From: Guillardia theta CCMP2712
Taxonomy: Eukaryota > Protista > Cryptophyta
Reading direction: 5' to 3'
NCBI RefSeq assembly: GCF_000315625.1
Contig: NW_005434644.1
Span: forward strand, 378,973 to 442,972
Length of the DNA: 64,000 bases
Part shown: positions 1 to 64,000 of the stretch, one piece after another
Position numbering within the stretch: the first letter of the stretch is position 1
Layout: the number at the start of each line of letters is the position of its first letter
Made by a program: the position numbers and the translations under genes
Notes under the pieces: generated by a model
The model's database searches: none
Seen by the model: the letters and a program-made list of their open reading frames with translations, nothing else
What the model was told of the DNA's origin: nothing

Positions 1-59
1 GAATTTGTAAGGCTTGAATTGCATGAATTTTCGACAGTAACGAAACGATACCAAGAAAG

Positions 60-400
60 AAAAAACTCCAGTAAACAATTCAACTAACCAAATATAAGAT
101 CAACATGATTGAGCATGTAATCGAGGCTCATAACCGACGGAATACAAGTTTGTTAGACTTGTACTAGTCCAAAGTCACGCAGATGTCACATCGACCTTAG
201 TTGTAACAAGACAGTTTTTGCTCAAGACCGAGTTTAATGCACACAAAAACAGAATTGAGGAGCACATGAGAGATAGACTGTATGCTAGGATGTGAAACCC
301 AAGCATCCAGACATGAGAGGACCTTAGCAAGACGGCTAGGAAAGTCCCCTCTTCATTCCATGTACTACATGCCGCCTCGCCACGTAAGTCGTCTTGGTTT
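60..400 (-). pseudogene. Degenerate hAT-type transposase C-terminal (dimerisation domain) remnant
   Basis: Broken minus-strand frames give EEGTFLA...SHPSIQSISHVLL...EQK..Y...SNKLVF, resembling the hAT motif EGxF...WW..G..hP.LQ.hA..LL...ERNWS.Y...NKLVFV. Stops and frameshifts are present. Confidence 0.4.
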
Positions 401-420
401 ACAGGAGAGTTTTTGTTAAC

Positions 421-1140
421 TCGGCGCTATCTGACTGGCACGGCTGGCATACGTTCCATCGGACTGTGATCGGATCGTGCCAGGTGACTCCGGCGGACGG
501 GCCGGGCCGACCCGGTGAGACTCTCAGAAGTCGGAGAAGAGCCAGATAGCCTGCCTCAGTCCTGTCCGGCCCCCGGCGTCGGCCAGTGACTCAGTGACTC
601 GTGACGGCAGTGCTCTCGGCCTCGCGGCCGCGCCCGGGCCGGCGGCCGCCGGCAGGCGGCCCGGGGGCTGCAGCCCGGGCCCAGGCCGCTGAGACTCAGT
701 GATGGGTCGCCGGGGACGGGGCCTCGCCGCCCACTGTAGTATCGGTGATCAAGTTGGGAAACTTGACCCGGCTCAGCCTCCAGGCTCGGAGTTTCCCGTG
801 GCAACTTTCATGTTGAAACCAGGCTCAGACAGGCTCTGTGTGCGGCCGGGTCGGGCCACATAACTTTGAGTAAAGAAGCCAGTGACGGACGAACTTCCAA
901 GTTCCGAAGTTGGCACTGCTTCAATGTAGTAATAACTCGTACTGATCTTTAACTTAGCTTTGACTCGAATAACTAGTAGTCAGCCTGTGTGAGCGAGGCT
1001 GGCAGTGGGGCCCGGCGGCGGCCGGCCGGGCGTACCACGGTAGTACGGTAGCGGGCTACCGTACCGGGTCCGCCCGGGCCGACCTGCCACTCAAAGGGCC
1101 CCGGGGGTGCCCCAGCGTCCGTTAAAATGCAGCCTTAGAC
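421..1140. other. GC-rich palindromic-word island
   Basis: Dense CCGG/GGCC/CCCGGG, GACTCAGT, GTACCGTAC and AACTT/AAGTT words. No credible ORF. Lies just upstream of the gene at 1246. Confidence 0.7.
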
Positions 1141-1245
1141 CGCCAGCATCATCGTCCTCAGTTGCGGCAGTGCAGACTCAGACCAAGAAGCGTTGCAGTC
1201 GCTGAGGGGCTGAAGGGGCCGCCGAGCCTGGGAGACGAACCACTG

Positions 1246-4200
1246 ATGACAAACTCGAGGCCTCTAGTTGCTCCTCGGCCATTCAGCGTCGAACTACCTG
1301 AAGTAGAAGATCGCCATCATGTCGACCGACCGCGCAGTGTTCCCCCACACCTCAGCTCGAGTTGTGGCATGGATGTGAGCCTGAAACTTGCTGGGCCTGA
1401 TATTGAAGGTGTATTTGACCAAAGCTGACAGGACTCTACATCCCAAGCTAGGTCATCAACGCCTGCTCCTGGCTTGTCCAGAACACGGCTGCGAAGACAA
1501 AACCCGAGATCAAGCTCTTCGAGCAACTTCTACATACCGGAAGGCTCTGACGCTCCTGTGAAGTCGGGGGACGAGATAAGGAAGATGATCGATCCTAATT
1601 TCAAGATCAAGCATCAGAAGGAGGTGAGGGCTCGATAGGTAAACAAGATCCACGGTGACTCGCAACATTGGTCAGGTGCTTGAAAGGACCAACTTCTACT
1701 TGGATCAGACCTTCGAAAAGACCATCGAGTCCTACAAGACCGAGTACTTTGAGCTTGACCTCTCCAGTCGCCCTCTCGAGTCGATTCCTCTGAAATGCGC
1801 GAGGATCACCTTCCAAGTGCTCATGGGATCATGCGAGGTCTTTCTGTCCATGAGCGATCATGCCGAGTACCCGTCACGAGAGCAGCACGACTGGGCGCTG
1901 CCCCCTGTAGATCTCTACGACGGCTCCGGAAGGATGGATGAAGTCATAACGCTGATCATAACGCCAGTAGATAAGGCATACGCGAGTTCTAAGGCGAGGA
2001 GAATCATCTTCGGGGTTAGGAGCCCCACGGGCCACGTCCACTTCAAAGTGAAGCCGCAGCTCAAGTCTTTCTTGACGGGAAATGCGTCGCAGATGCTGGA
2101 GGACAGGTCGACGAGGTGAGCGAAACTTTGATGATGAAACCTGGTTGACAGCGCATGCAGGAAAAAGATTGAGAGAGACTCCAAGATGAAGGAGACAAGA
2201 GAGATCAAACAAAGCGTGTTGCACTCCGAGCTTCGAACGAAGCTTGCACGGTCTGGAAAAGAGACGCAGATCCCTGAGTTCCGTCCCAAGACCTTGGAGC
2301 ATCAGCCGTCGAGGATCAAGTCACCAATAGCGAGCTTGGCAAGAAATCTCTCGGCGACCATCGCGCCATCAAAACCCAACACTGAGAGCTTGTGGAATAT
2401 CCTCGAGAGCCTGGAGAAAGACTACACGGCCGAGCCCGCGGTCGAGCAGGTCGATGCTGCTCTGCAACGGCTGCAGTCCGGCAGCGTGTACCAGGGGAGC
2501 GCAACACAGCGGTCGACGGCCCTGGTCACCGGGAGGGAGGGATGGACCTCCAGGACGGCGAGAAGCTCGACGAGGAAGAAGCGACTGATCGCCAAGTGAG
2601 CTCTGGTGACCCCGAGCATGCAGCGATGTCTCACTCCTTGCGGCAGGCAGGCTCAGGTGCCGATCGATCCGGACGTGGTCGAGCTGGACAAAGGGAACTG
2701 GGAGAAGATCGTTCTGTCCGCCAAGATCCCAGCGGCGATGAGGCTGCAGTGGGCGGTGGAGGAGATCGAGAGCGCAAAGAACAACTCGCAGGGGCTGACG
2801 GGGGCGAGGAGATACCTGCGCAACCACCCTCTGGAATCGAGGAAGCAAGCTGCCCTGCAGCCTATCAGCACCCGGATGGTCCCAATGTCAGCTCGCAGCA
2901 TCAACTTTGGGAACCTGGTCACGGATGAAGTCAGGACCGCAAGAAGCCACTACTCGGGGGAGTACCACGACTCGCAAGTCGCCGTTCCCTCCCACCAACA
3001 GCATGTCGCCGACTCCCTAGAAGAAGAGTTCGCAACTGAAGCTTCTCGTCCCCTTGACCAGCGGCCGTTGGATTACCCGGACATTCCTCCGCTGGACTTC
3101 AAGAAGCTGTTTGAACGAGCGACCGGAAAGGTCTCGCAGCAGTTTGTGCCTGAGACCCCCGAGGCCCCCCAGCTGAGCGAGCGACGAGGCGACACGAGCG
3201 CAAGGAACGAGCCGCAGAAGGGAGGGCTGTCGTCAAGGGGGGAAGGGTCCTCCAGCGCGCGGGGGAAGGTGGAGGGGTCGTCGAGCGCGAGGGGGAAGGT
3301 GGAGGGGACTTCAAGTGCAAGGGGGAAGTTGGAGGGGCCCCTGAGCTCGAGGGAGAGCTTGTCTGCAAGGTCTTCCTCAAGCGTGGAGAGCGAGTCTGGT
3401 CTTCAGAAAGCTCTGCTGGCTGACGACGAGAAACTCTGTCTCTCCCTCTTCTCCAAGTACCGGGCAAACCACATGACCAGGTTCTCCAAGACCAAGGAGT
3501 TCCTGGACAGGCTGGGGCCCGAGGAGCCGCAGGCTGAGGTCGGGATGAGCCTTACGGACTTGATCAAACTGCTGCTGGAGATGAAGATCATCACGACGGG
3601 GAAGTCAGGAGCCTTCAACCGGAGGGACGTGGTGACCATGGGCAGAGAGTGCTTCAACATGCGGGGAGAGCAGCATCACCCGACCGAGGACGAGATCATC
3701 CTGTCCTACGACGAGTTCAAGTCCATCCTCGACAGGATCTCCAAGGCTCTGGGGAAGCCTTACTACGCGGACAGAGCTCGGCCTGCGGGGATAGACAAGA
3801 AGCTGTGGGATCGAATCATGGAAGACACCAAGCCCGAGATCAGGCTGAGACGAATTGCCCAGGACCAGAACTTCAGGAAGAAGATCCTCCGAGCCTTTGG
3901 CGTCCACGACCGGGACAGCGACGGGGTCCTGCTGTGGGAAGAGTTTCACGAGCTGTGCAGGAAGGAGCTGGGGGTGAAGAAGGCACACAGCCTCAAGATG
4001 CTCGAGACGGGGCAGGTCAACCTCGAGGGCCCGGGCCTGACAGTCGAGACGTTCATGTCTCTCTTCCTGAGCCCTGACCCCGACCCGGTGGACGCGAGAG
4101 AGACGGAGGAGAGCTTCAAGAACGCCATCGTCCACGAGTACAGGAGGCTGCATGCCGAGATGTGTGCTGGGTCAGAGGACGTGGGCGTGACAGGGTCCAA

Positions 4201-5313
4201 GTACAAGGCCATCGAGCACCTTCAGAGCAAGGCGAAGAAATTCTCGACGAGCAAGGAGGAGGTGAAGGCTGGATGGCTCTACCGGCGAGGTGCTTCCCTC
4301 TCCCTCTCCCTCTTGCTCCCTCTCTCTCCCTCTCTCTCCCTCTCTTCCTCCTCCCTCCCTCCCTCCCTCCCTCGGCTCAACCCTGACACCCTCACTCAGA
4401 GACCTTCGGGCCCATCAAGAAGTGGATGATGTACTATGCCGTGCTGGAGAAGCGCATCGGAGGGTCCGTGCTGAGGCTGTTCAACAGCACGCTGCCGGAG
4501 GAGGAGCTGGAGAACGACGTGGCGTATGACGAGGCAGGGCAGATAGACGCGCTGTGGATCGACGGAGCAGACCCAGCAGAGATCGTGCACCTTGCCGACT
4601 CGTCGGAAGTTCGGCAGGAGGCGGCGAAGCACGCGGCTCCTCAGCTGGAGCGAATGCAGGAGAGACTGGTGTCGCTAAGGAGCAGGAAGGCGCGAGAGAT
4701 TGCGGCAGCCAGGGTCTCTCTAGTACCAGAGACGGGCAGGAGCGAGGGATCGGAAGACAGCGAGAACTGGACTTACTGCATCATCAAAATCCGTTGCTCC
4801 TCCAGCAAGCTGAACCCGGGCAAGCATGACGTCCTCCTCAAGGTTCGCAGCGAGTGTGCGGAGGATGAGGCGGAAGACTGGGTGGAGGCCATTCGCTCTT
4901 CCGTCCCTGACCTTCAGCTTGCCATGGGCGAAAACCTGAGGACCATCCAGGAGATCGCACGTTCCACACCCCAGCTGCGAGACGTGTGCGTTCCTCTCGA
5001 CCACGAGGAGGAGATTCTTGCGAGCAATGTGGCCAACGTCATCGCAGAGGCTCTGAAGCCCTCGTGCATCATCATGCCCGTGCTGGACAGTCAGGGGAAC
5101 CTGACGCTGGCAGCAGGAGGCAGAGATGACAAGGAGGATCAGGACAGCAAGAAGAAGAAGCAGGCCGGGACGCTCGAAGCCATCATAGAGGAGACGGAGG
5201 AAGATCTCCTTGCCTTCTTGACGCCGGTCGCCGAGCTCATCGAGTGAGTTCGACCGTTGACCGTTAACGAGGAAGCTGCTTCCTCCTCGGAGAGAAGTAC
5301 CAACTGCGATGCT
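1246..5313 (+). CDS. Multi-exon EF-hand and PH-domain protein (ends approximate)
   Basis: ORFs 1655-2119, 2186-2599, 2606-4429 and 4426-5247 are joined by short GT-AG introns. EF-hand AFGVHDRDSDGVLLWEEF. PH domain VKAGWLYRR|ETFGPIKKWMMYYAVL...EAEDWVEAIRSS is split by a CT-rich intron at ~4290-4399. Confidence 0.7.
3236..3355 (+). repeat. Coding 30-bp tandem repeat (GKVEGSSSAR, 3-4 copies)
   Basis: RGEGSSSARGKVEGSSSARGKVEGTSSARGKLEGPLSSR in ORF 2606-4429. Confidence 0.85.
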
Positions 5314-5619
5314 GAAGTTCTTGGGTGACCTGTTCGTCCGCTGAGCTCTTCTCTCTACTCCTCCCTCCTCTCTCCTCCTCCTCTTCTCTCCTCTCTCCTC
5401 CTCCTCTCTCCTCCTCCTTCCCCTTATTTCCTCCCCCCCTGCTCACCTGGATGGAGACATTGGTTTTCTCCCCCCATTGATCGACGACCTTCTGTATGAT
5501 ATGAACCAGGGAACCATCTGTCTTTTGCTGAGAGGAACGTATTTCTGTAGAGTATATAAAGTAACCTGGTGCGGTCACTGTGTAGTAACTGCCACCTGCC
5601 ACCAGACCTGGCAAGCTAG

Positions 5620-8460
5620 TCAGCTTGTCATGTCTCGTTCCTCTCGAGCCCACCAGCATCGCTCACTGAGTCATCCAAACAATCAAGAAGCTGATCTAAG
5701 TGCGCTTGCTCTCCGAGGGAAGGAGGGCAGACGTAAACGAAGTCCAAGGATCCGGAGGCGATACACTTTGCCGCCTCCTCCTGACAAGGGCTGCACAACA
5801 ACTGCCTGTCGCTCCAATCCAAGACCTCCACGTGCCCTCCATAGGGCGTGTACGCTGCCATCTCCTCTTTGATGTAGCTGCATGATATTCCGAGCACCAT
5901 CCCCCGTCCTGACAAGCTTCGTTCGCTCAGCAGGTCCCCCATGGCCTGACTGTCGCACAAACTTCAGCGAGGAGTCAAGGACGAGACATCGGCCGACCGC
6001 GTGTCCAGCACGACTCCTCCCCAGTCCATGCTCGAAGGTACAGCCAGCTCAACAAGTAGCTGGGGGGCGGGTGAGCTGTGAGGACTAGAACCCATCCTCA
6101 CCTCCCCGCCCGCTGACGCGAAGACAGGCAAGCCGTCCCATCCAATCAGCTCCACCTGAACTTCTAGCCTTCCTATCGGAAGGTCTGCAACATGATCATG
6201 ACGCTGGAGGGGCAGTGGCGGCAACAAGTGCCTTGGAGGAGGAGCAGCGTCTTGTTGGAACACGATCGTCCGTTGTCTGTATCCCAGTCAGCGGGAGGCC
6301 CGGAAGCTCTGAAGCATCTGCCCACCCCAGGTGATGCAGACCTGACCGTCCTGTCCGAGGTCGAAGCTCGACACTGAGAGGGATGTCAACTTGTCGTTTC
6401 TCCCTCCCACGTAGTCTGACCGTCAGTGAGCACGAAAGCATGCTCGGGGTTGACGACCGAGCCAGCGGCAGGGAAGATAAGGCGAGCTTCGGGCCGACGA
6501 TGACTCAGGTCGAGGAACATGCGGCAAGGCATCTCCGTTTGAAGGTGGTTGTCGGAGACAGAGACGACCTGCGCAGCAACATCAGCTGCTTGCTTTCAAC
6601 CTACTCAACCTGGCATATAGCCCTCTCCTCTTCGTCACCCTCCATCCCCTGCCTCCTCCACGCAGGTATGCTTCATCTCCTCACGTTGCAGAGATCTGCG
6701 TGGCGAGCACAGGTGAGGGTGAACACGCTCTCCTCTGTTCCCATGTAGCCATCCTTCAAGGTCATGTTCAAGACCTGCAACCGCCCCATCAGATTTGCAC
6801 GATGCCATGGCTGCTCCTTTCCTCGTCCATCTTCCTCGATACCACACGGATGGATTCTCCCGTCCCACCGAAAATATTTCCTCGCAGCAACTGCGATGCG
6901 ATCAGGATGCAAGTCCTCCCATCATGGAGTGGCGGATTGACTTCCAACTCACCACGTTGGCAGCTTTCCCTGAGTATTTCATGTGAGCGTCTTGCGGGAA
7001 CCCGTGGACATCAAGTCCTTCGTCGTAGCTGGTCAACCAGAATCATCACAGAAGCACCAAGTTGAGGCTCCTTCACCTGAGATCCATGGAGTAGATCAAG
7101 AAGCGACGGGACTGGAGGTGTAGAGCCTGCAGGTTCAACGGTGGCTGCACGAATCGCACACCTTGACCAGTCGTCACGTCAACTCCTGTCTCCCTCTTCC
7201 TCCCCTCACATAGTCCCGCATCCATCCAGAAGAACTGAGAGGATCCGAAGGGGTTCTCCTCCACCACTTCCTCCAGCCAGAAGATCTTTGACATCACCTG
7301 CACGCGTCCTCACCTCTCCGACGCACCTCGTGCTTCAACTCTCACCAGGGCGTTGTACAACTCCATCTTGGCAGGGTTGTATCTGGAGCAGCAGCACTTA
7401 GCAGCTTCTTACGCCAGATCACAACAAGATACATCTTGTTGAACCCTTGCCATCTCTGGCTCACACGGAGAGTCTCAACATCATCGAAGTGCTTGAAGGC
7501 TGCTGGAGCTATCACGAAAGGAATTCAACATGCTGAAGTCCACCTGTAAGATCTGAGAGCTCTTTGCGTCGGATGGTGGCCTTGGAGTGCAGGTAAGGCT
7601 CTACGAGATGGGCATACTCCTCCTGCAGCAGCGTCAGGGCTCCCGAAGTAGTGATGGAGCAGATCAAAGGACGATATTCCTGCATGTGGATCACGACGGG
7701 GATCTTGAGGGCCAGGATGTGCAGGATGTTTCCGATGTAATCTTCTTCGAAGCTGATGTTCCCATGCCTCCTTCCTATGTTGATCGCCTGACATCAGATG
7801 AGGGGGGGTGAAAGTGCAGCCACGTCCTCGCTCACAGCAGTGACAAACGTCAGGTCACGGTACCCTTCGTCCCCAAGATCCTTCGTCGCCCCATCGTCCC
7901 ATCCAGTGCACACGCTCTCTGCAGCAGCATGTCATGCAGCAGCAGTACAAGCGTCTTCCCTCACCTCCCCTCCTGATCTTCCCGGCCAGCGCTCCCAGCA
8001 AAGACTCTCCTCTTCGGATCTCGAAACTCACTCGCAGCCGGCCAGACACCTCCAACTCCCTTCCTTGCGAGTCGAGCGCTGCGATGTAAACAACATGCGG
8101 GCCATCTTGCAGCCCAAAGATCTTGAAGGAGCCGTCTGTCTGTGATGTCCGGCTGTAGCTCACTCCGTCGACATGTATCACCACCTTGACCTCAACAAGT
8201 CAGCGACATCTAGAGCAAGAGCTGTCGACAATCATCACTTGGTCAAAATCTTCAGCATCTTCAGCGCAAACTCTCCAGGAAACGATGAGGTAGGAGGCTG
8301 TCCATACGTCTAGTGCTGATGGAGAGATGATCTCTGTCCTGCATGATCCTGGACGGCCTTGCTTCGCCATGGACTGCTCAAGCATTTGCTCCGTCTCCCT
8401 TCTCACGCACATGGACTGCAGGCTGAGCGCAAGAAGGAGGAAGCCTCGCACGAGCTGCAT
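5620..8460 (-). CDS. Secreted multi-exon HtrL/YibB-like putative glycosyltransferase
   Basis: Signal peptide MQLVRGFLLLALSLQSMC. Exons contain LTFVTAV, MSKIFWLEEVVEENPFGSSQFFWMDAGL and GYMGTEESVFT, typical of HtrL-family proteins. The 3' end is uncertain. Confidence 0.55.
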
Positions 8461-9164
8461 GCTCGTATGTTAGGATTGCTGAAGACGTGCAAGGCTCGTC
8501 GGCTACTGCCATTCAGCTCGCAGCATGGAGCAACAAATTCCGCAGCTTCGGAGCGAGCATGGCGGGGCAAGGAAAGTCCTGCTCAGTGCAGGTGGCTCTG
8601 TGCCGCAGAGGCCCGGCCGGTGCGTCCCGGGCGGCCGCGAGTTTCCGTGCCCGCCTGGGGAAAGTTTGAAGGCGCCATGCTGTCACAGAGGGTTTGACTG
8701 GACGGTGGAGGAGGAGGCGCAGAGAGACAGAGAGCAAGAGGACGTCGGGAGAGCATGCAGTAGCAGCACGTCGCGCTAGAGCCAACGAGAGAGGAGCAGA
8801 CGAGTGAAGTGAGTTCGCGGGAGAGAAGCAAAGTAGAAGCAGTCCCCGACAGGAGAAGACGCAGTGGGGAGTTGGAGGAGAAGGGGAGGATACCCTGGAA
8901 GTTAGCGGGGAGGAGACTGAAGGGTGAAGGAGGATGATGAGATTACATCTTTCCATCGTATGCGTGCTGTGCGCACTTGGAATTGGCAGAGCTGCTGCGA
9001 ACCACCTGCCACTCCTTTCTACCCCTGGCGCCCTGAGGTATTTTTGAGTCTTGACGTGTTTTTGCCTCTACTGCTGCTTCTTCGATGTTGTTGTTCGTGT
9101 ATGCTGCTGCAGAGCTTCTCTCTCTTCTCTCGCCCCTGCAACTCGCCAGTGACTTCCTCCCAGG

Positions 9165-10312
9165 ATGCCCAAGGGATGCATACGGCTCAGTGGAGGAGGT
9201 GCAGCACACTTTGGGATATCGGAGGATGAGAAAGCCAGCCTGTCGCAGCTGAGGGAGAAGCTCGGGGGCACGCTGAAGCAAGCGTGCAAGAGCAACCCTG
9301 ACTTCCACCATGACGACCGATTGATTCGGTTACTGCGCACTAACCAGGGCGACGTCGATAAGACCGTAGCATTCTTCAAGAGCATGCTCCGATGGAGGAG
9401 TGAGCTGGACAGTGATGCTATCAGAGCTCAGGTCGCCAAACACTGGACTGAACGCTTCTGGGACCTCAAGTGCCTTCCGAAGAAAGAAGTGATGAGGAGG
9501 TACTATCACTTCGAGCCCAACCACGCGGTCAATCCTGACGGCGACCTGGTGTCGGTGGAATGCACTGGGAAGATTCAGATAAGAAGTTTCATGAAGGAGA
9601 TCTCAGAGCAAGACATCATGCGATTCTGGTGCTACCTGATGGAGTGGAATATGATAAAGTTGGCTCAGTTGTCCAGGGCTCACGGCAGGGTTGCACGGAT
9701 GGTACAGATCAAAGACATGGAAGGGCTCAAACTGTTTCAGGCATCTTGCAAGGTTGCAATGAGTCGATTCAGAAAGATAAACAAGATGCTTCACGAGGTC
9801 TACCCTGAGACGCTGTCTCAGCTGATTGTGATCAACATCCCGCCGATGTTCAGCCTGATTTGGCGAGTTTTCCACCCCTTCCTACCCCTCCGGACCGTGA
9901 GGAAAATGTCAATACACTCAGGGAAGAGCTGGAGTCAGCGCGACATTCTCCTCAAGCACCTGAAAGAAGCTGACTCCATCGTCGTCAACGATGGTGGGGT
10001 CCGGGTCTACGCCAAGGCGTGCGAGGTGAACACCAGGCTCCTCTCCTGTCTTTGGTCACTCTGCGTTGGCAGGAGGTAGACGACAACTCGATGACGTCAT
10101 CTGGTGTGGGGGTGAAGTTTCTCAATCGGGCTGCGTTTGCGGGGGTTGCGGCGCTGCTCCTGAACCTCTGCTTCAGATCAGGTATCGCCCTCATGCCGCG
10201 CTGAATCAGCTGATGCTCTCCAGGTGAAAGCCCAAACTCCATCAAGACCATGCTGAGCAACCCCTACCCCAACTTGCGACTGTTCGCACGGAAGAGCAAA
10301 GCCCTGCCGTGA
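9165..10312 (+). CDS. CRAL-TRIO (Sec14-like) lipid-binding protein
   Basis: DDRLIRLLRTNQGDVDKTVAFFKSMLRWR (CRAL N-term), IKDMEGL and YPETLSQLIVINIPPMFSLIWRVFHPFLPLRTVRKM. There may be upstream exons from ~8920. Confidence 0.9.
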
Positions 10313-10329
10313 GTTGGAAAGGAATTAAA

Positions 10330-11130
10330 TCATCTCATCATGTTCCAATCGGCATTCAAAGATCATTCGAACTCAGGCCAGCTGCCAATATGTCCAACGC
10401 TCAAGACTTGCTGACCCTGTTTTATTTACAAATGATTGATTGTTGATCTACAAAAGGTTCCCTCTTCTTCCCTCCGAAGGACTATCACACAATCCCAGCC
10501 TTGTCATACTGAGAATCGTCCTGAACACACGGGCTCCACATGTCAGACGAGCAATACTGGCTCGCAGTCGACTTCGCAGATGCCAGGATTTGCTGCGGCG
10601 CTCAATCATCTATCGAAATCACACAGGCGCATCCTTACCTTGGTTAGTGGATCTTTCTTGAATTTTGAAACTGCCGCCAACATCTTTGATTCATTGTTAT
10701 AGAATTCTCCTGTCTGCTACAAAGTACAAGTCAACATATTCATCAGAAACTCGATATCTTTGTCGCTCCGACCTATCATTTCTATTCGTCCTTGTCTTAG
10801 TCTCCATTCCCTTCCACAACCCTTTCGAACCTGTTGTCCTCAACCTTCCCGACACCAATTAAAATGCTCTACCCCACGCCCGCCTCCAACATCTTCCTCC
10901 TCTGATTTCATAGTCCCAGCCTGCCTCGCCATCCATGTTATCTCCGTTCTTCATCCTTGTCATCAACATCCTCGTAGTCATTGTCATCTTCTTGCAGGTC
11001 CTGATTGTCATTCCCCTCACCCCCCCTCATCATTCTCAACCTGGTTTTCGTCCTCGTCATCTTCCTCGTTATCATCCTAGTCCTCGTCCTCGTCCTCGTC
11101 CTCGTCCTCCTCGTCCTCCTCCTCCACAAC
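10330..11130 (-). pseudogene. Degenerate hAT-like transposase fragment preceded by a decayed acidic tract
   Basis: Broken frames give REEEGTFCRS...SASLERWTY../GSWPEFE, like hAT EGxF...WW..G.WPEL. Upstream is an Asp/Glu tract with internal stops. Confidence 0.3.
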
Positions 11131-11529
11131 TCTTGTGCTCACCTGTTTCAATCCTCCAAACATTTCCACTTGCCCTTTCGCTGTACCACCCTCCTTGTAC
11201 CACCCCCCTTGGTTCTGATTACCCCTACATAAACCAGCATATTCTAATGCCACACCCACCCATCCAATCCACTACCCCCTTCATTCGTACAGCTGATGTT
11301 CCCTTCAAATCGGTGGGAATGTACCCGGTGGTCTTCGCAATATACCCACCCTCCTTGTTGACAGAGAAAACCACCGGTGCTGCGGTAACGGTTCTGAAAG
11401 TTTCCATGCGGTAAAATCCTGCTTACCCAGCGACTTTGCCCTTACCGCCTCCCTCCCTGCCTCCCTCCTCCCCTCCCTCCTCCCCTCCCTCCTCCCCTCC
11501 CTCCCTCCTTCCCTCGCTCCTTCCCTCCC

Positions 11530-11629
11530 NNNNNNNNNNNNNNNNNNNNNNNNNNNNNNNNNNNNNNNNNNNNNNNNNNNNNNNNNNNNNNNNNNNNNNN
11601 NNNNNNNNNNNNNNNNNNNNNNNNNNNNN
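11530..11629. other. Assembly gap (100 N)
   Basis: N run flanked by (CCCT)n low-complexity sequence. Confidence 0.98.
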
Positions 11630-12012
11630 CCATGGTTGCTTTCTCTCCCTCCCTCCCTCCCTCCCTACCTCCCTCCCTCCCTACCTCCCTACCTCCCTCC
11701 CCACCCCGCAACTCCCTTCATGATTCATTCTCCTCCGTCGAAACTCTTGTCATTTTTGCTGAGACACTGCCTGTCTTGCACACCGCAGTTGCGCTTGACT
11801 CCTCTCTTGTTGGTTTCACTCATCGTTGTTGATCCTGAGCACTTTTGACTAGTGCTGGCCAGTGCTCTGACGATTGTACATGCAGACACGGAAACACTTC
11901 GCTGTTTGATCATCTTGACCAGAGGCTTTCGAATGAAACAGCATCGTGATAGTCCCTTCAGCAGCATTCAGTTCACACTTCTCCGCTAAGGCTTCTCCCT
12001 TCCGACAGCAAC

Positions 12013-14850
<2,838 letters not shown>

Positions 14851-14949
14851 GGGGTTGACTGTATGAACTAGTCGAGCTCCCCTGCCTCTCCGATCTCACA
14901 TCCTGCATAAATCTGCTTGTTCTGAGTAACGCAAGCCAGCAGCCATGGC

Positions 14950-15808
14950 TCACAAGAGCATGTTCCCCGATGATTGGTCATCCTCCTCCATACCAGCAGG
15001 GTGACCAATCATTCTGTGTGGGGCCGAGGGAGGAGGAGGAGCGTCAGCCGGCGGAGTTTGACCACCTCTGGGGATGTAAAGGCGATATCCCCGTTCTCGC
15101 TCAGCGTGGAACGACTGTGCACGCATATTGAAGAGAGGCTGCTGCTGCTGCTGCTGCTGCTGCCTTTCGTTTTCGGTCTCTTCGATCCTCTGTATATTGG
15201 ATCTCAGCGTGAAGGCCAAGGAGGAGGATGTGATACCTGCAGCAGAATGCGGGCAACTTTGGTGTTGTTTGATTCAGCGGCATACATCAGAGCACTCTTC
15301 CCTTCAAACGAGATCTTCCCGACCGATGCTCCGAGTCTGTCAAGACCCTCATCAGCGTGTTTGTCAGGAGCAACCCGCCGCTTCTTCACCGCAGCAGAGT
15401 CTGTGTGGCATCACAGTGACCGGCAGCGGCCGAGACCTGCACTGGAGTCAGGTGCGCACGAGGAGGGTGGGGGCATCCGACGTGTATAGGAGCGAGACCG
15501 TCGAGCTCCTCGTCCGGGTTCATCCCGACAAACTTCACCATCCGCTCGATCTTGAACGCGTCCCCTGCCCTCGCCGCGTCGTGCAGGTCCTTCGTCTTCT
15601 GGTCAAACTCTGACACTAGGCCCCTTCCCTTCTTGATCCCCCACGATCCCGTCCCGATCGACTTGCGCTCCCACGTGGTCTCTCCTCCCTGATTGGAGGG
15701 CATCGCACGGAAGTTGTCCCATCGCATGATCGGCTCTTGGCGCATGTTTGCACCTCCGTCCGGAGCGCAGCATTCCCAGCTGCTGCACTGACTTTCACCT
15801 GCTCCCAT
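14950..15808 (-). CDS. Small ankyrin-repeat protein (multi-exon)
   Basis: LHDAARAGD, GLAPIH|VSAAAGHCDATQTLL and GKSALMYAAESNNTKVARILLQ. Confidence 0.85.
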
Positions 15809-15974
15809 CCGGGATCCGGCCTACCTTGCCATGCAAGCTCACAGTCGTCTTGTCGAGCGATGCTCACTGCAGCTGTTGGTTGCTTGAAGCATCTTCACCT
15901 TGCCATCACGCCCCTGCCTCTCGCCTTCTCTCTTGTTCTCCTGTCGCCAACGCTGCTGCCTGACAACCCTTGAC

Positions 15975-17060
15975 TAGGCGATCCCTCGGAGCCTCCGATC
16001 GGCCGCGCCGGGCCGGGCGGGCCACTTCCAAAGTTCCGACTCGGCGACCGTCGGACTGCAGTGCCGCGGCCCAGGCTTGGATCGGAGCCGGCCGGCGCGC
16101 CGGCGCCCCCCGGCGCCCCCTCTCCCCGCCTTCAAGTACTCAAAGTTAAGCTCAAAGATCAGTACGAGGGCAATCATGGCAGGAGAGTCGAGGACTCGGA
16201 GGCTTGACCCTGACAATGTCGCCGCACTGGCCAACTTGGCAAACGGCGAGAAGAGTCGAGGTTGAAAGACAGCGAGAACCAAACCCAATCTTGCCGACTG
16301 CTGTCCCCCAAACTTAACTGATACCTTCACTTAACTGCGCGCAGGACAATCATGGCATTCGGGGCCCCGTGCCGCCCGGCGGCCCGGCGGATGCCGGGCG
16401 GGGGTGACGGCGCCAGCGATACTAGGCTCAGTGGCCGCCGCCGAACTTCGGAAGGAATGAGAACTTTTGAACACTGGCATATGATACCGGAACTTCGGAA
16501 TCAGAACTTGGCACCGGGCCGTAGCACCCCCGGGGGTGCTGTGCTGGCGCGGCTTGCAGTCAGGCCGGCCCTCCGTTTGCTCCGGGCCGAGCGCTGCCCG
16601 GTCCGGTCACCATGATTCCGGGCCATTATTCACGGTCACTGAATACTGTGACACTGATGTGAGATGCTGAAGTCCGGCCCGGAGTCCAGGATAACCCATC
16701 AGTGCCATTCGCCGGTGCCGTACTACCGTACAGTCGGCACGGTCTGGGGCCGGCGTACCGGATGCTTGAACTACGGTACGGTACACACGTTACAGCCTGG
16801 CAGTACATTGAAATCATCGGAATGACTCAAGTTGCCGGCCGCCGCGGCGGTCCTACCGTAGTACCGTACTACTGAACTTCGGAACGGTGACTCCGCCTCC
16901 GGCGAGCGGCCCGGCCGCGGGCGGCCCGGCCCGGCAACCCTTCAGTCAAACTTGAATTTTCCGACAAAAAAAAAACCGTGACTGCAGTTTGACGTACCGT
17001 ACGGAGGACCGGCGTACCGTCTCAAGTACGTTGACTAGCGACGGTCGGACAGCGAAAGGA
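15975..17060. other. GC-rich palindromic-word island
   Basis: Same vocabulary as 421-1140 (GAACTTCGGAA three times, GTACCGTAC, CCGGGCCG). Lies upstream of the ankyrin gene. Confidence 0.7.
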
Positions 17061-17149
17061 GGATGCGGCCCGTCACGTCAAGGGTATCTCCGATGATCAT
17101 CGACCACAGGATGCGAAGGACCCTTACAAAGAGGGACGTATCGCTCACT

Positions 17150-17400
17150 GGGGCTCCCCCTGCCCTGCCCTGCCCTGCCCTGCCCTGCCCTCCGACTCAG
17201 GGGCTCCCCCTGCCCTGCCCGGCCCTGCCCTGCCCTGCCCTGCCCTGCCCTGCCCTCAGGGGCTCTTCCTTCCCACCCCTCCTCTCCCCTGCCCTCAGGG
17301 GCTCCGGGAGTCCCACTCCCCTCCCCTCAGGGGCTCCCCTGCCGCAGTGCCCTGCCCTGCCCTGCCCTGCCCTCAGGGGCTTCCCTTCACACCCCTCCCT
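17150..17400. repeat. (GCCCT)n / CTCAGGGGCTC minisatellite
   Basis: Tandem TGCCC pentamers interspersed with CTCAGGGGCTC units. Confidence 0.85.
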
Positions 17401-18507
17401 CCCCCCCCCCCTCCTTCTTGAACAAGTAGTTCTCCGACTCAGAACGTTCTATCGTCTTCGCAACCCCCTTCCCTCGGGACTTTTCTCCCCCGTCTCTCAC
17501 CTCGTATGTTCCTTTCTCCCTCTAGCCTCTTCACGTGATGAATTCTCCGTCTATCCTTTCTTCGTTTCTCCACGTGAAAGCGCAGAAACACATCGCTGTC
17601 CTTCCCATGCGACCCCCGCCTTCTCTTCATTTCGCTCTCAAGCACCCTTCCTAAACGCTCCTTGCAGGCGCCTTTCATAGACGGCTCATTATCAGCACGG
17701 TGAGCACGATCTGCCTCCATTATAAAGAGGCGGATCGCTCATTGCGGGTCTGACGGACCAGCGGTGTCTCCTCTTCGTAGTTGGACCATCACTGTACAGA
17801 GTGGTAACATGGCGAGAGGGTTGTCAAGCTCCCCCTTCGAATGGCTGAGGATACGGCTTGATGGAGAGCAGGCAAAGCAGAAGCAACGGCGCAGAGGAGA
17901 GTCGCTCGGTCGGGCATGTGTTTGGTCACGCTGATGGGAATCAAGAACGAGCTGGCTATAGAGGTTGAATCAGAGATATGTGGTTCAGATAGAAAGATCC
18001 TTGACAGGACAGGCTCTGCTCGTCTATCAGGATGACATCGAAGATTATTTGGCTACCTTGCAGTGATTGGCAATTGCGATGCCGTTGTTATACGACGCAG
18101 AAGACGGTGAAAGTAGAATAAAACTCGAGTGTGATGTCAGGCAGGAAGATAATTGATCATGATAGAACGTTGGAGATGAGTGAATCAACCATCAAATCTC
18201 CGATTCTAATTTGAAGCGTCACCGAATCGCGCGAGCACACCGAGCTCCTGGTCAAAGGAGCGAGGAAGTTCTTCACTTGATCGAGGACACGACCGAGGAC
18301 ACGCATGTTGACAGACTTTTGCGCCCTTGCAATGTTGCCATGTAGTCGCTGCTGCCACTGCATATGAGTGCAGCATCACGTCGCTCTCCCTACCAATCTT
18401 GCATCAACTCTCATCACTCGTCTCTCCCCAGCTTTCCCCATCTGCTCTGTGAGTTGTCTGGTTTTACTTTTTTTTATTACACTCCACCTCCTCTATACAC
18501 ACTTCCG

Positions 18508-19251
18508 TCATCGTTTCTCCTGCATGTGACGTATTTCCACTGCTGCTCCTTCCATAACGCTCCACACCTCCGTCCTGTCTCCCTGCTTCCCTCCCGGCCT
18601 CGTCCTCCCTCGTCCTCGCTGCCCTGGCCTTCCCTTCGCCCCCGCCTTCTTCTTCTCCGCAAAGCGCACCATCACCCGATGCGCGTTCTCTGGTCGTAGC
18701 AGCTTGCTGATCGCCGCCCGGCTCTTCCCGTACGTCTCTGCGATGGTCATCTGCTTCATGGGGCTCTCCTCCTGTCCGGCCCTGTAGTAGAGCTGGATGA
18801 TCTCGGCCTTCTCCTGGAGCGTGAGGCGCTTCTTGCCGATGCATGCTTGCCGGTGCGCCGTGCGCTCGACGTCGCCCCACGCTCGCTTGGTGTTCTTGGG
18901 GTCATCGGGAGAGGAGCAAGCAGGCCCTGGACAGAGCCGCTGGTCAGCGTCTTGAAGGGAGGGCTCCTCCGTGTTTGAGGGTTGGGAAGGAGGGTCTTGC
19001 TTGCTGAGGAGGCAGAGGAGGCAGAGGTCCTCGTAAATCTCAGGCTTTGTCGTGCTGGAGGACGTGTCCTCGTGCCAAATTGCGTCTCCACACTCCAGGC
19101 AGGTGGGGGAGGAGAGGGGCTCGTGGAGGAGGTCGAAAATGTCAGGAGGGGAGCGAGGAGGAGGTTCCGTTTGTGATGAGATGTTGAGAGAGGAGGAGGG
19201 CTGGAGGAGAGCGAGGAAGTCAGGGGCAGGATCATCATGCATGGAAGCCAT
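18508..19251 (-). CDS. HTH-core family copy 1: C2C2 Zn-finger-like head plus CENP-B/psq-type HTH
   Basis: Intronless. CLECG...DLCLLC followed by KRLTLQEKAEII...QMTIAETYGKSRAAISKLLR. First ATG at 19251. Confidence 0.8.
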   Translation of the reverse strand: MASMHDDPAPDFLALLQPSSSLNISSQTEPPPRSPPDIFDLLHEPLSSPTCLECGDAIWHEDTSSSTTKPEIYEDLCLLCLLSKQDPPSQPSNTEEPSLQDADQRLCPGPACSSPDDPKNTKRAWGDVERTAHRQACIGKKRLTLQEKAEIIQLYYRAGQEESPMKQMTIAETYGKSRAAISKLLRPENAHRVMVRFAEKKKAGAKGRPGQRGRGRTRPGGKQGDRTEVWSVMEGAAVEIRHMQEKR

Positions 19252-19528
19252 GGATGTCAAAGCGACTGAAGAGGCTACGTACCCTTCGTTCAATCGCTTT
19301 TTTCTAGGGACCCCACCCCCCTCTTTCCATACCCTGACATGATTTTATATTGCCATATTTTATGTGCAGCTGCCTCAGCAGTCACTGTTAGGAGGATGAC
19401 CACCGGTGCTACGGACACAAAGGGGTCTGTGCACCGGTACTTTCTCCTGATATCCGGACGGGTCCTGTTGGTTGACGCGTCCTTGAGCGATACCAACAAT
19501 GATGCGGCCCATTTGGATCGGAACAATA

Positions 19529-19711
19529 GATAGTTCTTGAGTACCCCCTTGAGCATAGCCCCCACCCCCGCGGCTGAAGGCGTGAGTACCCCTGAAACTA
19601 GCCTGACGTGATTTTTTAATATGAGTTATTGATAGGTCTTGAGTACCCCCTTGAGCATAGCCCCCACCCCCCGGCTGCAGGCTTGAGTACCCCTGGAACT
19701 ACCCTGCCGTG
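19529..19711 (+). repeat. ~80-bp direct repeat (19529-19610 and 19631-19711) containing four TGAGTACCCC motifs
   Basis: Both units read GATAG.TCTTGAGTACCCCCTTGAGCATAGCCCCCACCCC...TGAGTACCCCTG.AACTA.CCTG.CGTG. Located between divergent copies 1 and 2. Confidence 0.9.
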
Positions 19712-19799
19712 TTTCGACACTCTCAATAATACAACTTTTAAGAGCGAAATCAAGTCTCTTAGGAAAGACCTCCAAAAGAAACATGATCGAATCATTGAT

Positions 19800-20306
19800 A
19801 TGAGGCAGCGTATTAATGACCTGCATGATGATCTCGACGATGTGAACAGAAGAATCGATGACGCACTCGCAAGACTCAACGAGCGTGATTCTTCCTTTGA
19901 CTACACTAAAGGCTTCTTCTACCTCACCCTTGGCCTCGATGCAACGAAGAGTTGTACACCAAGCGAGGTCACCAAGTATGAGTCCAGAAAACAACAAAAC
20001 GCCGACAAGCGACTCCCAAGGCCTGCTTGCTCCTCTCCCGACGACCCCAAGAACACCAAGCGAGCGTGGGGCGACGTCGAGCGCACGGCGCACCGGCAAG
20101 CATGCATCGGCAAGAAGCGCCTCACGCTCCAGGAGAAGGCCGAGATCATCCAGCTCTACTACAGGGCCGGACAGGAGGAGAGCCCCATGAAGCAGATGAC
20201 CATCGCGGAGACGTACGGGAAGAGCCGGGCGGCGATCAGCAAGCTGCTACGACCAGAGAACGCGCATCGGGTGATGGTGCGCTTTGCGGAGAAGAAGGTG
20301 ATGTAA
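19800..20306 (+). CDS. HTH-core family copy 2: coiled-coil head (no Zn finger), HTH and truncated tail
   Basis: ORF 19629-20306 with first ATG at 19800. Heptad-like RINDLHDDLDDVNRRIDDAL. Identical 85-aa core at 20043-20297. Confidence 0.75.
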   Translation: MRQRINDLHDDLDDVNRRIDDALARLNERDSSFDYTKGFFYLTLGLDATKSCTPSEVTKYESRKQQNADKRLPRPACSSPDDPKNTKRAWGDVERTAHRQACIGKKRLTLQEKAEIIQLYYRAGQEESPMKQMTIAETYGKSRAAISKLLRPENAHRVMVRFAEKKVM

Positions 20307-20709
20307 CAGAAAGCGAGCCTGAGGCGACGTTGAGCGAATGGCGCAGGTCTAGGGCTAGGCGGCGGCAGGAAGACAGATAGTTATTCTGCGAGAGGAGGCT
20401 TGAAGGAAGCCGCAAGGAGAGGAGGGCAAACAGATTGCAAACTTAATCAGAACGTGAGATGGAAAGGACAAGGAGCTGAGCTGCCTGACAGAGACAGAGA
20501 ACATTGGAGTGCAGTGTGAACAAGGGAACAAAGAGTGTAGAAGTGCTGAAAGATTCGTTACATTTTGCTCTGCAATGTGGGATAACAGATCCATCATCAT
20601 CTTGTTCACCTGATCGCTTCCTGAAGCACCGGCCCCGAGCTGTCGGACCTTGACACCTATTGAAAGTTTGAAATAGGACCGGTGTCTTGACCAGCTCGGC
20701 AATTTGCCT

Positions 20710-21670
20710 GGACCGGTGGTCATCCTCCTACAGATGCCCGTCCATGCATGCACAAAAAAAACACTTCGGCCTCCGTGCTGACTTTTTTTTCTCCTCCTAT
20801 CCAGGTTTTGCCGTCATCCGGGGGAGCAAGGAGCCCCGTGGGGCTGGAAAGAGGACGAGGACCTCGAAAGAGGACGAGGACCTCGAAAGAGGACGAGGAC
20901 CTCGAAAGAGGACGAGGACCTCGAAAGAGGACGAGGGAGATTCCATATCTCGCAGGCCTTGGCCTCTTCTTCTCCAGGCACAGCACAAGACGTACCGCGC
21001 CATCCCCTCCTCTTCCTTGCTCAAGCTTCAAAGGGCACTCGTCTTCACCTGTGAGTCGCGGCGATGAGCTTCATCCGCACTGAAGCTGCCGCCCGCTGGT
21101 CGTCGCTGAGTGATGCGTGAGGCTCTTGATCTGCCTCATGTCAGCATGAGCAATGAAACCACGCTACGTCGCGTCGCCAAGCCGCGACATGACATTGACC
21201 ACCACTGCTTTCTGCTGCAAGATGATACGTCCTGGTGGTCGGGATGAAGGCAGGCTCTCTCTCATGTGAGAGAGGCTGCTCGGGCGCCTCGGGGGGGGGG
21301 GCGGCTGGAGAGCTTGTGTGCTGCTGCCGGAGAGCTTGTCGTCGTACGGATGCGCTTTCGGTCTCTGCCATGCAGCTCTGACTCTCACAGGGAGCGCAGC
21401 GAAGCCCGTGTCTGGTGTGCGATGCTGCAGGCCTTGTACAGCACTCGGACGAGATCAGAGAGCCGCTTGAGACTTGAAGAGGGTGACATCTTGCAAAGCA
21501 CACCTTGATGGCTGTACACAAGAGCCATGTGCTGGTCCAGCTGGAATCTGACAGATAGGCTCGCTGGTTGCCCGGAGCGACTTTATCTAGGGCTCGAGAC
21601 GCACGACGAGAGCAGCATGCTTCTCGCCTCATCGCCAACGGTAATGGGTGAATGATGACCCTGATCTCCA
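20710..21670 (+). repeat. ~0.95-kb duplicated segment, copy A (copy B at 26931-27830), probably a decayed gene
   Basis: Near-identical from GACCGGTGGTCATCCTCCTA to GAATGATGACCCTGATCT. Copy A has the 19-bp unit GAAAGAGGACGAGGACCTC expanded about four times. Confidence 0.9.
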
Positions 21671-22035
21671 TCTTTCTTAATTTGATTTTTCAATGATGAC
21701 CCTGATCTTGTTGTGTGTGTTCTTGTGTCTGTTTGCATCGGGCCTCTGTTTTCTGGACTCACACCTTGCTACAAAAAATTCTGAACTTGCAGCCACGACT
21801 TACTTGTTGCTCACTTCAATGACGGTCAGCAATACTTGAAAACTACTTATAAGTATATAGAGCTATTGTAAACCAATGGTTGCCTCTGAGTCGCCTGTTG
21901 CTGCTGTCAAGATTTTTCCTTTCGCCCTCAGTTCAAAGCATACTCGATCCTCAATAACCATTCCATCCCACTTCCACGTAAGCTCATGCTTGGTGGGTTT
22001 TCAGGTTTACTTCTTCTTATTACACTCCACCTCCT

Positions 22036-22776
22036 CTATACACACTTCCGTCCTAAACCCTCCATAACGTTCTGCATCGTCTCTCCTCCATGCGTCGTCT
22101 TCCAGGCAGCCTGTTCCATCTGATCTCCTTGCTTCCCTTCCAGCCTCGCCCTCCCTCGTCCTCGCTGCCCTGGCCTTCCCTTCGCCCCCGCCTTCTTCTT
22201 CTCCGCAAAGCGCACCATCACCCGATGCGCGTTCTCTGGTCGTAGCAGCTTGCTGATCGCCGCCCGGCTCTTCCCGTACGTCTCTGCGATGGTCATCTGC
22301 TTCATGGGGCTCTCCTCCTGTCCAGCCCTATAGTAGAGCTGGATGATCTCGGCCTTCTCCTGGAGCGTGAGGCGCTTCTTGCCGATGCATGCTTGCCGGT
22401 GCGCCGTGCGCTCGACGTCGCCCCACGCTCGCTTGGTGTTCTTGGGGTCATCGGGAGAGGAGCAAGCAGGCCCTGGACAGAGCCGCTGGTCAGCGTCTTG
22501 AAGGGAGGGCTCCTCCGTGTTTGAGGGCTGGGAAGGAGGGTCTTGCTTGCTGAGGAGGCAGAGGAGGCAGAGGTCCTCGCTGGACTCAGCACGGTCCTCG
22601 TGCCATATGGCCCCTCCACACTCCAGGCAGGCGGGGGAGGAGAGGGGCTCATGGAGGAAGTCATTGTGCAGAGGAGGGGGATGAAAGGGGTCATCTTGAC
22701 ATGGAGGGAGGCAGGAGGAGGGGTCGAGGAGAGCGAGGAAGTCAGGGGCGGAGGCGTGGAAGGGAGCGAGCAGCAT
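22036..22776 (-). CDS. HTH-core family copy 3
   Basis: Intronless 246-aa ORF with CLECGG...DLCLLC and the identical core. Confidence 0.85.
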   Translation of the reverse strand: MLLAPFHASAPDFLALLDPSSCLPPCQDDPFHPPPLHNDFLHEPLSSPACLECGGAIWHEDRAESSEDLCLLCLLSKQDPPSQPSNTEEPSLQDADQRLCPGPACSSPDDPKNTKRAWGDVERTAHRQACIGKKRLTLQEKAEIIQLYYRAGQEESPMKQMTIAETYGKSRAAISKLLRPENAHRVMVRFAEKKKAGAKGRPGQRGRGRARLEGKQGDQMEQAAWKTTHGGETMQNVMEGLGRKCV

Positions 22777-23939
22777 GGGGTTGAGAGCTGAGGTATCGAG
22801 CTAGCAGGTGTCCACCGCAGAGGTCAAAAAACCAAATAAAAATCTTTAGATCTTCCGCTGCTTCTAGATTTTACTCAACTCCTCACAAGGACAGTTGTTA
22901 CTCTTACAAGTGTTTTAGGCGTGCTCTACATCGTTTTAGCCGCCCGCATCCGTCCCGGTACGTGGAGAAAAAAAAACTAAAAAACATCTACACGAGACTA
23001 TCTTTTTTTTATTTGGCGAACCACCACGTTGTCATGGCCGCTGCTGTTGCACTTTTAATTTCTAATAGTTGGAGTCGGCCCTATTATTGTTATAAGAGAC
23101 TAGATTGCAATCATTATTAATTAACTTACCACAGGAAGTCAATTATTAATATAAGTCAATCCCAATCCGTACCCTGTTATGCTGCCGTTGATTCAGACTG
23201 ACGGAACAAAGATCAAGGCTTTAATGTAGAGTAGGACTGCGACAGGCAAGGTGGGCGTTCACTGACGAGCACAAAGAAATTCGCGAAACAGCCGCTCTGT
23301 GAAGTGAGTTGCGGATAGGACGAGGGAGGCGGAGCTCGTTTCAAGTTTAACTTGCAGGGTGAAAAGGAGATTGTGTTGTAGTCATCAGAGCGAAGGAGAC
23401 ACGAATCGTTCGAATCAAATTTTTCAGTCATATTCACACACACATCATCCAAGTCAATTGCAAGCAGAGGCTCTCCTCGCTCCTGTCTCTGAACTTTTCA
23501 CGTTACCCATGCCAGTGTGACCAGGCGCAGTCGCTCGAGGTTGATGAGAGCTCTCAGGTCGTCTGGACAGAAGTAAATGGATCCAAGGAATTGGGACCAG
23601 CCACAGGGGAGACTCGCGACGGCGGCGTCAAAGTTCGGGACTGGAAACATACAACTCTTCTTTGCATCTATCTAGAAGGATATATTGATGGGAGAGCAGA
23701 CGTCCAAAACGAGCAAGGCTCCCGTCATAATTCATTTAGAGCCAACTTCCAGCATCTTTCTTCGGCATCTCTCTTCCTGAGTCTGCATCTCCTGTGACAG
23801 GCAAAATTGCACAATAAGAACCTGCTTACTTACAACGCGATCCTGATAGCGACGTAGACAGCATCTCGGTCGCCCTGACCAGAGCTGTGGCCTATTCACA
23901 CCTTGAGTCCTACATTTTCTCCAGACACATCCCCCCTGC

Positions 23940-24210
23940 CGCTCTTGGCTCCTGATCGCTCCGCCTGCTAGTACTTGATTTCCGTCAGCGACTCTCCTCA
24001 CTCGGCGTCGTCTTCAGCGATATGAGCTGGGTCAAGCTTGACCCCCTCCCAACGTTTGCCAGGCAGAGTGATGGTACAATTGCCAACAGGAGGACAGAGG
24101 AGGACAGACCTCTCACCTCTCTACTAGAGCACAGGAGCCGTCTATGAAAGACGAAGACTGCAAGGAGCGACGGGGTGCAGAAAGGTGTGAAGGGAGGGAC
24201 GAGAGTCAAA
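23940..24210 (+). repeat. Direct repeat, copy A (copy B at 26140-26640), flanking HTH copy 4
   Basis: The 107-bp block 24016-24122 is identical to 26268-26374, with shorter collinear blocks on each side. Confidence 0.9.
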
Positions 24211-24905
24211 AGGGAGAAATTGAGTGCAACAGCACCAGCTCCTCGTCGACCAGAGCGAGGAGCAGGATGAGGAGGGATGCCTGGCTGGCTGGGCGTGCGA
24301 GGTGGAGAGATTGTGGGGGAGGAGCAGGAGCCGTCTATGCAGATCGATGGCAGGAATCGGAGCGTACGGGAGGGGTATTTGAGAGCAGGAAGGTATGAAG
24401 CGAGTGCAAGAGAGATTGCAAGCAAGGACAATGAAGGCGTGTGATGGTGAGGGAGGAGGAGTGATCGAGCAAGCAGCAGGAGCGTGGAGGATGGGTGAAG
24501 GCGGCAGAAGATGTGAGGGATGAGACGGGAGTGACGTTCGGAGGCGAAGGGGGGTGGGGGGGGGGAAGAGGTCGACATCAGTGATACCTCTACTCGGGTG
24601 GATCCACTTACGAGGTCCTCACGTCCTCTTTTCGCTGTTTCGCTGTCCATTATTATAAAGATCTCCCTTACAATCTCCCGGACCTACATCTTTACTCCCT
24701 CCCGGGTCATAGGGGGCTAGGGCTAGCTAGACTAAAACTATAATACGGAGGTTATATTGGGTAATGACAAAAACAAAAAAAACCCGGAACTAAAACCACT
24801 TTTTAAAACGACTTCCGAGACTTGACCCGCCGATCAATCATAGGAGGACGACCACCGGTCCAACATAAGTATCCTTCTCCAGCACCGGTGCTATCCTCCT
24901 CCTCC

Positions 24906-25688
24906 ATGGCGCTTCCGCATGATCATGACCCGCCTCCTGATGCTTTTCCTGAATGTTTCCTCCGCGCCCCCTCCATCCCCCAGGACGACTCCAGCTCTCA
25001 TCGCCAGCCGACTCCTGCTCTCGCCGCTGACCATGCACAGTCGAAGCGACCGGAGCCTCACCTCGAATCATTCTCTTCCCACGCGTGCAGAGACTGCGGA
25101 GGAGCAGTATTGATCGACCAAAAGGATAAAACTGAGACGGACATCTGCCTCCTCTGCCTCCTCAGCAAGATCGATGCATCACCAGAAGAACAGCTAAAAA
25201 CAGAACAGAACGACACTGAGCTCTTCTTAGACACCTCATCCCGCCCACATGAAAACCAGGACCCCAAGAATACCAAGCGAGCATGGGGCGACGTCGAGCG
25301 CACGGCGCACCGGCAAGCATGCATCGGCAAGAAGCGCCTCACGCTCCAGGAGAAGGCCGAGATCATCCAGCTCTACTACAGGGCCGGACAGGAGGAGAGC
25401 CCCATGAAGCAGATGACCATTGCGGAGACGTACGGGAAGAGCCGGGCGGCGATCAGCAAGCTGCTACGACCAGAGAACGCGCATCGGGTGATGGTGCGCT
25501 TTGCGGAGAAGAAGAAGGCGGGGGCGAAGGGAAGGCCAGGGCAGCGAGGACGAGGGAGGGCGAGGCCGGAAGGGAAGCAGGGAGACGGGAAGGAGGAGGT
25601 GGGAGCCTCATCATCGCAAGGAAAGTCGAAGGCGATGGGGGAAGCGGGCCTTGGGGAGGCTGGGAGCTTGTATCAAGGAGGATGGTAG
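24906..25688 (+). CDS. HTH-core family copy 4 (divergent Zn-finger-like head)
   Basis: CRDCGG...DICLLC plus the identical core. First ATG at 24906. Confidence 0.85.
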   Translation: MALPHDHDPPPDAFPECFLRAPSIPQDDSSSHRQPTPALAADHAQSKRPEPHLESFSSHACRDCGGAVLIDQKDKTETDICLLCLLSKIDASPEEQLKTEQNDTELFLDTSSRPHENQDPKNTKRAWGDVERTAHRQACIGKKRLTLQEKAEIIQLYYRAGQEESPMKQMTIAETYGKSRAAISKLLRPENAHRVMVRFAEKKKAGAKGRPGQRGRGRARPEGKQGDGKEEVGASSSQGKSKAMGEAGLGEAGSLYQGGW

Positions 25689-26139
25689 GGACTGGTAGAA
25701 GTTGATTGACGAAGCCTAGTAAACCTGATGACTCACAGAGCAGGGCTGCAAGGCAGTTGGAACAAAAGGGAGAAAAACAACAAGATCACAGTTTAGGAGC
25801 GAGCCATGGCTTTATCAGTAGAATCTTCCACAGTGCTTACTGTCGTCCTTGTCTTCTTCCTCATTCATGACGTGATCATGTTTTCGTTTCATTTTGACCA
25901 AGAGCTGCCAGATGGAGATTTCATCGCATACCCGTCGGATAGCAATCAGGCCTCGTCGCCACCAGGTAGCTCAACCGTCGATGTCTCTCCTGATACAGTC
26001 AAAGACAGCATCTCCCATCTTGTTTGCCCTGACCAGAGCTGACAGCAACCGCTTCTTGTCGTGTCCAGCTTCCTCCTCCACAAACACACCCGATACCCCA
26101 TCCTCACCTCTCTCCCGCATCTCTCCTGCGTGGTCAAGC

Positions 26140-26640
26140 TGCTTTTGGCTTCTGATCCACATGACAAATCCGCCTGCTAGTACTTGATTCCCCTCAGCCT
26201 GATCGCATACCCGCCAAGCAACGTTTCTCTCAGCCATCTCCTCTGCTCCCCGTCCAGCCGTATCCTTAGCGATATGAGCTGGGTCAAGCTTGACCCCCTC
26301 CCAACGTTTGCCAGGCAGAGTGATGGTACAATTGCCAACAGGAGGACAGAGGAGGACAGACCTCTCACCTCTCTCCTCCTCGTCTCTCCTGCTGGTCCGT
26401 CCTACCCGCACTGAGCGATCCGCCCCTTGCAGCATCAGCTCCTCCTCCTTCAGAGTACGATGAAAAGGGAGCAGCATTGAAAAGCATGGCGAGGAACATC
26501 TTGCTCCAGCCAGGAACGAGGAGAGATATGGGAGGGGGGAGAGCACAGGAGCCGTCTATGAAAGACGACGATGCAAGTGGCGTCTTCGAGGGGTGTTTGA
26601 GAGTAGGAAGGTGTGAAGGGCGGGACGAGAGTCAACAGGG
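26140..26640 (+). repeat. Direct repeat, copy B of 23940-24210
   Basis: Same blocks as copy A, with longer intervening segments. Confidence 0.9.
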
Positions 26641-26930
26641 AGGAGCCGAGCGATTCCAATGGTGTGTGATGGCAAGGGAGGGAGAGGAGGATTGAGTGAG
26701 AAAGACAGGTTTGTCATCATGACGCTTACCTCTGTAACCATCTGCCACACAGACAATGATTGAAATAAAGCAATGGACGACCCAGCATTTCATTCCAACT
26801 CCAGTTCGGCAACCTGCTTGACACACAACATCTTTCACAAACACTCCATTATCCTTGATATAACTTCATACTCCTTCTCCCCTCCAGCCACCTTCACTCC
26901 ACCTCCTTCGGCAATCTGAAGGCAGGGCCT

Positions 26931-27830
26931 GACCGGTGGTCATCCTCCTATGGATGTCGATTAAGTCAAACTTTGGCCTCCGTGCTGACTTTTTTTTTCT
27001 CCTCCTATCGAGGTTTTGCCGTCATCGGGGGGAGCAAGGAGCCCGTGGGCGCCCTGGAAAGAGGACGAGGACCTCGAAAGAGGACGAGGGAGATTTCGTA
27101 TCTCGCAGGCCTTGGCCTCTTCTTCTCCAGGCACAGCACAAGACGTACCGCGCCCTCCCCTCCTCTTCCTTGCTCAAGCTTCAAAGGGCACTCGTCTTCA
27201 CCTGTGAGTCGCGGCGATGAGCTTCATCCGCACTGAAGCTGCCGCCCGCTGGTCGTCGCTGAGTGATGCGTGAGGCTCTTGATCTGCCTCATGTCAGCAT
27301 GAGCAATGAAACCACGTTACTTCGCATCGCCAAGCCGCGACACGACATTGACCACCATTGCTTTCTGCTGCAAGATGATACGTCCTGGTGGTCGGGATGA
27401 AGGCAGGCTCTCTCTCATGTGAGAGAGGCTGCTCGGGCGCCTCGGGGGGGAGGGGGGGGCTGGAGAGCTTGTGTGCTGCTGCCGGAGAGCTTGTCGTCGT
27501 ACGGATGCGCTCTCGGTCCCTGCCATGCAGCTCTGACTCTCACGGGGAGCGCAGCGAAGCCCGTGTCTGGTGTGCGATGCTGCAAGCCTTGTACAACACT
27601 CGGACGAGATCAGAGAGCCGCTTGAGACTTGAAGAGGGTGACATCTTGCAAAGCACACCTTGATGGCTGTACACAAGAGCCATGTGCTGGTCCAGCTGGA
27701 ATCTGACAGATAGGCTCGCTGGTTGCCCGGAGCGACTTTATCTAGGGCTCGAGACGCACGACGAGAGCAGCATGCTTCTCGCCTCGTCGCCAACCTCGTG
27801 AGGAAACGGGTGAATGATGACCCTGATCTG
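26931..27830 (+). repeat. Duplicated segment, copy B of 20710-21670
   Basis: Collinear and near-identical to copy A. Confidence 0.9.
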
Positions 27831-28025
27831 CATCATGCGTTGAATGTTTTGCTTGCCGGATTATCTCATCTTGCTCTTGAGGATTCTGGCCTTTTCCTCA
27901 CTGCTGGAATTCTGTCGTTCTTATCTTCTCCCGTCTCCATGTCATCCTACTTCTAGACTGTGCTTTTCCCGATGCATTGTCACTCCGCTGTATTGGATTT
28001 CAGGTTTTACGGCTTTTTGTAAGAT

Positions 28026-28721
28026 CTACAAGCCTGTATACAAGCTCCCAGCGCTCGCCTCCTTCGTCCCGTCTCCCTGCTTCCCTTCCGGCCTCGCCCT
28101 CCCTCGTCCTCGCGGCCCTGGCCTTCCCTTCGCCCCTGCCTTCTTCTTCTCCGCAAAGCGCACCATCACCCGATGCGCGTTCTCTGGTCGTAGCAGCTTG
28201 CTGATCGCCGCCCGGCTCTTCCCGTACGTCTCCGCGATGGTCATCTGCTTCATGGGGCTCTCCTCCTGTCCGGCCCTGTAGTAGAGCTGGATGATCTCGG
28301 CCTTCTCCTGGAGCGTGAGGCGCTTCTTGCCGATGCATGCTTGCCGGTGCGCCGTGCGCTCGACGTCACCCCACGCTCGCTTGGTGTTCTTGGGGTCATC
28401 GGGAGAGGAGCAAGCAGGACCTGGGAGTCGCTGGTCGGCTTCTTGAAGGGAGGGCTCCTCCGTGTTTGAGGGCTGGGAAGGAGGGTCTTGCTTGCTGAGG
28501 AGGCAGAGGAGGCAGAGGTCCTCGCTGGACTCAGCACGGTCCTCGTGCCATATGGCCCCTCCACACTCCAGGCAGGCGGGGGAGGAGAGGGGCTCATTGA
28601 GGAAGCTGTTGTGTAGAGGAGGGGGATGAAAGGGGTCATCTTGACATGGAGGGAGGCAGGAGGAGGGGTCGAGGAGAGCGAGGAAGTCAGGGGCGGAGGC
28701 GTGGAAGGGAGCGAGCAGCAT
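28026..28721 (-). CDS. HTH-core family copy 5
   Basis: Head nearly identical to copy 3 (MLLAPFHASAPDF). Identical core. ATG at 28721. Confidence 0.85.
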   Translation of the reverse strand: MLLAPFHASAPDFLALLDPSSCLPPCQDDPFHPPPLHNSFLNEPLSSPACLECGGAIWHEDRAESSEDLCLLCLLSKQDPPSQPSNTEEPSLQEADQRLPGPACSSPDDPKNTKRAWGDVERTAHRQACIGKKRLTLQEKAEIIQLYYRAGQEESPMKQMTIAETYGKSRAAISKLLRPENAHRVMVRFAEKKKAGAKGRPGPRGRGRARPEGKQGDGTKEASAGSLYTGL

Positions 28722-29134
28722 TGGAGCTGAGGTGTCGAGCCGCAGGCGAGCTGAGGTCAAATCTTTCTTTTAAAAAAAACAGCGAGAGCATCCATCTTGT
28801 ATTTTTGTGTTTTAGCCGATTGTTTGTACGTAGAGGCACGAACCGTTGCGATCTCGAGTCTTCTGAGTAGTAAAGCCGTACAGGCCGCGACCCTTGGAAT
28901 CATATTGCACACGGCAACTACCGTCTAAACTGTGTAGTACAGAGTTTGTAGCCGCGAAATACTAAAAGTTTTAAGTTTATTAGTTTATAGGAGTGTAGCC
29001 GCGTACGTAACCGCGAAAACACGGAACGACATTTCGAACCGTTGAAATATTATTGAAATATTATACTTTTAAATCAATTTAAAATATAGTATAACGTATC
29101 GATTACTTTTCATTGCTTCATGTAGCCGCGTCAT

Positions 29135-29750
29135 GAGCGGCTAGAGTCGGCCCTGAGTCGCAGTGCTCAATCTCTCAGATGCCATGATGCCGGGCTGCCA
29201 GGCTGCCGGGTACGTTCGGAACTTGAACTTCACTGAGAGGCTCGGCGAGCACTGCGGCTCGGCGACTCAGTACTGTGACGCAATCGGCAGCGGCGGGTCA
29301 AGCCTCCTCTACTGACTCTCCTGATTGTCTTCCGGCGTACCGTACTGCCAGGGCCACTATTTTTAACTTCAAGTAACTTTTGACGGTAAACAATGCAACT
29401 TGAGTCAGTGAGCGCCATCACCGTACGGTTCACTTTCCGAGAAGTTCCTCATGCGCCGATGAGTAACTCGCACTGAGCGATCGGACCGTCACTGGGATCC
29501 GGCGGGCAGCGCGGCCGGCCGCTGACCCGGAGGCGGCGTCGGACACCCGAGCCGGCAGCCACGCGGCCCAACGGGGCGGCCACCGCGGTGCGGCACCGCG
29601 GCACTGTGAGGGTGACCGTACTCAGGCCCACAGCCCAGGCCGCGCCGGTCGGAGCCCAAGTTCTCCGGGCGGTGAGCCTCAGCCGGCGGAGCGGAGTCAG
29701 TCGTCGGACCGCACGAGACTCCGACGGTCACCAGTGAGCGGCACTTGAAT
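29135..29750. other. GC-rich palindromic-word island
   Basis: Same vocabulary as the other islands. Bounds the HTH block on the right. Confidence 0.7.
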
Positions 29751-30231
29751 GGGAAAGAGAAACAGCCACGGGGAAATCATTCGGAGGAGCCTGAAGTCTG
29801 AGCCAGTTCGGAAAGGGAGGGATGAAGGGAGGAAGGGAACTTGGAACGACTCGGAGAGGGATTCAACTTCAGACTAAATCAGAGGGATTGGGCGACGGAC
29901 GGGATGAGAGGAAAGAGAGAGAGACTGTGGTCACGGTACACCGGACCCAAGTGTTCTAGTAAGCGCAGTAGTGATTGCTCTGGTGATCTCTCTCATTCCT
30001 GAAGGTTGTGTGTACGGTACAACCTCTGGTAGCAAGTTGGTTCAGTTTCAATGGCCTCGAAAAGAATTTATGGAAACAAATCGACATGTCCGGCAAGAAA
30101 GGATTTCCGCCCGCAGGAAATCGTGACGGTCGCGCTCAAACTCGGTAGAGAAGTTGTGTGTACAACAGAGACAGAGGCAGAGGAAGACAAAGAGAAAGAC
30201 ACGGGGACAGAGACAGAGAGGAAAAGAGAGA

Positions 30232-30236
30232 TAGAC

Positions 30237-30331
<95 letters not shown>
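30232..30331. repeat. (GACA)n microsatellite
   Basis: More than 20 tandem GACA units. Confidence 0.95.
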
Positions 30332-30333
<2 letters not shown>

Positions 30334-30939
30334 GCAAAGAAGAGAAAGTGGAGAGAGAGAGGATAGATCTAGGAGAGTTATGGAGGGGGGAGGTTGATCG
30401 AAAGCGGCAAGGAAGACAGAAGAGGAGGAGGTAGCCAAAAGCAGGAGAAAGAGGGAAAACGAGAGAAACAAAAGAGAAGAAAAATACAGAAAGGGCAGGG
30501 CTTGGAAGAAACGGCAAGACTTAGTAGTACTACAAGCACAGTATCAAACAAAAGTTGAGAGCAAGAAATCAAAAAAAAATTTATGAGAGAATGAAAGAAA
30601 GGATTGATAGGACCCAAAGATAAGAGCAGTCAAACTTCTCATCCAAGTGTACTGGAATATTCAAGCGATACCGATACCTGACGGCTATTCCATTGCCGTG
30701 AGAAAGCGTTTGACTACTGTTTCAATGCCTTGTCCCAAGAAACTCGTCTACTCCAAATCCCACAACAGTCAATGAAAGCATGAGAGTCAACCCTCTAACA
30801 CAACTTGCTGAAACTCTTCTCAGGCTTCTAGCCACTTCCTACTCCATCTGCCATCATCAACCTTCGCCCCCCAAACTAAAATACACTACTATCGCCCCCT
30901 ACTACCCGCCCTACCCTACCGCCCTAGAAACCCCCCTAG

Positions 30940-31760
30940 GGCCTTTTTGAAAGGCACCAGGGGTGCGACCAAACTCCATGTTGTGCTACTTGGATGTAGA
31001 CAGTGACGCGGTCATGCGAGAGAGGATGCAGAGAGGGATGCGAAGGACAGGATGCAAGCATCAAGGGAGAAGAGAAAGACTGCTGGCACGAAGAATTGCA
31101 AAGGGGAACAGAGGAGAACAGGAAAATGGGAGGACAGGGGAGAGAGAAGGGAGGAAGGGGTAGAGACTGGAGAGGTGGCGGAGGAAGGAGAGTAAGGAGA
31201 GAGGAGAAGGAGGAGAGGAAAGAGACCAAGTGATAAAGAAGAGGGAGAAGAACAGGAGGGAACGAGATGAAGGACAGCAAAAGGCGGAGACGAAGTAAGA
31301 GTAAGTGTTGGGAGGTAATAGAGGACAGAATTGAGGGAAGAGCCTAGGTTATCAGCGACGGAGAGAACAAGGAAGGAGATGGAAGTGAAGGACAGCAGGA
31401 GCAATAAAGTAAGAAGACGGGATGCAGGGACCCAACCCTCTGAGGTAGGCTGTAAACCGCGACTTCTGGAGGAGAGAGAAGCATATCTGTGGGAGCGCAT
31501 CGCATCAGATAAGTAGCTCAAACAAATCTCACTGCAAAGTAGGACGGCATGCCTCAATGAAGAGTGAACAGAGAGATATTGGCAATGGGATATGAACGAG
31601 GCCTACATGGCGGCGGGCAGAAAGGCCAAAGTTGGCAAACAAGCTGGTAGTGAGGCGGGTATTGGGGTGAAAGATGCGATGGATTCATGCATCAATGGTT
31701 GGACTCTTCAGTACGTGAGAGAGGATGAGCAGAGGACGAGTGAACTAAGTTGTTGTCAGG
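30940..31760 (-). mobile_element. Possible highly decayed non-LTR retrotransposon fragment
   Basis: Broken frames give NTRLT...HVG...RF(T)../PTSEG(G)LG...IAPAV, resembling the LPxxxGGLG...IAPAA region downstream of RT in CRE-like elements. Many disruptions. Confidence 0.25.
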
Positions 31761-32622
31761 AGAAAGAGAAGATGGATTGAGAAATTGAAAAGAAAGGAGG
31801 GTGGTGGGGAGTGCATGTTTGGTGTATGCTATGTTATATCAGACCCATCTGGATGGCTAAGAGAAGATTTTTTGGAAAAGACAATGACATGTCATCTAAC
31901 ATTGTCCTTGTTGAAACACCACCAGTGTCTTACATTCCTTCTACTAGCAGCACTCTTAGCGCGAAAGGAGCTTCATGCATCCTAGTTCGATGGCATCTTC
32001 TATAATTGGCAGCAAGCGAGCGAGTCTCAGATTTCTTCTCTCAACCGAAATGTGAGAACGAGAATCATCTCGAGCAACTTGAGAGATGCGACATACGATG
32101 CTGACACTTCAATTCTCTTGGTGATGTACCGATTTTGTACCAGCAATGAGCATGATATCAATCTGGCTCTTATAATTCTATACTTGATACTAGAAAATGA
32201 GTACGAAAATGTGTCCCTACCTTTTACAGGCTAGAAATGAGTACATGAATGTGATTTTTTCATATGATTGTGCATCTAGAATCACTCATTTTTCGTGACA
32301 TGGTGTAACTGAGAACATTATGTTTATTTGATCATGTAATGACTAACCACATCACAGTCTGGACAACAGTAAATCAACTGCACAAAGATTGAACACAGTG
32401 CCGAGTGATTTCGTGATCACAAGCCAGCACATGCAAAGTCGGTCAGAAGTATCTGCATGCTCGCCACACATGCGGCAACCCTTCTCATGACACGATCACA
32501 TGCAAACATAACCTATTTTTACTATTTTCTTGGCCAATTTGCGAACAAGACGGGATCACAATTCAAGGAGAAGTGAAGATGCAACTTTGAAATTAAAGAA
32601 TAATTTATTAAACACCCAACAT

Positions 32623-32793
32623 TTACTCGTAGAGGGACTTGGTGTAGGTGGCGGTGGCAGCAACGTAGGCGTCACGGGCAGCCTTGTAGGGGCCGGTGGC
32701 GAGCTTGAGCTCGTTGGCAGCCTTCAAGTAGGCATCGCGGGTGGCGCGGTAGGTGGTGGCGTAATCCTCGAGGTCAAAGAGAAGGGCGAACAT
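32623..32793 (-). CDS. 56-aa ejectisin / Tri-like ejectisome ribbon protein (below the ORF-track cutoff)
   Basis: MFALLFDLEDYATTYRATRDAYLKAANELKLATGPYKAARDAYVAATATYTKSLYE*. Strong bias to C-ending codons, TATAAAA upstream and AATAAA just after the stop. Size and composition fit the cryptophyte ~6-kDa Tri/ejectisin family as I recall it. Confidence 0.8.
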   Translation of the reverse strand: MFALLFDLEDYATTYRATRDAYLKAANELKLATGPYKAARDAYVAATATYTKSLYE

Positions 32794-32825
32794 TGCTGTC
32801 TTGCTCTCCGCGCCGCGGCCCCTGC

Positions 32826-32832
32826 TTTTATA
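32826..32832 (-). promoter_or_regulatory. TATA box of the ejectisin-like gene
   Basis: GGGTATAAAAGC on the minus strand, about 33 nt upstream of the ATG, in GC-rich context. Confidence 0.75.
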
Positions 32833-33269
32833 CCCGCCTTTGGGGGAGTTGTTCTATTTCCGGGAAATGTCTGGGTACCCCCGCCACTCCCCTCCATGGG
32901 ACGCTCCTACCAACAAGTGCATTTAGAGCTACGACTCCACTTATAAATTAGCAGACCTTGGCTGTATCACACTCCGCCCTCGATATAGAGTACCTTACCC
33001 CTGGGTGAACCCACCCTACCACTATTGCCTTTTGAACCCAGACGGCTCTTCGGTGTGTGACCCCTCGCAGCATATTATACCACCGGGTGCTTCTAGTCCA
33101 AATATGTCCTGTTGGCCCCTTGGCTCTCGGGTGGGTAGTCGAAGAACAGTGTACATTCAGGTACAAAATTCCGTACCAAGTCGAAGCAGTTTTGTACGAA
33201 ACTCTTTGCTTTGTATATGAATCTATATCGAAAAATCCATCAGTAGGTACTAATATATTTTACTTTTAT

Positions 33270-33733
33270 GTAACCGTACCAGTCCGCGCTTGAGTAAAAC
33301 TCACTGGTGCGGGCCGGGGCCAGCGGATCCGCCGGGCCGCAACTCAGTTAGTTAGTATCGGACTCCGCGCCCGGCTGACAGTCCTGTACTCAAAGTTAAC
33401 GGTTAAAAATACTACGCTTAACTTTGAAAGCTGTACTACGGTATTGAGTCGCCGCCGGATCCCGATCCTGACTGCGCCGGGCCGGTCAGGGACTCTCCCC
33501 TGGCCGGGCAGGACCGCCGGACTCGGTCGCCGGGCCCTGGGGGGACCGCCGCCGGGGCCGGGCCGCGCGGCGCCGCCCCGGCGCCAGCCGAACCGTGGCC
33601 GGGTTCCGATAACCGTTCAACCGTTGAACGGTTGAACCGTCGGACCGTCGGACTCCGGTGACGCACCGGGCCGGGCGGTGAGCGGCCGATTGAGCCTCCG
33701 GGAGTGCCCTCCGCCGAGTCGAGGACCCGGTCG
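33270..33733. other. GC-rich palindromic-word island, left part (continues at 36367-36705)
   Basis: Same vocabulary as the other islands, with hairpin CCGTTCAAC-C-GTTGAACGG. Ends abruptly at the TIR. Confidence 0.7.
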
Positions 33734-36366
33734 GACCGTCATTCCATGGTATTTTCTAATGCTCGCTTTTGATCATTTTCGAGCGGGGTACCTCAGCCCA
33801 GGATTTTTGAATACGGTCGGCGCACTGAAAATTTGTACCAGAAACTTCGATAATGGTTGAAAGTATGTTTGAATCGGGGACCGTGTCGAGCAGTTTTAGG
33901 TTTACAAGTATTCTTGCTTCCTCCAAACAACAAGGTTTCAAACATTAAAACTATTTTTGACCTTACACGCTTTTACACGCCTGGGGGGTGCATATACAAC
34001 CAAATCCCCTGCCCTACCCTTCCCCCATTGCTGCATCCGCACCCGCCGGTGCAGGCGGCGTTTGTTTGAATCCAAGATGGCTCTCAGCCAATGGCTCTTT
34101 CATCGTATTCAAGCTCCAGGCCATCCAAGGTTGGATCATGTGTGAATGTTTGTACTTTTTGCGGCATACTGCAAGACGACATTTCAAACAGCTCGAGCTT
34201 GTTTTTCAAAGGAAGCTGTAGGAATCAGCATCGCCATGGATTCCAGGGCCTAGGGCTGTTTTCGAATCCTTTTGATGCTCATTGCAAGATGGAGAATTGC
34301 TCGTTTTTGGTGATCAAGCATCCACAACCCTCTTTCGTATGATTGAGCTTCGAGCACATCTCTGACTGTAGAGTTGTTTGGTGTCAAGATTGTTTCTCGT
34401 AAAGGATCTCTCTGATTAGGCAATTAATTGTTGTTTTGGTTGGCATTCTACAAGACCCATCCTTCCTCCTCTCTGTGTCAACCAAGCACATAAGCATAAG
34501 GCATGTCAGTCGTGTAGGCAACTTGATTGCAAATAGATCGCAAGTGTAAGATCGATGAACTATTCAACGCCATGAATGCCGGATGTGAATGAACTTCCCT
34601 AAGGACTTCTCAGTATCAGAACCAGCGAGCTAAGACATAAGGTAGAGTCTCCATTGAATATCATTCCTGCGAATGTAATGTTTTTATCAGTTGTGGGGAA
34701 GAGAAGCATGGAGACAAGCGGGTGCCCAAGCGAATAGGAGCATCTTGCGGATGTAGGTTTGGACAAAGACGGCGATGATTCCGAGGTTGTGAAACAGGCA
34801 GCGAAAAGATGCTGAGGTTTTCGGAGTTCATAAACATGGCTTGTGACGAGCATGTCACACGTAAAGCGATGGAAAACAACAAACAAAAATTGTAAAGCAA
34901 TCGAAAGCAACGAAAATCAATGGAAAACAACAAACAAAAATTCTTCTCAAAAGTCTCACTCCTTGACTTCAACCACTGATTGAACATCTTTTTGACCTCG
35001 GTCATATCTCGACAAATCCGATTGTACTCCGCCGCTGAACAGAAAGTTGTTTGCGCCATCTTTTCAACGAGTGGTGCCGGGTTTGCAATCGAGAAGTGAG
35101 AGATTTCACAGGGTTTATTATTTTCGATGTCGTCTTCATGAAAAAATATATACCCATGCACTCTGAAATTATCGTGGAGATCATCGTTGGCATGCTCCAA
35201 CATGCAAGGAAAGCTGAAGAAAAACATTTTTGGTATAGCATTTATTTCATCCGTATCCTTGTAAATTGATTGATAACAATCACGGTTTCCAACTTTGTTC
35301 AAAATTCTTTTCAGGGCCACACAGGGCACTCGATTAGTTATAATGGTTTCGTCTACATGTTCCAAGAGGACTCGATTGTACATGATGTACACTTCGACAA
35401 CCTGTGCATTTGAGTGCAGCGATTTGATCATGCCCAGTCGATTCACTTCAACGCCCCTGTGATCTTCACACTGATATTGAACCCCTGTGCCAGGCTCAAG
35501 TATGATATTCAAATTACTGCCTGGCTTTTTCCAGTACATCCTGGGCAAGTCTCGATCATCAACTGACGTATGCAGGATCATTCGAGCTTCAAATCTTCAG
35601 GTATCTTTGACTCATCACAAGTCTCGTCCTGCTCCAAGAATGTATCGAAATTTTCCTGCCTTCGCCTTCTCTGAATTCCATTTGTTGCTGATACACGACG
35701 GTGAAGATTCATTTGTTTGGTGTCTATAACTGGAGCGCAAGGGAAAGGGAAGCAACGGGGAGGGAGGGGAGCAGGAGGGAGGGAGGGAGCAGGGAGGAAG
35801 GGAGGGGAGCGGGGGGGGGAGGGAGGGAGGGAGAAGAGCACGGAAGGAGGAGGGGAGGGATACTTGCAATGGAGATCTCAGGATTTTTAATGAAAATTAT
35901 TTGCTGTTTGATCGGGGGCAAGGGGACCTGTGTTTCGGTGGCACCCTATAGACATAGGGTAGGTATCCATATAAAACAACCGGTGTAGAAAAAAAAGATT
36001 GCCGTTGCTAGCTGGCATACGACTCCTTGATTTGAAAACAAAAATACTTATTGGCTAGATTTACTACACTCGTCAATGGCTGACACTAATAAGATTTCAT
36101 GAGCGTGTATCGAAATATACGAATAACCCTACCCCAACAATGTCAGACAAACATACCGGTACACAGGGCAGAGAGCAGCCAAGAGGCGTGTAAGCCGGAA
36201 CTCAAATGCTTAAAACGAATATAAAAGAGTACTGAGTGGTACAAATCATTCTGGTACAAAATTGACTAAAAACTGTATGCTTATGATCAAATTAACAGGT
36301 ACAAGTGTTTGTTAAAAGGATATAAGTTTATAATTGGGCATTAGAAAATACCATGGAATGACGGTC
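33734..36366. mobile_element. 2.6-kb TIR DNA element of unassigned superfamily
   Basis: Perfect 29-bp inverted repeats GACCGTCATTCCATGGTATTTTCTAATGC (33734-33762 and 36338-36366). Subterminal inverted TTTGTACCAGAA and TTTGATCAT motifs. AT-rich interior within a GC island. Confidence 0.85.
34030..35711 (-). pseudogene. Frameshifted ORF of unknown function inside the TIR element
   Basis: MNLHRR...EDLKLE joins the 306-aa ORF 34661-35581 by a 1-nt shift (GAATG). There is a 51-bp-period internal duplication (NFCLLFSI twice), and broken frames continue downstream. Confidence 0.55.
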
Positions 36367-36705
36367 TGCGGCCGGCCCCCGTGGGCCGCGGCCGCGCGGG
36401 CCCCGGGCCCGGGCCCGGACCGCCGGCCGCCGCGGGTCCTCAGCGGCCGGACTCTAGCCGCCGCTCCGAGTCGGAGGCTCCGGCCCGTCCCGAGTCTGAT
36501 CCGATGATCACGAGTCACGCGCCGCCCGAGCGGCCCGGCCCGGCGTCGCGGCCGGGGTGAGCCTCGTCAGAGGCTGAGCCCGGCGCCCCGGCGGGCCTGG
36601 CGCCGGGCCGGGCGGCCGCCCGCCGGTGCAGTGCCCGGCAGGCTGTGACTCGGTGACTTGCCGGGTGACCGGGCCGCAGTAGTGTGAGTGACCCTCCGTC
36701 ACATC
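36367..36705. other. GC-rich palindromic-word island, right part
   Basis: Starts immediately after the right TIR. Confidence 0.7.
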
Positions 36706-37545
36706 AGCGGTAAAAAAGAGTTTAGGTATTTTTGTGACAAGAATAAACTATCAAAGTTTGTAGAGTTTGCCAGTTGAACTTCGCAAACTTCTCGACCACC
36801 AACTCGAGAGACCACTCTCAGATAGAGAGGAGGGGTACTAGGCGTCTTTCACTTATTCACTCAGAACTTGATTCCTCCACCTTGGGTACCCTTCATTTAT
36901 ATGGAGGTTCCAAACTAATGGACCCCAATCATCCTGTAAGAACCACACCACCCTGACTTCACCACCCCTACCCCTGATTGGAGGCGAAGAGCACCCCACC
37001 ATGACTACCCTTCCTTCGCTTCCATGGCATGACTTACACGATCAATCTCCGTCAAGATGCTTCCTGTCACCTCCCATCAACTTCCATCTCCTCCCTCCCT
37101 CCTCCCTTCGCTTCATCAGTCTTCCCCCTCTCTTTCCTTGGTTGCCCTACCTCCCTCCCTCCATCGTACCTCCACTTCCTCTTTTTTCATCTTATCCGCC
37201 TCCGATGACCTTTCCTTTTCGCTGTATCGCTCCCTGCATCTATCTATCTCTCAACCCTCTCCTCGTCACCTCGATGATTCTTTCCTCGTCCCTCCCCTTC
37301 ACGGTTCTTGCGCCTTCGACACCCAACATCTCTTTTCAAAGGACGTGAGCCTCCCCTATTCCCGGTTGATGACGAAACCTAGATCACTTGGGCTGTCTCT
37401 TGCAGTTTCTCATGTCAAGTGGCATTTCGTAAGATTGGCATGCTAGTACGCTGCTGCGTGTCTTTCACGATCTGAGTGTCGTCCATGAGCTCATCTGATG
37501 TGTTGCTCGGTCTCATTCTGTTCGTCCAGGTTTCGCTTTACAGCC

Positions 37546-39003
37546 ATGATCTCAAGGGTTTTCATCCTGTCAACTCTTCTATCCTCTGCCTCAGCATATT
37601 CCTTGGCCCCAGTGCTTCAGGGCTTGAAGGCTCCCTCCTCTGCTCCCTTGTGCCACAAGTTCTCTGCTCGGCCAGGAGTGCGGAGAGGCCTTACGCCGGT
37701 CAGGGCTGGTGACCAACCCATCCCGGAGGGTTTCCGAGAGTTCCAGGCGAGGGAGAAAAGCCTGGATGAATGGTTTGCAAAGCTTGCTGATAGCCGCTCC
37801 TCCATCCGTCAGATGGCCAGCATCAAGATCGCTGAGATGCACGACAAGGAAGGGGAGGTATGTTCTGTAGCTCCTGCTGCAACCCCTGTGCTGACACCTT
37901 GCAGGAGCAGGAGAAGGCTGTGATTCAACGGCTGTTCAGTTACCTCACCTTGGAGGACGTCCATGAGAGGAGAGCAGCGGTGCAGGCGCTGGGAATGATC
38001 GGACAGAAGGTCCTGCCGCCGCTGGTTGACATGCTCCTTGCGACTGAGGACCGCGTTGTGCGGGCGTCCTGCTCCAAGGCCATCGGAGCAGTTGCTCTGA
38101 AGAACCCCGAGCTCCTCCCGGAGTTTCCGCAGCTCGCGCTTGATGGGATGAAGAAGGCGATTCTTGACATCCCTGACCCTGTGACCAAGATCGCCACCAT
38201 CAGCTCCCTCGGACAGATCGGAGGAGGGGATGTTGCTCATGGCTACCCGGGATGCGAGAGGGTGAGAGATTCCGATCTTTCAGTCCTACTTCCCTCTCCT
38301 CTCTCGTCCTCCTAGCTCCCTCCGTCCATCTCTTCCTCCCTCCCCGCTTCCCTCCGTCCGTCCGTCCGTCCATCCCTTCCCCACTCTCCCTCGATTCCTT
38401 TCTTCACCCTCCCTCCCCCGGGCTCCTCCCTCTCTCTCTTGCTCACTTTCGCTCTTTTTCTGCACAGGCTCTGGATGTTCTCATTGAGGCCCTGGAGGTG
38501 AGTGACGACATGGGACTGGCTGCTGCTGCTGTCAACGCGGTCGCGACCATCGGCAAGACCAACGAGCCGTTCCGAGCCAAGGTGAGAGAGAAGCAGCGAG
38601 ATGATGAAGTCTTGAGAGGAGGAGGAGGAAGAATCTGCAGCAGCTGACGCTGAGCAGGCGCTCGCGAGCTTGGAGAAGCTCAAGGAGCGAGCAAAGGACA
38701 TCGACGGCTTCATGTTCGTGGAGCAGATGATCGAAGGGCAGATCGAGCAGCTCAACGGTGGAGGAATTGTTGGAGAGATCAACAAGAGCCGGTCGACTGG
38801 CCAGTCATCGGCCCAAGAAAATCTTGCCAAACAGGTAGAGAGGAGAGAGAGAGAGGAGGGGGAGGGGGGGGGATAGTGGAAGAGGAGGGATCGTACGAGG
38901 ACAAGGATGCTGATGGCAAGTGCAGGTGGCAGCTGCGAGGAGCTCGGGGATGATAGTAGATGCCTCGGCACCACCTGACGAGGACTGGATGTCTGCCATG
39001 TAA
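37546..39003 (+). CDS. cpeZ: Plastid-targeted CpeZ-like HEAT-repeat phycobiliprotein lyase/chaperone, 5 exons
   Basis: Bipartite presequence MISRVFILSTLLSSASA-Y. EDVHERRAAVQALGMIGQKVLPPLVDMLL..EDRVVRASCSKA...PDPVTKIATISSLGQIG matches the CpeZ pattern. Exons 37546-37857, 37905-38261, 38468-38581, 38658-38834 and 38926-39003. Confidence 0.8.
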
Positions 39004-39059
39004 TAAAAACTCTTGTCACGGGCCCCGATGGAGGTGGGAGATGATACGGCGGCTGTCGC

Positions 39060-42000
39060 ACGCTCACAAGAAACGCCGTGAGCCCTCGTTGATGTTGGTG
39101 ACTGAGCAGAGCTCGAAGGTCGTGCAGTCTAGCCCTCGCTGCCAGAACGCTCGTCAGGTCATCGCCAAGGCAAGAGCTGCTCGTGTAGCTATCGCGTGCT
39201 CTCTCCTCCCTCTTCACTTCCACTGCGCCTGAACTGCCACGCTGCTGGTTCCTCATCCGAGTTGCTCTACCAACCCAGCAAACATGTCCATGCCACGTTC
39301 TTCACTCCTCCACACATCTCTACTTCACACCTCCTTCCCGTCAAATACTCTCATCTCCCACCTCCAGCTTGTGCTCGTGGACCGTGACAACGACGCTCGA
39401 GCCCGGGAAGAAAGTTTCGCTCCCGCACTGGCTCTCTTCCTGCCTCCATCGTGCAGGGAGCAACCAGGAATGGGACCCACGAGACTGGTCGGGTCCTCGA
39501 GCACCGATCTGATGGCGACGTCGTTGAAGGTGGAGACCGAAGGAGGCGGCAGACAAGCCTGCGGCAAGCAGGTGAGCAAGACTGCAAGATCGAGAAGGAG
39601 GAAGCATGGGAACAACACGGCTCCAGGAGCACAGCACACGTCAAGTCCAGGCTTGCAGGAGAGCATTGGGGGGTCAAGACACAGCGGTGAAGGTGCTGGG
39701 GCATACCGTAGGAGGATCCTCTCGTCAAGATCCACCCGCTGTCAGCTGCTGCAAGACAAAACCACTCGGCCACTACCCTCACGTGTCGCTCTAGGAATCC
39801 AAGTCAGCGCCTGCCGTGTGCTCCCCCCCATCCCAGCTTCCTCCTCCTCCTCCTCCTCCTCCGTCTCCTCCGTCTCATTACCGAGTTGTCGGTCTAGCGA
39901 CTCGTCCGACTTGAGCTCTGAGCATGAAACAACAAGTGAGAAACCTGACTGTCCTTGATTTCATCTCATGAATCTCATGAGTGTCTGTGCTCTGCTGCTC
40001 TGCTGCTCTCCCCCTCTCCTCCTCCTTTTCCCTCCCATGTCCTCATCTCTTGCCACAGCTCAACCATGCATCTGCTCCGACACTCTGCCCACCAGCGCTG
40101 TGAGTTGCGTTCCACGAGTTGACTATGACGGGCAGGCGGTGGGCAGCGACTCGTCCCTTCATCTCCGGGCTCCCACCACAATGTCAGCACGAGCTCAACC
40201 TGCTCCACCAGCACCTGTCGCTTGCAAGGAAGATGAAACCGGAACATCTCGATCCGCTCGAGAAGCAGCTGGACATCAGGTTGACCATTCTCAGCTGCCC
40301 CTCTTCCCTCAGGGCGAACATCCCCCGAGGTGACGAGCCTTGGCTTCTACTCAGCTCCTCCCTGTCCTCCTCCTCCCCACTCACCACTTGGGTCCCAGTC
40401 GCCGGAGAGGCGGGCATGCGCTCCCAGATAGCTGAGAGAGCTGCATGGCCAAGTCTTGATACCCCTTGCCGGGCTGAGAATCTCATCGAGAGCTGCTGCC
40501 TCATCAGCATCCATGCCAGCATGAGAGAGATCAAGTATGGAACAGGAGGAGCAGGAGGAGCAGGAGGAGCAGGAGGAGAAAGAAGGCACCTGCTAGCACT
40601 CTCTCGGAAGGATGAATGAGAGAAGCGAGCAGTTGTCCGACTGCATCAAGATACTGATGGGGAAGCAGGCTGATGATCTGGAGCCACTCTTTTAGATCAC
40701 TCACTCCCCTCCCTCTCCCTCTTACATTCCCTTCCCCCCAAACCCATCCCCTCCTCTTCTTCTCGCTCTCTCTGTCTCCCTCCCTCCCTCGCCGTCGCCC
40801 TTGCGCTGCTCCTCGAGTCCCGAGTCCCTCTCATCCAACTCTCCTCCTCGTCCTCACTCTCCACATTTACGTGACTTCTGCTGAGCCTTGAGTGACGGTA
40901 GATGATGCGAGGGAGAGATCTGAGGCCGAAACGACTGCAAGACCGCAATGCCGTCAGCAGCTCCCACGACGAGCAGGAGAAGTACAGGGAGAGAACCCTG
41001 CTGTTGGTGTCCAGTCCCTCCTCACAAGCTGCGCTCAGCTTCTTCTGGTGCAGACAGCGAGACAGGTCCGGCATGACAACCGCGTCCTCCTCCTCCTCTG
41101 CCCAGCTCTGCAACGATGGCCCGTCAGCATGGGACAAGACTCGCTCTGGCTGGTGTATGCCGCTCACCAGCAGACGCTGCAGGTTCTCCTCCACCGCAAG
41201 GTCCACGAGGACGTTCGCTCTAGGGACGAGGGACCGAATTTCTCTCCCTCTCCCCCATCGAGCAGCTCCTTTCTCCTCTCGGAGCCCGTTTCCGATGAAG
41301 TGGCTAAGGGGAAAGGGACGAGTCCAGTTCACTACTAGGGCGCGGTCAGTGACCATGGCGAGCAGGAGGCAAGCAGCCAAATCGAGCATCCGGTTGCCCC
41401 AGCCATAGTCAGGAGGAGTGTAGACGAGGATCCTCGCATACGAGCTTGTCTCTGCCTTGCCCTCCAGGACCAGCTTCATGATTCCATCATGCACACGAAC
41501 ATACTCCTCCAACTGTTCCTCGAGAGTCCCAAGTTGCCTCTGCTGGTAGACTCGCCCCTCCTGCCGCTCTGCCTCTCCCTCCTCTCCCGCCCTCCTCTTG
41601 CAGACCTCCAGCTCTCCCTCCTCTCGACTCCAACGGACCGCATCGACTCGGAAGCCAACGATCGCAGGAGGAGCAGCAGGCGCCTCAACCCCTTCCTCGT
41701 CCACCAGACTCACGCTGAGGTAGTGGGAGCCGATCCCGAGCATGCGCCACGGGAGGGTCACGACGACCCTTGTGCTCCACCATCGCATGCGACGAGCGTC
41801 TGCCTCCTCTCCCTCCCTCACCAATCGGCCGTCAAGTCTCACAACAGCATGCAGGGCCCCGCTGCCCATAGCCACGTTGTGGAGCTCAGCGACAGCCGTC
41901 AGTCCTCCATGCTCAACCTCACCCGGTCTGCAGGGCAGAGCGAAGGTGGAGCCATGGACAGGATGAGTGATGCGAACTTCAGCGAGTGCGGCCATAGTCT

Positions 42001-43600
42001 TCAGACCATCCCAGCTGCTGTAGAGAGAACCTCGGCGTTGGTTCCCTCCCACAATCCCACTCATTCCGCTCCCATCCGCCGCCTTCCCCACCCCACTTAC
42101 CATCTCAACCTCCGTCCTCGCATCAGCTACGAGCTCGGCTGCCGCTTGGTCGAACGACTGAGAGGACCCAGCGGACCGCGGGAGGACGAGCAGACTGATA
42201 TGGATAGAGCAACGTCCAGCCTCTTTGACAAGCAGAGGGATTTCGAGCGAGCAGCTAGAGGAGACTTCTCCTACGATAGAGTCGTTGACAGCAATGCGAA
42301 ACAAACTGAATCTGCCGTCCCCCAAGCACGGAGAGGATCTCAGGACAAGCATGAAGTTCATGGTTGGCGCGTTTAGGACCGCCTTGCTGCTGTTCAACGA
42401 GACAAGTGGGATCGTCCTGCTCTTGCGATGATGGCGAGGGCTGGGAACTTCCCTGACAGAGAAACAAGACAAGCGATGAGGATGGAGGATCTGAATCCTG
42501 TAAGATGATCGCGCGACTGCCTGACCCCCACTATCCTTAGGCTCCACGCGCTCGTCATTCAACGTTGCCTTCCATGCTGCTTCTGACGAAATTTGAAACC
42601 AGACAGAGCGGAGGAGAAGAGGATTCGAACTCCAAGCTCGAGGAAGAGAATGATTGCAAACTGCTCCTGTCCAAGACACGAGAGCAATCTCCACCTGAAG
42701 ATCCAATTTGTTAGAGTAAGTTGCATAGAACAAGCATAATGAATCGGGATAAGAGTAAGATAAATCATCTTGCATGGTTCAGCGGTGCAAACTCTCAGCA
42801 GGAACATCAAAAAGTTGCAGCAACATGTTGTACAGCATCAATATGAGAGCAACATCGGACAGCAGCGTTCGATGTACCTTTCTCCATCCCTCCGTCAAGC
42901 AGGCTTGCTGCAGCATGAGCTGAAGGATGTCGAACTCGACCTCGTCAGGACTCAGCAAGAGCTCGTTGACCCCAGGAGGGGACAGCGAGCAGCTCGAATC
43001 CTTGCCAGCAGTCGTGACCCGCACGTGCGCTCGATGCTCCCCGACCCCCAGGGAAACCCCCGCAAAGCTAAAGGAGAGCATGAGCGCGTGCCCTGCTGAC
43101 GTCATCCTTGCAAGGTGACTGGGAGGCGGTAGAATCGTTCCGTTCTCGGGCGCTAACAGGAGCAGCGAGGGTCTCTCAGGTGCTGTAGGTGAGGCAGCTC
43201 CTCCGATGCAAGCACAGACGCATGCTGCTGAAGGATCCCCCTCCTCCTGCTCTGACCTCGTAGCGTGAAAGAGATGCTCGCCTGTCAAGCTACGTGGGAT
43301 GGTCATGGTGATTGCTGGCTTGCCTGGGAGCCGAACAAACTCCCTGCCGTCGATGCGAATCAGCACTTCCTCTCCCCGAGTCTCCCCGCCCAAGTGAATC
43401 ACCATGTAGGACCCCGCCTTGACCGTAGTCGCATGCAGAGGAAGGGAAATCTTAGTTGTGCGATCCGCTGACACTGGGCTACAAGTCTCGGGGGCGTCTA
43501 GACAGCACAGGGGGCCTTCGGTCGATTGAAGTTGCTCATCGTGAGCAAGGCAAAGTGTCGCGATGAAGACGACGAAGTTGACCGCAGGCCTGCTACTCAT
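39060..43600 (-). CDS. Secreted multi-exon alpha-fucosyltransferase-like protein (GT23/GT37-like) with long N-terminal beta-rich repeats
   Basis: Signal peptide MSSRPAVNFVVFIATLCLA. YTPPDYGWGNRMLDLAACLLLAMVTDRALVVNW, then IFLASD and STFNDVA. The 3' end is approximate. Confidence 0.65.
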
Positions 43601-44705
43601 GGTGGGAATTCAGAGACTTCGATTTGTTTTGATAGATTGGCGATGTCTTGTTGAAGACCTTCTGCCTCTGTCTCTGTTGTCCGCGAGCATCTCCTGTGAT
43701 CTTTGTGCACCATCTGATAACGATGTCTCGTCACATCTGAGAACTACCAAAGTTGTATGTATCCTAAACTTATCCTTGTCTCCCTTTCTCCGCTTCTCTC
43801 CTCCTTCTCCTCTCGTCCTCTCCTGATCTCGTCCTCTCGTCCTCTCGTCCTCTCCTGATCTCCTCCTCTCCTGATATCCTCTTCTCCTCCTCTTCCCCTC
43901 TCTCTCCTCTCTTTCTCGCTCTCCTGCCATGTTGGATCCCAATGGGCGGAACGGACTGAACTTTGTTCTGCAGAAGGAACAGCCAAATGTTCCTTCTAGG
44001 GGATGCTGCCACGGATTAGGCAGCTGGGGGTGACGTCACGTTTCCTAACTAAGAAGGGCTGCCTCAGAGTTATTTGTAACTAATTTTAAAAGGCAGCAAA
44101 TTTTTCAGAGAAGGTGCTGCAGAGAATCTTTTCTGCCCTGGAGCTAAGACATTGAGGGGGACTGGAAACTTGTAAGTTGAGTAGAAATCAAAGGGGTTAC
44201 TTCCATGGCGTTCTGCGGGCATATCAGAACAGGAGGGCGAGGGAGAGTGGCGGCGGTGGGAGCGATGGCAGCGGGAAGAACGCGAGGAGGAGATCCAGGA
44301 CAGGGAGAGCATGTACACAGACAGGAGCAAGTGATTGTGAGAGGAGGAGTGTGTAGCACGGGCACGAAACGGAGCGAAATAAGGAGGGGGTGTAGATGAA
44401 GGCGGGAGGGAAACATCGCTCGAGAGAGAGGGATAAAGGTTGAAGTGACAGGCTGCATGTTGAAACAATCAGTTCTGTTCGTTCTGCGCCACTGCTTTCC
44501 TCCATCAGTGGTTTGTTTGTGGTGGCGATGACTGAGGATGTCGAATAGTGAGCATATGCTCCCTACCCCGTTCTCGTTCTAAAATGCGTGTTTGGATCCC
44601 ATCCTTCCCCATTGTTTTTAGCTTTACTACAACATAAAGAATATATCACCTGCTCTACATGCTCGACGTGGTGACCTCTTGTGCAGGAGGAAGCGATTGT
44701 TTAGG

Positions 44706-46906
44706 ATGCCAGATCCAAAACAGAACGAAAAGCTGGTGCAGAAGATACGCGACGTTGCACGCGCGCATGGTCGAGTTTGTGCGGACTGCAATGAAAAGGT
44801 AAGATGGATGAAGAATGAATCTGATTGATTTGATTGACTGGGAGTGCGGCAGTTTCCGGGTCAGGTGTGCATGGATTTCAAGACATTTGTTTGTATGACT
44901 TGCAGCGGCATTCATCGAGAGTAAGTGTTTACCTTGCTGATCGCTTCCTGCTCCTGCTTGTCTATTCGACTTTTATCTTAGCCCGTGTTGCTCCGCTGGC
45001 ATTGCCTGATGCCTCTCCGTGCAGGTTTCAGCACAAGTGCAAGGGGATTTCTCTCAGCAACTGGACCAAGGAAGAAGTTGCAGCGATCGAGCAAGGCGGG
45101 AACACCAAGGCGCAAGAGGAGTGGATGGCGTGCTGGAGTGAGAAGGACTTCCCAATACCCGAATCTGGAGACAAGGAGAGGATCCGGACCTTCATACAGA
45201 AGAAGTACGTCGATAGAAAGTGGCACATCTCGCGCAAGCGTGGTTCGCCCAATCCAGAGCCCATCTCCAACATTCTGCCCGAAGAGCCCAAGGTCAGTCC
45301 TTGTCCTTGCCCCAAGAAGCTGATCTCCCGTGTAGCTGATTGTCAACAAGGCTGCGGCACCCACTAAGGCCCCGCCGCCTCTGCCCTCTCAGCCCCCTCC
45401 TCCTGCAGTGAAGCCCTCAATGTCGCAGAGCAGCAGCCTTCCTCCTTCACGACCTCCGCCTCCCTCCCCTCCCAAGAAATTGACGTCGTCGCCGAATACC
45501 AAATACCTCAACGACTCCAGCCCTAGCAAGGACTTGTCGGGCCTCCTCGGAGCGCTAGACATCGGAAATGACAATGACGCCTTCAACAACAAATTTTCGA
45601 TGCAGCCAACACCAGCTGTTGCAGGAGCAGGAAGCAACCCTTTCGCCGATCTCGATGACAACGAGCCCGTGTCCACGGGCTGGGCATCGTTTGCATCAGA
45701 AGACACGTGGGCAGAGGGTGAGAGCTTTCGTCTTCATTCTGCAAGATTTCTGAGCCACTGCCAGGAACAACTGTCAGTCAAAATTGGGCTACCTTCGAGA
45801 CGACTGACCATGCAGAGCCTGGCCTGCATGTCGAAGTTAACAGCAACATGGGCTCATCCTTGAACCCTTTCGGAGATCCTTCACCTGTAAAGGCACCGAC
45901 CAAGGCAAATGTCAGTTTCGCCCTGAAACCTGTACTTAGCATCTAATATTTGTCCGACATGTGCAGTTTGCAGACCCGTTTTCAGACCTCCTCGCTGCCG
46001 ACAACATCGCAACGGCTCCGAATCCCCATCACATGTATGCAGGTCACTTGATGCAAACGTCTTCAACAAGATCGGTCTGGTGACATGATGAGCCAGGAAA
46101 TCAAGGTGGAGTAGCTGTAAATTTCTCAAGCGGAGCGTCCAACAATCAGCCTGCGCTGAATCAAATTCAGGGTTTGCATTCTGCAGCTTCAGGTCAGCAG
46201 ATGCATGGTGCTTGAATTTCTGATGATTCTGCCGCGAATGACTAACGATTTCCTTTTATTAGATATGTTGTCCCACCAAGCGCACACATGTCAGTACCTG
46301 TTGTTATCCAGGAGTGTTTCTAAGTTTTTGGCAGCGGCTGAAGTTGGCCTTCACTCTAGTGGGTTGATGGGATCGATGATGAACTCTTCATTCTCCCACG
46401 CGCTCGAAGATTTGAATCAATTTCATTCTACGACCTCTGGAATGAAGCCATCGACGGTTAGAGCTTCTCGATATGCAAAGGATACATTTGAATTCTGATT
46501 TCCACCTGTAGGAACCAATATCGTCGGTCTCAGAACATCATCCTTTGCAGCAACCACATCATGATACGAGCAAGCCATCGAATGCATTTGACTTGGCGTT
46601 GAGTCAAAGTGGACCAACCAACATGAATCAGGGCATGGGCATGACTGCTATGAATTCAGGTGCCTTTAATGGCTTGTCCACTGCTGCACATCCTCCCGCT
46701 GGTATGCCGCAACAAGGCTTCGCTATGGGACAAGGCATGAACCCCGGCATGATGGGAATGAACTCAAGCCAAGGAATGGGCGTGGCTCTCAACAATGATG
46801 TTGGCATTGGGCAGGGCATGATGGGGCAGACCGGTATGGGAATGGGAATGGGACAGACAAATGTGAACATGGGCATGGGCATGGGGCAGAACACGATGGG
46901 GCAGAA

Positions 46907-46946
<40 letters not shown>

Positions 46947-47628
46947 GGACAGAACATGGGTATGGGCATGGGGCAAGGTACGATGAGCATGGGGCAGAAT
47001 AACATGGGAATGGGAATGGGAATGGGGCAGAACATGATGGGGATGGGGCAGAACATGATGGGGATGGGGCAGAATAATATGGGCATGGGGATGGGGCAGA
47101 ACATGATGGGGATGGGGCAGAATAACATGGGCATGGGCATGGGGCAAGGTATGATGGGCATGGGGCAGAATAATATGGGCATGGGCATGGGGCAGAACAT
47201 GATGGGGATGGGGCAGAATAATATGGGCATGGGCATGGGCATGGGCATGGGAGGAAACATTGGATACCAGCCCCAAACGTACATGGGAATGAATGCCCCA
47301 CATCATGGATACAACGTGCAGAGCATGACCATGAATCCGATGCAAGTCGCAGGCCAACATGGAGGGGCTTTCACGAATCATGCAACAGGCGACATGTTTG
47401 ACAATGTGCACACCGATGGAGGCCCAGGGAACAATGTCCATGATCAAAGTAATGAAGTGAGCCGAGCAGAAGAAGAAGCAAAACCTGACTTGTTTGCCGG
47501 GTAAGATCAAAGAAAAGAAACGTTCCCAGTTGTGATTACTTTTCCACAGATTCGGGGATTTGTCCAAGTTCAAAAAGGTCAGTTCAGTTCACACGCAGAA
47601 AGCTTCAGATAATCCATTTGACTTCTGA
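44706..47628 (+). CDS. ArfGAP-domain protein (AGFG-like) with Met/Gly-rich low-complexity tail
   Basis: CADCNEK|FPGQVCMDFKTFVCMTCSGIHRE|FQHKCKGISLSNWTKEEV...GGNTKA...FIQKKYVDRKW. Several NPF motifs, ending in DNPFDF*. Confidence 0.92.
46800..47255 (+). repeat. Coding GMGMGQN(N/M)M repeat array
   Basis: ATGGGC / GGGCAGAA(C/T) repeats in ORF 46545-47504. Confidence 0.95.
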
Positions 47629-48286
47629 GTGGTCTTCAGCCGTGAACACTTTCCAGATAGCCACACTTGTACAATGTTGCTGCTAGCTCGTGATACAGAT
47701 GAGTTCAGATTCATTTTTCTATGAGTTATATAGTTTTCTAAGCATCGAGCAACGACTGTCTCTCTAAAATTACCTGGTTGATCAGAGACCTGAGTCAGCT
47801 CCTCAACGGTTGAGTACACATATGCTCACTCTATGAGTGCCCTCACTGCAGGTGGCAAAGATCCAGGCTGACCCAGACCCTGGGGTTCGAGTCCAGGAAA
47901 CCTAGATCGCCATCAGTTTCAAAAAGCACAACTTACAGCTCAAAGTCACTGACAGATCATGGGTGTCGTGGCTGGCGTCGGCCTGAAAGAGCACGTGAGG
48001 ATTAGGAATCAAGCAAGGCCATCGAAGTTACCAAGGAGTATTTGGATGTCGCCGACGTATCGCACAAGTTGTTCAGTTGGTACTGAGGGAGCCCAGAGTT
48101 CGAAACAGCAACGCTGAAATAATCCTGGTTAGCGATTTTGAGCCATAAATGCTTAGACTCTACTTTCAGAGCCTGGCTAACAATCTACTTCTGAAAAGGC
48201 AACTGAGCTAGCCACGCCTACATGTCGCCAGCGATAGGCAACGACTCTGCCTTGTGCAGACACTGACACGAAGCAGATTATGCCAC

Positions 48287-51200
48287 ATGTTCTTCAATCT
48301 TCTCGTCGCCTCTGTCGTTCTCTCCTCTCCGTCCCATTACACGACGACAGAGCCTTTGTCGCAGGAATTCATACGATCCTCCCCTTCCAAGAGCTCCTTC
48401 ACTATCTCCCTGCTTCAATCTTTTCCCGCCGGTCTAGATGCTCTAAGGGACACCTCTCTCCGCTCCTCGTTCTGTCTCTCTGTGCCTCCTCACCTGCATG
48501 CGCCGACCGCAGGCTTCTGCCCGGCCCTGAGGAGCTGAAACATGGCGGCGTCCCGAAATAGCAGATCGTTACTCCCCATGGTTAATTTTGTAACGTCTTC
48601 TCACCCGCAACAAACGGCCTTGTAACCGTCCGCGTTCAGTCCGTTGCATGTTGCGAGAGTTACAAGACGTTGCAACCAGAAATAGATTTTGGCGTGCTAC
48701 AATTAGCAATGGTGGGTGGGAAGGCAACCAGGTGCTGAATGCGGAGCGCAGGCTTGCTTGGCTTGTGTTGGACTCCCCTCTCGTCTCTACTTGTCTCTAC
48801 TCGCTCATAGCAGGCTCTGTGAGGAGAAGATCCGGTAGATTACTGTGCTTCCTTCTGTCCCTGCGATTGCATCCACGGTCTCCAGGATGTCGATGCGGGC
48901 AGATAGCGAGGTGTCTTCTCGAGAAACGTCTCCGTCATCGGAGAATGCTTCCAAGACGGGGAAAAAGATCCTCTTTCTCACCAATCGGATCGGCTCTTAC
49001 AACGGTTCGTCAGCCAGCGGCAGTGCAATGCGAGAAAAGTTGTTTGCAGTACTCTCCCAGGAAGGGTACGACATGAAGGTCTTTGCTGCCGGGACGAGTG
49101 ACAAGGCGGACGTTGAGATCACAGACTATAGCCCCATGCTCTTCCCCTCTTTGCGGACGCTCAAGGGGATCTGGGACCTGGTCGCCGACTCAGATCTTTT
49201 GGTGATCTCTGGTAGCTACACGCCCTGTACATTGTTTGGCCTTGGAATGGCGAGGATGAAGGGGATCCGAAGCTTAGTCATCTTCACGACTGACAGTGAT
49301 AAAGTTGCTCGCAAGTATTTCTCTGGGTTGAAGCTTCAGTGCTGCTGGTGGTTGTACAGCTTGTCGGATCGGTTGACGGCAGCGCTGGCCATGAGGTCGT
49401 ATGCCGTCAACTCTGAGTTCTGCAAGAAGCTGCACAAGACGCATGGCATAGCGACCAACGGGGTCATCGACCAGAGCGACTTGCACGTCCTCTGCAACTG
49501 CATCACCTACGACTCCTCTGAGGAAATCTCTCGCTGCCGTGAGATGCTCTCTGGCGGGAAGCCGCACCTGCCCCTCTTGCTTTATGTCGGCCCGTGGACC
49601 ACGGAGAGCAGGATCGAGCTGCTGGCCATGAATAGACCTCACGGAGTCGTGCTGGCGATCGTGGGGGATGATGATGACTCGGCGTACTGCCAGCACGTGG
49701 AGGAGCTGCACGACCCGACTCACGGGATCGTTTGCCTGAGGGGTAAGGAGCTCTTCAACAGACGGAGGATTCTTTACAAGGCTGCGGATCTCTTTGTTGC
49801 TGCCTCAACCGAAGAGAGGTGCGAGATCTTCGTGCGTGAATCTCTAGTCTGCGGCACCCCAGGTGAGAATGGCGCTTGTGATGCTTTGAAGCTGCCTTCG
49901 CTGACACTTAGTGCTAGTTGTTGTCCAATCGTCGAGTGCCTGCTTCAACCAGGTCGACTGCGGCCTACAGGGATTTCTTGTTGAATGGTCGAACGTGAAG
50001 GATGTGGAGTCTTCCATCAAGAAGGCTCTGAACTTCACGCACAAAGTGACCCCTAACGACTCCCAGGGGTCCCAAGGGATCGAAATCATTCACGAGATTC
50101 TTGAGAGTCCGAGGCCCAACTCCCTTCCAAGAAATTTTTCGCAGATGTGGATGACGTTCAGCTGGTCGCTGAGGGTCCCATTTCTTGTGTTGCTCACTGC
50201 CCTGTACATGATCTTTCCCTCCATGTGGCCTCGGGCGTCTCGGAGTGACGACTGTGAGATGGATCGGCTACAGGAACCGACCGGTGACGATGGTCTCGGG
50301 TTTGAAGCTGCAATGGATGTGAAAGATAGGAAACCACATTCTCTGGGAGAGAGATACGGCCTGGTGCTGATCAGCAGCTTGTTCCTGATGGTCGGTTTCC
50401 TCCTGTCGCTGACGATCATCGTGTTTGCGGTTGGTTATTTCAGTGGAAACACTTTGCTCGCAAACTTGCAGACTCCTTCACTAGGGGATATGTATCCTCC
50501 TCGCCACGATCGTACCTTGATCGGACAGCAAGGAATGTCGCTATCCTATCATAGCAAGCTCCAAATCAACGAGCCGAACGACAGCCTCTCTTACAAGGAG
50601 GATGCAGAGGAGCGCGGGACCGATGAAAGGAGAGCTCGCTCTTGGAACCTGTCGTTTATCGCTCCCTCCAATGCTCAACAACTTTTCTTGGGAGGAGTTG
50701 ACCTCTACGTCCTACTGGGGGCCCTTGTATGTGGTTATCTGTGCGGTAGATGGAGGAGGAAGGTGGAGAAGCAAGTGTGCTACGTCAAGGATGAGAGTCA
50801 CCTGGAGGGAAAGTGCCCATGGGAACTGATGCGCGCTTCAGGGGAGGACAGGAGAATCTGGATCTTTGACACGACTCTGAGAGATGGAGGACAGACAATG
50901 GGGATCGACTTCTCGTGCTCTGACAAGCGAGAGCTTTCCCGGGCCCTCGACGAGTTTGGCGTCGACTACATCGAAGCAGGCTGGCCAGGGGCAAACCCAA
51001 CGGACGATGCTTTCTTTGCGGACCCGCCAGAGCTGGGCTCAGCCAAGCTGGTGGCATTTGGGATGACGAGGAGGAAGGGGGTGTCTGCGAAGGAGGACGG
51101 GGTTCTGCAGTCGGTGATCAAGGGGAAGTCGCACGCGGTCTGCTTGTTCGGGAAGACTTGGGACTTTCACGTTCAGGAAGCGCTCAAGGTGAGCTTGGAG

Positions 51201-52403
51201 GAGAACCTCAACATGATCAGAGAATCGATTGCGGCAGTGAGAGAGGAGGGGAAGGAAGCCATGTTCGACTGCGAGCACTTCTTCGATGGCTTCAAGGCCA
51301 ACCCAACCTACGCGGTTGCGTGCGCGCGAGCTGCATGGGAGGCAGGAGCGAGCTGGGTGGTCCTGTGCGACACCAATGGGGGCAGCATGCCAGAGGAAGT
51401 TTATCAGATCGTCCTGCAGGTCAAGGAGGAGGTAGAGGGGGTGCGGCTGGGGATCCACTGCCATAACGACTGCGGGCTGGCAGTCGCCAACTCGCTGGCG
51501 GCAGTCGCAGGAGGAGCGCGGCAGGTGCAGGGGACGATCAACGGGATCGGAGAGAGATGCGGGAACGCGGACCTGGTGACAGTGATGGCGAACCTGATGC
51601 TCAAGTTCGACTTCGAGACCGGGGTGGAGAGGTCAAGGATGAAGGAACTGCGGAAGATCTCGAGGCTCCTTGACGAGAGGCTGAGCAGGGAGCCGAGCAG
51701 GCAGGCGCCCTACGTCGGAGTCGCGGCCTTCGCGCACAAGGGAGGGGTGCACGCGTCAGCAGCGGAGAAGGACCCGCGCACGTACGAGCATGTGTCGCCG
51801 GAGCTGGTGGGGAACGAGAGGATCTTCGTGGTGTCGAACCAGGCGGGTCGAGCCAGCATGATGGCGAGGCTGAGGGAGCTGGGGATAGAGGTGGAGGCAG
51901 GGAGCAAGGTGGTGGACGTGCTGATCAAGGAGGTGAAGGACAAGGAGTTCAGGGGATGGACGTTCGACACGGCGGAAGCGAGCTTCGAGGTGCTTGCGAG
52001 GAAGAGGCTCGGCCTCCTCCCCGAGCTCTTCGACCTCCTCAGTTACCGTCTGCATGAGAGCCGGGAGGAAGAGGGAGAATCGCTCGTCTCAGTCTCCGTC
52101 GCGCTCCTGGTGGCGGGAGAGAGGAGGAGCGCGAGCGGCTGCGGACGAGACTCTCTCCTAGCCCTCGAGAAAGCGATGCTGGAGGCTCTCAGACAAGACT
52201 TTGCCCTGCTCCTCGAGGGCTTGTGCGTGACCGACGTGCGTGTGCGGCTCAGGCAGCAGGGGGGCGGGAAGGAGGAGGAGGTTCGCGTGTCGCTGTGCTG
52301 CCATGGCAGAAGGGGGCCGTCCAGGACCATTGGGGTGTCGCACAACTCGAGCTCGGCCTTCCTGGCCGCGTTGGAGGACGCGATCAAGTGGCAGCTGCTC
52401 TAA
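48287..52403 (+). CDS. GT4 glycosyltransferase + membrane segments + citramalate synthase (CimA/LeuA family) fusion
   Basis: GT4 (SQD2-like MLSGGKPHLPLLLYVG...YKAADLFV...ESLVCGTP) splices through intron ~49863-49917 into the uninterrupted ORF 49911-52403. That ORF contains IFDTTLRDGGQ, EAGWPGANPTD, DCEHFFDG, GIHCHND, GERCGNADL and AFAHKGGVH. The start is uncertain (48287 or 48887). Confidence 0.8.
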
Positions 52404-52559
52404 GAGGGAGGGAGGAGATGGATTGTTTGAATAAATGTTATTCGAGGTCAAAAAATGTCTTCGTCTTGAATGCTGAGGAAGTTTTCGCCTGCTTTCCCTT
52501 TCCCTTTTCCTGTGAAGCCTCCTCTGCTTCTTCTCCATCTCCTTCCTCTTCCCCTTCCT

Positions 52560-55186
52560 TTTCGTCCTCTGCTCTTCTCCTCATAGGTCATCTCATCAGC
52601 TTGTAACATGTCCTCGATATTGTCCGCGTTCCTGTCCCAATCTTTTCGCATCTGTGACCACAGTGAACTCTTCTCCTTCCCCGTCCTCCTCCGCCGATCG
52701 ACTTCCACTCCTCCTCCTCCTCCTTCTCCTCCTCCTCCTCCTCCTCCTCCTCCTCCTCCTCCTCCTCCTCCTCCTCCTCCTCCTCCTCCTCCTCCTCCTC
52801 CTCCTCCTCCTCCTCCTCCTCCTCCTCCTCCTCCTCCTCCTCCTCCTCCTCCTCCTCCTCTCTTGGCCNNNNNNNNNNNNNNNNNNNNNNNNNNNNNNNN
52901 NNNNNNNNNNNNNNNNNNNNNNNNNNNNNNNNNNNNNNNNNNNNNNNNNNNNNNNNNNNNNNNNNNNNGGGGGGGGGACGTGACCGTCTCCTTCTCCTTA
53001 GCATGCATTGTCTCTCTCTTGATCCTCCTCAGCTCCTCCATCTGCATCCTCTCAGTGTCTGCCGGTTCCTCTTCTCCTTCCTCCTCTTCTCCTCCCTCCC
53101 CTTCTCCTCCCTCCTCTTCTCCTCCCTCCCCTTCTCCTCCCTCCTCTTCTCCTCCCTCCTCTTCTCCTCCCTCCTCTTCTCCTCCCTCCTCTTCTCCTCC
53201 CTCCTCTTCTCCTCCCTCCTCTTCTCCTCCCCCACCTTTGTCTTCAGCTTCCTTGCTTCCACTTGCTGCCCTGCACCTGAGGCCTGTGAAGAATTTTGCG
53301 GCAGTGAGGCAGCGAAAGGAGGTGGAGGGGATGCACATTCATCCATGCACACATGAGGGTGCACCATCAGCAACCACTCGCAACCCATGGACAGGGAAGT
53401 CGAGAACAAGTCTGCTCCTCAACCTCTCTCCCTCCCTCCCTCCCTCCCTCACTCCCTCACTCACTCACTCCTCTCTCCCTTCCCCTCTGCGCTCACCTTC
53501 CTGGCTCCTCCCGTCCGAGGCAGCCATGGCCTGGCTGCTGCTACCTTTTGGACCTGCCTCTGCTTGGTCAGCTTCTGCCTTGCGCACAAGGTTGGCCCAC
53601 AGGAGCAGGGATCTGATCGCCGCCTCGTGCAAGAGGAGCAAGAGAAGAGGAAGGAGGTGGAGGAGGAGCTGCGGAATGAGGGTCAACCCCTCCGCTCCGC
53701 TCCCCCTCAACCCTCCGCCACCTGCGCGCGAGAAATCTTTTGCATCCTGCCTGAAGACCAGGCTCCGCAGGCTCCGACCAGCAGCCTCTCTCTTCCTAAT
53801 ACGATGGAGCAGTTGCTCGTTCGACTGTAAGGCCATACAGTTTCAGCTCTTCACTCCCTCCCTCCTCGCCCTCACTCCTCCCTCTGCCCGATTCCTTTCG
53901 TAATCCTCCAAACACCCGCCCTCTTCGTTCCCCTCTACTTCCCCATCTCTTCCTTTCTCCCCTTCTCCTCTAACCCACCCACGCACCCACCCAACCCACC
54001 CAACCCACCCACCACCACCACCACCACCACCTGCTCCCATTCCTTTCCCTCCCTTCCCCTCCTCTTTTGCTTTTCACCTTCTCATTGGAGCTCCAGAAGC
54101 TAAGGCCCATCCGATCCTCGTCGATGCGATAACGGGAGCTAACTGAAGGAGCAGAGCTAGAGGGGAGAGGAGGAGCAGGCTCGTACGAGGGGAGTGCGGA
54201 AGAGTTGCTTCTCAAGGAGCCCCGACGAGGAGGAGGAGCGAGAGAAGAGTTGACAGAAGCTGCTGCTGCTGCATCCAGTCAAGACGCTATACTAGCGAAG
54301 AGAACTGGAGGCCAGCTGGCCAACAAGTCTTACCTTGAGCATGCTCGACCCGTTTGTGGGCGTTAAGTGGGAGATGAGAAGGATGTGAGGAGGTATGGAA
54401 AGAGGAAGAAGAAGAAGAAGAAGAAGAAGAAGAAGAAGAAGAAGAGGGTTTCTCCCTTCCCGGCTCTTTTTCATGAGTGAGGAAGTAGAAAGCTGTTTGC
54501 CTCAGGCCCTTGTCTTGTGGGATGTCACTCCGCGTCCTCCTCCGGGTAGAATAGTCTTGTGCCTGAACGAAATGCCTCCTGCCCTCCGCTCGTCCATGAG
54601 CTGCGTCCTCAAACATCCGAAAGGCAACCGATCCTGCGAACAAGGGTGCCTCAGGGCAGAAGGAGCAGAAGGGAGCAGGAGGAGCAGGAGCAGGAGCAGG
54701 AGCAAGAGCAGGAGCAGGAAGAGGACAGCGGAGGGGGAATGGGGGGGGGGGGGGGGTGGCTCGGATTTCAAGTCTACACACTGCCCTTTATCATCGAGAT
54801 GTCTTATGACGTGAGGCGGAAGCAGGTCTCCTCTCTTCTGTAATGCATGCGATGTGTATCTTGTGCACATCTTTCTGAGTTCTCTTTCTTCACACATAAG
54901 AATGTATAACCCAACTACACCATCTACAAGCATGTGAGTCACGAGAGCTATGGCTATGAGACACTAACTTGTATCGCACGGGCAGACTTTGGGAAACTTA
55001 ACTCACATGTGCACGCGGTTTTCTGATTGCAAGTGGCGTGTACGATACTGTGGTATCTACCCGAATGATTCCACNNNNNNNNNNNNNNNNNNNNNNNNNN
55101 NNNNNNNNNNNNNNNNNNNNNNNNNNNNNNNNNNNNNNNNNNNNNNNNNNNNNNNNNNNNNNNNNNNNNNNNNNCGACGAAGGGAC

Positions 55187-55228
<42 letters not shown>

Positions 55229-55520
55229 GGGGGGGGGGAGGAGCAGGAGGAAAACGTTTCTTACTCAGTTTGTGGTCGCTGGGGATTTCAGTCACATGGG
55301 GAGGGAAGCGCTTGCTGCTCTGCTGCAGCACTGAGGTCTCTCCGTTGGGACGTTGGAAAGGTTGCAGGTACACGGCAGTGAAGAGCACAGCGACCAGAGC
55401 GATGGAGGATGCGTGAAGGAGGTCACGGAGGTTCCAACGTGTGAGGAGGAGCAGGGGAGCTGCTGCACATGTCCTGGAGGATGACGACCGACGATCATCG
55501 GACAGTGACGAGCGCAGCAT
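52560..55520 (-). CDS. Unknown low-complexity/coiled-coil protein(s) with an N-terminal TM anchor, interrupted by two gaps
   Basis: SIALVAVLFTAVYL segment, Glu-rich EEEGG repeats and Leu/Gln/Glu-rich exons. The gene structure cannot be resolved. Confidence 0.35.
52869..52968. other. Assembly gap (100 N) next to a (CCT)n microsatellite at 52708-52862
   Basis: N run. Confidence 0.98.
55075..55174. other. Assembly gap (100 N)
   Basis: N run. Confidence 0.98.
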
Positions 55521-55824
55521 TGTCGTTGGAACGACGAGGATTCCGACAACTCACTCACTCCTCCTGCTTCCCCAACTCCTCGCCATCAGCGTCTTGTAGC
55601 CATGCTCTCTCTCCTCCTCCTCCTCTCCCTGTCTCTCCTCCCCTCTCCACTCCCCTGCCTAGTCCTTCCATCCCGAAATTCGCCATGTCACAAGGGTCAC
55701 TGCGAGTGTCGGGCCATCCCTCAAACGGGCCTGCCGGACTCACTGCCGGACTCACTGCCGGACTCACTGCCGGGCCCCGGGTCCGGTTACATCGCCAGTG
55801 GATGCAACAACCGTTGCATCGCGC

Positions 55825-56967
55825 ATGGCACCGCCTCTCGCATTGACCCTCGCGGTCGCCATGGGCGTGATGGGAGGAGGAGGAGCCTCGGCCTCGCCAG
55901 CTGCAGCTGCAGAGCAGAAGCTCTGCTTCGCTGCTCCCGTGCCTGACAACCTACAGCTCGGCTCCAGACGCGCAGCAGCGGGTCAGGAGCGGATCAGGGT
56001 GGAAGCGGACTACGTCACTTGCACGCAGTGACCGCACGGATACATCGGGAAGAAGCACATCCAGAAGGCTCTGCTGCTCTTCCACGAGAGGCACCCGACC
56101 GCGGCCATTGAGATCAACGTCACCCGACATCCTTACTCTTTCCTGGGCGATGCTAAGGACGGCAGTGGATTCCTCCGATCCGGAGGGCAGTGGACCTGGC
56201 ATGATGGCCTCGTCGACTACACTGGAGGGTCAGAAGCACAAGCTCGAGCATACGAGGCATCTCTGAGTGGTCTGATCTAGTCTCTGTGCTTGTCTGCCAC
56301 CTGACGTTTGGATGGACAGAGCTCGGGCAACGGGCAGGCATCAGGTTCCGTTATGATCAGAAGACGAACTGGCAGCCTGTAGACAGTCAGAGGATTTGGT
56401 TGTGGTCGGCAAAGCAGGGAAAGGCTGAGGAATACATCGATCGCCTCAACCACCGACACTTCGAGCTCGGAGAATCTGCGTCGGACAGGAAAACAGTGTT
56501 GGCCGCCTGTGCCGACGTCGGAATCGACAAGGAGGAAGCAAAGGCGTTCTTGGAGACAGATGAGCTGGTAGAGACCGTGTGGAAGTCATACGGAGACACC
56601 ATCCACAAGTATGGAATCCACTCCATCCCCCTCTTCGTCTTCAACGTCCCTGCCATCGGTGCCGTGGGCGGTCCATTCAGAAAGGATAGCTGCTCCAGGT
56701 ACTCGGGATGCGGGCAACGGGAGGAGGAGAGGGGGGAGGAAGGAAGGACAGATGGGAAAGGGAGGGAGGAATGCGCGTGACTTTGAGACAGGGAAGATGA
56801 AAGGACGAGGTGTCAGAGGGAACCGTGGGTTGTCAACGGTGAGCAGATCCGATCAATGAAAAGAAGCTTGTGTAGTGAAGGCGAATCGACCAGGTTCGAT
56901 GGATGCCAACAGGTTCCTCCAGATCTTCGAAGAGATCCTCCGTCTGCAGATGAAGTCCAGGGAGTAA
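55825..56967 (+). CDS. DsbA/FrnE-family thioredoxin-fold selenoprotein (TGA at 56029-56031 read as Sec)
   Basis: The frame continues through the TGA as DYVTCTQ-U-PHGYIGKKHIQKAL...VTRHPY...ELGQRAGIRFRYD...YGIHSIPLFVFN...VNGSMDANRFLQIFEE, all aligning with FrnE features. Introns at ~56270-56318, 56699-56817 and 56838-56893. SECIS in the 3' UTR. Confidence 0.88.
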
Positions 56968-57072
56968 CTGTGCTGTCAAGTTGTGATATCCTCTGAATGA
57001 CAGGAAACGTGTAAAGGCCTGGCACCTCGCTTGGTCCATGTTTCCTTGACAAGCTGGAGAACTTGGCACGGT
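56968..57072 (+). promoter_or_regulatory. Eukaryotic type II SECIS element
   Basis: ATGA (56997-57000), C, AGGAAACGTG, T-AAA, GGCC...GGTC, CATGTTTCCT, TGAC. This gives the GA quartet, a 10-bp helix II, an unpaired AAA and a ministem. Lower helix GTCAAGTT/AACTTGGC. Confidence 0.92.
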
Positions 57073-57164
57073 AGTTGATCGACCTGGATGATAAGAGGCA
57101 CACGTGAGTAATATACTCAAAAGGATGTAGGCGTGCTCAGCCTTGTTCTGTGCTGTAGTGGCCG

Positions 57165-57955
57165 CTCAGAGTGTCAGTCGCTGAGCCTGATGCCGGGCCC
57201 GGACGCGTAGGTCCAGGCTTCTCGGATCGTCACGGGTCAACTGAGTCAGTGACTTGCAGCGACTTGTCAGTGACCCGCCAGGCTGGACTTCAATACGGTC
57301 CGCTCAGGCGGCCGGGCCCCGGCACGGTCGGAGCCCGGCCCCTGCCACGGTCCGAGTCAGGATCAGTGAGCCGCCGCCGTCGCGGCCTCTCGGATGGAGT
57401 CACAGTCTCGGACTCGGTCCGACGGTCACTGAGCGGTCGCGGCGAGCCGCCTCAACAGCGACTCCGGCGAGGAATGTGTTGTGCCGCCGCAACCCCGCGG
57501 GCCGCGCAGCTACTGTCAGGTGCCGTACCCCCGTCCCGGCGCACGCCGGGGACGGTCGGACCCCAGGCTCGCCACCGTGGCGTACCGTACGATACGGCCC
57601 CGCCGGTGACCGTGCCGGCGAGTCAGACGCCGTGCCGCTAGTGGCCGGGCACCGTCCGCGGTGATGATCCGACCCGAGTCCAGTGCGGCACTGCCATTCA
57701 GGCTGTACATCCGCCGGATACCGTACGCCCGGCGTAACCCGGTCACCGGGTAGTTGGACGGTCCGAACTCGGAAACAGGCTGCCACTAGTAAGGCCCGGC
57801 CTGGGCCCGCCTGGCTTCCGAGGAGGCTCGGAACTTCCGGAAGTTCGGCACGCGGCTCCGACGGCACCGGCCCGGCCACCCGGCGATGACCGGTAGTGTC
57901 GCTGTACCGGTACCCCGTGCCACGGTGGGAGCGGCTCAATCTGTTAAGTCACTCA
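57165..57955. other. GC-rich palindromic-word island
   Basis: Same vocabulary as the other islands (GAACTTCCGGAAGTTC palindrome, GTACCGTAC, ACTGAGTCAGT). Confidence 0.7.
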
Positions 57956-58419
57956 GCCTCCACGACCCCACCCCAGCCTGTGACTTATTATTGAAAAATC
58001 ATGGTGGGTAGTCACTGCCACCTGTTTTGCCCCCTACACCACCATCCCCAGGGTCTCAGGATCAGCCCAGCATCAAACGGCATACCCAGTACCCTCGCCC
58101 TCAGGAACGCGACCACCACCCTTGCTTCCTCGAGGACCCCTTCTTTGGCCGAGTATCGTTATGCCTTCCACCCCCCATCACATTTGCTCCCTACCTTGTA
58201 TTGCACTGTCCTTGCCACCCCCTCCCCCCACCCCCCCTTACTACTTACGGACCGTGCCCTACCCCTGGTTTAATGCCACCGGGCCGTACCCCACTCACAG
58301 AACAATGGTTCATGCAGATTTTAAAAGGGATGGGAGTGGTAGCGCAAAAATGCTCGATGGGCGCTACAGCAAACATGGTTGAGAGATCGTCAAGATTTGA
58401 TCTTTGCTCATGAAGGATA

Positions 58420-60950
58420 TGCTGCAGCAACAGACGCGAACGTCGTTGTGATGGTGTCGAGCTAGTCATAGCCTTTTCAGAAAGTGGACCGAAGAAAAGA
58501 TTGGGAATGAGTGGTCAATCTTGTGGATGAAGATGAAGACGATGTTCATGTGCAGCCGAGCTAGACTGATTCTCACATAAGCTATTTTGAAACTTCGATT
58601 GCTACCTGCACTAGAGAAATTCATTCCCTACAGTGGAAAAGAACCTAGATTTTGGACCGTGTCTGAGGGCCACTTGACTGATATCAATACGCAGGCAGTT
58701 GGCGATGCAGGCTGTTGTACAGATCCGAGCTCAAGAAAGATTCAACGCCTCTACGGTAAACTTAAGCTTGCAAGGTTAGCCATGCTGAGCTGTGGATCAC
58801 CCAGTTGTATCACATGGAGACGCGAAGCCAGTTAGGGCTGCGAGAGGTCAAGAACAAGACCTACTCGGATTTTGAACGACTGCATCAAGATCTTGCCAAA
58901 CGAGTAGCATGCGATTCCTTCTTCACTATCTCGACTCACTATGATCCTAGCACCCTGTCCCATCCTTCCCCCCCAAGTATCCGCAGGGAAGCAAGAAACA
59001 GAGGATAGATATCATTCGCGCGTAAGATACTGTCCTAAAATTCATCTGAAGGAGTTGATGGATGATTTTGCAGAGAATTAGAAAAATATCTGAATGCTCT
59101 ACTCGGCAGGATGGAGACTGCGGGGGATGCGGCATTGTATCGCGGGGAGGCTGGTTGTTGAAGATGCTGATGGAGTGACACAGGTGTAAATTCATATGCC
59201 TAGAACCCAACATAACGTTGCATGGGCTGGTAACTTGTATCCTCAAGTTGTTGGGAGTGTTCACCATGCTCTTCAGCGTCAGTCGATGACGAGAGAAGCC
59301 GTGCCGCCGCAGACCAACTCTTCTCCCATCAACAACAATGTACAAAGTCAGTCACCGCAGAAACCCTCGCAACAGAGTCCGCAGGCAGTTCATCAGATTG
59401 CTCTTCCTGTTGATCCATATTCTTACCCCGTCGGTATAGCCTGATCGCTGTTGTTGTTGTCGGAATGTAACACTTTCCTCTTGTCAGCCCCAGTACCAGC
59501 CCCCCTAGCCCAGCCGCATCCAGAGCCAACTCTACCTGGCCCTGCCGATGCCTTTCCACAAGTCCAACAAGTTCAACCAGAAATTAGCAGGCAAGATTTC
59601 AAGGAGCTGTTCGGACTTTCTCCTCCGCCCTCAAGGTCACACTTGTTGATTGGTTCCTGCTCTTGACTTGCAAGCAGCTTCCTGGGACCTGAGAACGTCT
59701 CGAGCAACCTACAAGTCCCCCCCATGGAGCCGGTGCCCAGTAAGAGACCTCCCTTAGCCTGTGCTTCCCTTGACACGTGGGTCGCTCCCTTGAAAGTGGC
59801 GGAGAGGAAGGAAGATGCTGCTCACAGGCTCTCGAACGAGGTGAGAGCTCCCTCCCGACGCTTGCTCCGACGTCTGACTGGTGTGTGTGGGAAGGGTCAA
59901 CCGCTAGGGATGCCTCTCTCCGAATCCCTCAAAGAGCCCCCAGCAGTCCCCAAGGGCTTCGAGGAATACTCAGAGGTTCCTGCTCTCGCTCCATCCGTTG
60001 CGTCCTCTGACTCGTCCTTAGATTACCGACCACATCCCCGACGAGCTCGACCTCGACAACCTCATCCAGTCGTTCCCTCCTACCACCGACTTCTCCGTCC
60101 CTCTCATCTCCCAGTTCGCCCCTGGCCCCGAGGACCAGCTGGACTTCAGCCACATGTCGATGCGAGCCAGCGAACAGGCGTCGGCAAGCAAGCAAGCACG
60201 TAGATTGCCGCTCTTGGAGTCTTGTTGTGTTGCGACTTGACTCGAGAATTTACAGCTGCAGGGATGAAGAGCGGAGAGAGCGCGGAGGCAGCAGCGGGCA
60301 GGACCATCTCTCCAGGAGCATACGAGGGGCAGTACACAGGAAGCGACGAGGAGGTGGCCCGAGCGTGGATCAGCGAGGTGACGGGGGAGAAGCTGGAAGG
60401 GCCCCTACAAGAATGTCTCAAGTCAGGAGTCGTCCTGTGCAAACTTGTAAATAGGATCAAGAGCAACTCAATCCTCCGCATCAACACAGGCCCGATGCCC
60501 TTCCCGCAGCGAGAGAACGTCAACGCCTTCTGCGAGGCAGCGAGATCGATGGGGTGAGGAGAGGAAGGAGGAGAGGAAGGAGGAGAGGAAGGAGGAGAGG
60601 AAGGAGGAGAGGAAGGAGGAGAGGAAGGAGGAGAGGAAGGAGGAGAGGAAGGAGGAGTGGGGAGGGGAGGAGCGGACTGGACCTTACGTCAAGCTTGCTC
60701 GCAGAGTTCCCGATAAGGACAATTTCACTACTGCTGATCTCTTCGACAACCGAAACTTCAAACAGGTTCTCGTCTGCATCTTCAGCTTCGGTCGGCAGTG
60801 CTACTTCGCCCCAGGATGGAACGGACCTTGTCTCGGCCGGTGAGAGTGGCCGGGGGGTCCAGCTCTGATGTCTTGCTGATGTCTTGCTGCAGGCCGGAGA
60901 TGGCGAAGCTGGGACCGTCGAGGTCGTTTGGGAGGAATGACAGCAAGTAA
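58420..60950 (+). CDS. Multi-exon PX-domain protein, probably with a C-terminal calponin-homology domain (may be two genes)
   Basis: PX: KTYSDFERLHQDLAK...PILPPK...ELEKYLNALL. CH: ARAWISEVTG...LKSGVVLCKLVNRIK...QRENVNAFCEAARSMG|VPDKDNFTTADLFDNRNFKQVLVCIFSFGR. Stop at 60950. Confidence 0.7.
60556..60657 (+). repeat. Intronic 12-bp tandem repeat (GAGGAGAGGAAG)n
   Basis: About eight units directly after the GT donor. Confidence 0.9.
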
Positions 60951-61029
60951 CAAAGTAGGAAGAGACTAGCTGGAAGGGAAGGACATGCAGTTTGAACTCA
61001 ATTAAAACAACCTTGAGAGGGGGAAAAGA

Positions 61030-62483
61030 GAAAGTGACAGGATGAAACGAGAGCTATCCCTCTATCCAATGTATCTGCTCCAGCCAGTCGTCGCCCCCCC
61101 CGTCTCCAGGAAGCCATGCCGCTGTTAAGGGCTGACCCAACTTGGCGAGCAGGAAGAGGAGGAGAACTCCTCCTACGCTGACCTGACGTCTCGTGACCTT
61201 CACCTCTGACAGTCGAGGTAGCGCGAGCCGAACAGAACGCATGCTGCGTGCAGGAAGTGAAAGTCTTGGGAGGCGGAGGCTGCTGAGCACATGAAGGAGC
61301 CGGGTACGACTTGCCGCTTGCACAGGCACAAGCTCTCGCAGCAGATCTAGAGCAAGAGAAGGCTCCTGGGAGGAGAGGAGGAGGGAACGGAGACGAGCAG
61401 GCCTGATCGAGCTGGAGAGAGAGAGGAGGACGGAGTCGTGCGGCCTCCTCTGCTGCCAGACAAGGTCGAGGCATCCAACTATTTGTGCTGTCCTCTCCTT
61501 GCGGAGTTTGTGGTTGCAGGCGACGATGAGGAAGGGGATGAGAACCTGAAGCAAACGAGATGAGCACATGCGGAGCTCGAGGCGTGAATGAGGAGGGAGG
61601 AAGAGGAGAGCAGCACAAGAGGGGAGGGAGGAGGAGAGAGGAGGATGAAAGAGGAGGTGGGAAAAGGGACAAGAGTGAGGGAAAGGTCAGAATTCCAAGT
61701 TCTCGTGACCTCCTCATTCTCCTGGAAGTTTGTATTGGTAGTGAAGATATCCCATATCATGGCATGAACCTGATATAAGTTACCACCTGTCCCCTCCCTC
61801 CTCCTCCCCCTCCTACCTCAGCGTCTGAAACACGATTGGCGACCAGGCAGATTTTGACGAACAAGCGATCGTCGATGAGGTGAGGGTGCCTGAGGGGGGC
61901 AGATGAGGTCAAGTGGAGGAGAGGAGTTGAGTTGAGTTGAGAGGAGAGGAGAGGAGGGAATGGGAGGGGAGAAGGGAGGGGAGGGGAGGGGAGAAGGGAG
62001 GGGAGGGGAGGGGAGGGGAGAAGAATGGCTGACATCCTTCACCTTATCATCTCCTCCAGCCATGACTTGAAAATCCTTTTCTTCACGCCCTCCCGCCCGG
62101 AGCTTTTGAACCAGTCAAAGTCAATCATCGAAATATTCCCCTCCACCCGCTCCACCTCCTCCTCCACCACCTCCTCCTCTTCTCTCCATGCCCTCTCCAT
62201 ATTCCAGCACTGCAACTTCTTTGACGACACTGCTCCAGTCCTTTCTCATCTCTTCTCCTTTCGTTTCTGCTCCTCTCCCCCACCTCGAGTCGACGACGTC
62301 CATGAGCAGAGTGAACAGCTCAGTCGACCAGCTCACTCCGTCTCTCAGCATCCACAAAAACGCCTGATGAGCCTCCTTCTGCCCAGCCCCCTTGTGCCTC
62401 GAGAGAACCTGACAGGCATCGTCATCCTCTTCTCCTTCCTCCTCCTGCTCCTCCACACCAGTATCACCACCGCTCGCTATCTA

Positions 62484-62533
<50 letters not shown>

Positions 62534-64000
62534 GTTCCTCCCTCGTCCTCGTCCTCGTCCTTGTCCTCGTCCTCTCATATCAGTCTCTTCAACTATTCTC
62601 TACATGCAAAACTGCTCTTCCTCGCCATTTTCGCTGTGTGGCAAATTGAGTTGCTGCTCACCTTGATCAGGTTGAGGTATAACATGTAGATGTGAGCATC
62701 TGGCTCCACTCCCTGTAAAGAACGCTGAGTCAAGGAGGAGGAGGAGGAGGAGGAGGAGGAGGAGGAGGAGGAGGAGGAGGAGGAGGAGGAGGTGGTGGTG
62801 GTGGTGGTGGTGGTGGTGGAGGAGGAGGAGGAGAAAAGGAGGAGGGTTTCACCTTCTTCTTCATGTCCTTGAGCAGCATGACTCCGTTCTCCATCCTCCC
62901 GTGGCGCCTGCTTGCCAGCCCGATCGCCACCTCGAAGCAGAGGAGGTAAACGGCTCTCGTCGCCCCCACCTCCTCCGCGCCCATCTCGGCCAGCGTCTCC
63001 TCAACGTCCTCAAACTTCACCCTCCCCTCCCACGAGGCCTTGGCAAGGAGAGAGAAGATGGAGCCGAAGTTGAAAATAGCCTTCCTCTCCCTCTCCACCC
63101 TCGCCTCCTCCTCCTCCTCGCCCTCCCCCTTCCTTGCCGTTCGGTTGCCGTGCTGCCACCAGCTCATCTGCCGAGCTCGCTGCAGTCGGCTCCAGATCCT
63201 GCGCAGGATGACGAAGGAGGACATATCGGGCGCGCAGCCGTCCTCCGCCATCAGCTCGATGACCTCCTGCACGTCCCTCTCCGTCGCCTCCCTCCTATCA
63301 GCCGCTGATGCCACCAGCTCCAGCAGCGAGTTCAGCGTCACCTGGTCCCCCTTGATCCCCCTCCTCCTCATCATCCTCACCACCCGCACTCCGTCCTCCA
63401 TCCTCGTCCTCCCAAAGTTGCTCATCCCCACCACACCAGCGAGAAGAGCGTTGAAAGTTATCGCATCGCCCTCCACCCCATCCTCCTGCATGCTCAGTAG
63501 AATTGCTTCTCCATCCTGCATGCTCGCCTTGTTGTGCTTCGCTGCTCCTGCCAGCGCCGCCATCATGGCCGAGTATGTCACAACACTCGGCTGCATCCCC
63601 TGCTGCCTCATCCTCTCCAGCACAGCCCGCGCGTCCTCCACCGTCGCCGCATTCTGCGACGCCATGCCGGCAACGATCGCCATCATACCGTTGAAGAAGC
63701 TGGGGGAAGGCTCCTGCATGCTGCCCTCCATCTCCTTCAGCACCCTCTCAGCGTCCTGCAGCGTTGCCTTGCCATGCCTCGAGCTCCATGCCAGGATGTC
63801 CATCAGGAACCGGAAGGTGCTCGCGTCTGCTCGCACGTCCTCCTCCTTCATCTTTGCCAGCAGCTCAAATGCTTCTTCCTTGCACGACCTCCCGCTCCTC
63901 GCGCTCTTTGACACGATGTCGAGCTGGCAGTCGTAAATTTCCTTGTCAGGGCGGAGGCCCGTGCTAGTGAACGCCTCCAGCACCCGCTTCCCCTGTCGCA
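61030..64000 (-). CDS. Pentatricopeptide-repeat (PPR) protein, 5' part outside the window
   Basis: Repeats such as MRQQGMQPSVVTYSAMMAAL, GVEGDAITFNALL and GIKGDQVTLNSLL. The 3' end is approximate. Confidence 0.85.

Follow-up and report, generated by a model that had tools for sequence, protein, structure and literature searches.

Concerted evolution by partial gene conversion is recognised by a synonymous divergence much lower in the converted tract than in its flanks, by variable tract ends, by the grouping of copies according to locus and by raised GC3; the textbook cases of conversion restricted to a domain are the Drosophila hsp70 inverted pairs, the Y-chromosome palindromes and the globin genes. 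In gene arrays it is an ordinary, known mechanism. The N-terminal domain of CENP-B, pogo and Tigger (CENP-B_N) is a three-helix HTH, and CENP-B itself, Abp1/Cbh of S. pombe and the TIGD genes were domesticated from it; some domesticated pogo derivatives have no DDE domain. The shufflon of plasmid R64 and other invertible-segment systems have inverted repeats in coding sequence, which place variable ends on a constant part. The locus considered here, from the nuclear genome of Guillardia theta CCMP2712, has features in common with each of these systems.

Within the window, i.e., the whole analysed stretch of 64,000 nucleotides, the ORF listing and alignment reveal five open frames in the order -,+,-,+,- with a common core of 85 amino acids, all of them where the sequence-only reading had placed them. 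Copy 1 (c1) lies in the minus-strand frame 18508-19293, and its product counted from ATG (18508-19251) has 247 aa, the length of stored protein P0002; copy 2 (c2) lies in the plus-strand frame 19629-20306, with 168 aa counted from ATG at 19800-20306. For copy 3 (c3, minus strand) the frame and the ATG-start gene coincide at 22036-22776 (246 aa); copy 4 (c4, plus strand) has the frame 24822-25688 and the ATG-start gene 24906-25688 (260 aa); and copy 5 (c5, minus strand) the frame 28026-28760 and the gene 28026-28721 (231 aa). The ATG-start lengths of c1, c2, c4 and c5 equal those of the matching stored proteins P0001-P0004; c3 was the query in this comparison and hence is outside the four matches. 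The description of the genes as intronless is consistent with the continuous frames and with these lengths, although its basis is sequence rather than RNA. Copies 1, 3, 4 and 5 are full-length, each with its own start, stop and flanks, and the interval 16-31 kb contains no runs of N. The locus is thus made up of four small genes and one chimeric gene fragment. In copy 1, for example, a head that is predicted to be disordered and contains a CxxC...CxxC motif leads into the HTH core, after which comes a basic tail of the GRP/RGR type. Copy 4 is inverted relative to copies 1, 3 and 5, and its head is the most diverged.

The core (DPKNT...FAEKK) is invariant in protein across the five copies, as had been claimed. 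Its DNA (c1, 18649-18903, minus; c2, 20043-20297, plus; c3, 22195-22449, minus; c4, 25260-25514, plus; c5, 28143-28397, minus) has 255 nt and is 96-100% identical among the copies, with only 7 variable sites, all of them synonymous third positions. The earlier figure of ~255 bp for the inverted cores is correct for the core itself; the identical block, on the other hand, measures 255-347 nt depending on the pair compared. Since these repeats of 255-347 nt at 96-99% identity adjoin flanks that do not align, chance is excluded.

The assignment of the core to the CENP-B/pogo psq-type HTH agrees with the profile, structure and hhalign results. Its best match among profiles of solved structures is CENP-B (E 0.08). 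The AF2 model of the core has a pLDDT of 84.5; Foldseek alone returned no significant match for it, and the best structural match is CENP-B(1-129), 1hlv_A (Z 7.8, rmsd 1.8 A over 57 residues; the next has Z 5.8), with the three-helix HTH superposed on CENP-B repeat 1. Brinker, Tc3 and the Drosophila distal antenna domain are also among the structural matches. Homology to a bona fide pogo/CENP-B N-terminus is found at the profile level: hhalign aligns family profile A2 with the N-terminus of the G. theta pogo-type DDE_1 protein L040 (probability 84%, E 8e-6), and BLASTP of paralogue L014 against the DDE_1 protein L041 gives E 4e-9, spanning both HTHs. The window copies do not reach the gathering score of Pfam PF04218 (CENP-B_N), with 11.4 against 21.2 bits (E 0.26), and that search lists none of them except c3 and c5; paralogues reach 18-20.5 bits. 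The second HTH (HTH_Tnp_Tc5) exceeds the Pfam threshold in the distant paralogues L014, L016 and L013, while the domain search found neither it nor DDE_1 in the five window copies, which bears out the claim that the core is not followed by a DDE domain. Elsewhere in the genome, DDE_1 is confined to two loci.

Unlike CENP-B and pogo, the window copies keep the first HTH only, and they add an N-terminal helix with an invariant W-x7-H-x3-C, as well as the CxxC...CxxC head motif. In c3 confident modelling is limited to residues ~118-198, and heads and tails are predicted to be disordered; the models suggest a single folded domain per protein, in which a helix bearing the invariant Trp, His and Cys comes before the three helices of a CENP-B/pogo-type HTH. 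The family proteins are small and probably nuclear; we presume that they bind DNA and that they may serve as transcription regulators.

Outside the core, pairwise alignments confirm a mosaic of shuffled heads and tails. Copies 3 and 5 have a common head (95.8% identity over 685 nt); the head of c1 is ~85% identical to those of c3 and c5; and the head of c4 can be aligned only as protein, though it keeps the CxxC...CxxC motif; the sequence-only reading had described the heads of copies 1 and 4 as diverged C2C2 types. Copies 1 and 3 have the tail and 3' UTR in common (18463-18509 against 22006-22052, 96%, including the 36-mer quoted in the sequence-only reading), and copies 4 and 5 have a tail of the same type, c5 being ~60 nt shorter there. 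Copy 3 resembles copy 5 in its head and in a downstream element, here called X, and copy 1 in its pre-core, tail and 3' UTR; copy 5 combines a head recently duplicated from that of copy 3 with a tail like that of copy 4 and a pre-core like that of copy 2. In copy 4 the homogenised block (25260-25606) comprises the core and the proximal basic tail, with a sharp 5' edge at ~25258. The grouping of copies by head sites differs from that by tail sites: three-sequence site patterns switch along c1, c3 and c5, with c3=c5 at 65 sites against 9 in the head and 94 against 9 in X, and c3=c1 at 5 sites against 1 in the pre-core and 26 against 4 in the tail and 3' UTR.

Copy 2 had been credited with an unrelated coiled-coil head. 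The head is indeed coiled-coil and unrelated, but it is a 93% copy of part of a gene on another contig, and copy 2 as a whole is a chimeric fragment. The foreign 5' part (19526-19976, plus strand), delimited by the own-genome DNA search, BLASTP and DNA alignment, begins with tandem repeats of ~100 nt (19526-19714), followed by a fragment of 262 nt (19715-19976) with 93% identity to a coiled-coil/J-like gene on contig C201 (16642-16909); in BLASTP the identity is 88% over 90 aa, and the start codon of the C201 gene is missing from the fragment. The family-derived part (19977-20306, plus strand) contains the pre-core and the core and is closest to copy 5 (98.3%). Homology to the family stops sharply at 20297, and the frame ends in a stop three codons farther on, in agreement with the truncation reported earlier. 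Copy 2 thus joins ~320 nt of a family gene to part of a coiled-coil gene that is unrelated to it; it is neither a designed variant nor an alternative effector head.

The X element is intergenic and is present twice in direct orientation with 96% identity: at 20763-21672 (plus strand), with the 3' ends of copies 2 and 3 on either side and 19-nt tandem repeats inside, and at 26970-27834 (plus strand), flanked by copies 4 and 5 at their 3' ends. The second X and the head of copy 5 mark a tandem duplication of ~2 kb with a period of ~6 kb. Copy 4 is bracketed by 111-nt direct repeats, 99% identical to each other (24012-24122 and 26265-26374, both plus strand); the left one contains a 16-nt perfect palindrome at 24029, which is found in two places only in the 87-Mb genome, namely in these repeats.

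We believe that recurrent gene conversion between direct and inverted copies best explains the locus, and we infer this mechanism with a probability of about 0.8. The suggestion that the cores act as conversion points agrees with the variable tract ends, the discordant site patterns and the comparison of core with head dS. All 10 pairs have a core dN of 0 and a core dS of 0.02-0.11, compared with a head dS of 0.31 for c1-c3 and ~1.6-1.7 for c4 against the others. In c3-c5, head dS (0.067) and core dS (0.074) are about equal, which is what a plain duplicate should show, and these two copies are such a duplicate, of recent date. Along with the mosaic genealogies, the tract ends vary by pair, the blocks being 255-450 nt long: 337, 340 and 347 nt for c4 against c1, c3 and c5, 297-306 nt for pairs involving c2, and ~450 nt at ~99.5% for c1-c3. 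The paralogues of the locus resemble one another more than they resemble copies elsewhere in the genome or a metagenome orthologue; the latter has the same head type and a core only 78% identical in protein, as against 100% among the five copies, and therefore the core does evolve between species.

The cluster grew through local duplications, the most recent of which involved copies 3 and 5 with their X elements. According to the conversion mechanism, a tract of 255-450 nt with the HTH at its centre would since then have been copied repeatedly and non-reciprocally among neighbours, both direct and inverted, and this would keep the core of copy 2 intact. Heads, tails and promoters would drift or be swapped piecemeal. 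Purifying selection eliminates every amino-acid change in the core, and we propose that all five copies therefore read one DNA target. It is conceivable to dispense with conversion and to suppose that very recent duplicates have heads and tails diverging extremely fast and a core frozen by selection. The predicted disorder of heads and tails, their dN/dS of ~0.4-1 and their many indels are what such an explanation needs; however, the synonymous sites of the core are frozen as well (the dS contrast with the heads given above), the boundaries of identity are sharp and specific to the pair, and the copies group one way by head sites and another way by tail sites, so that we consider it unlikely.

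The same pattern is observed well beyond the window. The genome yields ~111 HMM matches, i.e., a family of ~110 members, each with one CENP-B/pogo-type HTH and without a transposase domain, and 108 of the 111 matches lie in open frames free of internal stops. Among the records searched, the family was found only in cryptophytes (Hanusia phi, Rhodomonas salina, MMETSP transcript sets) and in environmental assemblies. For comparison, nine other stretches on seven further contigs were sampled: most pairs within a stretch have cores 98-100% identical, often beside 240-nt flanks at 47-66%, and in the core tree each sampled stretch, including all nine others, groups by its own contig with short tips. 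In all 28 of 28 genes, GC3 is higher in the core (0.91) than in heads and tails (0.70); this is compatible with GC-biased conversion but could also mean stronger codon bias in a conserved domain. The differences from the usual concerted evolution are that the tract coincides with one small DNA-binding domain and that this recurs on the nine other stretches beside heads and tails that cannot be aligned. The difference from CENP-B and pogo is that the ~110 members are short and are arranged in local arrays.

These data also bear on the possibility that the copies are mobile elements or fragments captured by transposons, the apparent genes being cargo or decaying transposase remnants. The HTH is of the transposase type, copy 2 is stitched from two unrelated loci as in fragment capture, and the 111-nt repeats bracket copy 4. 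Nevertheless, there is no DDE after the core in the window copies, the repeat search gave no inverted repeats besides the cores, and the own-genome DNA search showed the heads and flanks of c1, c3, c4 and c5 to be unique to the locus; clusters differ from one another by ~30-40% in core DNA, so that transposition has not occurred recently, and the intact frames and the purifying selection on the core are not those of remnants. We regard this origin as quite unlikely.

It is tempting to propose, as the sequence-only reading did, a shufflon-style array of regulators. Its inversions would be reversible and either programmed or frequent: homologous or site-specific crossover at the inverted cores would flip the intervening DNA, convergent pairs swapping tails and divergent pairs swapping heads in a combinatorial manner. 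The inverted repeats are long (282-347 nt), 96-99% identical and 1.1-7.8 kb apart; c5 has a tail like that of the inverted c4 and a pre-core like that of the inverted c2; and in physical terms it is plausible that repeats of this kind give rise to an inversion in the course of evolution. However, the R64 shufflon is a poor model for the Guillardia locus, in which we found no recombinase domain among the five copies and nine other ORFs of the window (a search that could miss spliced genes), no crossover sites of the short, fixed kind where segments meet, no single constant region that is expressed and no sign of inversion. What is repeated is instead a long coding tract (255-347 nt) whose ends depend on the pair, and every copy forms a complete gene that has a start and a stop of its own, hence no constant region is shared. 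X runs in the same direction in its two units; copy 2 is a chimera; copies in direct orientation and all-direct arrays elsewhere, e.g., the six copies of contig C23, are no less homogenised; and a word-based protein search returned four proteins of the locus and one metagenome relative but no recombinant head/tail forms. Reversible inversion is thus highly improbable. There is a similarly slim chance that the inverted cores of 255-347 nt are substrates of recurrent mitotic inversions and that a culture is a mixture of isomers; if so, heads, tails and promoters would be re-paired onto one DNA-binding specificity in a eukaryotic, recombinase-independent analogue of the shufflon. An assembly artefact, with identical cores produced by collapsed or mis-joined repeats, is hardly credible considering the different private synonymous variants of each copy, the unique sequence flanking each core, the gap-free 16-31 kb and the same pattern on many other contigs.

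The genome of Guillardia theta serves as the reference for cryptophytes, and the regulation of its nuclear genes is very poorly known. The ~110 genes of the family are annotated just as hypothetical proteins, and catalogues of transcription factors based on domains probably miss them because they score below the Pfam thresholds. In this family nature provides a clear case of concerted evolution that is limited to a single domain, one derived from a transposase: each cluster keeps a uniform DNA-reading domain of its own while the remaining protein diversifies. If the proteins are regulators, a cluster would be a set of factors with one target site and differing effector regions.

The array stands as described from the sequence alone: the open reading frames of copies 1 to 5, which lie between 18508 and 28760 of the window, follow one another in the orientations -,+,-,+,- at the places first reported, and their proteins, taken from eukaryotic ATG starts, are 247, 168, 246, 260 and 231 aa long. 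A word-based protein search with copy 3 as the query returned only four stored proteins and one metagenome relative; the four match copies 1, 2, 4 and 5, and their lengths are equal to those of these copies (P0002, P0004, P0003 and P0001, respectively). The 85-aa core, a CENP-B/pogo-type helix-turn-helix (HTH) part, shows no protein variation across the five copies, and its DNA has 7 variable sites in 255 nt, all seven of them synonymous third positions. Every statement on the heads (N-terminal to the core), tails (C-terminal to it) and 3' UTRs shared between copies was likewise confirmed by self-comparison and alignments. The window is part of the nuclear genome of G. theta CCMP2712 (contig C30:378973-442972), and there are no assembly gaps in its 16-31 kb interval. 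No 10-mer is shared by at least three of the 600-nt regions upstream of copies 1, 3, 4 and 5, Rfam has no match in the window, the protein atlas gave no usable match, and contigs encoding copy 3 or copy 4 were not found outside the genome records of G. theta itself.

We believe that the uniformity of the core is produced by gene conversion, as the sequence-only reading had proposed for the cores. By the Nei-Gojobori method, core dS is 0.02-0.11 and dN is 0 in all ten pairs, whereas head dS is 0.31 for copies 1 and 3 and about 1.6-1.7 for copy 4 against the others. Copies 3 and 5, with a head dS of 0.067 and a core dS of 0.074, behave as expected of a plain recent duplicate. The length of the identical block depends on the pair: it is 337-347 nt for copy 4 against copies 1, 3 and 5, 297-306 nt for pairs with copy 2, and about 450 nt for copies 1 and 3. 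Informative sites switch partners along copy 3, which agrees with copy 5 in the head and in X (a 0.9-kb intergenic element present twice) and with copy 1 in the pre-core, tail and 3' UTR; copy 5 has a 3-nt deletion in common with copy 2 and its tail type in common with copy 4. In a metagenome orthologue of the same head type, protein identity of the core is only 78%; between species, then, the core can change freely, though it is uniform in the window locus. Taken together, the dS contrast, the pair-specific block lengths, the site switches and the divergence of the orthologue are the signature of gene conversion. The process would be recurrent and non-reciprocal, with variable endpoints, and would join copies in direct as well as inverted orientation; alongside it, the core protein is under purifying selection.

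The same picture is met in the other sampled stretches of the genome: cores are 98-100% identical in most pairs from one stretch, and the 240-nt flanks of such pairs are often no more alike than background. The exceptions are some pairs on contig C221, with cores only 83-90% identical, and some pairs in which the whole unit is duplicated and the flanks are identical too. The core tree places the copies of each sampled stretch together, contig by contig and on short tips. Mean GC3 is 0.91 in the core versus 0.70 in heads and tails, with the difference in the same direction in all 28 genes compared. The raised value is consistent with GC-biased conversion; stronger codon bias is the alternative explanation.

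The further proposal, that the inverted cores recombine heads and tails onto one DNA specificity in a shufflon-style regulator array, is not supported. A recombinase domain was found neither in copies 1-5 nor in nine other open reading frames of the window, and both the short fixed crossover sites and the shared constant region of such a device are absent. Moreover, X is oriented alike in its two units, and arrays in which all copies are direct show homogenisation to the same degree. Inversions between inverted cores, as rare evolutionary events, are nevertheless possible and could have moved tails. Of the earlier interpretation, the family with a transposase-type HTH and the conversion of its cores stand, but the shuffling device does not.

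The identity of the core required several lines of evidence. The window copies reach 11.4 bits with the Pfam CENP-B_N model, whose cut-off is 21.2. A family profile built from 21 paralogues finds CENP-B as the best match among solved structures (E 0.08), and the AlphaFold2 model of the core (pLDDT 84.5) superposes best on DNA-bound CENP-B(1-129), with Z 7.8 and an rmsd of 1.8 A over 57 residues, the next entry being two Z units lower. Among PDB entries, Foldseek found generic HTH matches only, none of them significant, and CENP-B was singled out by VIA re-alignment. Distant paralogues match HTH_Tnp_Tc5 above threshold and carry a PB1 domain as well; the PB1 domain is C-terminal to the HTH in L014:1295-2584 (contig C2), L019:1349-2338 (C70) and L020:1187-2035 (C43). 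A second HTH (HTH_Tnp_Tc5) is present in L014 and L016. Only two pogo-type DDE_1 open frames were found in the genome, both uninterrupted: L040:1003-2694 on contig C16 (563 aa) and L041:859-2625 on contig C3 (588 aa). Their N-termini align to the family profile (hhalign 84%, E 8e-6), and the match of a DDE_1 N-terminus to the paralogue in L014 spans both HTHs (E 4e-9). The profile, the structure and the matches to paralogues and DDE_1 frames together identify the core as an HTH of pogo/CENP-B type that lacks a transposase domain, in agreement with the initial assignment.

Compared with the CENP-B/pogo domain, the family has three new elements: an invariant W-x7-H-x3-C helix ahead of the HTH, a short CxxC...CxxC motif in many heads, and a basic GRP/RGR tail within the homogenised block. 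The full-length model is confident for residues ~118-198 only, with head and tail at pLDDT ~50; the C2C2 head, which has no confident AlphaFold2 fold (pLDDT ~50), is possibly a zinc-binding module, and CxxC...CxxC and H-x3-C are candidates for zinc ligands.

The relations among the copies were derived from self-comparison and three-sequence site patterns. Copies 1, 3 and 5 are full-length genes in mutually direct orientation; copy 4 is a full-length gene, inverted, with a strongly diverged head. Copies 3 and 5 are a recent duplicate that includes X (20763-21672 and 26970-27834, 96% identity). A duplicated convergent pair, (copy 2, copy 3) and (copy 4, copy 5), was rejected: only X and copies 3/5 are duplicated, and copies 2 and 4 have only the core in common. 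Within X there is a 19-nt tandem repeat, with about five units in the first copy (20818-20936) and about two in the second (27028-27089); similar repeats occur on contigs C335 and C93.

Copy 2 is a chimera and not an alternative-head variant. About 320 nt of a family gene is fused to ~100-nt tandem repeats (19526-19714) and to a foreign fragment (19715-19976), a 93% copy of an internal stretch of a coiled-coil/J-like gene from contig C201. The start codon of the C201 gene is not included in the copy, and the frame stops three codons past the core. The donor (L037:3539-4279 = C201:16538-17278) encodes a 246-aa coiled-coil protein with a weak DnaJ-like segment, and ~100-nt tandem repeats form an array ahead of it (C201:15291-16407). 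Copy 2 has two units of this repeat in front of it, and the repeat and the gene fragment therefore travelled together.

The core as an exon of its own was considered and rejected: the frames of copies 1, 3, 4 and 5 run uninterrupted through it, so the splice-like edges (...CAG|G at the 5' edge in copy 4, AAG|GTGATG at the 3' edge in copy 2) are presumably coincidental.

Copy 4 is bracketed by a 111-nt direct repeat (24012-24122 and 26265-26374, 99% identity) holding a perfect 16-nt palindrome, GGGTCAAGCTTGACCC, which has these two occurrences only in the 87-Mb genome. The repeat may be a duplication scar, an insertion boundary or a control site; a looser extension of it (~81%) is seen at 24126-24216 and 26540-26642. 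Upstream of copy 5, a segment of ~140 nt (29018-29158), probably a short dispersed repeat, recurs at 93-94% identity on contigs C40 and C180. Low-complexity tracts lie on both sides of the cluster, TGCCC-type on the left (17063-17680) and CAGA/GTCT-type on the right (30050-30520); the latter repeats produce long spurious open reading frames.

The family has about 111 HMM matches in the genome, spread over more than 40 contigs and mostly grouped in local arrays; 108 of the 111 are in open frames without an internal stop, and the paralogues on other contigs have GUITHDRAFT names. The cluster nearest to that of the window is the one on contig C74. By a hand count from the match coordinates, neighbouring copies form 38 pairs of the same orientation and 23 of opposite orientation, and orientation alternates on contig C167 (69-90 kb) too; strict alternation is therefore neither universal nor peculiar to the window locus. 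Searched exhaustively by HMM, 1.84 billion representative proteins yielded only 241 at E <= 0.001; those sampled belong to G. theta, Hanusia phi, Rhodomonas salina, MMETSP transcripts and environmental assemblies. In the literature on Guillardia together with CENP-B, concerted evolution or domesticated pogo, no account of this family was found. The window locus typifies the clusters of an HTH gene family that is undescribed, restricted to cryptophytes and evolving in concert; within the literature searched the family is new, and the mechanism, gene conversion, is an ordinary one.

Follow-up and report, generated by a model that had tools for sequence, protein, structure and literature searches.

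DsbA-like and FrnE selenoproteins, in which selenocysteine (Sec, U) occupies the first position of a U-x-x-C motif, were described for Sargasso Sea bacteria within COG2761 (PMC1088965). DsbA-like selenoproteins were also reported for Ciona, amphioxus and other marine invertebrates (PMC2874816, PMC3473315, PMC3965025), and the literature motif U-x-x-C used for comparison throughout this work is taken from Table 3 of PMC1088965 and from PMC2874816. In algae, a “FrnE” selenoprotein was reported in Mamiellophyceae (PMC6627142) and “DsbA” was counted among the most widespread algal selenoproteins (PMC7539508). The latter survey credits the cryptophyte Guillardia theta with 14 selenoproteins of 12 families (PMC7539508), and the gene described here may be one of these 14.

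The gene lies in a stretch of 64,000 nucleotides of G. theta DNA, the whole of which is referred to as the window. It is a genuine, expressed nuclear gene of four exons that encodes a Sec-containing redox enzyme (Table 1). Residues of its active site, C-T-Q-U-P-H-G, are numbered relative to Sec at position 0, so that the upstream Cys is Cys(-3). The reading preferred here, to which a probability of roughly 0.6 is assigned, is that of a FrnE-type selenoprotein of ~314 residues with UGA at codon 69 and a type II SECIS element, in which Cys(-3) would resolve Sec and a system of the thioredoxin type would recycle the oxidized enzyme.

Table 1. Coordinates of the selenoprotein gene, its SECIS element and a paralogous gene. 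Positions are counted from the first letter of the window unless another sequence is named.
Feature	Position	Strand	Basis or remark
Spliced mRNA extent	55822..57131	+	transcript contigs; lower bound at either end
Exon 1, coding part	55825..56269	+	leader, DNLQLGS motif, strand beta-1, active site, helix alpha-1
Active-site codons C-T-Q-U-P-H-G	56020..56040	+	Cys 56020-56022, Sec 56029-56031, Gly 56038-56040
In-frame TGA (Sec codon)	56029..56031	+	residue 69 if the start is ATG 55825
Intron 1, GT..AG, 50 nt	56270..56319	+	joint 56269/56320, transcript contigs from three runs
Exon 2, DSBA domain part with helical insert and putative cis-Pro region (HSIPLF)	56320..56698	+	frames, Pfam, transcripts
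Intron 2, GT..AG, 93 nt	56699..56791	+	transcript contigs
Exon 3, 47 nt, ..EDERTRCQREPWVVN..	56792..56838	+	transcript contigs
Intron 3, GT..AG, 55 nt	56839..56893	+	transcript contigs
Exon 4, coding part, stop TAA 56965-56967	56894..56967	+	frames and transcript contigs
Type II SECIS, 3'UTR	56991..57059	+	rule-based scan, fold, covariance model, transcript coverage
SECIS helix I, 5 bp	56991-95 with 57054-59	+	fold
SECIS ATGA	56997-57000	+	starts 30 nt past TAA 56965-56967
SECIS helix II, 11 bp	57002-57012 with 57037-57046	+	fold
SECIS unpaired AAA	57013-57015	+	fold
SECIS apical mini-stem	57016-57036	+	fold
SECIS GA	57048-57049	+	fold
Paralogous DSBA selenoprotein gene	L002:1351-2271 (G000:C67:301788-302411)		same genome, other contig

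An open reading frame (ORF) on the plus strand (55798..56031), whose first ATG is found at 55825, closes at the TGA of the active site. As noted in a preliminary description of this DNA, the same frame stays open beyond this TGA as PHGYIGKKH. It runs on as PHGYIGKKHIQKALL... up to intron 1, and the remainder of the DSBA domain is encoded downstream by pieces in other frames. RNA sequencing runs were identified that include ~70% of the sequence words found in this stretch, and contigs from such runs were aligned to the 64-kb window. Three independent studies each yielded one single spliced contig that carries the unchanged TGA and covers the SECIS element, with 0 mismatches to the window in every case: run X1 (1112 nt, spanning 55822-57131), run X3 (1093 nt, 55829-57119) and run X8 (1059 nt, 55831-57087). 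As the introns are removed, these contigs derive from RNA, and as all three retain the TGA with 0 mismatches, the TGA is exonic and does not represent an assembly error. The cDNA comparison that had been suggested for this codon therefore places it inside exon 1. Addition of the exon coordinates gives a coding length of 945 nt, corresponding to 314 residues and the stop codon. An exon 3 of 56819-56838 was rejected because the transcripts give 56792-56838.

The contigs begin between 55822 and 55831, at most 3 nt ahead of ATG 55825, and a contig end is not equivalent to a transcript end; consequently, translation might start at 55825 or at the ATGs at 55861 or 55870. The predicted leader of the window protein consists of a hydrophobic core (maximal Kyte-Doolittle mean of 2.36 over 11 residues) followed by G-A-S-A-S and looks like a signal peptide. 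Secretory targeting, which had been suggested on account of the hydrophobic N-terminus, is possible for the window gene, whose start codon is unsure. As a feature of the family it did not hold: leaders vary, some beginning with MRKGFL.. and some with MGNKTS.., and several proteins start directly with M-DNLL.

Several observations concern the DNA upstream of the gene. A 12-nt unit, GACTCACTGCCG, is present three times in tandem at 55737-55772, ~50 nt upstream of the first transcribed base seen; the repeat itself showed no transcript coverage. Other transcript contigs, some of them on the minus strand, map to 55600-55684 and suggest a neighboring transcribed unit that ends ~140 nt before the selenoprotein gene. 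The window also contains three assembly gaps of exactly 100 N each (11530-11629, 52869-52968 and 55075-55174), the last of which is located 650 nt upstream.

Were the TGA a true stop, the locus would yield a short product of 68 residues, be a pseudogene or reflect an assembly error, with the downstream similarity as a relic. Such a reading is in line with the behavior of gene callers, which stop or start at the TGA, and with a scan of 55500-57600 against Rfam at E<=10, in which no SECIS family was matched. An Rfam lncRNA match in the same region was dismissed as chance. Against it stands a SECIS element that the mRNA carries in its 3'UTR, ~770 nt beyond the UGA. The preliminary description had placed a SECIS core about 30 nt beyond the true stop, and the ATGA is indeed found there, within a type II layout that is covered by the transcript contigs; the interval given in that description, which ends at 57072, includes the element.

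The SECIS assignments rest on a rule-based scan and on a covariance model, R1, built in this analysis. The rule-based scan detected SECIS elements in 14 of 67 usable 3'UTRs, compared with 1.4% in shuffled sequences and none on the reverse strand. That elements turned up in no more than about a quarter of the homolog 3'UTRs counts against the selenoprotein reading, many of these 3'UTRs being short or truncated. Eleven rule-based elements, that of the window included, served as the seed of R1. When applied to the 64 kb window, R1 returned the element of the gene as the sole strong match (37 bits, E 1e-7). A weak match on the minus strand at 58089-58174 (11.7 bits, E 0.56) is probably due to chance. 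Among the homologs, R1 identified further elements that were not part of the seed, six of them at E<0.01 and all on the plus strand and downstream of the ORF, and no SECIS was found by R1 on the minus strand of the homolog loci. Across 17 elements, changes on both sides were present at 9 of 10 pairs of helix II, and pairing amounted to 85% compared with 37-51% when the partners were slid, a figure that is partly circular because a pairing rule had been used to select the seeds. The specificity for strand and position and the matches outside of the seed are free of this circularity.

The true-stop reading is also opposed by the presence of the Sec machinery. A search that covered the G. theta assembly (87.1 Mb, 669 contigs) identified a tRNA-Sec gene (72.9 bits, anticodon TCA) together with SepSecS (423 bits) and SelD (290 bits). 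The tRNA-Sec gene (L086:1500-1664; G000:C65) is situated 6 nt from a gene for tRNA-Ala(AGC) on the same strand.

Further evidence on the TGA comes from the homologs. For exon 2, every one of the 81 database homologs has its first residue directly behind the TGA position, and such a start is what ORF callers yield for a selenoprotein. A transcript homolog from Eutreptiella, 57% identical, reads VEADFVTCVQ-TGA-PHGYIGKKH. A set of 82 loci was assembled from 80 metagenome or metatranscriptome loci and two Eutreptiella contigs. The motif D-x-V-T-C-[TS]-Q-TGA-P-H-G-[YF]-x-G-K is present in 76 of these 82 loci, in 66 distinct nucleotide versions, and the six loci that lack it are genomic pieces that have an intron at this site or are cut. 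All 66 versions have TGA as codon 0 (66 of 66). Equally without variation stand D(-7), T(-4), C(-3), P(+1), H(+2), G(+3), G(+6) and K(+7), Cys(-3) being the sole invariant Cys of the family. Among the neighboring codons, those for Pro, His, Gly and Cys differ synonymously between versions while the TGA stays fixed; the Cys codon, for example, is TGC in 59 and TGT in 7 versions, and Pro is encoded by four different codons. Named sources comprise the euglenid Eutreptiella, the haptophytes Haptolina and Prymnesium, and the dinoflagellates Pyrodinium and another one.

A TGA that is retained in all 66 versions across cryptophytes, haptophytes, dinoflagellates and euglenids, between two strongly conserved flanks, and in the transcripts of three studies makes a true stop extremely improbable, and the transcripts and the 66 versions refute this reading for practical purposes. 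The preliminary description had postulated a hidden DsbA/FrnE selenoprotein and a subfamily with altered redox chemistry. The selenoprotein stands by the exonic TGA, the SECIS element, a match to PF01323 (see below) and the TGA-containing motif of the 76 loci, and the subfamily, a conserved one, by the fixation of TGA and Cys(-3) in the distinct versions; the altered redox chemistry is an inference. Likewise, the proposed search of algal transcripts for the TGA codon and CxxU-PxG recovered both in the Eutreptiella cDNA and in 76/82 loci.

One apparent exception, the protein P0212, was considered as a full-length Cys-containing form and rejected, as it is really a Sec form in which the TGA is split T/GA by a 63-nt GT..AG intron. 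In the corresponding metagenomic locus (L097:445-684), this intron is in frame and open. ORF callers therefore translate across it, and the result is a spurious full-length “non-Sec” protein. In the genomic homologs L007-L009, an intron is found directly ahead of G-Y-I-G-K, which indicates that the positions of active-site introns differ among lineages.

Exon 2 was assigned to the DSBA family by Pfam (PF01323, 38.2 bits, cut-off 25.6), and a comparison of the family profile with solved structures matched only FrnE (5CNW) and SCO1869 (3GL5). A fold model was obtained for the Eutreptiella homolog, starting with the residue after Sec and thus without strand beta-1 (pLDDT 81.5). In a Foldseek search, this model returned FrnE and SCO1869 first (E 2e-5), followed at lower ranks by YjbH, GST kappa, HCCA isomerase and classical DsbA. 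The I-P of the sequence ..H-[AS]-I-P-[LY]-F.. is almost invariant, and its Pro is a candidate for the residue that, in solved members, forms the cis-Pro of the loop preceding strand beta-3.

The search with the family profile gave 2063 matches at E<=0.001, and a single true Cys form was present among the 150 representatives listed, the Aureoumbra lagunensis protein P0257 (MMETSP). Its site reads D-I-I-S-C-A-I-C-P-Y-A-Y-I-G-K, in which the shifted pair is kept as C-x-x-C. A word search with P0257 returned P0257 itself as the only hit, and a BLASTP comparison of the 68-residue N-terminal piece of the window protein with P0257 gave no match. A 509-residue isoform of the Cys form, P0349, exists in the same species. 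P0257 links the family to FrnE: the post-Sec piece of the window protein aligns with its first residue, Pro, on P53, and an ungapped HMMER alignment of P0257 with Deinococcus radiodurans FrnE (5CNW) pairs C49 with D19, C52 with C22 and A55 with C25. U-P is thereby aligned to C22-P23 of FrnE, the nucleophile position at the N-terminus of helix alpha-1, while the canonical position of the second Cys is occupied by Gly in 66 of 66 versions and by Ala in P0257. An AF2 model of P0257 (pTM 0.78, pLDDT ~90 near the site) contains a strand at 39-48, a loop formed by C49-C52 and a helix from P53. By this alignment and model, Sec caps the N-terminus of helix alpha-1, where the canonical C-P-W/H-C motif has its nucleophilic first Cys, and the invariant Cys(-3) ends strand beta-1, where FrnE has Asp. 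The assignment given in the preliminary description, i.e., Sec for the attacking Cys, Gly for the resolving Cys and a new Cys for the Asp of SDxxCPWC, agrees with the P0257/FrnE alignment and with the motif SDTM-U-PNG of a paralog.

This paralog, a second DSBA selenoprotein gene of G. theta, reads IELVSDTM-TGA-PNGYIGKRH and carries an Arg/Ser/Thr-rich N-terminal presequence that looks organellar. Its database homologs start after the Sec codon in 120 of 120 cases among the matches listed, and a search from the paralog for canonical Cys forms returned only Sec-truncated proteins among the matches listed. The motif SDTM-U-PNG is common to seven loci, and several relatives are located on gene-dense picoeukaryote contigs. 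The resulting U-P-N-G clade, which we infer to be the algal clade named in PMC6627142 and PMC7539508, retains S-D, part of the FrnE signature, at -4/-3, with Gly in place of the second Cys. The earlier statement that algal Sec forms are typically UxxC is therefore not upheld, as the other large algal clade reads U-P-N-G. Moreover, the U-P-N-G clade lacks the second Cys, too, so that the window gene is not exceptional in having lost the resolving Cys, and consequently only the relocated Cys is new.

A third type of site was identified in the metatranscriptome ORFs L074:3-1964 and L064:1-2796, each of which contains two DSBA domains with two in-frame TGAs. In the first of these domains, the site is IISDPN-TGA-YWAWP, with Ala at the position of the second Cys, and the second domain belongs to the family of the window gene. 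In L064, a thioredoxin domain (WCGPC; PF00085, 85 bits) is inserted between the two DSBA domains, upstream of the window-family domain; the thioredoxin fusion is known from two related metatranscriptome contigs only. The G. theta genome also contains a third PF01323 gene (L001:1423-2079; G000:C43) with a site of the S-P-Y-S type (..FDVVSPYSAF..) and without TGA, which looks like a relative of kappa-class GST/HCCA isomerase.

In the mechanism favored here, the selenolate would attack a disulfide of the substrate or another oxidized sulfur or selenium species. Cys(-3) would then resolve the intermediate, so that a selenenylsulfide would form within the molecule and bridge the four-residue beta1-alpha1 loop, and the oxidized center would be recycled by a thioredoxin-type reductant. 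The C-x-x-U pair would thus lie one motif length closer to the N-terminus. The role of Cys(-3) as the resolving residue is suggested by its status as the sole invariant Cys, by the C-x-x-C of the Cys form and by the thioredoxin fusion, and on these sequence features C(-3) and U probably constitute the redox pair.

Alternatively, Sec might act alone as the single selenol of the enzyme, comparable to the Ser of kappa-class GST/HCCA isomerase or the Cys of monothiol glutaredoxins. The selenenylsulfide would then be resolved by glutathione or by the substrate, and Cys(-3) would have a different function, for example to tune the selenol, to bind a metal or to support the structure. Such a mechanism is viable on this scaffold because the U-P-N-G sister clade, which includes the Guillardia paralog, works with Asp at -3 and without a nearby Cys and is equally conserved. 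The existence of SDPN-U-YWA as a third domain type, the occurrence of GST kappa and HCCA isomerase among the structural neighbors and the crystallization of FrnE with GSH, as stated in the title of the structure entry, point in the same direction. It is opposed by the invariance of Cys(-3) in 66 versions and by the retention of both Cys(-3) and Cys(0) as C-x-x-C in the one Cys form among 150 listed. In addition, the structural similarity to GST kappa (E 0.06-0.2) is weak next to that to FrnE (E 2e-5). We regard catalysis by Sec alone as rather unlikely, yet as a serious rival.

A further possibility is a Sec peroxidase or a reductase of sulfenic or selenenic acids, in which a peroxide would oxidize Sec to Se-OH, Cys(-3) would resolve it and thioredoxin would recycle the enzyme, i.e., a peroxiredoxin-like cycle on a DsbA scaffold. 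The conserved residues Thr(-4), Gln(-1) and His(+2) around Sec, the thioredoxin domain fused in one relative and the description of FrnE as an oxidative-stress protein (PMC6627142) are compatible with this chemistry. Its motif, however, is unlike those of GPx or Prx, and a peroxidase function appears improbable. To our knowledge, no member of the DsbA/FrnE family is a peroxidase, which likewise counts against it.

Returning to the pair of Cys(-3) and Sec, a more far-reaching proposal is that the family represents a distinct thioredoxin-fold site, in which the redox pair would have moved from C1-x-x-C2 of helix alpha-1 to the beta1-alpha1 loop and the N-cap, and which would be characterized by a loop-closing C(-3)-x-x-U, recycling by thioredoxin, a nearly obligate use of Sec and a dedicated substrate in marine protists. 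Members of the family occur in cryptophytes, haptophytes, dinoflagellates, euglenids and pelagophytes. We put this proposal forward tentatively and rate its chances at somewhat below even.

The DsbA/FrnE family, the recoding mechanism and the use of Sec by this organism are known already, and the gene does not open a new field. What is gained is the correction of a missed gene in a reference algal genome, in a clade whose database proteins are truncated at the Sec codon. Marine protists thereby exhibit at least three types of “DsbA” active site, SDTM-U-PNG, VTC[TS]Q-U-PHG and SDPN-U-YWA, all of which are devoid of the classical resolving Cys and one of which gained a Cys at the Asp position. 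The window gene offers a clean natural case for the role of the resolving residue in a Sec enzyme and for the question of why reversion to Cys is so rare. In the searchable literature, no description was found of the C-x-x-U-P-H-G arrangement or of the loss of the second Cys in algal clades, and sequences of the family may well be contained as “DsbA” in an algal selenoprotein database.

With the UxxC-type DsbA/FrnE selenoproteins, the window family shares the PF01323 fold and the location of Sec at the exposed, nucleophilic first Cys position. Routine mis-annotation, in which the exon with the Sec codon is taken for 5'UTR, is common to both, as is, for the eukaryotic representatives, a SECIS element in the 3'UTR that is often of type II. 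In contrast to them, the window family has Gly in place of the second Cys, its invariant Cys at -3 stands where FrnE has Asp, and its Cys forms are nearly absent (one among 150 listed). The widespread algal U-P-N-G clade has the same fold and the core U-P-x-G-[YF]-I-G-K, has lost the second Cys, is Sec-only among the matches listed and occurs in the same organisms. It differs by S-D at -4/-3, by Asn instead of His at +2 and by its Arg/Ser/Thr-rich presequence. FrnE (5CNW) and SCO1869 (3GL5), the best profile and structural matches, share the context D-I-x-S-x-x-x-C-P-x-x-Y-I-G-K, but are bacterial and have Cys for Sec within C-P-W-C. D. radiodurans FrnE possesses a C-terminal tail with a CxxxxC motif, which is absent from the window protein.

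Among more distant systems, kappa-class GST/HCCA isomerase resembles the window family in its DsbA-like architecture and in having one catalytic residue, placed first in the motif, and differs by its catalytic Ser and glutathione-dependent chemistry, the structural match being a weak one only. The CxxU proteins of the Rdx type (SelW, SelT, SelH, SelM and Sep15) likewise have a thioredoxin-like fold with C-x-x-U between beta-1 and alpha-1, for which a selenenylsulfide is presumed. In the Rdx proteins, U is situated at the second, helix-internal position of the CxxC motif, whereas in the window family, according to the P0257/FrnE alignment and the AF2 model, U occupies the first, N-capping position and the Cys lies in the preceding loop, on a scaffold that additionally carries the DsbA helical insert.
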